From the NCBI RefSeq assembly GCF_009834535.1, contig NC_045696.1, forward strand, positions 49,850,001-49,914,000: 64,000 nt of DNA, in the 5' to 3' direction. Both the position numbers and the translations under genes were made by a program. The notes under the pieces were generated by a model. That model was not told the DNA's origin. It saw nothing but the letters and a program-made list of their open reading frames with translations, and did not search any database. This document shows positions 1 to 64,000 of the stretch, in pieces. Each line of letters opens with the position of its first letter. Within the stretch, counting starts at the first letter, position 1. The DNA comes from Camelus ferus (taxonomy: Eukaryota).

Positions 1-843
1 CCCAGGAACAGAGGGTAATGTTAGCGAGAAGGAGCATCAGAAGCCTTGTCACGGCCCAGAGGTGCTTGGACACAAAGGCCCTAGGAGCAAGCACTCCCAG
101 CCCCACAGCCGAGTCCCCCGGAGCAAGGAAAGACCCACGGTGCAGAAAGAGAGCTTAAACTCAACCCAGTAGCTCAGTGGGAGGTGAACACGTCGTAGCA
201 GGTAATTAACTCTTCATGCCCCTAACCCCCTCTGCTTCTTGACAACTATAAAAAGGTACTAGCTTGTGGCGTTTTAAAGGAACCTGGTCTGAAACTCCTG
301 TGTATTGGCCAGTTGAAGCCCTGCTTTTAGCTCCCACTTTGTTAGTGACCTACTGAGGCCTACATGGCCCCATATTATTCACCATCTGACTCTTCACCGA
401 AGTTTGCAGCCCTCTGGCCTAGAGTGAGGCATTTCCCCTGCTTTGCTCCCACACCCCTCAGCTCTAAAGGGGAACAGTGACCCTTGGTCCCATACAGGGA
501 GGGATGGAACAGGATTAATGACTTTGCAAGAAGAGCTGACTTCAATTTTCACAAGGGCTTGAGGTAACTGTGAAGGGGGGACAGGAAAGCTGTCTGAGAG
601 TAAAGTCCCCAGAGAGGCATCACTGGTTTCTTTGCTGTCGAAATTCTGGAAAATCATCTGAGCTTCTAAGGAGGAGAGAGGTAGGGCCTGTTCATGGTGG
701 GACCGTCGCCCAGGGCGAGAGCATTGTTCATAGAAGGACTGTCGTTCAGTATAAGGCCTGCCCTTCTTCCTGGTGACCCTTGATCCCCCATAGAGCCTGC
801 CTAACTGCTCATCTAGGGAAAGGTTTGGAAATGGTCAGAATGA

Positions 844-1014
<171 letters not shown>

Positions 1015-1322
1015 GGCGCTGCGCCCGCCCCACGGAGAGAGGACGGACGTTCCACGCCGCAGTCTCCGTGATCAAGAAATAGCTAGTCACCTTCCGGCCT
1101 TCTCCTCGTCCCAAAGCCTCCTGTCCCTGGTTGTTGCAAGTGCTGCGTTTCTGCCGCAAATCCACGTTGCCTACTGCCGCCACCTTCTGTTCGTTCAGAA
1201 CTATGCAAAGACTCCGCTCCCTCCTCCCGAGCCCCCTCTCCCTGAAAGCCCGCCTTTGTCTGACTATTTATTTATTTATTTATTTGCCAGAAATTTCGCT
1301 CCTCAACTTATAGAAGGCACCT

Positions 1323-1328
1323 AATAAA
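1323..1328 (+). terminator. TAGLN3 polyadenylation signal AATAAA
   Basis: Canonical hexamer ~310 nt after the stop, followed by GT/T-rich downstream sequence. Confidence 0.75.
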
Positions 1329-2109
1329 TGAATGAGTCTTGCGTCTTAAAGTGTAAAGTTTCTTCTTTGTCTTAGGGACTTTGCGGGCAGGGCTGGTCTT
1401 CATTTCATTCAGGAGGCCAGCAAGATGGAATTAAGCTTAAATGGTAGCTGTAAAAATATAGGTTAACCTTGAGGAAGGCTTGCGAGGTTGTGTGGTTTAC
1501 CTTGGCAACTGAAGTAGAAAGCGTAGGAATAGTTTTGCCCTCTCTGACAGCCGAAAGCCAAGAGTTCAAGTATGAGGTCTTTGACCCCCACATATTTTTG
1601 ATTACCTACCTTGTACCTGTTATGCTAGACTCTCTGGGGGTACAGGAATGAGCAAGATGAAGCCTCAGTTTTTTAGGAGCTCTCAAAGAGATGACCAGGA
1701 AGTGTCTGATGGAGGGGTGGTTTTGTCAACTGTGCGAGTGATTACTGGTTGAAGGAAAGAGCAGTTTTCACTTCTCTGTCAAAAATCTTCCCACACCAGA
1801 GGCCAGATCCTGGGTCTGATGCAGACATTTACACAGTTTCTTCATCAGCCAGGAGTGATAGAATGTAGATTGCTCTCTTACAGTCATTTGTAAGGTCTAA
1901 CCCCCTAAAACACTTGGACATTGCCTAAGATTGAGATCTAGTTAAGATGGGATAGGGTTTAAAGATTTTCTCATCTGTAGAAAACTTGAGAAAGCAAATA
2001 AGCCTGGGGACCACCAAGTCATCTTACACTTTCCTGCCAGTAGAAACAAGAAAAAAAAGTGACACATTTAGTAAGAAAAGAAATAAGGTCTTTTATTCAT
2101 ATAAGAATT

Positions 2110-2833
2110 TTTTATAACTTTTTTATTGAGTTATAGTCATTTTACAATGTTGTGTCAAATTCCAGTGTAGAGCACAATTTTTCAGTTATACATGAACATA
2201 CATATATTCATTGTCACATTTTCTTTTCGCTATGAGCTACCACAAGATCTTGCATATATATACTGCATTATATACAGTATAATCTTGTTTATCTATTCTA
2301 CATATGCCTGTCAGTATTTACAAATTTTGAAATCCCAATCTATCCCTTCCCACCCCCCTCCCCCTTGACAACCACAAGTTTGTATTCTATGTCTATAAGT
2401 CTGTTTCTGTTTTGTATTTATGTTCTTTTTTTAGATTCCACATATGAGCAATCTCATATGGTATTTTTCTTTCTCTTTCTGGCTTACTTCACTTAGAATG
2501 ACATTCTCCAGGAACATCCATGTTGCTGCAAATGGCATCATGTTGTCAGTTTTTATGGCTGAATAGTATTCCATTGTATACATATATCACATCTTCTTTA
2601 TCCAGTCATCTGTTGATGGACATTTAGGCTGTTTCCATGTCTTGGCTATTGTCAATAGTGCTGCTATGAACATTAGGGTGCAGGTGTCTTTTTGAAGTAG
2701 GGTTCCTTCTGGATACATGCACAGGAGTGGGATTCCTGGGTCATATGGTAAGTCTATTCCTAGTCTTTTGAGGCAACTCCATACTGTTTTCCACAGTGGC
2801 TGCACCAAACTTCATTTCCACCAGTAGTGTAGG
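2110..2833 (-). mobile_element. L1 LINE 3' end (ORF2 C-terminus + 3' UTR), 5'-truncated
   Basis: ORF 2587-2808 (VQPLWKTVW...[10 protein letters not shown]...WKQPKCPSTDDWIKKM) is the typical L1 ORF2 C-terminus. T-rich tail at ~2110-2125. Confidence 0.9.
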
Positions 2834-5800
2834 ATGAAGAATTGTTAATTAACAAGAAAAGGTAAAATAAATGAAGCTATAGACACCGCCATAGTCTAAA
2901 TGTTTGAATTGCTGGTTTTTCACACTGTGTTCTTTGCAATTCTAGGCTTTTATAGAGAGTCTTGAGGGGTTCCCACGGTGGGGTGGTCGGGTGGGTGGGT
3001 GATTGGGAGAGGGGAGGAGCCTGAATTCTGAGTCTCCACTGTGCTTCAGTGAAAAGTGTTACTGATCTTATGTATTTTATATATTAGGATTCAGCACAAG
3101 ATTATAAAAGACTTCTAATATTAAAAAAGAGCAGGAAAAAAGGATTATGCTAAAGGAAATTAGCTAGTGAGTCTTGTAAGGGACCTAATGTGTCCTCTCA
3201 GAGCCTTATTGACCCTCTGACAACCACTGGTGAGTTGTCCATTCCTGGAAGGATGTTATACGAACATGCAACTGAGTTTCCTCCTCAAACCTTACCCTGG
3301 AGTTGCCACAAAAGCAAGAGAGGAAGGTTGATGGATCCTCCCTAAAATGATATAAAACTGGGAAGAAATTCTTGGCAAGAGATAGAAGCTGGCTGGGCCC
3401 CTGTTTGGGTTTGGGATTGGGGGGCCATGGGAAACAGCTTCCATCAGTGGGGTGGGGAGGGCAGGTGTGGGAGAGAGCTTTCAGGCTATGCCTCTTCTGT
3501 TCCCCACATCACCCTGGCTCCACCGGTGCTGTGCCAGAGACACTAAGGGGCAGAAAAGCAGCTCAATCTAGGGCGGCGCAGAGCCCGGCTGGAAAAGACA
3601 AACATATTGAGTCCAACTCACTTCATGAAGCTAATTTAACCTTGATTCCAAAACCCAGTGAGGTTAAGAAAAGATTAGACTGATTTCACTTGGGACCACA
3701 GATGAAAATTCTAAACAAAATAATATCTAACCAACTCCAACAATGTATTTCAAAAATCTATCAAAATGAACCATTTTTTTCTATTGAGAAAATTCTTCTT
3801 CTTCTTCTTTTTTTTTAATGGATGGGCTCTTTGGGACCCACTCTCTTATAGAGCCAGAGATAGCCCTGAGGAAAACTTGAACCCGTGTTTCACTCCTTGC
3901 CTTTTTCTCTTCTAAAGTCATAGAGAAATCACCTATTCCAAGCCCTGAATTTTATTTATAATACTGGAGACCAAGGGAGAAATGACTCCTCTAACGTCAT
4001 TTAGTGAATTAATCTTTGGAGGGAGATTTAGATCCAATTTCCTAGGCTCCCAGAGCAGCGCTTATTTCTTTCTATGGCCTTTCTGATAATTCTCTCTCAC
4101 TAATTCTTCCTGAGGTATTACTAACTAATGTGCTAATGTCTCATTCTATTTTTTCATTTATTTATTTATTCAAAAGCTGTAATCAGCAAAAGCTGTCAAT
4201 GTGCTGAATGTAGGAAAATGACTAGAAAAATCATCCCTGTCAATCAATCAGTCAAGAGTTTACTGAGTTGCCAATACAGTTAAGGACTTGTATTATGAAC
4301 TAGGAGATACACCAAAATACAAACGTGGCTCTTAACTGAATGAATTCAGAGCCGAGCTGAACAAACAGAATAGGCTGAATGGCTCCTTGTATCATTAGTT
4401 GCTTGTTTAAGAGCCAAATGACCACAATGTTCACTCAGACCCTCTGAAGGAAGACATCTCTGGCCTGAGATGGGCAGGGAATGTTTGCTAGAGGACACTG
4501 GACTCAGGAACTTCTGCCATTATGAGACTGTACTGGCCATTTTACCACTTGTCCCAACCTGCCTGGACCCCAAGGAGTTAAAGTAATGAAGAAGAGGCTT
4601 GGATTTCAAGACAAATCCTTCCTGGGTGGACTTGAGCAAGGGCCATAGTGATGTGAGAAATCCCTGTGGTACCCATGTCTGGGAATTTTATTCCATCTTA
4701 GACCTCTGGGAGGCAGGATTAAAGGTTAAGCCTTAAAGAAAGGCATAAAGTTTGTTTGTTTTCAAGTTACTTTTCAAAAGGCCAAACTCGGTCACCATTG
4801 TTAGAGCTCACCTTGATGCGGAACATACAGAACTTTCCATGGTGATGGTTGCAGGTCCCCCACAGGACCAAGATACCCCGTCTCAGCTTCACATATCTGT
4901 TACCTCAACCCAGGAGCCAAGATCAAGGTTCCTGATGGTCACAGAAACAGAAAGGCTTGCTAACAACTAGTGACATCTGTAGGCATGCCACCAGGTCGCA
5001 CCAGGCTGCACTGTGAATGCAGGTCCTGTTTCTGATATGTCAAAGACAGAAAGATGGATTAAGAAAATGTCTGACTGCAGGCAGACAGACTAGGCCAGAG
5101 TTCTCTACTTTTGATTCCATCCCTCCCACAACAGCTGGGGCTAAAGCTGGGTCTTCCGTCAATAGAAACACGAAGCTCAGTTTTCACAAGGTCTTGTTTT
5201 TTGTTTCCAGGCATGCTGCCATTTTGGTTGACATTTACAGAAAGCTTTAATGATATAATAGATTAGAACACTATTGCTGATAGTGAATTTAATTGCCACG
5301 GCCTCAAATTAGCTAAACTGCTGATTTCATCGTAATTGAAATTGACATAATCCTGCTGACTGTGACACTTTCACTGCTATGGTAACAGCACGAAGATAAA
5401 ATTTTAAATTATAATAGTATTATTGGCAGAAAGCACATCATTCCTGCAAGTTGTTTTGTATACCTAGTTCCCTTGAGCATTTTGAAGGCTAAATTTCTCC
5501 ATTTGAACAGTCCAGCTCCTTGAATGATATAGATACAAGACCGTGTTTCACATGGGCTTGGTGATACCCTCATGTGCAGATGGTGACTAAGTTTAAGGCC
5601 GCTACATGCCCTGAGTAAGGTAAGATTCTCTGCTCCCAAGCATTGTTTAAGAACCACTTCAAATGGCAAGTGACAATGCTTGATAGTTTCTTTACCTATT
5701 TCAGCGCCATAAAATAATCTAATGGTTTAATTGGCTCTAGAGTATAGTCAAGTCCATTTATTTAAAAGAGCAGGCTCTTTTCTCTCTCAAATTATAGATC

Positions 5801-8800
5801 TACTTAGCATGCTATGATTCTTTCTAATTACAAGCAGTGGTGATTGAGGCAGAATAAACTCTAAATAATCATGCAAATCCCATGTCTCCCCAGGGACCCT
5901 ATTGCGACATTAAAACCACTGGCTAAGGGGGCCAACTGAATTGTTTTCTTCTAGGCCTCCGGTGCTTAGCTTTTCTCCATGTGATATGACATGCTGTAAA
6001 TTGTAAGAATGGGAATTTTCATGTCAAATAAGTTATTTGCCATGGTATGCACCCAACAAAGAAAAGAAACATAATTAAATATTTTCTAACATAAATTCTT
6101 TCTGGAATATATAAGTCAAAATTACCTTGTATTGCAAAAAGTAGGTATGATGTAATCCATACTAGCATCTCTGAGCAATGCTCCTTGAAGCGCATGGAGA
6201 TTCTAGATGTTGGCTTGTTGTTGTTTTATTATCTTGCTGTTGCTTTGTTAATAACACTGATCTCAACTGATGTTTAACACACTTTACTATCACCCTAGCT
6301 TCAACGTATCTGTGCATTGGGCCAGCATAATAATTATTCCCTTTTTAAATTTCAAAACATATTTCCCCCCTTGATAAAACTTTATAAAATATCCAAACAA
6401 TTCAGGGAGTGTGACACTTCAATCTCATCGTCCAGGATAACCACTGTTCACAGTGTACTGTATATCATCATAGGATATTCAAATCCATATGTAATCAGCA
6501 AAACGTTTTTCGAATGTCTCCATCTTCATTATCCCTTTGCAGGGAACTAGTTCCTCTTGGATACAACCTGTTCACCATAAAGCTTCATAGGAAGGGGAGG
6601 GCAGATACTGTCTCAAGAAACAGGAGGATGTGGCTCAGGGGGATGTCCTAACAGGACAGGAAGAGGAAGTAGTACTTCCTACATGGAAAGCTCCTCCACA
6701 TGGAAATGACTGAATAATTTGCCATTGAAAATCCATTGAATGGATGTATCACATTTCAATTAATTGATCCTTTATTGTTGAATTTTGAAACATTTCCAAG
6801 TTTCACCACTAAAATTAATGCTAAAAGAAATTCTTATAGATATATCTTTACATTAATTTCCTTAAAATAACTTCCTAGATGCTACATAACCGTTTTTGAT
6901 TAATACAGTCAAGTCAGATCCACACTGCCAGTTTACACTCACCTGTAAACGACAAGTGAGGCCATTTCTCTACACTCTCACCAGCATTATCACTTAAATG
7001 TATATTTGTGAATATTCTGGAAGACATTGTCTGCATACTCGGATGTCAATGGAACTTGATGTTCTTCCTGGGCAGCTGCAAAGGATTTTTATGATTGCTC
7101 GGTCTTTGCCCCAGATCCCAGCATTTTTCATTTCTACAAAAGAGCACAGTAAATCCATGAGCTGTTCATGCTTGTTAATGACTCTGAAGTGGACACGGTT
7201 GGCAAAGACAGAAGAGCCAACCGGAAAAAAAAAAAAATCCAAAACATGGGACCAGAACAGAAATTATTGTTTCCAGAATTTAACTTGAATGTCTGAGGCA
7301 AGAGAATTAAAGCAGAGTGTGAAATTGATTTGTCATTCAGCAAAATCAAAGTTCTGCTATGGAAACGGGCCAATTATATATTCTCAAAATAAATATGTCA
7401 ACTTTCATGGCCCTGAGCTGAGACCATAAAGCTGTTTTGAAGGGCAAGGGCCCATCTCACAATGGTTCCAATGAGCTTGGGCTGAATATGGCTCTTGCTG
7501 CCCTTTAATTAATGAAACAGATATTGAATGGCCATCTGTCAGATAAATTTAAGAATCTATTTTGGTTCCACATTCTTGGACCAATAATTCTTTGGGAGAA
7601 CATTGCCATCAGTCTTAGATGGGATAAGCTTGGCTCCCGTAGACTGCAAAATGAGAAACTCTGCTGGAGAAGAAATCCTGCTTCAGAAAACTGCAGGGAA
7701 AAACAGTGGCCTAGGGGAATTTCACTGCAAAAATATTTATTGAGTAGATACTAAAGACTGGGTGATCTATATAATTCATCTCCTCTAATGCTTATAACAA
7801 TCCTGCAAATTGAGTATTGACATAACTTTCCAGATCCAGAAAATGAGGATCAAAGAGGTCAAAGGATTGCCCAAGATCTCACAGTAAGAGAGGAAAATAG
7901 AATTTGATCTCTGAACATTATGATTCCAAAATTTTATGAAATTCAATGAATACTGCTACATCCTAAACACACTGCTAGGCTCTAAGGAATACACAGGGGA
8001 AGATGTGGTCCCTGTACTGAACTAGCACTTAATCTCTCTACAGTAGGAACTCACAGTGAAGAGCTAACCTGTTTATGATTCAGGAAAGCACAGATATGAC
8101 TGATTTTCTGCTCCCTGCTCAAAGGATAGGCTTAATTCCTTCCTGAATTCAGAGCACCCTTGTGTATACAAGTAACCAACACTTATGGTAGCTTGTTTTA
8201 CAAATGAAATTTTAACCTATGATTTTTGATCAGAATTATTTCTGCAAAACCATGCAAATTTTATGCAAATCTTTCTTTTTCTTTTGACTCTTTTAATTAG
8301 GGCCAAGATTAGGGTAAGGTGGAAGAGGTATTCTCTTGGAGCACAAAAATTAATTATGAGAAGCAGCCTAGTCTAGAATACTGTAAAAGGAATAAGAAAA
8401 GGCAAACTAGGTCTTTAGCAATGCCGTGTTCATTAATTCATAGTAATTAATATATTTTATTAATTAATATTTAATATATTAGCCAAGACTTACTGAGCAC
8501 CTGCTGTACGTCAGGCCCCGTGCCACCCTCAGGGTGTTCGTAAGGAACAGAGACTCAGCTGATGTGGGTTTATCACAAGGATAGTCGGGAAGCAGAGCCC
8601 CTTCCCTGAGCAGCCCTGCCTCGCGGCTCTGAATGACTGTGGACAATAATCACTCTCCCAGTCTGATGCCAGCCCAGTGGATAGACTGCATCCATCACTG
8701 GTTTGCTAAAACACTAAGGCATTTTATCAGTGAGGCTGAAAAGTCCGTATCTTGAGAAGAGGATTTGGCAGCTGTGGGTAACTGTCAGTTGACGCTATCA

Positions 8801-11800
8801 AGGACTTCTAGTGACATTCAACTTGCAAAAGAAGTGCAAAAATACCATTTAAGATAAAAAAACTTTCCGGCCCATTGAAGCAAACTGATGCACTGACTGA
8901 TCACTTAGCAGAGACATCCACCCTTATGCCCTTTATGCTTGACAAGAAAGTGAGAGAATGGCCACAATTGCCTCAATAAGTCAGAAGCACTTAGCTTGTT
9001 GGGAAAGGTGATAAAATCCCCCTGGAGGCTCCTGCATCCTGGTGCGAGGCCCATGAATGTCCTCAGCCACATTGTAGAATTCTCAGATGAGATCAGAAAC
9101 CATGTGATGGGCAGGAGACATCCTGGCAAATAAACACGTATCTCAGATACCCTGAGGTTTTCGGCAGGTCAGCTTAATCAAAGAGCAATACCAGTGAAAA
9201 GGAATAAAGTATTAAAAAAAATAATTTAGTAGCCGATGCTACAGAAACCACACACAGACCTTGTACGTGCTGGCTGGAACAAAACCTGAACCTAAAGTTT
9301 GTACTTGAAAAAAAAGGAAAAACCCCCTTATTCGACACTAAATAATTGCCCACAATTAGGGTAGAAAATGCTGGAGAGCCAAGATCTTGTTTTTAAGAGA
9401 AGGGGTCTAATTCAATTCAGAAATATTCTCTCTTGAGGGTGAGGGGGTGGAGAGGGTAGGATTTTGTTTTACCACATCACTGATGTTTTAATTTGGATTT
9501 TAGCTGTGCTCCCAAGCGTCTGATCTTTTACAGAAATGATCAGAACATATAACAAAGGATTTCTCATTCGCCATTTGTAGATTTCATCAAGGCTATTGGG
9601 ATCTTATTGTGAGCAATTTAGGATAATGAGCAAATAGCTGAACAGTATTTATTTCAGATTCCAGAGTATGTGCATAGCCTCTGGGGAAGTTGGAATGACC
9701 AGGGGCTAAACTCCAAAGGAGCTTAGAGCATCGAGCAGTGTGAGAGATGAAATTGGTGAAGAAGCCAGTTCTGCAGAGAGCTGTGTAGGACTTGATTCTG
9801 CTAAGAAGGGGATGTTCCCCAGGCCGACTTTGGCCTTGGAACACACATTCAAACTGATTTAATTGCTCCTGTCCCTCTGTTTTCCTCTCCTCTTGTTTTT
9901 ATTCCTCCTTCTCTTCCCTGCCTCCCTATGCCACATTCATTTTTGATTCATCTGTTTTATTTCATTCTTTCTAATGGTTCTCGTTTTTCATCATCTGTCA
10001 TTTCCCCAATCCTATACTTTGCATCTGATTAATCTCATTTTAAAGTTGGTTTTTCCAAAGTATTCTTTTGTATTCTAGTGACCTTTGCATAATTTCCAAA
10101 ATCAATACTTTTTAGTGCTGCAGTTCATTCCCTCATCAAACTCTGAGCTGAAGCTTTGCCAGCTCAGCACGTTCATAGCTTCTGGAGGGTTCTGCCCACC
10201 ATCTGGACCAATCCAACCCCCTAGGGTCTGTCTGGTAGAGATGTGTTGTAGAATGACTTCTGGACTAGTTTACCCAAGCGCTCCTTAGCCCAACCACATG
10301 TTTTGTTTTGTTCGTACTGAATTTGAACATTCTTTACATCAGGCACCTGAAAAGGAAAAAGAGGTCTTTTTAATGTGTCCATTGAACCAAAAAGAAAAGA
10401 GGCATTAGCCATCCAGCCCCTTATTCTCCCGTTACTGGCCCAATGCAGGACAATCTCGTCTGAGCATTCATCTCTTGCTGTTGATGTGGCTGCTCTTGGA
10501 TTATGTACTAACAGCTCCTCCTGGACCATGACTCAGTCATAGGGCTCTATCCTTCACCCTCCTCACCGTGGAGGGAAAAGGAGTCAGAAGAGCATGGCGA
10601 GGTTTCAAGATAACATCTAGATAATATGGTTAGAATGCCACCGGCAGCAGCCCCAGACTATGCGCAGGCTGTGGAATTTTTGCAATGCCGTCCAGGAAAG
10701 GCAAGTTCACTCTGTTGAGAATGACGAGCCTCCAATGGTCTCCCTATTCCTACCGATCTCCAGGATGTTATGGGCTTGTGTCATTCCAAAAGAGAAGGTG
10801 AAGTCCTACCTCCCACAATCTCAGGACATGACTTTACTTGCAAATAAGGATGTTGCAGATTTAATAGGTTAATAGGTGATCAAGGAGCTTGGAGACAGAA
10901 TATACAGATGACAAGCTAAATAACCAACAAGAGAACATGAGACAGGCCACAAGATAGTGTTTGATAGATTATTATAACATTATTTAAGTGTCAAGTACTG
11001 ATATGAACAGTAAAGATTTTGAGTTGCAGGAAGAAAGGAGTGCCGTGGGCTTGGGTGGAAATGCTGGCAAGAGAGCTACAAGTAGGGTGTTGAAAGGGGT
11101 TAGGATTTGAATAATGTGTTGTGGACTGGGGCACAAATTTAGAAGAAAGGGCTGCTTATAGCAGCCTCTGTGATTCCATGGCATTTTGTTGACACCTTCT
11201 TGATAGCACTTATTACATAATGTAGTCAGTGGTTCGCCTGTCTGCCCCGACTCTTGAGAGCTTTTTAAGAGCAGTGGTATATTTTATTCATTAAAAAAAT
11301 ATTGGCACCTGTCACATAGTAGGCATGAAATAACTGTTGAGTAAACAGATGGGTGGGTGGATAAATGGATGGCTAAAGATTGAAACCACATGATTTGACA
11401 GAGCAGATTTAGCAGATGTGATGGGAGGACACAAAAAGGTAGCCTGGTGGCACACGGAGGAAGACCTTGAAGGTCAGGCTAAGGGGACAGAACCAAAGGA
11501 GACCGGGCTGCCATTGCTAAGGATGGAGGTGCCATTAGAGAGTTGTTTTAGGAAGATTTATTTAGCAGTGATGTGCACATGTGAGGGATAAGCCTGGAGG
11601 AGGAACACCTGTGAAGGGAATATTGCAACAGTCTAGATCTAGGGGTTCTCTAAGATGCTCCACGTCATTTCATTTTTCAAAAAGATCCATGTGATGTGAT
11701 GCAAAGGATTAGGATCAGGCTCCCTGTGAGTCAGCAGGAAAAGAGAGGCTAGGATCACTGTCATGTCATTTTATTACAGGACAAAGGGCAATAGTGTTAA

Positions 11801-13500
11801 ACAGCTGGCTGGCTTCCCAGGCTCCTGCGCAACCTGGTGTTTCCTCAGGATCCACTTCCCGCTGCAGAGACTGCTCAGCGGTGAGTGGTGATCAGATGGC
11901 GACTTTGTACGTGGCCATTTGTCATAACAGAGAAAAGTGGATCCTAAGTAGCAGAAATGAACTTCATCTGTGGCGGGAGTGCTGGCCTCTCCTCCAGCTA
12001 GGCAAGGACAGAAGTGTCACCCCTACTCCCAAGTGCCTTCTATGCCAGGGGCTCAGAACCTTGCTCATGTGAGGTGGATGACTTGGCCCTTCCTCCAGGC
12101 CTTCAGATGTGCTGGGCTCACCTTTGGGACAGAAGGTTGAAGCATCTTAAATGTTTTCATGTGATGTATTGGTATATTGGGTAAGTTATGTGCTCCTAAC
12201 CATCACTTCAGACTCCAATGGGGAGATGTTTTGCCTCTGATCCAGGTCACCACACACCATCCACTCAGTGGGTAGACACCTGCCCCCCTTCCCTCAGCAC
12301 AGGGGCCTTTGTTCCTCAGAAAGGAACAGAAACCTCTTCACTGTCTTTCAAGCTGTTTGTAACTGGAAGCACCAGACTACACCTGGCCATTGTGATTGTC
12401 TTTGGCCATGTGTTCTGGAATTCAAAGGATTTTGCCCCAGAACTTTCACACCAGTAAAAGCAAAAGGAGATGACTGCAAACTCATTCACCAAGCCTTTAT
12501 CTTGTTCCCCCACTTCCTTTGCTATTGCCTCTCAAAACCAGAGGCTTATCTGGAGTTTTGACTTCTGGAGATGATCATTTTCCCTCCACATTTTATCAAG
12601 AAAAATGTCAAACATATAGCTGAAGAATTCTATAGTGTAAATGCATATACCCACATCCAGATTCCACCATTAATATTTGCTATACTTGATTTATCCGTAT
12701 CTACCCATCTGGAGGGAGTCACTTTTTAACAACACTTGTCTTGACACAATGAACACATTTTCAGTAATAATCATGAAACAAAATGAATAACGACAATGTC
12801 TAGAAAAAATACAGTGAAAAATTTTATTCAATTTTGTATGTATAATTATACAAGCAAAAATAAATTCAACAGAATAAGTGTTGCATACAAAATATTGTAC
12901 ATTGCAGTTCACACTCTGTATAGTTATTTTAAATATAAATAAATCCCAAATGGCCACGTGGAGTAACAGGAATGAAATAACTGCAGTTCTGTTTCTTCAT
13001 CTGTACAACCATTGTGCTGTTATTGCTTCTGCTGTCTCTCTTGTTTAAGTGCAAGAGTATTTGTCCCACAGGGGTTCTTGAAGAAAGATTCTATCCCCCC
13101 AGATAAGCTCAGATGATTCCAAACTGTGAGAAATGTGCTCTCAAAATGAGCTTGTGTCCCAGGGTCCTCTCGTGTGTGAGACGAGACCAACTCTACCAAC
13201 AGGAGTTCTTCTAGCTAACTTCTACATAACATTCCTTATGTATTAAATGATGAGTAATTAAAATGTGCTCATTTGAAGCTTATGTAGATATTATTAAAAC
13301 TCGGTTGTAGGCAGCAATTGTCTGAACTTACACCAAAGTTGTTTTTTTTTTCAGAGAGGAGTATTTTATCACCTACATAATTTTAAATTACTGGCCAATG
13401 ATGATAATAAAATAGTAGACTGTGGTTGGTTTTATGATTACTTTTAAATTCTGTGCACACAGTGCAGCCTCCTGTGATTTGCTGTTCCCACCATTCTTGG

Positions 13501-13924
13501 TGTCAAAGAGAAACAGAGACACACACTAGTGAAAGGCTGGAAAGACAGATTTTACTCAGGACTTGTGTAATAGGGGAAAGAGATTCAGAATAGAAATTTG
13601 CTAATTCCAAATACAGTAAAGACAGCTGGTGATTTATGGCAGACAAGCAGAGTGATGGGGCCAATAGATGGAAAATTACTAAGAAAAAATATAAAGTATT
13701 TTTTATATACAGGGGGATTTGCTAAAGGCAGGCCAAGGATTTGCACATCAAAAGTAGAGGATGAGGAACTTGCCCAGATATCAGGGTGGGGGGATCGATC
13801 CTCTCTAACCTGACGGCAGGGTTCTTACTGCAGCTGGGTAGGCAGCTGACGTCAGGGCCCAAGGATGAGACCTGATGGTAAAGCGGGCTCAGAGGAGCCT
13901 GTGTGAAGTTTGATGTCTTTGTCA
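13501..13924. mobile_element. Solo ERV LTR-like element
   Basis: TGTCAAAGAG start, TTTGTCA end, LTR-like internal sequence. Family not assigned. Confidence 0.55.
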
Positions 13925-14644
13925 GTGCAAAGTGCCCAGGACATACATTTTACTCATACTGGCAAAATGAGTAGTTCTAGAAATAAGGGAAATAATACAG
14001 AAAGGATGGGCAACTAAAAAAGACTTCATCTTTAAGTTTCCCAATCTTGTCATTAGAAAGTCTAAAGCATTATTAGTCATTTTTATTAGTATTATTAATA
14101 AATAACAAAGCCAGGAAGTGAATCTATACAACATGACACAACATGACACCTTCCACGTCTTTCAGCAGACAGGTTCTCCCTTGCTTCCTGATGACTGGCC
14201 CTTGCATGGCATGGAGTTTGTGTCGGGGTCAGCAGAGCAGCGTTTCTCCATTAAAGTGCAATTGATCAGCTTTCCACGGATGCCCAGTGCCCAGAGGGAA
14301 GCCCGGCTGTGTCACAGGGACAAGAAGTGCAGTGTGTGGGCCTTTCCCACCCCTGTCTGCTGAGGAAGGTCCTGACAGCAACCCCTCACGGTTACTCTCC
14401 TCTTCCTGCCCTTGAACCTAACGCAGGTTGACACAGGAAGAGCAGGAGAGATGGGAACAGGGGACTTTCATCAGAAGGGGCCTGGGTTACTGAGGACTGC
14501 AAGAGGAGGCAGAGAAAAAAGGGGGGAAAAAACCTATTGGAGACAGATTTTCACAGAGTGTAGCTGGAAAGTTGAGAGCAGAACTGGAGAGTGAAGCTTC
14601 TGGAACAGGCAGGAGATGTGAGCAAGAGAAATGGGGGCGTGGGC

Positions 14645-14862
14645 ATTACTATATATAAAATAGATAAATAATAAGCACATACTGTGTAGCGCAGGGAACT
14701 ATTTTCAATTTCTTGTAATGAGCCATAATGGAAAAGAATCTGAAAAAAATATATGTATACATAGGTATGTATATATATAACTGAGTCGCTTTGCTGTATA
14801 CCTGAAACTAACATTGTAAATACACTATGTCAATAAAACATAAGAATTGAAAAAAAAAAAAA
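14645..14862 (+). mobile_element. L1 3' UTR fragment with poly(A) tail and degenerate TSD
   Basis: Cetartiodactyl-type L1 3' end (GCAGGGAACTAT...CTTTGCTGTATACCTGAAACTAAC), AATAAA, A-run. Flanks AGAAATGGGGGCGTGG / AGAAACGGGGATGTGG. Confidence 0.85.
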
Positions 14863-15474
14863 AGAAACGGGGATGTGGAGGTTTCTTTTTTTCTTATTGA
14901 GGTAAAATTGGTTTGAAACATTATATAAATTTCAGGCATGCAACATTATAAATTGATATTTATATACACCCCAAAGTGATCACCTCCCTAAGTCTAGTTA
15001 CCATCCTCCACCATGCAAGTGACCCCTTCACCCATTTCAGCCCCGACCCCTGTGCAGTGTGGGGCTTCCTAAGAAGCATCACTGAGGGTTAGGAATTAGA
15101 TTTTTTAATATTCTTGAGTAGATGCAGGCAAAAATTTAAATGACTTGTAAATATTTGAGGGATGTTGGACTGTGTCCTTGTGAGGCAACCTTGCCTTGAG
15201 GCTGGGTTCTGAGAGTACTAACTCACATTAGAGTAACGTTCAGAAATCTTTAGTTTGGGTATGCAAAGCTGACTGCTAGGTCCCTTTAACATTCATTGTA
15301 TAGCAACGAGGCAGCTCAGTTTCTGAACTGGACCCGGCGGAGGTAAATTGATTCCTTGCCTCTGAAAGCTAGCTTGCATGTGGGAGCCCATCCTTCTCAA
15401 GCGAGAATGTGAGGGGGTGAGAACTGGCTTTGAGGCACCTCTAGAAGTTCACATGCAGAACACAACACCTAAAA

Positions 15475-15522
15475 ATGGACAAAGGAAACAGTGATGTTTC
15501 ATCAAAACCTGCTGATGTGAAT
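15475..15522 (+). CDS. TMPRSS7: TMPRSS7 coding exon 1 (MDKGNSDVSSKPADVN)
   Basis: ATG in strong context aaaATGg, donor GTAAGT at 15523. Resembles the recalled human N-terminus MDKENSDVS. Confidence 0.85.
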
Positions 15523-17199
15523 GTAAGTACAGAGTGAGACGCCTTCTCTGTTACTCAAATTCCATTTCTTGTTGACCCTGTTAGTAAAATGAGACTGGGT
15601 TACTTTATAAAAATAAAAGGGAACAAGAATAAAATACTGTATCTTCCTTTGGTACTTAATGGAGTTTACGAATGTGAGCTTGTTTTAAAGTGCTTACTTG
15701 GCAATTGATTTGCAGCTGTTTTTCTAAAACTCCAGGGTAATTGTGCTGATCTCTACACAAATTCCATTTTAAAATTTAATCAGGGCTAACCGAGACTGAG
15801 CTTAAAGTGTATAAAGTATAATGTGTTACTGTGCTTAAAGACCCAACCTCGGCCTTGTCGGTCCTACATGGGCTAGCATTTCTGTGTTTCCCTTTTTTTA
15901 CTTCTTTGGGGGAATGTTTGAAAGTAACTTGACACCGCAGTCAACTCATCCTCCAACAGAATGTTTTTCTCTTCAGAAACAGCACCCTTACTCCTACAGG
16001 GAAGCGCATTAAATGAGGTCTGGTCTAGTTCAATTTCACCAGGAGGGATAGAAGCTACGTTTTGCTCCAGGGGTGGACAAAGGTGTTTGGCAAAAAGAAT
16101 GAGGGAGCCATGAATAATTGAGAATGTACTTGGCCACATATTAGCCCATTCATTGGTAGGATTAAAGATGGGAAGATATGTGCTTTGTTGGGAACAGTGA
16201 AGGAGAGTAATAGAGAATGAGGCAACTCTTAGAGGAGAACGCCAAAGAGAGATGATTTCTTTGGAACTGGTGTTCTAGATTCTGGCCTTTAAAAGAATGT
16301 GTGGTTAAGAGTTGTTCCGTCACTGAAGCTTAGTTACCCTGACATGTCTAAATCTCTCCTTCAAAGAAGCTAAACTCTCGCTTACATTATTGAAGAATTT
16401 ACAGCATCAAATGACAGAGGGTAGAGAAGAAAAAAAAAGAAGGGGGAAACAGTTAAATAATGTATTTTTTTTCCTGTCGCACAGAACACTTTGCACATCA
16501 GTGCAATAATACCAGTAATTTTCTAATCTGAGGCTTCTGTTTCAGTCTTTATTTTTCAATCATTCTTTCATTTGTAATTGAGAACCCGAGTCACAATCAG
16601 TTCGGTGGCTGGCTTTGAAGTACATGCACGTGAGGCAACAGTGAAATAAGCCCTTTGATCCCTGTCCTACAGCCCTACACAAACCAGAGCATCTTCCTTA
16701 ACGTTTTCTTCTTACCACCAGGTCAGGAAACCCTAATTAGGAAATCAACTCATTTCTCTGAGGAACTCACTTATGTTCTTACTTTCAATCCTGCCTCAGC
16801 CCAGAAGACACTGATTGTGGGAGAAAAGCTATATGATACAAGTGCATACATCCCCAGAGCTGTGCACGCATGACTCGAGCCACATAGGAGCCTAACCTTG
16901 GGATCTTCAGGTCCTCTGGTCTACACTCCATAAAATTCAGGACTATCCTCTACAGCATCTATGTAGTGGAGTTAGAGAGTTGAGGAAAGGACTTGGGAAC
17001 CATTTCACTAGAGTTCATACAATGTCTTTTTTCTCTGATTGATCTTCACTATGTGATTCAATGCAAGTCAATTTAGTACGCTTACATAAATAACTTGACT
17101 GACTCATTTAGGCCTTTCAGCACTAAGATTCTCCTGCCGGGGTGATTGCATTTCAGCTCTAGACTGCTTCTGATTGATAACTCTTTTATTTTTTGGAAG

Positions 17200-17407
17200 A
17201 TATCCAATATCTCAGTTCAGGTGGTCAGTGCCCAAGGGAGGCCACCAGAGAGACGACCACCAAGAAAGCCCATCAGCAAAGCCAAACCCAAGAAGCAGCT
17301 CAAGAAGAAAGCTCCCTTCTGGAACATCCAAAACAAAATCATCCTCTTCACGGTGTTTCTCTTCATCCTAGCGGTCACAGCCTGGACACTGCTGTGGCTC
17401 TACATCA
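17200..17407 (+). CDS. TMPRSS7: TMPRSS7 exon 2 (basic cytoplasmic tail + type II transmembrane anchor)
   Basis: ISNISVQVVSAQ...QNKIILFTVFLFILAVTAWTLLWLYI. AG 17198-17199, donor GTGAGT 17408. Confidence 0.93.
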
Positions 17408-18806
17408 GTGAGTTAAATCCGTGTGCCTTTGGGGTTAGGGTTTGCCCTGTGGGTTCTGCTCAGCAAGGCAGGCTCAATCTGCCCCTGGGGGGTGTCTGGT
17501 AGAATTTTCTTATTTCCCTGACTGATAGCCATTTTCAAAACTGTTGAGGTTTTAAGGAGGAAGAAACCCGAATGGTCGTTCTTATTTCTTCTTTTGCCAC
17601 CACTGCTCTCTTCCCAGAGGAGCAGAGATGGGGAATAGGATGAGAATGCTTGAGAGCTTTGACTGGTTCAGAAATGTAATGCATTTTTAGCTTAAAAAAA
17701 AAAATGAATGGAATGCTAGGCTGTTGTATTTCCTCATCCACCCACTGCCTGTTCCTAGGCAACCTTGGATTTCCAGCTCCCTGAGCTTCATTTTACTCCT
17801 GCGCCTGTCTCTCGTTTTTGTATTTCTGTCTATCCAATGGATTACATTTTTGTCAATCTTATTGATCCTTTTGGATAGGAGTCATAACTGAGTTCTTCCT
17901 TAGAGAGCACTTACCTGTGCAGCTCAGGAACTATAGTATTTATTGATTCATGCTGGGCTTCCCACCTTATGCATCTTAATATATTTGATGCAAGGTATGT
18001 GTACTCTCAAGGATATGGAAATTTGGTTGGAAAGCCAGATTTATAGGCAAAGGATTAATGAATATTGTCTTGAGCTGTTCAGGTCACTTATAATATCAAT
18101 ATATAAATCAATATATAAATTGATCACCTTTTCGTGGCCCAGTGTAAGACATTAGGCATATCAAGATGCGTCTCCTACTTTCAAAAAGCTCACAGATGCA
18201 CTTTCTACTTTCAAAAAACTCACAGTTCGGTGCTGGAGAGGGAATGTGAGTTGATTTTTTTTCTTTCTTCCTTTTTTTTTTTCACTTGAGCAATTACTTT
18301 GCAATCACAGAAGGGAGACATCTGACCCGCTCAGGGATAGAGTCTAGATAAGGCTTCATGAACTGGTTCCTGAAAATTCCTTAGACACATCTTGGGAGGG
18401 CCCACTATGAACTGAGCCCCATGACAGGCTCCGGATAGAGCAATAGACAAGAAAGACTCTGTCTTTACAGACTAGTATGGGAAGTCAAGCCAATAAGCAA
18501 CTAAGAAACACAAAATTACACACAATCCCAACCCAGAACAGGCCAACTTATTTCCCATCAGTTCTCTGCTAGCCCTGAACTGATATGTTTGCACTACCCT
18601 AGCATTTCTATGTACAGTTTTGGGACATCACTGTGTAGAGGTAATTTGTTGATTGTGTGAGAATCAGACAAGGGCATTTCAGGAAGACAGACCAGTCTGA
18701 GCAAAGGAAAACTGAGAAATTTATGAAAAAGTGAGAATTTTTCAATTAAACAAGAGAGGTTAGTTTTGACACAAGAAATTTGGGCATGGAAGGTGGCCTT
18801 GAGAAA

Positions 18807-19209
18807 TGTTAAAAAACAAAAATTAAACCAAGCAAATCTAGTTGGTTGTAGATCTAACTGGCTTTATTCAATGGCTCATGAGTCCGTAACATCCCATCTA
18901 GTAAATAAAAGGGCACTCTGAGTGGGTGTGTGAAATGGACCATTTTTTTAGGCAGGAGGGTGGGGCAAGGAAGCACAATAGTGAAAGAAAAGAAAGGATT
19001 GTTCAGGGACAGGCCATCTTCTTTTGGGGGTAGGGAGCAGCAGGGCTCTTTATCATGCAGATTACTTCACTAGAGTTGATCTGGACATTTCCAATTGTCT
19101 GTTTAAAGGTCACATTCCTGGGAGAGACTGAAATTGCAATTAAGTCTTGGTCTGAAGTCGGTCATGGGAGTAAGTGACTCCATTTGGGGCTTGTGATTTC
19201 TTTTTAACA
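18807..19209. mobile_element. Solo ERV LTR
   Basis: Perfect inverted termini TGTTAAAAA...TTTTTAACA and perfect 4-bp TSD GAAA (18803-18806 / 19210-19213). Confidence 0.8.
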
Positions 19210-19388
19210 GAAATGAGGTGCACAGCTCATCAGGGAGACCTTGTGTGGCTTGTGCACTGGGCTGAGCTCAGAGTGAGATAAACATAATCTTGCTGAAGGC
19301 TAAACTGACCTCTCTTGCATTGTTAACCCCTTGAGAACTTACTGATAGAAGAAGGATATATGTGCTTCTAAGTAGAAGTCTCGGGTTT

Positions 19389-19898
19389 TGTCGACGGAAA
19401 TGAAATGCGCAACAGAAAGGTTGAGAGTTATGTTTTATTCGGTGGACGTTTCTGAGGACTTGAACCCCTCGAGCCTGGGATGACAGCCTCTCAGATTGCT
19501 CTGAGGGACTGCTCTGCAGAGGTAAGGGAAGAGCCAGGATACACAGGAGTTTTTGCAACAAAGACCAGGTAGTTAGAACATCATAGATTACTGTTAATTA
19601 AAGAAAACCAGATAGCTTAAGTTAAGGAATTTAGTGCTTTTCTATGCACGGGAAGATGCAAAGGTCTGGGCTCAATGAAACCCTTCCTTTGATACACACC
19701 AACTATCCAGGGCCAGAATCCTGTGCTTTCACATATCTCAGGGTGCACTGTTGCAGGGGTGGCTGCAGAGGCCAGGCTGCCTGCTTGTCTGCATCTGAGT
19801 CCCCCAGCTCACTGTCGGAGGTGGCAGTAGTGGCTGACGACTTGAGGGCCACAGTATTCTTTGTTTACTGATATGACTTGCGGTATTTTTTGTTCACA
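19389..19898 (-). mobile_element. Solo ERV1-type LTR
   Basis: TG...CA ends, near-TSD GTTT/CTTT, TTTATT (AATAAA on minus) near the left end. Confidence 0.75.
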
Positions 19899-20039
19899 CT
19901 TTCATTCAAATTTTAAAGAATCTACAGGGAAAAAGAAAATCTAAGAATTACATTCCTGGTAAAATCAGAGATGAAAACTACTATTGCTTTATACAAGGGT
20001 CCTAGTAAAGAAAGGTGATTTGTCCAAGGTCACAAAACT

Positions 20040-20780
20040 TGTCCAGACCAAGTTCATGTGCCTGACAAACAGTGAGGCCAAACAAATCGAAATGTCAGTG
20101 TTTGGAGCAGAGAAAGGTTTATATTAAGGACCAAGCAAGGAGAAAGGCAGCTTGTGCTCAAAAGACCACAAATCTCTGATGGTCTGCAGGGAAGAATTTT
20201 TAAAGGCACATTTTTGGAAGAGGGCTGCAGTGTGTGTGACTTTCTTCTAATTGGTTGGTGGTGAGGTAACAGGGCTGTGTTTCAGGAATCCCAGCCATTA
20301 GCCTCTGGTTCTAACCAGTCTGAGGTCCACTTGCTTGTGCTCAGCCTCGTCACTGTCCTCCACCTGGGTGGGGGCCTTACTTCTTGTAGAAGAGAGATGT
20401 ATCAGATGGTCATGTACATCCTTTGAGGAGGAACTAGAAACCCGCTTTATTGCTGCACTATTGTTTCTTGACTGCTTTTCATTTGTTTCTGCATCCCCTC
20501 ACTTCCCTAATTAGTAGCAGTCTGAATCTGCTCTTTGGAACTCAGGGAAGGTCTGGGAGGTCGAAGTCCTTTTCCTACAAACAAGAAATGAGGAACATGG
20601 AAAGGTTTTTCTACCCAGGAGGGCCCCATAGGTTCCTGCTCGGTTTTCATACTCCCTTTTCTTTAATACTCCTTCATCTTGAGGTGAGCAGGCGTGGGAC
20701 AAGAGAAGGAATAAATTTTGGATAGAGACGTTAGTCATGAAGTTGGCAGAGAAGGTCGGTTTTAAGGGGACTTGGTTTCA
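20040..20780 (-). mobile_element. Solo ERV1-type LTR
   Basis: Start resembles a recalled cetartiodactyl ERV1 LTR (...CAGTGAGGCCAAACAAATCGAAATGTC...GGAGCAGAGAAAGGTTTAT), ends GGTTTCA. Boundaries approximate. Confidence 0.7.
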
Positions 20781-20989
20781 TAAGTCAAAAGAACAAATGT
20801 AGGAGAGGTGCTCAGGCCTCCTGCCACTTCACCACACTCCACAGCCTCACTACGCTGCCCGGGGCTAATGTGACCTGGCATGGATCACACAGGGAGGCTG
20901 CTTCCTGCTGTTTACATAAGTTACACCTTTTTTAAAAAAATATTTTTAAGGCAATTTTATTGTGATATAATTTCTGTACAATAAACCAT

Positions 20990-21570
20990 ATATCCAGAGA
21001 AAAAAATAATTAGAAAAGACACATGCACCCCAATGTTTACAGCAGCACTATTTACAGCAGCCAAGACATGGAAACAACCTAAATGTCCATCACCAGATGA
21101 CTGGATAAAGATGTGGTATATATACATAATGGACTATTACTTAGCCATACAAAAGAACAAAATTTTCCGATTTGCAACAACATAGATGAACCTGGAGGAT
21201 ATTATGCTTAGTGAAATAAGTCAGCCAGAAAAAGACAAATACTATATGTTAGTACTTATATGTGGAATCTTAAAAAAAATAAAACAAACGAACGTAACAA
21301 AACAGAAACAGACTGACAGATACAGAGAATGAACTAGTGGTTACCAGTAGGGAGAGGCATGGAAGAGGGGCAAGATACGGGTAGTGGATTAATAGAGTTA
21401 CAAACGCTATGTAGAAAATAAATAAGATATAAGGATATATTGTACAACACAGGGCATATAGCCAATATTTTATAACTTTAAATGGAGTATAATGCCATTT
21501 GCAGCAATATCCATGGACCTGGAGATCATCATTCTAAGTGAAGTAAGCCAAAAAGAGAAAGAAAAATGCA
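20990..21570 (+). mobile_element. L1 3' region fragment(s)
   Basis: AAAGACACATGCACCCCAATGTT...GGAAACAACCTAAATGTCCATC (ORF2 C-terminus) and 3' UTR motifs. Confidence 0.85.
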
Positions 21571-22224
21571 CCTTCTTTTTAATGCAGCCATCACTTCTTT
21601 AGCATTTCCACCTGCTGGGCATTGTGCTTAGAGACTGTTCTCTCCCTCTCTTCTTTTTTCTCCCTTCTTGCCTGTGAACATCTATTGAGCTTCCAAGCTA
21701 AATCAGGCACTCACTACCCTATGTTATGGACTGAAAGACAGCAGTAAGACCTTGTAACAAAAAGGAAAGGCTGAAAGGAAAGTCCCCATCTCCTGAAGCT
21801 ATTCTCAGGTGCCTGTAGGCAGCTCAGACCCAGCATTGTTGCTGACTGTCTGGTCAGCAGTTTCTGGCCCCACCTGATGCCCCGTCCCATGGCCCTCACC
21901 GGGCAGGGTATTGAGCAGGTGTGACCTGATACTGGGCTGAGGACCACACTTTGTGGATGAATTGTCCACGCTCTGCCCAGAGCTGAAGACTGGCCCGGCA
22001 CCCGGGGCATCAGCCACACAAGTCAGAAAGGGGCTCAGTGCCTGCGGCTTGGTGAAGGGTGAGGGGGCCCTTCCCCCTCCTCCCACTGGGCTCATGTCCC
22101 TTCAGAGCTTGGCTGTGTGCATTTCTTACCTCCTTACCTTCCACAGACTCGAGATCTATGAACGTTGTCTCTGCTCTTTTTGGCCCCTTAGTAACTCTAG
22201 AACATGTAGAAAGTCAAAAAAGTC

Positions 22225-22696
22225 TGTAACTGAGCAGGACCCTGTGAGGTCTTCACGGGACAGATGCCTCCCCAACTTCCTCTGCTGCAGCTCCTCTCGG
22301 AAGGACCCAGATAATAGTATCTCACGAAAATTTCCTGAGTTTTTCAAATGCTAAAACCCACCACCAAAGGGAAGAAGTTAACTACCTGAGGATGGAACAT
22401 GGCCTCAGGCCTTCTGGCGCCCAGAGGTTGATAGTGTTGACCGTCCTGTGACCTCAGCATCGGCCAATCAGAGAGTCGTGCACAAGCTGATCACGTACCC
22501 TGTGACCCCCCTCCCTTACCTGACCTTTAAGAATGTTTTGCTGAAACCCTTTGGGGAGCTCAGGGTTTTCCTGGGTGTGAGCCACCCCTTTCTCCTTGCT
22601 CAGGCCTGCAGTAAACTTTTCTCTGCTGCAAACTCCGGCGTTTCGGTTTCTTCAGCCTCACGGTTCCTCGGGCACAAGAACTCGAATCCGGGAACA
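22225..22696 (+). mobile_element. Solo ERV LTR, sense orientation, 255 bp upstream of TMPRSS7 exon 3
   Basis: TGTAAC...GAACA termini, near-TSD AGTC/GGTC, internal CCAAT box and AGTAAA poly(A)-like signal. Confidence 0.75.
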
Positions 22697-22951
22697 GGTC
22701 TATCTTTTACCTTTTAATCTTGTTCTTAAGTATTGGCCAGAGCGGATAGAAAGAATAAAGAGGTAGGCTGATTACTGCTGATGGAAGAGATGTTGTTAAT
22801 TACATTTAGAGCTTCACAGGCTGTGACCAGTAAACTACAAAGCTGTCTAGAATAAAGGCATTTTAGGAGCCTGCACTGACAGAGATCAGACATTGTCTCG
22901 CAGCCACACAGATGGAAAAGCCTCCTAACCACCTTCTCTCTTGGCTTACAG

Positions 22952-23082
22952 GTAAGACAGAGAGCAGAGATGCTTTTTACTTTGTGGGGATGTTTCGCCT
23001 CACCAACATTGAATTTCTTCCTGAATACCGGCAGAAGGAGTCCAGGGAATTTCTGTCAGTGGCACAGACTGTGCAGCAAGTG
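22952..23082 (+). CDS. TMPRSS7: TMPRSS7 exon 3 (SEA domain start)
   Basis: (S)KTESRDAFYFVGMFRLTNIEFLPEYRQKESREFLSVAQTVQQV. AG 22950-22951, donor GTGAGG. Confidence 0.95.
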
Positions 23083-25445
23083 GTGAGGCGATGGGGGGAG
23101 CTTGAGAGTCTGGGGAAGGTGAGGTTGGGGGTGGGGCGGGAGGTGGCGGTGGGGGTCACTGTGTTGCAGCTGAGCAGGGCGGATGAAGGAAGAACTCAGG
23201 GAAGCAAGGGATTTAGTGCATCTTGGTTGTAAGATAAAATTGCTTATTTGATAGAACTGCTTATTTATTTTTTTTCTGCTGAAAGTAAAACAAAATGTGT
23301 CTCTGAGCTTCAGTGTTTCTTATCTATAAAATAAAGGAACTGGATCAAGTGATCTTTAAAATACCCTGTAGTACAGAAGTTACGTGCATACTGATGATTC
23401 TTTGACCCATACACATTTATTTCAACCCTGATGCACTGGCATCTCTTTACTTAAAAAAAAAAAAAAAACTTTCATATTGTAGAACTAATACATATGTATT
23501 GTAAAACATTTTAAAAAATTTAAAGAAGTATTTAAAAAATAAAATCTTTAACATCGTCTCCAGAGACAGAGCCCCTTTTGATTCTGGACCACGTGGACGT
23601 AGGACATAACTGCAATATTGAGGTATTCGTAGATACTCAGTTTTATAATCTGATTTTTTCCTCTTCATATTAGGTTGCATGTTTCTATGCAAGTAAACAT
23701 TCTTTAAAAAGCATAAGTTTGGATAGCTACAAAGTTAGCAAGTGCTTTTTTATTGGATATTTGTTTCCAATTTTTTTTAAAAGCACAACTGGTCCAATGG
23801 AAAGACATCTGTTCCTGGCTCTTGGTACCTGTCGCCAGTTAGAAAGCTTCTGCCAGTTTGCACGTTCACAGTGATGGAGAGGGTGGCCTAGCGGGGGCGA
23901 GACGCCTGCGGTGACAGGCACACTGGGGTATAGAATGGAGGAGAACCGAGAGAGAGCAAAGGCTACAGTGGGCATAGCAGCTCTTACTGACCGAAGGCCT
24001 CCTATGTACTGGGTAAATCGCAGAACCCTTCACCTTTCCTATATGTCAGTTATTCCTCAAATTAGCCCAAAGGGCTAGACATTTAAAAAAAATTCTCTTT
24101 ACCATTTTTCCTAGTCACAAGCAGTATTCCTCCTTCCCCACCCAAAGCCATTCCTCTCTACTGCTGGAGCGATCCTTTAAAAACAGTATTTCACCTTCAG
24201 TTGAAGGATAAAGTACTGATTCTTAAGAATGGCAGGCAAGCACTTTTCTAATTCTGTCCCCTGATTGTCCCAGTCTCATTTCTTACCACTTTCTCCCCAA
24301 AGAAACCTTGTGACCTAAGGCAGTCATTACTTGTGTTATGAATAATCACTGTTCTTGCGTGTTTGGGGGCCCTGATTTAGTGCTATTCTCTCTGGACCCA
24401 AAGCCTTCTGTCCAATCTCTACTGAGTGAAATTTCATCCATCATTCATGACCCATCCAGGGGCCTCCTTTTCTGTGAAGTCCTCCCCGGCCTCCTGCAGA
24501 GTCAATGCTGGCTTTGAGTAAACCCTGTTTGTATAGTTTGTATTACATTCAATACATTTCATTGCAGTTATTCAACAACCTGCCCAAAGAGGTAGGCATT
24601 TTGATCACATTTTTACAGATTAAAAAAGAAAGAACAAAAGAGAAAAAGGAAAAAAAGGAGGCTCAGCAGGTCTAGGTAACGTGTTATGTGTTGCAAGGTG
24701 AATTTAGACTCCACAGCCCATTTTTTTTCATGATGCTATATTATTTCTAAGGTTTTTTGGTTTTTGTTTTTTGTTTTTTCTCCTGGTAGGTGATTTTGCC
24801 TCTTTGTCAGAAGGGGAATACAGGAGAAGTTTTGGCAGAAGAAATTGGTTTTAGAAATACTAAGTAATGGCAAAATAAAAAAAGGTCAATTGATCGAAAT
24901 AGCTCTCTTTTGAGCTTCATTTATGGTGTTTTAAAAGCTGGGTGCTTCCCTGGAAACTAGAGAGTTCTGAAGGGGATGAAGACCTGACTGTGGGCACCCT
25001 CTGCCCTCTAGTGGCTAATATAGGAACGTGTCCTTGAGAATATAAATTTTCCGTACTGTGCATTGATAAAAAAGAGATTGGGTCAAATATTTTGAAAATG
25101 TGCTTAAAGAAGTTTGATTTACTCATTGTGGAGAAAATGAACCTTTGGAGTAGGCAGAATGCAGAAGTTAAGCTTGATTAGGGTGTATAAAGACAACAAT
25201 AAATGGGTAAAGGTAACTGATGAATCTTCACAGACAGCGGAATGACAGTAGGTAACCCAAGACTGCTACAGAAAGTAAGAATTTATTTGAATTCAAGATA
25301 CAATGTCTGGGTTTGGCATTAGAGGCTTCTAGTTGGAGTCTTGCTTTTCTCCTTGCTAGCTGTCCAAGCTTGGAACTACAGCACGCTGGGTACCAAGTTC
25401 AAGAGACTTTTGACACCTTGGTTCATTTTTTTTTTTTTGTTTCAG

Positions 25446-25513
25446 TTAAACCTGGTTTATACAACATCTGCCTTTTCCAAATTCTACAAGCAGTCTGTCG
25501 TTGCAGAGGTCAG
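25446..25513 (+). CDS. TMPRSS7: TMPRSS7 exon 4 (SEA)
   Basis: LNLVYTTSAFSKFYKQSVVAEV(S). Long poly-T tract + CAG, donor GTAATG. Confidence 0.93.
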
Positions 25514-26596
25514 GTAATGAGTGCATCTTGCTTTGGGACTTGTCCGTTCATTGCTGTAAATTCCTTGAAAGGCTGTGGAAGGGCTGAAATAGTGCCATTC
25601 TCAAGTAACTTCCTGTTAGCACACTAGTGACCCAATTCTTTGCCAAGCTGTCATGCTGGGTTTTTCTCTTCACTTACTAAAGCCTGCTGTCTCCCCAGAA
25701 CTGGGACCCTGGACTTCTGCATTAAGGCCACTGGGCAAAATGGCTGTAAACATGGTCACTATATTGGGTGGGGGCAAAAATAAAACACAGGCCAATGTCT
25801 CTCTAAACATGTTCAATATGTAAAAATACTGATCACTAGAGATCTTCTGAGAAAAAAAAGGATCCCATGGTCAAATAATTTTTAAGAAACATTGTGCATC
25901 GTGAACTGCATCCCACCTTCCCCCACTCTCTATAGATCTGTGGAAATTCACAGATTAAAGGCACTGAGAAGTCTTGGAGTAAAGCAATTTGTTTCTTTTC
26001 CTTCACCTTCCATTTCCAAAATTTATGCTTTACAACACTATGTTTTTTTTCCCCCCGTAAAACATGGCAATATTTGTGTAGTTAGGAGCTTCTGCTCCAG
26101 GGTCAGACTGAAAACCAAATTAGGCTTGATTCCAAGACTTGCTACTTAGGAGTCGTGTGATTTTTGAGCTGTAGAGGACCTTAATTTCCTCATCTGTAAT
26201 ACTGGGATAATAATAAGACCTTCCTCATAAGATTAAGTGGGATAAAGCAGATGTAGCCCTGTGTCTGGACATGGTGAGGTAGCAGACATTCTAACTTGTT
26301 GTTTGTAATAGCAGTGAATACTGAGTGATTTCTGCAGAAATAGTATATTCTCCATAGAGATGCAAAATATACTAACTGTTCTAGATTTGAACCCAGCACA
26401 AGAATACACATACCATGGTGCTTTGCTTTTCAAATTCCCTTAATAGGAGTCAATGATTTCCTAAAGAAGGAAATGGTGCTCAGTTGAAGGATGTGCGCAT
26501 TGGCTTTACCTTGAGGTTATCAGTTGGGTCACTGGCTCCTTAGGAAAGTCCGCTTCCTAAGAGGTATCCCTGAACTTCTTTCTCTTTTCACTGTAG

Positions 26597-26790
26597 CAGT
26601 AACAACAAAGGTGGGCTCCTTGTGCACTTTTGGCTTGTGTTTGTCATGCCAAATGCCAAGGGCCATGTCTTCTGTGAGGACTGCGTGGCTGCCATCCTGA
26701 AGGACTCCATCCAGACGAGCATCATAAACCGGACCTCGGTGGGGAGCTTGCAGGGTCTGGCCGTGGACATGGACTCTGTGGTACTAAATG
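26597..26790 (+). CDS. TMPRSS7: TMPRSS7 exon 5 (SEA)
   Basis: SNNKGGLLVHFWLVFVMP...GLAVDMDSVVLN. TAGCAG acceptor, donor GTGATT. Confidence 0.93.
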
Positions 26791-26879
26791 GTGATTGTGA
26801 AGTCATTCTTTAAGCTTTCCTTCCTGCAGCACTCCTGTTATGCCCTTATCATAGTCAGTATTGTAATAAAGTGCCATCT

Positions 26880-27370
26880 TCCCTCAGTATCCATGGACTC
26901 CACTTTTGTGGATTCGACCAACTGTGGATAGAAAATATTTGGAAAAAATAATTCCAGAAAGCTCCAAAAAGCAAAACTTCAATTTGTTGCAGGCTGGCAA
27001 CTATTTACAAAGCATTTACATTGTATTAGGTATTAGAAGTCATCTAGAGATGATTTGAAGTATAAAGGAGGATATGCATAGGTTTTATGCAAATAGCTTT
27101 TTAAAAAAATTGAAGTATAGTTGATTTACAATTCTGTGTTAGCTTCTGGTGTACAGCATAATGATCCAGTTATAGATATACATATTCTTTTTCATTATAG
27201 GTTTTTACAAGATATTGAATATAATTCCCTGTGCTATACAGGAGGACCTTGTTGTTTACCTATTTTGTACATTACTACACCATTTTACATAAGGGATTTG
27301 AGTATCCATGGTTTTGGAATCTGTGGGGGTCCTGGATCCAATCCTCCCTGGATACTGAGGAATAACTGTG
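26880..27370. mobile_element. MER2/Tigger-derived DNA element interrupted by an L1 3' fragment (~27100-27270, minus)
   Basis: Inverted ends CCTCAGTATCCA...TGGATACTGAGG. MER2-like body broken after TATGCAAATA and resuming at CTACACCATTTTAC. Confidence 0.75.
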
Positions 27371-28224
27371 TTCTTTTCCCCAATCCCATGGGGCAGGATT
27401 AGCTGAAGACTTTGGAGCTTTGTTGATAAAGAAACCTGCTAGATGTTACACACAGTGATTGGACAATAGAATTGGGGTCATATACATGAAACTGAATTTA
27501 TTAAAGTGTACCCCTCTCTATATTTATTTTGGCTTCATGCATCTTCAGACTAAGGCTCCACAGAACAAAGTCTGGGAGAAGGAACGTGTTGCAGAGGTGT
27601 ACCTTCCTCGTTTCTTCCCTTGCTGAGACAGAGCCATGCCTGTGTTACATAGTGTGTCCCAATGCTTCAAGGTGGCTTGCTCCGTAGCACAGTCAAAATG
27701 CAAATTCCATCAATTGTCTTGACAGTAAAGTGGTTTAATCATTGTTTAATTCAAAACTTATTCAGCTTTCTATTTTGATTTAAATTATGTATATTCTAGG
27801 CAGATAGTAGGTGGCTGATAAGTATTTGTAATAAGTAACAAATGAATGAACAAAATCTCTGGTGGAAAATTCTGTACCACATATACTGTTTGAGATACAG
27901 AACTAATTATCATGTCTGGTTGCTTTTTTATCTTTAAAAAATGTTTAAAACTTCTTACTATGGGTGATTTCAAGCACAAAAGCTAAGAGAAGAGTTTAAT
28001 GAACTCTCTCACACCCTTTGCTCAGCTTCAGTAACTGGGAGCTCCTGGCTCTCCTATTTGAGCTCTAAATACCTAAACAACCTCCCTTCCCTTCAGGATT
28101 ATTTTACAGCAAATTCTCAGGTATGTTGGTTTGCTTTTAATGACTGAAAATACTTTTACTAAGCAAGATTCTAACAAAATGAAATGCTGGGACTGACTCT
28201 TTTCTATGTGCTTTTTCGATGCAG

Positions 28225-28263
28225 CTGGGCTTCGGTCAGATTACTCTTCAACCATAGGATCTG
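28225..28263 (+). CDS. TMPRSS7: TMPRSS7 exon 6 (39-nt linker, AGLRSDYSSTIGS)
   Basis: CAG 28222-28224, donor GTAAAT. Phase 1-1, fits the recalled protein. Confidence 0.9.
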
Positions 28264-28359
28264 GTAAATTATATCATGTGGTTTCTCCCTCCTCCCATTC
28301 CCCAACTGCCTCCAAATCAGTATGCTTTCTGACTGTAGTTTTCCTGTTCAGATGACGGT

Positions 28360-28870
28360 GTGTATTAGGGCTCTTTCAGTTGCAAGTAACAGATACATAC
28401 TCAAACCAGCTTAAGCACAAAAGCAGCTTGATTGGCTCATATAACTGGGACATTCATGGAGGAGGCTGGCTGCAGGCATGGTTGGATCCAGGTTCTAAGA
28501 GATAAAATATCAGGACTCTGCATGTTTGCTTTCCTCTGTTGAGGCTTTATCAAATGGGTTTTTCCAATGTGGAGGCATAAATAGCCACCAGCAGATCCAA
28601 GCTTTGTAATTTATCAGTTTAGCAGTCATGGTGGAAAAAAAAACTCACCTGATGGTTCCTGCAGAAGTCCTGGGGCTGAGTCTCACTGTCTCAAATTGAC
28701 TGACATGCCTACTCCTGAACCCGCTTTTTTGACTCATTGGTCAGTCTGGGTTGTGTGCCCACCTCTGGACCTGGGGGTGAGTTTAACTCCAAGCAAGCCA
28801 GGTTGACAGGGTAGGAATAGTTTCTCAAAGTAAATTCTAGACGCTGTTATCAGAAGAGATGAGAGTGGAT
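28360..28870. mobile_element. MLT1-type MaLR LTR remnant
   Basis: TGTATTAGGGCTCTTTCAGTTGCAAGTAACAGA...CTCAAACCAGCTTAAGCA is typical of old MLT1 LTRs. Confidence 0.65.
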
Positions 28871-28985
28871 TCCAGGCTGGCAAAGACAGCAGATGTCCTC
28901 CCTGTGACCTCTTTGGCTCTTTTCTATAAAGATTTCTAGAAAACTCGTTCCTAAAACAAAACCAAACCAAGTGCCGTCTTCACAG

Positions 28986-29214
28986 ACAGAGGCTGCTCTC
29001 AGTACCTCTACGCAGAACATCTGTCTCTCCGCTACCCTCTGGAGATTTCTGCAACCTCAGGGAGGCTGACGTGCCACTTCAAGCTGGTGGCTACAGTGGG
29101 CCATCTGCTTCGTCTCTCCATAGAGTCTGTCCAGATTGAGGCCGACAACTGTGTCAGCGACTCCCTGACCATTTATGACTCCCTCTTGCCCCTCCGGAGC
29201 ACAGTCTTGTACAG
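28986..29214 (+). CDS. TMPRSS7: TMPRSS7 exon 7 (CUB1)
   Basis: DRGCSQYLYAEHLSLRYPLEIS...CHFKLV...EADNCVSDSLTIYDSLLPLRSTVLYR. AG/GT boundaries. Confidence 0.93.
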
Positions 29215-30498
29215 GTATCACCCAGGCACCCTGGCTGGCGAGTGAAAAGAATTTTTACAACATCTCTTTTTTGCAGTATCTGGGTTCCTTTTGGATTTTT
29301 TAAAACCATTTTTGTGTATTCTTATGAGGTCAAAATTGCCCCGTGCCCTGTTTAGCAACACAACGTTTGCTTTTCCCTTGTAGCATGCCCTAGTCAAAAT
29401 CAGTACAGTGGGAGCTTCAGCTAGTGTTTCTGATAGGTAACAGATGTTTTGTTTGTTTAAATTTACTTTTATTGCAATCACAATGAAGTCTACTATTTCA
29501 ATAGAATGTGAGAGTATGTATTCTATTATGATTGCCTAGCGTTAGTAAAACAATTACATTTTTTCCTTATTATAAACATAATACAGTGTTCATTGTGAAA
29601 GTGAGGTCAATCAGAGAAAATAATGTCGATGACTTTACATTCTCATTACCCAGGATAAATGTTACATTTTTGCATGCATTCTTTCATTCATACATATACA
29701 CAATTACACACACACACACACATATACATAGACATACCCTAGTATTTCTTTTTTACTAGTAGCTATCTTTTTATAAGTACTTAGTATTTTGATAATCTAA
29801 TAATGTCAGGCTTTATTAAGAATTTGCTCTTTTTACTCACTGTGCTAAATAGGCATATGAATTATCTTATCATTTTTAATAATGTTTATGTATGCATACA
29901 ATAGTATTTTATGTACGTATGAATTTATATTTTGGTGGTGAATGCACACATTAAAAATTCAAACCATGTCTAAAGATTTGTACTGAAAAGTTTGGTTTCT
30001 TTTAATCATTCCCAGGTGTGTTTAGTTATTATTTCATTTAATCCTCACCTCAATGTTATGAGGAGTACACTGTTTTATCACTACCATTTCATAGTTGGGA
30101 AACTGGCATTTATGAAGATTTAGTTACTTCGTTACCCAGAATCTTTCAGCCAGTTATGTGATGGAGCTGAATTTGAACCCAATTTTCCCTGGTGAAGAGC
30201 CGGTGACTTCAGCCATTCAATACCTTGTCTGTGCACCTTGTTTGTGCTCAAAGAGCGTCCTCTGACGGCCATCACAGAAAATTCTTCAGTAGTTATTGGA
30301 CAAAAATTTCTGTACCTATACCAGTGCCCCTCCATCTGTAATGCCCTGTGGTCACTTACTGAAGACCTGGCTGACAGACTCTGATTCACAAGAACTGTGC
30401 AAATGGCCCGGGAAATAGGGAGAATTCGTGGTGGATGTAGGGGTCCAGTCCTCAATGACCTATTATTTATGTCCTTTTGTTTGGTTATCTGGTTTCAG

Positions 30499-30629
30499 AA
30501 TTTGTGAACCCACAAGAACATTAATGTCATTTGTTTCTACAAATAATCTGATGTTGGTGACATTAAAGTCTCCTCAGATACGGAGGCTGTCAGGAATCCG
30601 GGCATATTTCGAGGTCATTCCAGAACAAA
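30499..30629 (+). CDS. TMPRSS7: TMPRSS7 exon 8 (CUB1)
   Basis: ICEPTRTLMSFVSTNNLMLVTLKSPQIRRLSGIRAYFEVIPEQ. Donor GTAAGT. Confidence 0.95.
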
Positions 30630-32157
30630 GTAAGTCTTCCCTAGTTGAAAAACAGTCATGAGAAACATTTGTTTTGATGGATACTTCAGTCTTACCTCTC
30701 CCGAGGCTGTGTTGTAATACTAGTTGCATTAATCAGGACCTTGATTCACGGTCCAGTAAGAAGAGAGAGATCACATTAGCTATTCTAACAGAGAGAATGT
30801 AAGATAAACAACTCTTCACTCAGTGTAAAGGTGTTAATTGGGTAACGCAAAAGGCAAAAACAAAACAAAAATGTCAAGTATTATGATGTAACACGTGTAG
30901 GAAGCAACTAACACCTGTAGGTATGAAAGAACAAAGGAAAGCGATTTAATGATTCCAACTTAGGGTATGGAGGAGGGTGTCTGTGAAATGAAACTCAGAC
31001 CTCGGAGAAGGGGGTGCTGCCCAGCTGATGTTGGTGTCTGTGTGTTCAGAGGCAGGTGTTCATGAACTGGGGACCTGGATCTTTGAGAAGAGAGTACCAG
31101 GCAGCTGAGCTGGCATCTTTGAGGGAGATGCAATAAAGCGGAAGTTGGAAAAACTGCTAGCAGGATTCACCTCTGTTGCAGGAAGGAAGAGTAGCTGCGG
31201 GGGTGGGCAGCACTGCTGGGTGACACTCCCTGGAATAAGAAATTGACAGAAGTCCCATTCTCCTGCCTCCAGGCTTCTGGTCTCCCCTTAGCACCCCCTA
31301 CTGGCAGAGCCTGTCAGGTAGGAAAGGAGAGAGGGGTTTGCAGAGTCCCAGCCCAGCCTTGCAGAATAGAGTAGAGAGGAGTGGGTTTGGAGGTGAGAGA
31401 CAATAATAGCTCAGTAACCAGCTCACAGGCTGTCTTCTGTGGGCTCTCATTTATAGAGAGAGTGCCGTCCTGGAAGGTGCTTGTGATGCAGAACCCAGAT
31501 GATGTAATGGGTTTTTCTAGTGAGCAAAAAGTGCGTTCTTCTGCGTTCTCGTTTTGACTTGGTTTGATGCAAACAGAACAGAATAAAAAGAGACTTCACT
31601 GAAACTGTCATGTTTTTGTAATATTTGTTGCCCTGGAAACTGGTCAGATCTTAGAGGTCACATTGTCCTTATGAGCATCAACAAAGCTAAAGGGATCAGA
31701 ATGAGAGATGGAAGTGAGAAGGGAAGGGAATTTGGCTTAAGTAGATGGTAAGAGCCTCAGGTTCATCTATATTTTAGGCCAGTGGCTCATTTTGATAGGT
31801 TTTCTCTATCAAATTATTACAAAACCAAATATAAAATAGATTTATTGTACAAAATTGAACTAGATATTTGAAATATTTTTAGGTCAAAACTTATCTCTAA
31901 CTCCAAAGGTTAAAAATAGAATCATATCAGAAATATTGTACTAGAATTTTTCTACTCACTCAACAAATATTTATTGAACATCTATTGTGTGCCAGAAATG
32001 ACTCTAGATGTTAGGGAAACAGCAGTAAACGAAACAGACAAAAATCAATACTGTCGGGCAGCTTATATTCTAGCAAAAAATGACTACCTCAGTAAGAATA
32101 AGCATTTAGACTGTCTTATCTAAGCAGAATAACATATTATGTAAACTGGGTATATTC

Positions 32158-32302
32158 CTTGAACAACAAATACACATTAATTTGAAGAAAATTAACTCAG
32201 AAATTTTAAAAATATGTATTTACAGTGTTTTTCTTGAACAACAAATACACATTAATTTGAAGAAAATTAACTCAGAAATTTTAAAAATATGTATTTACAG
32301 TG
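32158..32302. repeat. Direct tandem duplication, 70-bp identical copies, period 75
   Basis: CTTGAACAACAAATACAC...ATTTACAGTG at 32158-32227 and 32233-32302. Confidence 0.9.
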
Positions 32303-32641
32303 CTGCATGTCAAAAGATATGTATGATGCTGTATGTCAATTGTATCTCAGTAAAACTAGAAGAAAAAATGTATATTTAAACCATGTTTTTAAAGAAAGTA
32401 ATAGCATCCTATACATCTGTAGCCAAAATGTATAATTTGAAAACAAATAAACACTTTGTACAAGTATTTTAGCTATACAACTGTAGAGTACTATTGCTTT
32501 TTAAAACATTAGTTTGCATTTCAAAAAATATATAATCTTCTTGATTAAGGAAGTGTGCATTTATAGTTAAAGAAATGTATGCAGTGTATTTCCTATAATC
32601 TTGCGACTACAAATCATTGTGTATTATTGGATATTTTTCAG

Positions 32642-32754
32642 AATGTGAAAACACAGTGTTGGTCAAAGAAATCACTGGCTTTGAAGGGAAAATTTCAAGT
32701 CCGTATTACCCCAGCTACTATCCTCCGAAATGCAAGTGTACCTGGAAATTTCAG
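32642..32754 (+). CDS. TMPRSS7: TMPRSS7 exon 9 (CUB2)
   Basis: (K)CENTVLVKEITGFEGKISSPYYPSYYPPKCKCTWKFQ. Confidence 0.95.
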
Positions 32755-33800
32755 GTAACCTAGTTTTACCACTATCTTAGAAAAAATACTATTATCCTAT
32801 TTTTTGAATTTACTTATACTTAGTTTTTAAATTCCAAACAAAATATTAGTTAATTTTATAATATTTAAACCTTATTGAAATATATTACCTACAACATGAA
32901 ACTTTGTTGTAATTTCAACCCTCTGCCCGGATTAACTGTTTTTTCAGACTGGGGCTCATTTTTCCAGTCTATTATTTTGTTTGTATTAAAAAATGCAAAG
33001 ACATTGTGACAGGATCAGACAATTTATTTCATTATGGTAGAGCTCATTTGTTAATTTTTAATTACTACATCAGCATTATAACAAGAATAATAAAGAAATA
33101 ATAAATTGAATTCGGCAACATATATTTCAGTCGTCTAAGCAAATCAGAGAGGTAGATTTATATGAAATACACATCTCCCTCTGATGGTAGACAAGGAGTT
33201 CCTGCTTTTTGTTTGTTTGTTTTTAGAATCTCAGTCTGTAAACTATTTTTCTTTCTCTGCCTATAGTATCAAGAGGAGGGAGATACAGCAAGGAGTCAGT
33301 CACCTTGGTTCTTTCGCTATATATGTGCGAAATCATTTCTGAGAGGACACACAGGCTGTGCTCTCACAGAACATACTATAAAGTAGGGGGAGACAGGCGA
33401 TAAACAGATATACCAGTGAAATACATACAGTGTGTTCCATGATGGTGCAACGCTATGGAGAAGAATAAAGTAGGGGAGGGGACCTCTCAGTTTGCATCTA
33501 TTTTTTTTACATGGGAAGAAATAACCAGATGACCAGAGTGGAAAAAATGTGATACATGTTCTCATGAGCCTTCTGAGTCTTATGGTGAACAAAAGATAGT
33601 CCCGATCCTTTTGAGTTCCCAACATTGGTCTCTAAACAGCACTGAGGAAGGGAGGCCTTCAGAGAAATGCAAGACTGGTTTAAGTCTCTGGTCAGCGTTT
33701 CCTCACCTTGGGAAAGTTGCTTCTCTTTGGTTAGTCTTGGTTTCTTCTTATATAAGTTGGGAATCATACTACCTGCCTAACCGTGCTGTTGTGATATTTA

Positions 33801-33930
33801 TTTTTTTATTGAGGGGGGAGGTAATAAGGTTTATTTATTTATTTATTTTTAGAGGAAGTGCTGGGGATTGAATCCAGGACCTCTTGCATGCTAAGCATGC
33901 ACTCTACCACTTGAGCTATTCCCTTTCCCC
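33801..33930 (-). mobile_element. tRNA-derived SINE, camelid vic-1-like
   Basis: Minus strand GGGAATAGCTCAAGTGGTAGAGTGCATGCTTAGCATGCAAGAGGTCCTGGATTCAATCCCCAGCAC with A/B boxes and (TAAA)n tail. Degenerate TSD TGTTGTGATATTT / TGTCGTGGTGTTT. Confidence 0.8.
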
Positions 33931-35431
33931 TGTCGTGGTGTTTCAATGTGAGTCACTGTACCCAATCCATCCCCTCTCAAAGGTAGGTTAAGGGGAGGGG
34001 CTACCCCAAACACACATTAGAAAGAAGCACACAGCACAACAAAGAAATTATAATACAAAATATGACAACATAACTGAAAAGCCAAATGTCTATCAGAACA
34101 ATAGAAGACAACGTGCAAAATTCATCTATTGAAGGAAAAAGACAGTAGGATTGAATCACAAAGTATTGCCTAAAACTTAACTGTATGTTGTTTTCAAAAG
34201 ACAAAATGAATTTAAAAAGTGATTTAATAAGGCTGAAAATAAAAGAATGGACAATATCATGCCAGGCAAATGTAAACAGTAAGAAAGCAGGGATCGCAAA
34301 CTTAATGCCAGGCAGAGCTGAAATCAGAGCATTCAGTGAGAAAAGGAAGGCAATCTACGGTGATAAAGAGGCCGATGAACATAAGGATCTAATTATGACA
34401 ATTACTCACCAAAGCACAGAGAACTAACACTCATAAAACCTGTAAGACAGACAAAGAGAAAAGGAGAGTGCTTTGATAAGAGATTTTCCTTTCTCTTGGC
34501 TCATGACAGAGACAGTTGGGGACAATAAATAAGGCAAGGGAGACTATTAAACCATACAAATGATGAATTTGGTAATACATGTAAACAGAAACCACCCTTT
34601 AAAAAATTACATTGGAGCATTTATAAATTTGATCACAACAAAATCCTTAATAAATTAAGAAATCAAAAGCTATACTGTAATAAGTAATCTCTTCTCTAAG
34701 ATAGAATTTTAAAATTTGAAAATAGACAAACCAAAATTCTACTCCCTAGAAATGTAAGAACTCTCTTAAATAATTCCTGGGCTAAAGTGAAAATTAAAGC
34801 TAAAACTGTGGCATGTTGGTCGTGATGTATGTGCTTATCAAACAATGACATAACAAGGTCAGTTGCATTGTGTGTGTGTGTGTGTGGTCACTTGTGCATG
34901 CTTCAAATAAGCAGCCACTTCTCTTGTTTGATCTATCTCTTCGGAGAAGACATAGGAATGACTCAGTGACTGCCTTCCAGAACACACAGGCTTAATATGA
35001 AGAGGATGCTGATTCATCCCTCTGCCTAAAGAATCAGAACAGTGCCTTAAATAAACTACACCATTATTGTCATTGGAGGAGGAAAGTGTGTACACTCATT
35101 AGTAAGTGGGTGTTCTCAAAGTTAAGCTCATTTACTAGGAGGAAACTGAAACCTAGAGGTGATCTAATGTGTCCCACGTCACCCAGCTCATCACACTGGG
35201 GCTCACAGCTATTCCCTGAGCACTGGGAGGCTCACTTTTTCTCTGCCTGCTCTTCTTCTCAGGTCAGTTTGTTCAGGAGAACTGGTCTACCCCATCAAAG
35301 GCCACAGGGCACAAGGAATAAAACACCCTTAAAACAGCAAGCTTGGGGAATGAGCTCTGGGTAATAAAATCTTAGTCTGAAACATATTCTTCAGCTGAAT
35401 CATTTTTCTGACTTCTGCTCGTTGTTCACAG

Positions 35432-35538
35432 ACTCCCCTATCAACTCTCGGCGTAGCACTGAAATTCCATAACTATTCAATAGCCAAGAAGAGTGTGAAA
35501 GGCTGTGACCATGGATGGTGGGAAATTAATGAGCACAT
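35432..35538 (+). CDS. TMPRSS7: TMPRSS7 exon 10 (CUB2)
   Basis: TPLSTLGVALKFHNYSIAKKSVKGCDHGWWEINEH(M). Confidence 0.95.
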
Positions 35539-38500
35539 GTAAGTGGTTTCCATGAGTGAAGAATCCAATGACAAGCCTTGCCCAGAAGTTCAAAGCCCTG
35601 AATTCCTGTCCCCTAAAGAGTTTGCACTTAACAGACCTGGGAAACTGAGGAATATGGGAATTAAATAACTTGCTCGAGGTCGCTCAGCACCTAAGTGTCT
35701 AAGCCGGGATTCAAGTCTGTATGGCCCCAAGTTCTATCACTGCTCTTTGTTGCTGGGCTATGGATGGAGTATGTATGGGCTGTGGCACTCTATCCTGTGC
35801 AGACGTAACTGGCAGATAAGCCACTGCACCCATGGAGGGAAACAGAGTACAGGTCCTGGTGATGACAAAGGTTAGAAACCATTAGCTGGTTCCGTGCAGC
35901 AGGAGAGGCCCGTTCGTCCTGGCTGTATCCTGAGGCGGGGACAGGGGTTGAGGCGGACCAGAAAGCAGCTGAGAGACACCTAATTGCCCAGGCTTCCTGA
36001 CATGACCCAGTAGGTCCTCACTCTCACCCTTAATTCGTCCTTTGATTGTAGTTATTGTTTATTTGCTTCTAAAGTTATAATAGGTCTTTTATTTTTAAAA
36101 ATACAGGAATGCTCCGTCTTTGCAGAACAGCTTCTCAGTTACTTCAAGGATCCCTGTGAAGTTGGCCTGAGGGATCAATCTGCTAATTCTTTGCTCATTG
36201 CTATTCCATGAATGAAACCTTCTCTTTCTAAATGATCTTCCTGAACAATCTTCTTTCATTTCCTTTAGACTCTTACACGACTTGCCAAATAGTCACTGAT
36301 CCTGTCTTCATTGGAATGGATTCTAGCCTGATTTAAAGGCATCCTCGGATCCATTATCAAGATGTGGCCTGTACTCCTTTTGGGAGTATTTTTTGAATCA
36401 AGGGTCTATTGCGTAGACCTAGGTTCAAATTGCAGCCCTGTTATTTGGTAGCTACATTAACTAGAACAAATTAATTAACCACTTTAATTGTCAGTCTGTA
36501 AAATGAGGTAATAAGGTGAGGATTTTTTGTTAAGTATTCAATGAAATGATGCTTACCACACACCAAAAACTGTATTAATACGATTAATAAAATTGCTTTG
36601 GAAATGATATTGAACGCATAAATACTATGGAATGTACCCAGGGCTTTAAAGATACTGCATTTTGATTTTGGTATTTAATTAGAGGTCCAGAAAACAAATC
36701 TTTGCAGCTCTTTTGTAAACTTGTGTGCTTAAAACAGAGCAGTGCTTTGAAATGAGATTTTATTTTTTTTCCGCTAAGTAACAACCCTGACCACCCACTA
36801 TGTAGTGCTAGAGTTCCTCCCACAAATACCAGGAAAGCTCTCTGCCCTAAATACTTTCCCTGAAGGGCCAGCTCTTCACTTGTGGGTTGGCTGAAATCCT
36901 ATCAGATTCTTTTGACACTAGTTGTACCCTTGGGATTTAAAATGCCAGCCCTTCCTATTATCAGTCCTTTCCATCAGAAAGGCTCTAATTGAACGAATTT
37001 GGGACACCTTGCTGGTAAGTTAGCACTGGGTCTGTGCTGGGGAGGGAAGAAGTAATGCCAACACCGGGAAGCCTAGTGATCCTGAATTCAGAGAACAAGG
37101 CGGGGGTGGGGGAGGGGTGTGACTGCTCAGGGCAGCCGAAATGCAGTATATAAACCTGCAGAATTGAACAGCCTTCCAGCGAAGCTTGTGTACAGCAGAG
37201 TTCCTCAGGGGAAGGCTGTTGGTGCGCTAGGAAGTGCTCAGATTTAGTATCAGGTGGACTGTGTCTCCATCCTGCCTTTCTACTCAGTTGCTATTTGAAC
37301 TTTAACAAATTACTTCACCTCTTTCCACCTCAGTTTTCTTGCCTATCACGTGCCTGTCCATGTAAATTAGCTCTCACTGGGTTTCTCCAGTCTTTCACTT
37401 TATTTTACTTTTGTTCCATAAACTACCACTATGCCCCATTACATACGCCTTGTAGACTCCGGTCCATGCATAGTTTCAACTATCCCTTTCCTCCTGACTC
37501 CTCCTTAACATCCAAGTGAGGCTCTTCTTTGCAAGAAAACGCTAGTAAATGTTTATGGAGAGCATGAATAAAATCACTATGAGACAGATAGCAATCATCA
37601 TGTTTTCAGAATGCAGGACTCTGATCCCAGGATGACCAACTAGAGTAGACTCTGGCCCCCCAAATCTTGACTCACCTTTCAGGTGCCTCTCATATCCTGG
37701 CTCCCACTTAGCCTAGCAGTCACCTGCAGCTGCTGCCTCTTCCTGGTATCCCACCCATCAGGTCCTGAACTTCAGCCAATTCCAAAGAGTCTTCCTGAAA
37801 TATACACGAATGTTTTAAACCGTAAAACCATAGGTTCCTCCTGTACTCCTCCCACTATATGCCAGTGTCTGATCCATGGAACATGTGTGGTTCCTAAATG
37901 CCTTGAGGGTTTGGCGTGACTGTCATTCACAGATCTCAGGGGAGGACGTCCCCCCTCAAGCTTTCTGTCTGCTGTTTCCCTTTAAGAACTTGCATGTTTC
38001 ACCAGGGAAGAGCTTCGCCCACAAAGGGCAGGAGCCTAACTTGCCATGGGCCCCCCGGGTAATAATACTACATGTCCCAGTAACCACAGTGCTCACATTA
38101 GAATTACTACTAGGAGAGACATTTTCTCTTAGGTGATGAGAAGTAAGAAAAATCAAGGTAGGGGAGCATTGTAGATAGACATCACTACTTTGAAATTTTG
38201 TCAAGGACAATCCCTGAACTGCACATCAGACTTGAATTTAGATTGAAATATTGTTGTCTTTGGCTGTAAGTGTTGCTGGGATTCTTTGCATATTTTTAGT
38301 CTGGGTTCGTGGATTCCACTCTGCCCTAGAGGTTTGTGGCCAAAGCAGTCAATGCTTTTTGTTAGGCAGTTATTTATGCCTAAAGAAGAGAGGACTAGGA
38401 GCATTAAACCCATATCTCTTCTGTATTGTGGGAAAGCAACATGATAGCTGATAGTACTGCCATTGTTTTCTTTAGCAGAGGAGAAAATCACGGGGACAGA

Positions 38501-38664
38501 AGTGACTCAGAGGCACTTAGCATAGAACGGATAGCTACCGTCAGCTCCACCATAAGCATCTCCGTTCACGAAGCTCAAATGACCAAAGTATCAGTGAGCT
38601 CACTGTCAACAGGAGTGTGGTTGATGGACCCTCATGCTGTGTGTCTCTGACCCTCGCTCCTCAG

Positions 38665-38801
38665 GTACTGTGGCTCCTACATGGATCACCAGACCATCTT
38701 CCGAGTGCCCAGCCCCCTCGTTCACGTGCAGCTTCAGTGCAGTTCAAGGCTCTCGGACAAGCCCCTCTTGGTGGAATACGGCAGTTACAACATCAGTCAA
38801 C
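38665..38801 (+). CDS. TMPRSS7: TMPRSS7 exon 11 (CUB2)
   Basis: YCGSYMDHQTIFRVPSPLVHVQLQCSSRLSDKPLLVEYGSYNISQ. Confidence 0.95.
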
Positions 38802-39450
38802 GTAAGCCGGGGATCAGCTCCTTAGAACACCTTCATGAAGGGGTTAAGCAGAGGCCACCCCTTTACAACTCTAAACTTTGAGAATTTAAGGGATATTTTT
38901 ATAGGAATATATAAATAAATATGTAATGTAAACAAAATAGATGATAAATAATACATACAATTATGTGTTTATTCTGCTGAAGTTTAAATTATAGAAGAAG
39001 TAACACAGTTGTTACAAATGAAAAATAGTTCCTTACATCATTCCTGAAATAGAGGGCAAGCTCATTTCTTGATTTGTTGTTCTTGCTAGCCACGATTCTT
39101 GGTAGATGGGAGGTATACACAAAGACTTGGTGGATCCGAAGGCAACAGTTTCAACTCACTGTGGCCTCTGATGTGTAGGGAGAGCTGGTCGCTCAAGGAG
39201 AGCCCAAATACCAGCCCTCAGAATGTTGAACTTCACACTGAGAACCGCTGGCAAGGGGGCAGGAAGCAGTCAGCGGAAATGGCAACGTCTGAGGGACGGC
39301 ATTAGTGCTGGAGGGAGTAGATACTGACTCAGGAAATCCTCAACCCATTTTAAAAGGGGAAAAGTAAGGGTTAGCCACTTAGGTAACTATGAGGATAAGG
39401 CTTTTTAGACCCTTCCTTCTTTGCCAATCCGAATATACCTGCTTCTGGAT

Positions 39451-39509
39451 TCAGAATATTACACTTCTGAATATCAGAATATTACACTTCTGAATATCAG
39501 AATATTACA
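39451..39509. repeat. 23-bp tandem repeat, ~2.6 copies
   Basis: Unit TCAGAATATTACACTTCTGAATA. Confidence 0.85.
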
Positions 39510-39659
39510 ATTTCCAGCAAGGATCCAGCTATATAGTAAGCCATCTTATTTTTAACTGTTTTTGCAAACCAGGAATATTTCCTAGGGACTCACGCTTTCC
39601 ATCGTGTGCAGTTGCAATGGTGGTTGATCTGATCATGCACTCTCCCTAATCTTTTGCAC

Positions 39660-39990
39660 AAAGCACAGACAATGTCACTTATAAAGAACAGAAATTTCTT
39701 TCTCACAGCTCTGGAGGCTGGAAGTCTAAGATAACGGTGCCAGCCTGGTTGGGTGAGGGCCCCTTCTGGATCTCAGACTTTCCGTTTTGTCCCCACATGG
39801 TGGGAGGAGCAAGGGAGTGCTGTGGGGCCCCCTTTACAAAGGCACTAATCCCATTCGTGCGGGAGCTGCCTTCGTAACTTCTGTAAAACCTCCGTAAAAC
39901 CCCACCTCCTCAAACCATCATCACGTTAGGCATTAGGATTTCAACACCTGAAATGGGTGGTGGGAGGTGGACACAAAATTCAGACTGTGG
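39660..39990. mobile_element. MLT1-type MaLR LTR
   Basis: ACAGAAATTTCTTTCTCACAGCTCTGGAGGCTGGAAGTCTAAGAT...GGCACTAATCCCATTC...TAGGATTTCAACA is a typical MLT1 body. Confidence 0.75.
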
Positions 39991-40733
39991 CAGAGAGCAA
40001 GGATTGATTACTTTCCTCATGTTTGGCTGTAAGCCCAGGAATAATGATTCTGGACCAGGCAGGGAATGGATCTTCAATGAGTAGCCTAGTTGAAGTGCAC
40101 TGGGAGGTAGGAAGCAGGAGCCCCAGTTCTGAGGCCAGTCACTAATGTCCTTAGGTCCACTTTCTAAGGTCGGTGGTTACTACTACATTTTGGGACAAAG
40201 ATCACTTGAAAATGTAAGTAAAGGCACAGACTCCTCAGAATAATGCATCTGATCATAGAGGATTCAGAGACACCAGAAGACCATTTGTAATTCCCTGGGG
40301 AGTCTGAAGACAACACACTGGGCATGCTGGACTTGAACGTATCATCCAGCTTTCTCTTTCTTCAAGTCTGTGATAAAGTCAAGTTGAGGAGTCAAGGATG
40401 GAGGTAGTAGGAATTAGATTGTACATGTGACCTGGATGAAGTGTCGACCCAGAACTCCTGCAGGATTAGTTTGCTTTCTTTGCTCTCTTAAATTCTCCAT
40501 TTTGGTCTTTCAGTGACCTTGCTTATTATTTCAATTTTTTAACTCAATTTTTATATTTATTTAATTTATATGTTTCAATGACCTTTCAATAGTCTCCTCT
40601 GAGGGAGAAATTGTATATTTACTACTGGTGCATTGCCACCGCTTAGCCATTTAACACTTCATACTTCTTTGTTAATGTGGTCTGGTGCCTTTTAGGGACC
40701 CACACAACATTTCCTGTTTTTTATTATCTCTAG

Positions 40734-40841
40734 CCTGTCCTGTTGGATCTTTTAGATGCTCCTCCGGTTTGTGTGTCCCTCAAGCCCAGCGCTGTGATGG
40801 CGTAAATGACTGCTTTGATGAGAGCGATGAACTTTTCTGTG
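40734..40841 (+). CDS. TMPRSS7: TMPRSS7 exon 12 (LDLa 1)
   Basis: (P)CPVGSFRCSSGLCVPQAQRCDGVNDCFDESDELFC. Confidence 0.95.
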
Positions 40842-42388
40842 GTGGGTATTCAAGCTTTTACCAGGACTTTCTCAGGAACAGAGAGCTTGTCAGGACCATT
40901 GTTACTGATGCTGCATATCCTGGGTCTTTGTAGCTGTTATCTCTGACCACATAACAAACTACCCCCAAACTCGGTGACTTACAACAATCACTTGATTCCG
41001 GATCATCCATCTGTGGGTTGTGTGAGATATGACTGATCTAGGCTGGGCTCAGCGGGGTAGCACTGCTTTAAGCAGTGGTCCTCCTGAGCTTGGTTCTTCA
41101 CAGGTTGGGGTCACTATTCTCCTCATGGTTCTTCTCCTTGTTGAGCTAGTGGGCTGGGAGAAGTGTTCACCCGACCATATGACACCATTGGCAGCACTTT
41201 CTCCTAAAGATCCAGAGTTAGATTTCAATACAATTGCAATAGTGACGCTATTTAACCGTTTTCATATTGTTGGGAAAATATTATAATTAATATAGCTAAC
41301 CATGAAAAAATCATATTCATGAAAAATAACCTGTGACTCTACATTTTTTTAATTGACAAAACAAAATATAACCCTCTTAGCTTATGCTTCATTGACCTTT
41401 TAAATCTATAGGGTCTTCTATTCCCTAAGAAAAGGATACAATTATAGTGATTGAGGTTGCTTTTGTTTTTTTATATTATTATGATTCCCTACCACGATGC
41501 TCCAAACAAAAGTGATTATTGTTACTTCATAACAAGGATCGTTCTTTGATCCTTATTTCTCATCATGCCAATTTGGAAGCTGTTCTCCAGGCGTTGACTT
41601 GGTACTCTCAGAGACTTAATAACTGTTTCAGGGCAGCAATGCTCTCCCCCTGCCCCTCACAAGACATACATCTGAAAAAACAGGAGCAGATAACAAAAAT
41701 GATAACTTTTCAAAAAAACCCAGAAATGTCTAAGGAAATCATACTCTATAAGAGTGCTTGCTAATATACTGTGTCTGTCACATGGCTATAGGCAATTCAT
41801 AAAAATATACCAAAGAAGAAATATTGTAATAGATTTACACTGGTATTTCCCAATTCAGGAAATAAATTTCTCAGGATAAAATAATTTAAAAGAGAGTTTT
41901 CCTTACCAATAGACTACAAGTCTGCTGCTTTTTAAGGTCTCACATTCGTTCACCTAGTCAACAAATCCTTAGTGAGCACCTACTACTTGATCAGGGGCTT
42001 GAAATACAGAGATGAATACGACAAAATCCCCAATCTCAGGATACTCCCACTTTGTTTAGGAAGGTAGACAAGTTCAACTTAGAAAACAGCTTATGATTTT
42101 TATTTTCCTTAAAATCTTAACGATGCATTTAATTGTAATTAGATAAACAAACCACCAGAGTTTCATATATTTAACGCACAGCTAGAGTCAGATCTGACAC
42201 ACTCAGGGTGCTAGGAATCACACCAAAGTGTAAACATTTGCTTTTCCTCATGGAGGTGTCAGTTTTGAGGAAACACAGTTTTGTTTGATTTAAGTCATCC
42301 TAAACACTTGCACCTTTAAAGGGCACTGCTGGCCATCAGTCTGCTGATGTCTCAGGCTCACAAGACTTCATGTCTGTTCTCGTTCCAG

Positions 42389-42499
42389 TGACCCTTAAAC
42401 CTGCCTGCAATGCCAGCTCCTTCAGGCAGCACAGCCCTCTGGTCTGCGATGGCTTCAGGGACTGTGAGGATGGCCAGGATGAGCAGAACTGCACTCAGA
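42389..42499 (+). CDS. TMPRSS7: TMPRSS7 exon 13 (LDLa 2, four Cys)
   Basis: (V)TLKPACNASSFRQHSPLVCDGFRDCEDGQDEQNCTQ. Confidence 0.93.
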
Positions 42500-42705
42500 G
42501 TGAGGAAGACCCCTCTGTACTTTGCTGTTCTTCCTAGCAGACTCTTCTAAGTCAGAACTGAAATAACTGTTGAGCTAAGGCAATTGACTTGTCCCAGTGT
42601 TCCCAGGACTCCCCCAGTTTTAGCACTGAAAATCCCAGGTCCCAAGAATCCTCTTGGATGCAGACAAAATGGAAAAGTTGGCCACTTTATCTGGGGTGGG
42701 GTGGA

Positions 42706-42710
<5 letters not shown>

Positions 42711-42746
<36 letters not shown>
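42711..42746. repeat. (TG)18 microsatellite
   Basis: Direct read. Confidence 0.95.
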
Positions 42747-42749
<3 letters not shown>

Positions 42750-43313
42750 ACTGGAAAACTTTTCTTGCTTACTTGCTTTTAAAGCTGTTCCAGACTAAAG
42801 GATACTGAGATTCTGATACAGCAGGACTTGCCAGATACCATAATGGGGCGTGTTCTATTCCAGCTCCTGCAGAAACACACACCACCTGAGATGTGAACAA
42901 ATATGCTATAATTCATAAAATCTGTCCATTCCCCTGCCTCTAATGGCATAAAAGGACTAAGTATGGTGTTGACTTTTGCTCAAACATTTTCTTGGAGAAT
43001 AAGACAAAGTAATGGCAAAGAGATCATGGCTTAAGTCACTGATATGGCCAATTGCCTTGCATCTCACTTACAGTGGAAGAAAGGAGAGGCTGTTGGATTG
43101 ATTCTCAACAGGTGTCCCTGCCTGTCTTCCAGTGAAGCTGTTGAGATGCAGGGACGGGACACATGGGGTTGCTTCATTTCCTTCTGCCATGTTTCCCAGA
43201 GCAGCAAACACTGATCCTGTAGCTAAGCCATCCTTCATGGATGGAGTGCAGTATCATTCACTCAAAATTGTTTCTGGGAAGGAAAAACTCTTCCTTCTTC
43301 TGCTCATTTTTAG

Positions 43314-43430
43314 GTATTCTATGCAGCAACAGAACTTTTAGGTGTGGCAATGATATTTGCTTTAGGAAACAAAATGCAAAATGTGATGGGACTGTGGACT
43401 GCCCAGATGGAAGCGACGAGGAAGGCTGCA
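43314..43430 (+). CDS. TMPRSS7: TMPRSS7 exon 14 (LDLa 3)
   Basis: (S)ILCSNRTFRCGNDICFRKQNAKCDGTVDCPDGSDEEGC. Confidence 0.95.
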
Positions 43431-43779
43431 GTGAGTAGAAACACGTTCCCCCTGATTCCTTGTACTTTCCTCCACAGTTGATTTGTCTTGCATTTGCATT
43501 CCCTTCTTGGTATAATCCCCCTGGCAGAAGTTGCCACAGGCCAGGGAAGAATAGTAAATATTAATTAACTGAATCTGAAATGGTTTCTCAGAATTAAAAT
43601 CCTAGAGTGGATTCTATCTTCTTTTTTGACAAGCATTAATGCACTGGATGTTTATAATGAAAATTTTTCACTGTCTAATAACTCTAATCAGATAAGTTCT
43701 TTAAAAAAAAAAAACCTATGAAAAAAGAAGTAAGTACTGGAATGCCGTTAATGATTATGTTAATTATGCTGTATGTTAA

Positions 43780-44760
43780 GATCTGTAGGTTGTCTTTTCA
43801 TTTTGTTGATGGTATCCTTAGCTGTGCAAAAGCTTTTAAGTTTAATAAGGTCTCATTTGTTTATTTTTGCTTTTATTTCCATTACTCTAGGAGCTCGTCT
43901 GAAAAAAATATTGCAGTGATTTATATCAAAGAGTGTTCTGCTTATGTTTTCCTCTAGGAGTTTTATAGTATCTGGTCTTACATTTAGGACTTTAATCCAT
44001 TTTGAGTTTATTTTTGTTTATGGTGTTAGAGAATGCTCTAAGTTCATTCTTTTACAAGTAGCTGCCCAGTTTTCCCGGCAACATTTATTGAAGAGACTGT
44101 CTTTTCTCCATTGTATATTTTTGCCTCCTTTATTATAGATTAATTGACCACAAGTGTGTGAGTTTATTTCTGGACTTTCTATCCTGTTCCGTTGATCTAT
44201 GTGTCTGTTTTTGTGCCAGTACCATACTGTTTTGATTACTGTAGTTTTGTAGTATGGCCTAAAGTCAGGGAGCATGATTCGCCAGCTCCATTCTTCATTC
44301 TCAAGAATGTTTTGTTTATTCAGAGTCTTTTGTTTTTCCATACAAATTTTAACATTTTTTTGCTCCAATTCTGTGAAAAATGTTTTTGGGTTTCTGATAG
44401 GCATTGCATTGAATCTGTATATTGCCTTGGGTAGTATGGCCATTTTAACAAGTATTGATTTTTCCAACCCAAGAACATGACATTTCTTTCCATCTGCTTG
44501 TGTCATCTTCAGTGTCTTGCAGTTTTTGGAGTACAGATCCTTTGCCTCCTAGTAGATTTATTCCTAGGTATTTTATTCTTTTTGAGTGATTGTAAATAGG
44601 ATTGTTTCCTTAATTTCCTTTTAATGCTTTGTTGGAGTCAATTTGCTAGTATTTTGTTGAGAATTTTTGCATATATATTCATAAGTGATATGGGCCTGTA
44701 ATTTTCTTTTCTTTTTTGTGATATCTTTGTCTGGTTTTGGACTTAGAGTGATGGTAGCAT
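43780..44760 (-). mobile_element. L1 ORF2 fragment
   Basis: ORF 44018-44506 ([17 protein letters not shown]...[27 protein letters not shown]) is L1 ORF2. Confidence 0.92.
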
Positions 44761-46433
44761 CTTTTACCCAAAAGAAAACAGTCTTTTCAAGCAACACATG
44801 GAAAATACCCCAAACCTGAATTTAGTACACAAAAAATGATGTTGAACACTGTCCATAGCGCAATAAAATTAGAAGTTTACATAATTCTTTTCACTCTTTA
44901 ATTATACCAGAAATCATAGCAAGAACTACGAGTTACTATGAATGACAATGAGAAATCTGTAGAAAATCTGTAGAAAATCTGTAGAAATTGATAAGGCAGT
45001 TCTCAGAGGGAAATATTTAATCCTAACTTAATTTATTAAGAAATAAGAAAGGTTGAAAAATGAGTACACACACATATCCAAAATTCCCATCCCCCCCAAA
45101 GTAATAAGAGGAGTCAGTTAATAAAGTTAAAAGCGCAAATTAATAAAATGGTACACAAAATGTAGCCTTAATCAAAAACACCAAAATCTGTTTTTTCTAA
45201 TGCTAATGATACAGATAAACTGGCTAGAGTAATCAGGGAAAACGAAGGCAGCCCAACAACATCCTCTCAACAACCCTGAACATCAGGAATGACGAGATGG
45301 GCACAGCGACACGTACAAATCAGGAGCCCCGAGTGGTGCATAAGTCCTGTTTCAGTGAGGGGTACTCTCAGTGGATGTGCAAAGTTCCAGGGCAACACCC
45401 GTTGTTAGGACAGGTGTTTCCTAAACATTGGCTTGAGATGTTGCAGAGCAGAGATGTGAAGAAATTGCTGCTTTTAGAATGCAGAGGAGAAAAGGGTATC
45501 AAAGCTAGAGTTTTAACATCTTGGGCGATTTTCCTCTTTGACTATGGAAGAAATAATTTAGTGGAAAGTCTACAATTCTTTGCTGCTTGTATGAAATTCC
45601 ATTTAGAGTCCCCCAGTCGGTAAATCCTGCGCTGTAGATGGTGTGACGCTTCCCCTTCCCACTCCGTGAAGGCTGATGGAGAGCAACAGCACGCAGGAGG
45701 AGATAAAAGCCCAGCAGCACTTCCTTCCGTGTAGCACAGGGAACTACACTCAACATCCTGTGGCAACCTTTAATGAAAAGGAATATACGTATGTATATGC
45801 ATGCCTGGGGCATTATGGGGTACACCAGAAATCGACACATTGTAACTGACTATATTTCAATAAAAAAAAACCAAACACGCCAGCAGCAAGGTGAGGGGTG
45901 GTGTCTTATGGAATCACAGGAGAAAGGTCTAACACAAGTAGGAAACTCAGCAGATAAGTGGGCAGTGCAGGTGTATGGTTTAGGCAATAGACTATGTGAA
46001 CCTATGTAACCTCCCTATTTAATTATTTTTAATATTTTTCTGTAGAAGAGGGACACACCCAATTTTAAGGCTTATTGCTAAATTACCTTCCAAAAAGGCC
46101 CTATTCACTTATACTCCCCCAAGTATTCCCAATTCTTTACAAATATAGAAAATTAATATTTTAAACATTATTCAACTTGATAGATGAAAAATTATATCTT
46201 AATTAGAAAGAGTTTTTATGTCTGTTTTATCTAGTGAAAACAGTTTCTAAATATCAAAGTCTTTGATAACAAAAATGGGGAAAGTAGAAAGAAAAACTCT
46301 TCCAAACGAATCACACGTTGAAATAATCCATGCAGACAGACGAAACAGCACAGCACAAACAATAGTGGCCAAATGGCTCCACTCTAGAAATTGTGTTTCC
46401 TGGATTCCAAGCAGGGCAATGGAGTATCTTTAC

Positions 46434-46515
46434 CTTGTGCCTCGCATAGCATCAGAGCTGACAAGAACCAGATCAGTTTGCAGGTGAACAGATGACAGAA
46501 GAGCCTCCTGAACAC
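46434..46515 (-). pseudogene. CD200 (OX-2)-like exon 2, signal peptide VFRRLFCHLFTCKLIWFLSALMLCEAQ(G); partial duplicate, functional status unknown
   Basis: Minus-strand acceptor TCTGTCCTTTGCTTTCTGTCTTCAG, 82-nt open exon, donor AAG|GTAAAG. Phase 0-1; 13/27 identical to recalled human CD200 VIRMPFSHLSTYSLVWVMAAVVLCTAQ. Confidence 0.85.
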
Positions 46516-48289
46516 CTGAAGACAGAAAGCAAAGGACAGAAATGGGCATTTGCATGAGGACAAGGCTATGGAAACTTTGATCTGATCACTATGTCAGGGA
46601 GTGTTGCAGCTACAGTTTAACCACTGGAAACCTTTGGTTTTGTGGCAGAAAAGCAGCAGCGTGTATCTCATTACGGTGGTCTCTAGCAATGGGAGGCCTT
46701 GGCATCACGGCAAGGGAACAGTGAAACAGAAAACACAGGAAAGCAAGGCACAGATGCTTTCTGCCCTTGAATTTCAACCAAGTTCTATTACCATCCTCCT
46801 GAACTCCCCATTCCTGGGGATCAGGCACAGAGCATCCTTTTCAGGACACAAACTGGTGTCTTAGCATAGACACTAGTCAGTCCCTCTTTGCTCCCCCAGC
46901 CTAGGGTCAGAAAAGCTGCTTCCTCCATCACCTTGTATTCTTCCCATCAACTCCTTCTTGGATGAACGTTTATCCTTGGTCTTTCAGCATTTAGGCTTTT
47001 AAAACTCAAATACTTAGGCTCTCGCTATTTAACAACTTTGACTTCTGAAACTAAAAAGTTTTTTTCTGGCATTCTAATCCCATATCAATTTTTTTTAAAC
47101 CATCATGCCACATTGAAATCCAGGCTTTAGCAAAGGCTGTTTTGAGGAATGCAGAATAATTTAGCTCTCAGCGTGAAAAATCTGTGTTTTAGGATAGGCG
47201 AGAAAGCCAAAACACAAGATATGTGAACTGGGAGCCAGCAGTGGTCAAGAAACAGAAGCACAGTGACTGAGGCAAAGGGAATTAGAAGGAAAGGCCTGCT
47301 ATTAAATATATACATATTTCCTCTGGCTGACTTGAGTTCAGGTGAGCACAAAGACTAGATGTGTAAGCTGGGACAGATCATTTTACATTTCTGAGATGCA
47401 GTAAAAATATTCCCAACCTTCTTTCTGTTAAAAAGACTAAATGCGGTCATATATGTAAAGCTCTTGGAACAGTGACTGATAGAAGTAAGTACTAAATCAA
47501 TGTTGCTGTTATCTCATTGGGTTACACTGAGAATTTAATATAGTGCCTAAGATATGGTAAATGCCAACATGTGTTACGTGGTCATAATAATCCATTAATC
47601 AAATTTTACAGTAATGGAAATGGAGAAGTCCATTTATAACCCGTGCCAAAAGCGCCAGGGTTCACAGAGCCCTGGCTCTTACCTGACAGCTGCCTGCCTG
47701 GCAGCTCCATTGTCCCTATACGTACCTCGTTACCCTGAAAGCTTCTAGGTCCAAATCCTGACCCTGACATATTACACAGTCACATGGACTTGGAGACATT
47801 TTCTGCCTGTTTCTTTGTGAAATTGGGTAATAATTCCTCCTTTGACGGATAGTTGTGAAGGTTAAGAGCATCTAGCACATGGTAAACATTACTTGAAGGC
47901 CTTTGTTAAGAAAGACATTGAAATAACCGGCTGTGGGGTCTTGCCAATAAACTATATATGAAAAAAATTCACCCTGAGGCATTACCTGTATTTGGATTTT
48001 AATTTTTATTGTTTTTTAAAAATTACACCAGTGTAAATGAAGACCCTCTCCTTCATTCTGTCATGTATACAGATCCTGAATGAACAAAATGTCTGTCTCT
48101 CATAGCCTGGGTTTTAACCCTGATGTAGCCGATCGTTTATGGCTTCCCAAGGCAAAGGCGCAGAGGATGGAGAAAGAGGCTGGAGCGTCATGGAGGGAGC
48201 GAGCTCTCCCAGGGACAGTAATCCCGAAATTCACAACCCCACCCCAGCTTTCAGGGCCTAAACGGAGCCAATACAGCACCCTCTATCCC

Positions 48290-48800
48290 TGCCACCAGCG
48301 CGCGACCCCCAGGCCCAGTTCCCCTCCAGGGATGTCAATGGTCTTCGGAGAAGCGCCTGCGGAGCCACCGCCCGGCGGCATCCTTTCTCTAGCACGTTGA
48401 GACAGAGAACCGGATGGCCAGAACGGCCTGTAAACCATCAGCTAGCAGGCAAAATCAGCTTCTCTGCAAGGATAAGCGCTGAGAGGAAAGCGCTAGCAAA
48501 AATCCCAGCTCCGGACCAGCCTGAGGAGGGCCGCAGCCTGGCGCTCTCAGCCCGCCACCGCCCCAGGGCCGCCGGCGCGACACCGCCCACCCCGAGCCCT
48601 CTTTCCCTCGCCTGGCCCGGCTCACCAGCCTCTCCATCCTCGCTCCTGGCCGCGCGCGCTGGCGGGCTTCAGCTGGAGGTCCGGAGGGATCTCACGCCAG
48701 ACCCGGCGGTGCTGGAGGAAGGTCCTCGCCACTAGGAAGCCCCCCGCAATCGCAGTGATTCCCCGCCCCTCACTCCTCCCCCTGCCCCGCCCCCTTACTT
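48290..48800 (-). promoter_or_regulatory. Intragenic CpG island / TATA-less promoter of the CD200-like unit
   Basis: Sharp CpG/GC enrichment against an AT-rich, CpG-poor background. Two GC boxes (GGGGCGGGG on minus) at 48761-48769 and 48785-48793, upstream of the MERL ATG. Confidence 0.75.
48626..48637 (-). pseudogene. CD200 (OX-2)-like exon 1 coding part (ATG GAG AGG CTG = MERL)
   Basis: Minus strand GCGCGCGCGGCCAGGAGCGAGG-ATGGAGAGGCTG|GTGAGC: strong Kozak, 4 codons, consensus donor. CD200 begins MERL on a short first exon. Confidence 0.85.
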
Positions 48801-51169
48801 TCCCCTGCACACACACAAACACACACTTAACACACATCACACACACAGAGGAGCCGAGGCCAGGTAGGTTAGTGCTAGGCAATTAAATGCCTTTTAAAAA
48901 CATGCTCATCTTTTTTCTATCTTCAAACAGTTCGAATTTTTCAGAGATGGCAACTGGGGAAACGGAGAAAGTGTTTGAAAAAAATATACACTTTTCCCAT
49001 TTTCATCTTACAGAGAGAAAGGATACAGGGCGAGATCGGAGGACGTGAAGCGTTTCACGGCATTCGCGCTGGGAGGAATGGCAGTCTGCGCTGTGGAGCA
49101 GGCATGTAGGAAATGATTTTTGAGCAGTGTTACAGTTTCCCCAGTTACCACCTCTGAAAAATGCAAATATTTTGAAGCCGAATCTAACCAAGAAGCACTT
49201 TACAAAAAACAAATGTATATTTATTTTTATCCAGAACCAAATTGTATCTTTAAGCCGTCAACGTCGCTCTTTCACCAGTGTGACTGGATTTCTTTTCTGT
49301 GAGGCATTTTCTAACACTTGCGTTGATGCTGAGGATTCTTATTTTAACAAGTTCCAGAGTTCTCGGCTCTTAAAAAATAAACAAAGACAAACAGATCAAT
49401 GAAGTGCTCAATTCCTAAAGCCTTTCCTGTTCGCCCACCAGCACCCCTCTGATAAGGTGCTGGAACAGAGCCTTTACTTAAGGATTCATGGGGCTGTAAA
49501 TCCCAGGGCTGTAAATAAAAAATGACTGATTTTTTTTTCAGAAAAACATTAACATAAAGTACACATTGAAAGGACCAAAAGATTCACAGAGTGGCAAACA
49601 GGCATTTAGAAGAGAAAGCCAACTTAAGGACATATTATAATGAAATGAAGAACATCAAAGTAAGGAAATCGAAGAGAAAATTCTTAAAGCTTCAAAAATG
49701 AAAAGTAGAGACACTGAAGAAAAGAAACAAAGTGACTTTGTCACAAGGCAGTGCTGGATGCAGGAAGGCAATGAGCTAATTTTCAAAATATTGAAGAAAA
49801 TCAGCTTTGACTTCCACTTTGCCTTTTATAAATATTGCTACAAAGGTATATTTTAAAAAATACTTTTCACTTTTGATTGTGTTATTCATAGAGGAAAGTG
49901 CATACCTCATGAGTACACAGTTTGAATTGCCATAGAGTAAACATGCTTGCATAGCTGTGAGCAGATAAAACCCTGACGGTTCCGAGCCCCACAGAGCCGG
50001 TTCCACCCTCTTTGCTCACTCTTCCTGCACTACCGCCTCTGCCACCACCCACTGCTGTCTTACTCTTAGCATCATGAAATAGGCCTGCCTGTTAGTGAAC
50101 TTGATATAAATGACGTCATGGAGTATGTCCCCACTTGTATCTGGGTTCTTTCACTCAACAGTAGATTTGAAAAATTCATCCATGATTTTGCATGTCAGCT
50201 GTGAGTCATTCATTCTCACTGCTGTATACTATCCCATTCTGTAAACACCACATTTATTTACTACTTTACTGTTACTAGACATTTGTGTGTTTTCCATTTG
50301 GGGGTTATTTTTAATAGTGGTGCTATAAACATTTTTATACATGGCTTTTCCTAAACATGTGTACATCATTCTGTTAGATTATTTTTTGTTTTATCTCTTC
50401 CTCTTCATTTTTAATCTTTCTCTATTCTTTTCTTTCCCAATTGTGTAGATGATATTTTGTGGGACCTCAATTTTTTAAAACTACTGAAAGACTCTGTCCT
50501 AAATTTTAAGAGCAAAATATTACAAAATGACAGGATGAAAAAAGATTTTGTTAAGCATATAAACCTCAGAAAATGTATTATATCAGGACTCTCCTTGAAA
50601 ACACTTTTGAAAAAAGCATTCTGGAAGAAAGAAAAATGAACCCAGGAGGATGCTACATAGAAAGATATGCAGAAAGGATATATAACTTATCAAAATTTGT
50701 AACTGCCTAAAAAAGCAAGATTCCCCCAAGTCATATATCTATAATAAAATAATTAAAAAATTCAAGCCTACATGGAAGGACGTAAGGGTTTAGGTAGTAA
50801 GATTATGAGAGGTAGGTGAGAATTATGCCAAGATGTATATGCTTAAGAAATAGACATTAAAAAATAAATATAAGTATTACTCTTAGTAAGTTAGGGCAAA
50901 GCATCAAAAGAATAGCATAATGTAAGACTCAGAATAGAAAAAGAATATTTAACCTAATGAAAGACAGCACAGGAGAAAATAGAGAAATATTACCAAAATA
51001 TAAAGGTCAAAAAAAAATGGAAAAAATGCCCTATTAGTAATTATGACATGTATGAATAAGTTACAAACACAAAAGATAGAGACTTGGGATACAGAAGAGT
51101 GAACCAAAGAGGGGAAAAAAGTTCCTGCCATCATGGAAAATAAATATTACTTTAAAAATTCTTTGGAAG

Positions 51170-51210
51170 AAGGGTGAAGGTATAGCTCAGTGGCAGAGTG
51201 CATGCCTAGC
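51170..51210 (+). mobile_element. 5' fragment of the same tRNA-derived SINE family
   Basis: GGTATAGCTCAGTGGCAGAGTGCATGCCTAGC, cut off abruptly at the L1 that follows. Confidence 0.65.
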
Positions 51211-53040
51211 TGTGGACTTATCATATATGGCTTTTATTATGCTGAGGTTAATTCCTTCTATACCTACTTTCTGAAGAGTTTTTTTTTATCATAAATGGAT
51301 GTTGAATTTTATCAAAAGCTTTTCTTTATCTGTTGAGATCATCATATGATTTTTATTCTTCAGTTTGTTACAGTGGTGTATCACACTGGTTGAATTGTAG
51401 GTATTGTACCATCTTTACATTCCTGGGATCAATCCTATTTGACCATGGTGCATGATTCTTTTTAAATATTGTTTAATTTAGTTTGCTAATATTTTGTTGA
51501 GGAAAGTTGCATTTATGCTCACCAGTGATATTGGCCTATAATTTTCCTTTTTGTGTGATATATTTATCTGGTTTAGGTATCCAGGTGATGCTGTCCTCAT
51601 AAATGAGTTCAGAAACATACCGTATTCTGCATTTTTTGAAAAAAATTTGGGAAGGATAGGTGTTAACTCTTCTCTAACTGTTTGATAGAATTCACCTGTG
51701 ATTTATCTGGTTCTGGTCTTTTGTTTGTTGGGAGTTTTTAAATTACTGATTTGATTTCCATACTGGTAATTGGTCTATTCACTATTTTGTATTTCTTCCT
51801 GCTTTAGTCTTGGGAAAGTGCACATTTCTGAAATTTCTCCATTTCTTCAAAGTTGTCCATTTTATTGGCATATAGTTGCTCATAGTAGTCTCTTATGATT
51901 CTTTGTATTTCTGTGGTGTCAGTCATAACTTCTCTTTCATTTCCAATTTTATTTATTTGGAACACTTCTCTTTTCTTCTTGATGTGTCTGACTAAAGGTT
52001 TATCAATTTTGTTTATCTTTTCAAAGAACCAGCAATGAGTTTCATTGATCTTTTCTATTTTTTAAGTCTATTTCATGTATTTCTGCTCTGATCTTTATGA
52101 CTTCTTTCCCTCTATTAACTTTAGGTCTTGTTTGTTCTTAATTTTCTAGTTCCATTAAGTGTAAGATCAGATTGTTATTTGAGATTTTTCTTGTTCCCTG
52201 AGGTACCCTTGTATCATTTGGACTTCTCTCTCAGAAATCTTTGGCTGTGTCCCATATATTTTGTATCATTGTGTTTTCATTTGTCTCCAGGTGTTTTTTA
52301 AAATTTCTTCTTTGTGATTTAGTGATTCGTTGGCTATTTAGTAGCGTATTGTTTAGCCTCCATGTGTTTGTGTTTTATGCAATTTTTTTCTTAGAGTTTG
52401 TTTTTAGTCTAATAGCCTCAGGGTTAGAAAAGATGCTTCATGTGATTTCAATCTTCTTAGACTTACTGCGACTTGAATTCTTCCATGAATTAGCACGTGA
52501 TCTATCCTGGAGAATGTTCCATGTGCACTTGAAAAGAATATGTATTCTACTCTTTTGGATGGAATGTTCTATATAGATCTACTAAGTTCACTTGGTCTGA
52601 AGTGTTTTTTAAGGCCACTATATCATTATTATTTTTCTGTCTGGACGATCTGTCCATTGATGTAAATGGGGTGTTATTGTCCCTTACTGTTATTGTATCA
52701 GTGTAAATTTCTCCCTTTATGTATGTTACTATTTCCTTTATATATTTAGGTGCTCCTAGGTTGAGTGTATATATGTTTGCAATTGTTACATGTTCCTGTT
52801 GGATTGATCCCTTTATCAATGTGTAATGTCCTTCTTTGTGTCTTGTTACATCTTTGTTTCAAAGCCTATTTTGTCTGATATAAGTATCACTTCCCTGGCT
52901 TTATTTTGATTTCCATTTGTGTGGAATACCTTTTCCATCCCCGTACCTTCCGGCTAGTGTATCTTTAGATCTGATGTGAGTTTCTTGTAAGTAGCATATA
53001 TATGGGCTTTTCTTTTCATTCACTCAGCCACTCTGTCTTA
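51211..53040 (-). mobile_element. L1 ORF2 fragment (endonuclease to RT region)
   Basis: ORF 52547-52819 MIKGSIQQEHVTIANIYTLNLGAPKYIKEI...LVDLYRTFHPK is the L1 APE endonuclease. Confidence 0.9.
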
Positions 53041-53084
53041 TTTTATTTCTTATTTTATTTCTCTGTCTTATTTTTACTTCTTAA

Positions 53085-53568
53085 TTTTTATTGAAGTTTA
53101 ATCGATTTACAGTGTTAGTTTCAGGTATACAGCAAAGCAATTCAGTTATACATATACATACATATATATTTTTTCAGTTTCTTTTCCATTACAGTTTATT
53201 ACAAGAAATTGAATATAGTTCCTTGTGCTATACAGTAGGTCCTTATTGTTTATCTAGTTTATATATAATATTGTGTATCTGTTAATCCTAAACTCCTAAT
53301 CTATCCCTCTCCCCTTTCCTTTTTGATAACCAGTGGTTTTTTTTTTTCTGTATCTATGAATCTATTTCTGGTTTATAAATAAAATTTGTATCATTTTTAA
53401 AAAATTCCACATGTAAGTGACATCATATAATAGTATCCTTTCTCTGCCTGGCTTACTTCACTTAATATGATAGTCTCTGGGCCCATCCATGTTGCTGCAA
53501 ATGGCATTACTTATTCTTTTGTATGGCTCAGTAACAGTCCATTATTTTATATATATATATAGACAAAT

Positions 53569-53619
<51 letters not shown>

Positions 53620-54940
53620 CCACATCTTTATCATTCATCTGGTGATGGACACTTAGGTTGTTTCCATGTCTTGGCTATTGTATGTAGGGCTGCTGTGAAC
53701 ATTGGGGTGCATGTGTCTTTTCCAGTTATAGTTTCTCTGGATGTATGCCCAGGAGTGTGATTGCTGGATCATATGGTAAGTGTATTTTTAATTTTTTAAG
53801 GATCCTTCTTACTGTCCTCCATAGTGGCTGCATCAATTTACATTCACACCAACAGTGTAGGAGGGTTCCTTTACTTCACACCCTCTTCAGCATTTATTAT
53901 TTGAAGAGTTTTTAGTGATGGCCATTCTGAGTGGTGTGAGGTGATACATCATTGTAGTTTTGATTTGCATTTCTCTAATAAATAGCAACAATGAGCATCC
54001 TTTCATGTGCCTGCTGGCCATCTGGATGTCTTCTTTGGAGAAATGTCTATTTAGGTCTTCTACCCATTTTTTGATTAGGTTGTTTGGGGTTTTTTATGTT
54101 GAGCTGTTTGTGTGTTTTGGAAATTAGTCCCTTGTCAGTTGCATCATTTGCAAATATTTTCTCCCATTCTGTAAGTTGTCTTTTTATTTTGTTAATGGTA
54201 TCTTTAGCTGTGCAAAAGCTTTTAACTTTAATTGTGTCTTATTTGTTTATTTTTGCTTTTATTTCCATTACTCTAGGAGCTCGTCTGAAAAAAAATATTG
54301 CTGTGATTTATGTCAAACAGTGTTCTGCCTATGTTTTCCTCTAGTTTTATAGTATCCAGTCTTACATTTAGTATGTTAATCCATTTTGAGTTTGTTTTTG
54401 TACATGGTGTTAGAGAATGTTCTAATTTCATTCTTTTACAAGTAGCTGTCTTGTTTTCCCAGCAACATTTATTGAAGAGACTGTCTTTTCTCCATTGTAT
54501 ATTCTTGCCTCCTTTATTATAGGTTAATTGATTATAAGTGTGTGAATTTACTTTTAGACTTTCTATCCTGTTCCATTGATCTGTGTGTCTCTTTTTGTGC
54601 CAGTACCATACTGTTTTGATTACTGTAGTTTTGTAGCATGGTCTAAAGTCATGGGGCATAATTCCCCAGCTCTATTCTTGTTTCTCAAGATTGTTTTGTC
54701 TATTCATGGTCTTTTGTGTTACCCTGCAAATTTTAATATTTTTTGTTCCAGTTCTCTGAAAATGTCATTGGTTATTTTATAGGCATTGCATTGAATCTGT
54801 ATATTGCCTTGGGTAGTATGGCCATTTTAAAAATATTGATTCTTCCAACCCAAGAACATGGCATTTCATTCCATCTGCTTGTGTCATTTTCAATGTCTTT
54901 CTTCAGTGTCTTGTGGTTTTTGGAGTCAGGTCCTTTGACC
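53085..54940 (-). mobile_element. L1 3' portion (ORF2 C-terminal part + 3' UTR)
   Basis: ORF 54273-54659 ([25 protein letters not shown]...). 3' UTR and T-rich tail near 53085. Confidence 0.92.
53571..53618. repeat. (AGAT)12 microsatellite inside L1
   Basis: Direct read. Confidence 0.95.
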
Positions 54941-54959
54941 CTGTTAGAGTCACTACTAG

Positions 54960-55420
54960 AAGGGCTCTGCCCTGGGCCTCAGTCCAAACGAGATTCTGTG
55001 TACACTTCCCAAGAGAGTGATGTGTCTGTTTCCCCCAAGTCCTGTGGAGCTCCTGGAGTTAAGCCCCACTGGCCTTCAAAACCAGATGTTTTGTGGTCTC
55101 TTCCTCCAAATGCTAGAGCCCTGAGCTGGGGAGCCTGATGTGGGGCTCACAACTCTCACTCCTATGGGAGGGCCTCTGTAATTTAATTATTCTCCAGATT
55201 GTGGGTCACTCACCCAGGGGTTATAGGGCCCTATTATATCGTGAACACACCTCTCCTATCATCCTGCTGTGGTTCCCTCTTTATGTTTCCAGTTGAATAA
55301 GATCTATTTTGTCAGGTTGTAGTCTTTTTTTATCGATGATTGTTTAGTAGTCAGTTGTGGTTTTGTTGTCATTGTGAGAGGAGGTGAGCTCTTGGTCTCA
55401 CTACTGCGCCCTCTTAACCA
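54960..55420 (-). mobile_element. L1 5' UTR-like segment
   Basis: Resembles recalled laurasiatherian L1 5' UTR. Minus-strand start GGTTAAGAGGGCGCAGTAG resembles the L1 5' terminus AAGATGGCG..TAG. Confidence 0.55.
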
Positions 55421-56020
55421 CAGATATGGTTCTTTTTTTAGCTATGACCTGAGAACTCCAACGTGCTTTCTTTTATTATTAGTTGTGTGATCTCTAACTG
55501 GCCATGTGACAACATGTTAATTATACATCCTTATCAATACTGTTTACACTGGAAAGTAATTGCTCTGATAACCAGTTTTTCTTAGCTAGTTTTTCTTAAC
55601 TAGGTTTTCATTTGTTTTGGACTTACAAATTTCCCCCCAAATGCTTTCCCTCCAATCAGCACAATTTCAGTGACACTTTCAATTCTGTTGCATTTGAAAC
55701 TAATTTTTTTCTCTACCTAACAACCTGAACCCCACGTCTGCTGTCCCCGTCAGTACAGCTGTTACTAATAGGCCCCCTCCTCCCTTTGTGTGTGTTATTG
55801 TGGGGAGTCAGTAACTCTGTGTCAAGGCCTATTTTTGGGAGGGAGGGAGTGGTTTGTTGGTGCTGGTTTTAGATGAACCCACAAACTGCCTTTCCAGATA
55901 AGCAGGGGATTTCAAGTTGCCTACCTGGTTAGTCAGTTCCCAATAGCTCAAAAGTTGACTGTATTTCCAGTTTTTCTTCCAAGTCTGCCTTTAAATCATG
56001 TGACCCTTCCTCTCCTAAAG

Positions 56021-56192
56021 GCTGCAGCAGGAGTTCCTCCACCCTCCACCGCATCATTGGGGGCATCGACACCCAAGAAGGGGGTTGGCCGTGGCAAGTC
56101 AGCCTCCACTTTGTCGGATCTGCCTACTGCGGGGCCTCAGTCATCTCCAGGGAGTGGCTTCTCTCCGCTGCCCACTGCTTCCATGGAAACAG
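56021..56192 (+). CDS. TMPRSS7: TMPRSS7 exon 15 (activation site R|IIGG, catalytic His)
   Basis: CSRSSSTLHR-IIGGIDTQEGGWPWQVSLHFVGSAYCGASVISREWLLSAAHCFHGN(R). Confidence 0.96.
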
Positions 56193-56595
56193 GTGGGGCA
56201 TCTCAATCCTTACTCTAAAGGGGCACAGTCTCTGACCACAGACCATACAAATGCCCTCACACTGTGGGAAGAAATTCCCTGTTGGAATTGTTTAATCAGT
56301 TCTGTTGGTGGTTTTGTTTTGTTTTGTTTTTATTGTGACACCAGTTGTATGCCAAACATTTTTTTTTTTAGGTATTATTGATATAAATATAAGAACACAA
56401 AGGAACATCAAGAATGAATAGGCTTTTACGAGGCTAAGAAAATAGGATAGGGCTTTCAAGTCAGAAGGAATTCTGTGCGAATGTGTGAGGAATGTGGAGT
56501 GTGGGACTGCGTGGGAAATGGGCCCTGGAGGAGGACTGGAGTCCAGGGATCCTTATTTAGAGTTGGAGGTGATGATCGGCATCCCAATTTCCAAT

Positions 56596-57357
56596 GTGCT
56601 GGTGGGAAGGGCTCCCACACCCCCCTCCAAGCTGTTCTCTGACACTAGCTGAGTGTCCGACAATTCAACTCAATTCTGGCTTTCTCTACACAGAGACAGC
56701 ATCAGATTATACAGTTTAGGGGCCCAGTCCTGCAAGACTACCCCCACCCCCCCAACTTCAGACACCAATTGAAAGTCCAAGTTGTCACCTGTACTTCAGA
56801 CTGACTAACTATAGAGCAGAGGCTCCCATGACCCACTCCTGGTGGTTGATTAATTTGCTAGAGCAGCTCACAGACACATTTTATTATACAAGGATATAAC
56901 TAAGGAGCAGTCAGATGGAAGACATGCATAGGGTGAGGTATGGGGGAAGCAGGCAGGGTTTCCCTGCCTTCTTGGGGTGTATCACTCTCCCTGAATCTCC
57001 GTGCATTCACTAACCCAGAAGCTTTCCAAACCCTCTCCTTCTTGGCTTTTTTGGAGGCTTACATAGGCATGATTAATTAAATCATTGGTCATTAGCCATG
57101 GATTCCACCTCTAGCCTCTCCATCCTCCCCAGAAGTCAGGAGGTAGGACTGAAAGTTCTAGCACTCCAATCACTTGGTTGGTTCTCCTGGTGACCATTCC
57201 CGAGTCTTAGTTGCTGGCCCAAAGTAACCTCATTAATATAACAAAAGACATTTGGTCCCTCACATCACTTACAAAATTCCAAGGGTTTTAGGAGCTCTGT
57301 GCCAGAAATGGAAAGTAGACCGCATACGTATTTCTTGTTATGAACCACAGTATCACA
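56596..57357. mobile_element. MER21-like ERV LTR
   Basis: TGTG start, GTGTCCGACAATTCAACTCAATTCTG...TTGATTAATTTGCTAGAGCAGCTCACAGA...GGTTTTAGGAGCTCTGTGCCAG, ends ATCACA. Confidence 0.75.
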
Positions 57358-58524
57358 GAGGAGAAGTCGTGAAAAAGTCTGTTAGGGTCACTACTGGAAG
57401 GGCTCTGTCTGCCTTTACCAGTGGGATTATTATGGGGCAGACAGTCTCCCAGATAAGGGTGAAAAGAAAGTTCAGAAAACAACTTGAATTAAAAGGTAAA
57501 CTTATTTGGAATCTGTTGGATCTTAGGTACACAAATATATCATTCATTTCTCATTCAGCATTCTTTAAAGTGGAGTATTTCCATGAATTTATTCAATTAG
57601 GATATTTGTTTCTCCTGGAGATGATAGGATTCATGTTAATGACTAAAATGGCTACATTTCTGTTCTACCTTTAATCTTTTATGCAGTGAAACTGCTCCGA
57701 GTAATATGTGACCCTTAGTCACATGTCCCCAGGTCCCCAGTGCTGCCTGTGAGATGTCAGCTAAGCAGATTAGGGGCCACACTCTTTGGGATCTGTCCTC
57801 ATTTTTCTCCCAACGCTTCCACATTCTCTTCACCCCACCAGAGCAAGGTTGCTGTGCTGATGGAGATGGAACCTCAGATGGAGACTACAAGCCCTTCAGT
57901 GACTTCATGCAAGGCCACTAGGGTCAGGATTAGAATTCTGAAAGGACTAATAGAGGTGGGGCCCTATGAATGGTCAAGCTTGAGCAGTTAGAGCAGAGTA
58001 ATCTTTAAGGCTTCTGGCAGTTTGCAGGAAGGAATTTCATTAAATTCCTGCTTGTAGCACTGATTTCTAATCTGTCTTGGTATTCGTGTCATTTGAATTT
58101 CGTAAAAGGATCCCTAAACCACTGACTCACTGGCCCTGTCTGTCTCCATCAAATACCACTGTCAGCATCAATAGGGACAATGAAACAAATTAATTCCTTG
58201 ACTAACAGTCTTGACCTGTATGTGGTTCATGAAATAACAGTGGCAAGGAAATTTTCAGCGTGTCCTTAGGATGCCATTGAGGACATTTTCTGGAACATAG
58301 CTATTGTTCACCGGCCCAACTACACATTACTTCATCTCTGGTTTATTAAGGCGACAAGGGAGGCTCCGAGACAGTGTGCCTCTTGCTGTATCCACAGGGC
58401 AGAGCCAGTGACTGCAATAGGGACTGAAAGTCAGACCGCCCTCTCCACAGCCCTCATTCCTCTGTTTCCAAACCCTGTACGGTTCTTCCGCCTCTGACTT
58501 CATTCTTCATTCCTTTTGCACCAG

Positions 58525-58793
58525 ACTGTCCGACCCCACACCGTGGACCGCGCACCTTGGGATGTATGTGCAGGGGACTGCCAAGTTCGTCTCCCCAGTG
58601 AGAAGAATTGTGGTCCATGAGTACTATAACAGCCAGACCTTTGACTACGATATTGCCTTGCTACAGCTCAGTATCGCCTGGCCCGAGACCCTGAAACAGC
58701 TCATTCAGCCGATATGCATTCCTCCCGCTGGCCAGAAAGTGCGAGGCGGAGAGAAGTGCTGGGTGACCGGCTGGGGGCGGAGGCACGAGGCAG
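58525..58793 (+). CDS. TMPRSS7: TMPRSS7 exon 16 (catalytic Asp)
   Basis: LSDPTPWTAHLGMYVQG...FDYDIALLQL...IQPICIP...CWVTGWGRRHEA. Confidence 0.96.
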
Positions 58794-60363
58794 GTGTGTG
58801 TCTCGGTGAATGGCCATGCCCTTCCCCTCCAGATAACACTGACGGCTGTTGATGTAGCTCTTTGGGCTTCATGGAGAGGAGTTTTGTATATGGTCTCATC
58901 TGAACCTTCTAACAACTCTGAGAGGTAGAATGGAGGAGAGTATTATAATTCCTGTTTCGTGATTCTCCCCCTGATGCTCAAAAGAAGTGGGACCCACTTC
59001 TTACGAGCAAGGCAGGATTGGATAGATAGTATGGGTCCTTTTCAAACTCTGAGGGGTTTGCTAGGGTTTTCACTATAGAAGAGCAATTCCTTCTTATTTT
59101 TAGGTTTCCTTTCATCCAAAAAAAGAGACTCATTTTCATAAAGAAGAGTAGGATACCCTCCCTCTCTCTCACACACACACACTCACACGTCTGACTGTGT
59201 CAACCCATAGAAAATTGTGTGGAGGATTATGCAAATATGTCCTTCAGAAGGGCAACTGCCAAGTAAATAAGAGTGAGGGCTGAAATCCAGCCTGCCCTTA
59301 GCTCCCCAGATTGCAAATTCAGGCCTGGGGTTTTTATTAGCCTAGAAGTGGTCCACCCAGAAGGGGGCATCTTTTTCATATGCACAAAGGTCAGACTGTA
59401 TGGTAGGGAAGTCTCTATATCTGCCCTGCCAAGGTTTTAATGTCTAGGATGCTAAACATACAGTGAGAAGAAGAATCCAAAACCTTGTGGACATCTCCCC
59501 GAAGATGGGTGCCAGTGCTTTCCCTTGATCTCCCAGTCACCTGAGATTCCCTCGCAGTCATTTCCAAGGGTTTAGGACAGATACATTTTCTGTAACTCTT
59601 GACCTTCCCCTTAGCCTCGCTTTGATAGTCTCTAAAGACTCTAAAGATTCACCATGGGTAGCATCTCAAGTGCTCACTGCCTCCAATTAGTTATCGAAGT
59701 CATGAAATTTACCACCTGTCTGGACCTGCTGAGGTCATGGGTCCCAACAAGGGAAGGCAGCAAAACTACTCAATTATATATAACACCATTCATAACATAA
59801 CAGGACTGGGCTCAGGGCTTTAATGACATTATCATATATTATAAAAGATAAGAGTCTACTCAACCAGTTTATCATGGGACATTTTGTTTACAAGCATGAG
59901 TGTGTGAGAGTTGATTTTTCTGAATCATCTTAGCCAGACAGGTTAAAAAGGATGTGAGAGGGCTATATCCAAACTATTATGTTTTTATGGTTCCTAGGGG
60001 ACTCCCATCTGTCAGTTATAATGCTCCACTTAAGGGGCCCCCTTGACCAGTGAGTATCAGTAATAACTGTTGCTGACACTCAGTCCTACTGAGAGCGGGA
60101 GGTACATGGTGAAGGAATATGGCACAGTGGCTAGGAAGGCTGAGTCACAACTTGGGTCTGAATCCTGCTCTGTTAATTGCTAGTCGTGTGCCTTTAGATA
60201 AGTCCTTTATCCTCCTAAGCCTCCATTTCTTCATCAGAAAAATGGGGATCATGATAGAATTTACCTTAAAAAATTGGAAAGGTACAAGGAGATAATATGA
60301 ATAAATTGTCTAATAAAGTAAATGTAATCATTGCCACGATTTCTACTTCTCTGTGTTTTCCAG

Positions 60364-60500
60364 ACAATAAAGGCTCCCTTGTTTTGCAGCAAGCAGAGGT
60401 AGAGCTCATTGACCAAACCCTCTGTGTTTCCACCTATGGGATCATCACTTCAAGGATGCTCTGTGCAGGAGTCCTGTCAGGCAAGAGAGACGCCTGCAGA
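60364..60500 (+). CDS. TMPRSS7: TMPRSS7 exon 17
   Basis: (D)[45 protein letters not shown]. Asp in DAC indicates trypsin-like S1 specificity. Confidence 0.96.
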
Positions 60501-60778
60501 GTAAGTCATCTTAATTTTCCCTTGCCTGACAGGTGGTACTTTCCATAAATGCTTTCCTATTTAATCTACACTGGGCAATGCCTAAGGCAGGTGCTTCCTT
60601 TAATTCAGATATTAATTATAATCCCACTGCCTAAGATCTGGGAAATGTGGTTAAATAGTAATTGGATTTAAACACTTGTTTTCCTGTCCCTATGTATTTT
60701 ACTCCAACAATTAGAGAGTGAAGTCAGCATTTATCATTTTGCCATGATTTTCTTATAACCAAAAACTGAAAAATAAAG

Positions 60779-60780
<2 letters not shown>

Positions 60781-60808
<28 letters not shown>
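60781..60808. repeat. (AC)14 microsatellite
   Basis: Direct read. Confidence 0.95.
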
Positions 60809-60811
<3 letters not shown>

Positions 60812-62250
60812 GTTTTAGGATTGCTACCTATTTCCTTAAAAGTGGCTATTTACCTTCTAAAGTAAGAAGTATTGTATTCACTTACTCTTTGATGCAAAGG
60901 CTGGGGGAAAGGAAAGAGGAATGGGAGAAGTGTCAGGAACTCTTATTTTTACGCATCTGACGGTGGTATATTTGAAGGTCACTTTTAGGGGGACATTTTT
61001 ATGAGCCTCAGATTCCAATCTATGCAGATATCAATTTGCTTGCCAAAACGTGAACAGATTATTTAGAAGATGAGGAGGGCAGGGCAGTGGGAGCTGTTCC
61101 CACCTCTTTCCGTAACCTTCGGCACTGGGCCACAAGCATTCACCTTACAATTATGACCTCTATCTTCTGACAGGCCCCATGCTAGGTCCTTTACCTACAT
61201 TCAAATTATTCTTTTATCCCTATTTTACAGAAGAGGAACCTAGGGCACAGAGAGGAGAAGTAAATTACCCAAGGTCACACAGTCTGTGGAGCTGGGATTT
61301 GAACCCTTATCTCTCTAAAGTTTAAGCTACGATATTTTGAATGTTTCCTGCAGCTAGTCAGTTATATAGTGCTGTTCCACACAACCAGCAGGGTTTACAG
61401 GTTAAATAAGCAGAGTTGGTGTGGCAACGGTTAAAATTAAAAGACCCCAGTCTCTCTACTAGTTAGAATTTACCTAATCAGGTTTAGAATTGTAGAATTC
61501 AGGGGCCAATTTGAAACACTTTCTGAGTAAGCTGCAGCTTTAGCTATCCTCCAATATAAGAAAATGAAAACCCAGATATTATAATTTAAACAACGAACAC
61601 AGCAGGAATTCAGTTTAAATATTGAATTTTTTCAGCCTTTGCTTTTAGAGTTGAGATATCAGAAAGGACTCTCAAGTGAGGGTGATCTGCCTGTGACAAC
61701 TGTCAGCCAGTGATCCTTAGACGTGCCTCATTGGACTTGACCAACTAAACAGGGTCTCCTTTCCTTTCTTCCTCAGGGCCATGCGTGAGGCAACACATGG
61801 GCAGAGGTAGAGGTCAACCTACCCCCAAGATAACCATGCCTTGAAAGGTTATTGTGAGGATTAAATGACCCAAAACAGTGCTTAGCACATACCAGCACTA
61901 AATAAGCTTTAGCTATTATTATCATTATTGCTACTACTGTTGAGGTTTGTTGTTTATTCGCAGGTATGTGAGTGTTATTTCCTTGCAAGAATCTTCTAAT
62001 GTTATTCTTGGCCTAAAGAATCAAGTTTCTTAACCATGAATGCGTCTTTTTGATGATAGGAAAAATAATTCTAAAATGACATTAGAAGTTTCACATTATT
62101 TCTTGACACTTCCCCAAACTGCATAGTAGTTAGTCAAGCAAAAACCTGTCAGGGTGGGAGTCTGAACACAATTTATTAGACACTTAATGACAAGTTGATG
62201 ATCATGGGACAAGTGTACTTTATACTGACATTATTTATCTTCTTGTGTAG

Positions 62251-62421
<171 letters not shown>

Positions 62422-62489
62422 CTGCACAAGTTTGATTTTTGACTGTGTTTTATGTGATAGATTCTTTTTTAAAAAATGCAGTAATTATC

Positions 62490-62495
62490 AATAAA
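62490..62495 (+). terminator. Candidate TMPRSS7 poly(A) signal AATAAA
   Basis: About 70 nt after the stop, with a U-rich tract downstream. Confidence 0.6.
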
Positions 62496-64000
62496 ATGAG
62501 ACACAATTTTTTTTTTCTTCTGAAAATTTCAGATTGCATGCATTTGGTATTTATTGAAAGACAGAAAGATTAATATGTATTTTATTCCATGGAATATTAC
62601 CTCAAGGGTACAACTGTATTCATTGTTAAGCATCAGAAGGCCATTAATTAAAGAATGGAAGAAAACTAAAGTAATGTCATCAACCAAGTCTCCAAAATAA
62701 GAAATGAGTGAGATGCTCAGGAATCCATAGTTTAATTTATGTTCCCATTCAAGGTGCAGGTATTTATAAAGATCTAGGCAAATCTGATTTATTGAAGTAA
62801 GTTCCATTAAAAAACCCATGCCTGATCTTCAGTGTTCTAGTGAAGTTAATTGCATGAAAATGACTCCTTCACAAATGCAAATTACGTTAAACTCAGTTAT
62901 TGACAGAGAAAGTACCTCTATTGTTATTTTCCAATCCAATTTGTCTAACATATAGGGTATTTTTCTTCAGAGAAAAATGGTAATATTGTGTGCAGAGAAA
63001 CTATCAGTCAACAAAACTGACAATAATCTTCACTAAAATAATAGACTGAAGCATTGTGGTAGTTGGATTGAAAATATGTACATGGGATTTAAGAAAATTG
63101 TGGTAATGCTGGTCAGCAGTTTAAGGACTTTTTGGATGATTGTTCTGAAAGAGAAAAATTTCAGAAATATCGTCTGACTTCTGATCCTTCTATAAAACTT
63201 CAACGGCCAAGACTTTCTTTTATTTTCAGAGCCTTGTGATACCTAGCAGAGGTGTAAACCTGTGGTACATGCTCCATACATCAGAGTTATTGATTTATTT
63301 TATCTCGATTTAGAGTGTTTCACACTTAATCTCAGAATAATCTTTTCATTAACAGAGGCCGGACTTAATAATATCACCAAATAGGTAAGAACAGCAGAAA
63401 GAAGAATGATATTATTCTTTTCGCTGGGACAAAGTCAAAAAAGTAATAGTAATTCTATTTTCAAATGGGGCCCAAAATAGTAAATCGGGTTTTCACAGGA
63501 CCCAAAATAATGAAATTGTTTTTATAGGTCGGTCACCCTCTTTATAATGACAACTCCCAACCTGCACCAATCAGCACTCCAGCCTCCCTTACTCTGCTTT
63601 ACCTTGTTTTTTCCATAGCACACGTCACCTTCTAATATTCTAGAAATATTATTTATTAAGTTTGCTTCCCCTCATTAAATATTAGCCTCACAATGGCAGT
63701 GATTTTGTTTTATTCTGCTTCATATTCTTCAGACGTGTCTCAAGCATCCAGAAGACTGTAGCAAGCACTCAGTACTGCTTGTGGAATGAAATTGAACTGA
63801 ATATGTGATGTAATTAGCACAGGAACAATGTGTGTTGGTAATAAAGAAGAATGTGGATGACTTTCAGTGGAGGAGGAGTCTGGGAAGATTTAATGGAAAA
63901 AGTACGCTTCAGCTAGGATTTAAAGATGGACGAAAGTTATCCATGCAGAAAGTGAGCTGGAGTGGGAGGAAAAGCATTCTGAGCAGAAGGAACATCATAT

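Follow-up and report, generated by a model that had tools for sequence, protein, structure and literature searches.

An inverted, partial duplicate of the CD200 5' end in an intron of TMPRSS7 of Camelus ferus

Does an intron of TMPRSS7 in Camelus ferus harbour the start of a CD200-like gene on its minus strand, and if so, how was this start formed and does a gene follow it? The DNA analysed here is a stretch of 64,000 nucleotides, hereafter called the window; positions are counted from its first letter, and those of the parent locus carry the prefix C1. Our analysis indicates that the start belongs to a partial, 3'-truncated duplicate of CD200 consisting of the promoter and the signal-peptide exons without the gene body, a conclusion that we hold with considerable confidence. 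The features on which the following sections are based are listed in Table 1.

Table 1. Positions of the features identified in and around the duplicate.
Feature	Position	Strand	Basis or remark
TMPRSS7 coding exon 14 (LDLa-3)	43316..43432	+	tblastn
Older L1 fragment of the host intron, adjoining the 3' junction	43782..44761	-	87-88% identity to both L1 copies
10.2-kb inverted duplicate of the CD200 locus 5' end	44762..54947	-	parent C1:50065995-50076093 (+); blastn, MAFFT
CD200 intron 2 copy, first 1.67 kb	44762..46433	-	3' end of the duplicate, 1.4 kb before the parent IgV exon
CD200 exon 2 copy, signal peptide, 82 nt (27 codons + 1 nt, phase 1)	46434..46515	-	parent comparison and tblastn
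CD200 intron 1 copy, 2110 nt	46516..48625	-	60 substitutions in 2094 aligned sites vs parent
Low-divergence tract (upstream region, CpG island, exon 1, intron 1 start)	48083..50626		copy-parent alignment
CpG island over promoter, exon 1 and intron 1 start	48200..48850		GC 0.645, CpG observed/expected 0.71, 45 CpGs
CD200 exon 1 copy, coding part (12 nt)	48626..48637	-	same sequence as parent
Candidate first exon, ATG + 8 codons (MEYVPTCIW), then GT	50118..50144	+	counterpart of the first coding exon of an alpaca 'TMPRSS7-like' model
Co-duplicated L1 3' part, ORF2 from ~residue 775 to the end, sense on minus	51207..54947	-	genome matches, ORF2p match
Interspersed repeat, ~455 bp, adjoining the 5' junction	54965..55420	-	40 scored of 1941 candidates ~79-84% identical, self-match aside
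TMPRSS7 coding exon 15 (RIIGG...AAHC, protease domain start)	56023..56193	+	tblastn

Position, structure and parent of the CD200-like segment

A tblastn search with the full-length TMPRSS7 protein (P0126) yielded 18 coding-exon matches on the plus strand of the window. Coding exons 14 and 15 flank the duplicate, which sits antisense in the intron of 12.6 kb that separates them, in agreement with the first-pass annotation, which had placed a CD200-like start on the minus strand of TMPRSS7 intron 14. The structure proposed there (an ATG, the codons of MERL, a donor, a 2110-nt intron, an 82-nt exon, and a further donor) is right to the base. The start codon (48637-48635) lies in a Kozak context (gcgaggATGG; -3 is A, +4 is G), and the codons ATG GAG AGG CTG are followed by a GTGAGC donor at 48625-48620. 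The copy of intron 1 terminates in a strong acceptor, tttctgtcctttgctttctgtcttcag, and that of exon 2 reads VFRRLFCHLFTCKLIWFLSALMLCEAQ, followed by a GTAAAG donor. Such a structure goes far beyond chance. Camelus CD200 proteins matched 46515-46435 by tblastn with 25 of 27 residues identical (E 2e-11), and the N-terminus of human CD200 quoted in the earlier annotation corresponds to that of the protein P0040.

The similarity extends well beyond these exons. A blastn comparison with the CD200 locus gave a single block with 95.0% identity over 10,227 columns, and of the 10,235 columns of a pairwise MAFFT alignment, 360 are substitutions and 172 contain gaps. This stretch, which occurs in only two copies in the genome, begins with a 3' part of an L1 element and unique upstream DNA of ~2.4 kb; the CpG-island promoter, exon 1, intron 1, and exon 2 follow, together with 1.7 kb of intron 2. 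The parent CD200 starts at C1:50072234 on the same chromosome, ~174 kb from the copy, and the inner edges of the two inverted copies are 161 kb apart. The nucleotide comparison that had been proposed in the first-pass annotation aligns both exons and the intron with the real CD200 locus, and the assignment of that locus to the same block was also correct.

In the parent, the L1 element extends upstream past the 5' breakpoint. The open reading frame of the IgV exon (C1:50077492-50077857) lies beyond the end of the duplication at 50076093; by tblastn, the IgV and IgC2 exons were located at C1:50077495-50077845 and C1:50080180-50080455, respectively, and the transmembrane and cytoplasmic exon was likewise found only in the parent region. 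Because the parental L1 crosses the 5' breakpoint and the parental intron 2 reaches the IgV, IgC2, and transmembrane exons, whereas both are cut off in the window, the CD200 locus was regarded as the source and the TMPRSS7 intron as the target.

The reading frame and all three splice sites are the same in the copy and the parent, as had been claimed for a copied promoter and signal-peptide module, and the acceptor and donor of exon 2 show no difference. Two differences fall in the 5'UTR, a substitution at 48647 (A vs G in the parent) and an indel of 1 nt at 48707. Exon 2 contains two differing sites, 46485 (Thr vs Ser in the parent) and 46450 (Met vs Ile in the parent). Thr and Met are also present in alpaca and pig CD200, and the exon 2 copy thus retains the ancestral residues. 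This state fits constraint and is compatible with it, yet the absence of changes against ~2 expected under neutrality is not significant.

A false duplication or misplacement of the CD200 5' end during assembly would produce a similar picture, and the junctions were seen in the assembly alone, of which one was examined. However, the two copies are 4.5% apart and differ by 172 gap columns, which is far more than expected for haplotypes or collapsed repeats, and no ambiguous bases are present either in the window or in the 80 kb around the parent (0 N in each). An alpaca protein model also ties an exon within the duplicate to TMPRSS7 exons (see the last section). Furthermore, 14 of the 24 sequencing runs listed (6 studies) contained 0.70-0.76 of the sampled words of 44700-50300, a measure of word content, not of junction-spanning reads, whereas 0.47 of the 31-mers in this interval occur in the parent as well. 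Since these shares exceed what the parent could give, they provide independent support for the existence of the copy, and an assembly artefact appears extremely improbable.

Junctions and adjoining repeats

Both ends of the duplicate adjoin repeats. The co-duplicated L1 part has many L1-type matches in the genome (75-87% identity), and its ORF at 54671-54276 matched residues 869-994 of human LINE-1 ORF2p in a search of PDB sequences (E 3e-37). In the same search, the ORF at 44548-44021, located in the older L1 fragment of the host intron, matched residues 777-955 (E 2e-43). No Pfam families were detected in 10 ORFs from the L1-like flanks. The 3' join (44762/44761) is blunt. A poly(A) tail was not found at the junctions, and the A run at the 3' junction, AAAA, is present in the parent too; a clear target-site duplication abutting the junctions was not found either, the sole shared 7-mer, ACTCTAA, being displaced.

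Since intron 1 is retained and the 3' junction has only the parental AAAA, the segment is not a product of retroposition, and a processed retrocopy was ruled out on these grounds together with the lack of a poly(A) tail and of a clear target-site duplication. The earlier description of the segment as a DNA-level duplication rather than a retrocopy is therefore borne out by the 2110-nt intron and the upstream DNA that were kept. Transcription of the L1 upstream of CD200, with read-through into the gene and reverse transcription into the TMPRSS7 intron, was considered as a variant of this route. As in L1-mediated 3' transduction and exon shuffling, the moved exons are directly preceded by an L1 that shares their orientation, the duplicate begins within it, and the element is 5'-truncated at the junction like transduced copies. 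Unlike the products of these processes, the duplicate keeps an intron and has neither of the two hallmarks sought at its junctions, and an unspliced flank of 6.4 kb would be unusually long; there is hardly any room left for 3' transduction. Homologous crossover between L1 elements at the 5' junction was also ruled out, as the flank upstream of 54960 is another repeat and not the corresponding part of ORF2.

The joins instead look like those formed by end-joining or template-switch repair. In the preferred reading, the 10.2-kb 5' piece of CD200 entered TMPRSS7 intron 14 as an inverted copy, between the interspersed repeat and the older L1 fragment.

Low-divergence tract and age of the duplicate

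The CpG island of the parent (GC 0.644, CpG observed/expected 0.71, 45 CpGs) is nearly indistinguishable in composition from that of the copy, and divergence between the two copies is unevenly distributed along the duplicate. Within the low-divergence tract, 18 of 2533 sites differ (0.71%), against 342 of 7530 (4.54%) elsewhere in the duplicate (Fisher p = 9e-25), and the two copies are identical over runs of up to 413 and 363 bp. This tract was probably generated by gene conversion, through which the promoter core of the copy would have been homogenized with the parent after the duplication. Purifying selection on two active promoters could also hold such a tract, given that it spans the CpG island and exon 1 and that 68 CpGs are shared and 4 decayed. 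However, the tract also covers ~1.8 kb upstream of the island as well as part of intron 1, its divergence is uniformly low with sharp edges at 50627 and 48082, and a near-total loss of neutral change over 2.5 kb is seldom due to promoter constraint. Selection is thus an unlikely explanation, and gene conversion is preferred. A promoter and signal-peptide module of an immune-checkpoint gene can, on this reading, move to another gene via DNA-level duplication and then stay parent-like via gene conversion.

Neutral substitution rates of 1.2-2.2e-9 per site per year were assumed for dating. At these rates, the duplicate is old, roughly 10-20 million years, and it is probably common to camels and alpaca.

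Coding potential and comparison with known duplicates

No IgV, IgC2, transmembrane, or cytoplasmic exons were found in the 64-kb window by tblastn with four CD200 proteins, of which only residues 5-31/32 matched; the only other match of these proteins (E 0.11) was taken as chance. The DxGxYxC motif is absent from all 996 stop-to-stop ORFs of at least 35 aa in the window. A search for proteins of near length with the 69-aa ORF around the exon 2 copy gave no candidate, and an exhaustive search with the same ORF among 1.84 billion representatives gave five matches at E <= 0.001, either weak or read-through ORFs. Three of these five were inspected (P0224, P0225, and P0227), and all are exon 2 read-through ORFs of CD200 or CD200-like genes from other sources and not chimeras. 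The copy resembles the parent CD200 in its promoter, CpG island, 12-nt coding exon 1, 82-nt exon 2 split, splice sites, and exon 2 residues, but differs in lacking the IgV, IgC2, transmembrane, and cytoplasmic exons and in being inverted and nested in another gene. It shares the signal-peptide exon split with a functional CD200 paralogue and has none of the exons that would make it one. The CD200-like 'gene start' of the first-pass annotation is thus literally a start, in which MERL and 27 further residues of the signal peptide are encoded, with no gene behind it.

Given that its promoter and splice sites are essentially parental, the copy would probably be active in the same places as CD200 and yield a transcript with exon 1 spliced to exon 2. 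Such a transcript would continue antisense into the L1-rich intron, where many AATAAA/ATTAAA signals follow the exon 2 copy (the first at 46033), and the product would be a short RNA, either non-coding or abortive. The shares of words in the RNA runs (0.41, 0.36, 0.30, 0.15, and 0.07) are all below the 0.47 that the parent can supply and are thus uninformative on expression of the copy. In biological terms, the likeliest outcome is no effect at all, or a weak one in cis on TMPRSS7.

A working gene start would require more, either splicing of exon 2 to downstream cryptic exons, so that the CD200 signal peptide would head a new protein destined for secretion or the membrane, or a regulated antisense RNA controlling TMPRSS7. 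The parental state of the Kozak ATG, frame, and three splice sites, a CpG island intact after millions of years, and the ancestral state of exon 2 are in line with this, and fusion transcripts are described as frequent among 3'-truncated duplicates in the available part of one study (PMC6169893). However, no protein linking exon 2 to anything but CD200 or intron read-through was found in two databases (as far as the three inspected matches of the five go), read-through past the exon 2 copy meets a stop 16 codons on, L1 sequence in sense orientation with many poly(A) signals lies downstream, and conversion is a simpler account of the promoter identity. We therefore regard a working gene start as very unlikely and retain the reading of a truncated duplicate.

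As in other 3'-truncated segmental duplicates, paralogous non-coding DNA was co-copied and the promoter and start region was kept, with the downstream exons missing. Mammalian genomes commonly contain partial segmental duplicates of this type, and the segment is a real gene fragment of an ordinary kind without sign of a gene body. SRGAP2C, ARHGAP11B, and NOTCH2NL are 3'-truncated segmental duplicates in which the ancestral start site has been kept, and every 3'-truncated human-specific duplicate studied was transcribed, according to the portion of the report available (PMC6169893). As described in that portion, these genes resemble the CD200 copy in being incomplete DNA-level duplications that kept the promoter and first exons and lost downstream exons, but their coding exons suffice for truncated proteins and their transcription was shown, whereas the CD200 copy encodes a signal peptide only and is known from its sequence. 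Among the listed literature matches pairing CD200 with TMPRSS7 or CD200 with alpaca, in the parts of the texts available, there was no account of this duplication. The duplicate accounts for the CpG island and the CD200-like open start within TMPRSS7 in annotation, and camelid sequencing reads and primers that target the promoter or the first two exons of CD200 will match two loci.

The arrangement also recalls the int22h repeats of F8, with intronic and extragenic inverted copies on one chromosome and a CpG island in the repeat. According to the available part of PMC3211038, int22h-1 with F8A/F8B is likewise a ~10-kb CpG-island repeat within a large intron, and both host genes belong to protease pathways. 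In both cases, an inverted copy is found on the same chromosome at a distance of a few hundred kb, and a start runs antisense to the host; a sense first exon joined to the last exons of the host is possibly paralleled by the alpaca model, and exchange between the CD200 copies is read from the low-divergence tract. The candidate sense exon here is ~1.3 kb from the island, in contrast to within ~120 bp there. Inversion, the F8A protein, and the F8B transcript are features of F8, and the CD200 pair is documented at the DNA level; its conversion tract is evidence of exchange between the copies, not of crossover. The two CD200 copies are 95-99.3% identical, much below the identity of the int22h copies. 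By analogy, the CD200 island might act as a bidirectional intragenic promoter in TMPRSS7, and occasional recombination between the copies might invert the 161-kb interval, but we consider such a camelid counterpart of int22h improbable. If it were true, an antisense exon 1-exon 2 RNA and a sense protease-only TMPRSS7 isoform from 50118, as in the alpaca model, would be expected, and the inversion would part exons 1-14 of TMPRSS7 from its exons 15-18, whereas CD200 would stay whole. TMPRSS7 could be affected if the promoter is active or the inverted pair recombines.

The alpaca protein model (XP_006219499.2) begins with MEYVLTCIW and continues with TMPRSS7 exons 15-18. In the window, the corresponding exon joining would rely on splice sites that are weak, with GTTCTT as the donor (50145) and a ttag acceptor that ends at 55932. 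This one predicted protein model, with its weak splice sites, suggests that alpaca probably holds the duplicate too, and the duplicate may explain the protease-only TMPRSS7 models that start in the intron in the annotations of two camelids, alpaca (P0121) and dromedary (P0202). The MEYVLTCIW exon has near-identical matches in the two copies only.

The CD200-like start module in TMPRSS7 intron 14

TMPRSS7 occupies the + strand of the window: motif scans placed its LDLa exons, three in number, near 40.8, 42.4, and 43.3 kb, the exon with RIIGG...AAHC at 56.0 kb, and GDSGGP at 62.25 kb. A search with the protease exon brought up entries labelled transmembrane protease serine 7 in a wide range of vertebrates. 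Full-length TMPRSS7 (protein P0126, 831 aa) gave 18 coding-exon matches in the window by tblastn; the exons themselves are free of stop codons, and the sole stop seen falls where an alignment runs over into an intron. The first-pass annotation had placed an antisense CD200-like gene start in intron 14 of this gene; all elements of this module were recovered on the minus strand. The host intron, which separates coding exons 14 and 15, is 12.6 kb long and would measure about 2.4 kb without the insert.

Coordinates of the TMPRSS7 exons, the CD200 copy, and its parent. Plain numbers are window positions; C1 is the chromosome of the same genome (G000) that carries both the window and CD200, and L015 is the 80-kb stretch fetched around parent CD200.
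Feature	Position	Strand	Remarks
TMPRSS7 coding exon 14	43316-43432	+	tblastn
TMPRSS7 coding exon 15	56023-56193	+	tblastn
Copy, start codon	ATG at 48637	-	context gcgaggATGG
Copy, exon 1 coding part	48637-48626	-	12 nt, ATG GAG AGG CTG, then GTGAGC donor
Copy, intron 1	48625-46516	-	2110 nt; 3' end a long pyrimidine tract + cag
Copy, exon 2	46515-46434	-	82 nt, VFRRLFCHLFTCKLIWFLSALMLCEAQ + one base, then GTAAAG donor
Exon 2 site	46485		Thr in copy, Ser in parent
Exon 2 site	46450		Met in copy, Ile in parent
Low-divergence tract	48083-50626		18/2533 sites differ (0.71%)
Rest of duplicate (flanks)			342/7530 sites differ (4.54%)
Parent CD200 ATG	C1:50072234
Parent CD200 exon 2	C1:50074345-50074426 (L015:4345-4426)
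Parent CD200 IgV exon	C1 about 50077495-50077845		retrieves proteins named OX-2 membrane glycoprotein
Parent CD200 IgC2 exon	C1:50080180-50080455
Parent CD200 TM exon	C1 about 50082392 onward

Exon 2 of the copy shares 25 of its 27 residues with Camelus CD200 proteins (E 2e-11), which, together with a 10-kb DNA match to the true CD200 locus, rules out a chance origin of the module. Exon 1 is the same in copy and parent, and both sites that differ in exon 2 (2/2) change an amino acid. The Thr and Met of the copy are also found at both signal-peptide sites in CD200 of alpaca (P0217 and P0223) and pig (P0005); this genome's own CD200 and the Camelus proteins carry Ser and Ile. The copy thus keeps the ancestral residues, and by this comparison of sequences the two derived changes are in the working Camelus CD200, with none in the fragment. 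The unchanged exon 2 of the copy is no evidence of constraint, because only about two neutral changes are expected in 82 nt.

No other CD200 exons were found in the window: used as tblastn queries, four CD200 proteins (two of camels, one of a suid, and one human) matched at residues 5-31/32 only, apart from one chance match (E 0.11), and the DxGxYxC motif is absent from all 996 window ORFs of at least 35 aa. A dromedary model, P0210, takes an ATG within CD200 intron 1 as its start (MELPGRQLSG) and uses a different frame through exon 2; the window copy has this ATG…GTAAGA as well (47700-47730, minus strand), and the model looks like an ab initio artefact.

The parent locus and the origin of the copy

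A genome search with 46300-48900 returned a single further long match (97%), which lies on the other strand at G000:C1:50071973-50074560; the remaining 19 matches are 40-55 bp long and fall on a GT-rich stretch, an imperfect microsatellite (48800-48870) immediately upstream of the CpG island in both copies. Against the 80 kb around the parent, a single blastn block aligned window 44762-54947 with C1:50076093-50065995 in inverted orientation (95.0% over 10,227 columns), so that similarity to the CD200 locus of this genome extends over 10 kb and supports the annotation's interpretation as well as its coordinates. The exons at the parent locus show 88-100% identity to Camelus CD200 proteins, and this locus is, as judged from its exons, the real CD200 gene. 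Cd200 lies to one side of SLC9C1, with Gcsam and Tmprss7 to its other side, within 1 Mb, in the mouse, the rat, and humans, according to an excerpt of 10.1101/2023.08.29.555319; the parent therefore sits at the expected place. From one start codon to the other, the distance is 173.6 kb (161 kb between the inner edges of the repeats); the earlier annotation had placed CD200 of human and mouse a few hundred kb away in the same syntenic block.

The 3' limit of the copy falls within CD200 intron 2, 1.4 kb short of the IgV exon. Several Camelus bactrianus CD200 isoform models add, after exon 2 and ahead of the IgV exon, a 69-aa exon (AYTSQVNTLGDVS…) located in intron 2 at G000:C1:50077175-50077381 (L015:7175-7381), about 1.1 kb past the end of the duplicate, and the copy lacks it for this reason. 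The parent IgV exon is also similar to viral proteins, with 79-83% identity to vOX2 of elephant endotheliotropic herpesviruses and 76% to the E11 protein of a bat gammaherpesvirus; all are known captures of CD200 by viruses, without relevance to this locus.

On the minus strand, the copy starts inside an L1 (ORF 54671-54276, matching human LINE-1 ORF2p residues 869-994). In the parent, the same L1 runs on upstream past the breakpoint, still alignable to other L1s; in the window, the sequence upstream of the copy, from about 54960 on, belongs to another element, a ~455-bp interspersed repeat for which the genome has 1941 first-look candidates. At the other junction, CD200 intron 2 (…GGGTAAAA) meets an L1 fragment that belongs to the host intron and is older (ORF 44548-44021, ORF2p residues 777-955; 87-88% identity to the duplicated L1) in a blunt join. 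Because L1 and intron 2 both join foreign sequence in the window and the L1 continues in the parent, the window copy is the derived one. Intron 1 is kept, and neither a poly(A) tail nor an abutting target-site duplication was found at the junctions. Retroposition was rejected on all three grounds and L1 3' transduction on the last two; with the 10-kb DNA match, they bear out the proposal of a DNA-level duplication rather than a retrocopy. The copy may have arisen in this repeat-rich DNA through end-joining or repair by template switching.

Divergence and presence in other camelids

Across the 10,235 columns of the pair alignment, 360 sites are substituted and 172 columns contain gaps. Divergence differs between the tract and the flanks (Fisher p = 9e-25), and the tract edges are sharp. 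The tract, which takes in about 1.8 kb of DNA upstream, the CpG island with exon 1, and 540 nt at the start of intron 1, is read as a putative gene-conversion tract; the longest identical runs between copy and parent (413 and 363 bp), together with this tract, point to sequence exchange between the two. Alternatively, the tract may have been kept by selection on two promoters. The CpG island (48200-48850) contains 45 CpGs at a GC content of 0.645 and a CpG observed/expected ratio of 0.71, and the parent island gives identical figures. At assumed neutral rates of 1.2-2.2e-9 changes per site and year, divergence in the flanks puts the duplication at about 11-20 million years ago, and that in the tract gives about 1.6-3 million years ago.

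There are zero N bases around either copy. In 14 of 24 listed public runs (6 studies), 0.70-0.76 of the sampled words of 44700-50300 were present, as unaligned word counts; since only 0.47 of the 31-mers of this stretch also occur in the parent, the runs contain copy-specific words, and the run with the highest share may be the source sample. The copy is a real, lineage-specific partial segmental duplicate.

The alpaca model P0121 (XP_006219499.2, 287 aa, 'transmembrane protease serine 7-like') starts with MEYVLTCIW and continues from 55933 into exons 15-18. Its first exon maps inside the duplicate (50118-50144, + strand), reading MEYVPTCIW in the window and MEYVLTCIW on the opposite strand of the parent; other genomic relatives of this piece show about 70-80% identity only. 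As P0121 joins a duplicate exon to TMPRSS7 exons, the inverted copy is needed in the alpaca intron too, and the duplication probably predates the camel-alpaca split, as judged from this one predicted model with weak splice sites. P0121 and a partial dromedary TMPRSS7 model, P0202, encode the protease domain only and extend exon 15 upstream into the intron (55933-56022, + strand; …KVDCISSFSSKSAFKSCDPSSPKG ahead of the canonical acceptor); the start of P0121 falls in the duplicated segment. Protease-only models starting in intron 14 thus occur in the annotations of two camelids.

Predicted transcription and products

The layout resembles that of F8 intron 22, where, according to extracts of PMC3211038, both antisense F8A and sense F8B are driven by a CpG-island-bearing repeat of 9.5 kb, F8B having a private first exon spliced to F8 exons 23-26, and inverted extragenic copies recombine with the intronic repeat. 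Hypothetically, if the 161 kb between the copies were inverted, TMPRSS7 would be broken in two and CD200 left intact. The bolder, F8-like reading of the inverted CD200 repeat pair is improbable. Most likely, the copy is a 3'-truncated partial duplicate carrying the promoter and signal-peptide exons without the gene body. It may be likened to 3'-truncated human-specific duplicates, which, in the part of PMC6169893 consulted, kept the ancestral start site, were transcribed in all cases studied, and were often fused to downstream sequence; on this basis, some transcription would be expected from the copy, ending early as non-coding RNA. Should the exon 2 donor be skipped, the frame would reach a stop after 16 further codons; 18 AATAAA/ATTAAA signals lie downstream on the same strand (the first at 46033), 11 of them inside the sense-oriented L1 fragment. 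The word shares of the RNA runs for the copy stretch are no higher than the parent alone could supply.

This duplication was not found in open-access papers and preprints on CD200 with TMPRSS7 or with alpaca, and the protein databases held no product joining the copy's exon to anything new. P0227, a 158-aa protein from another source, runs from a CD200-like exon 2 past the donor site into an IgV domain that is CD200-like but divergent (…ITWKKIQDSSPQNIG…EDEACYKC) and is, by its sequence, probably a CD200-like paralogue of another mammal.
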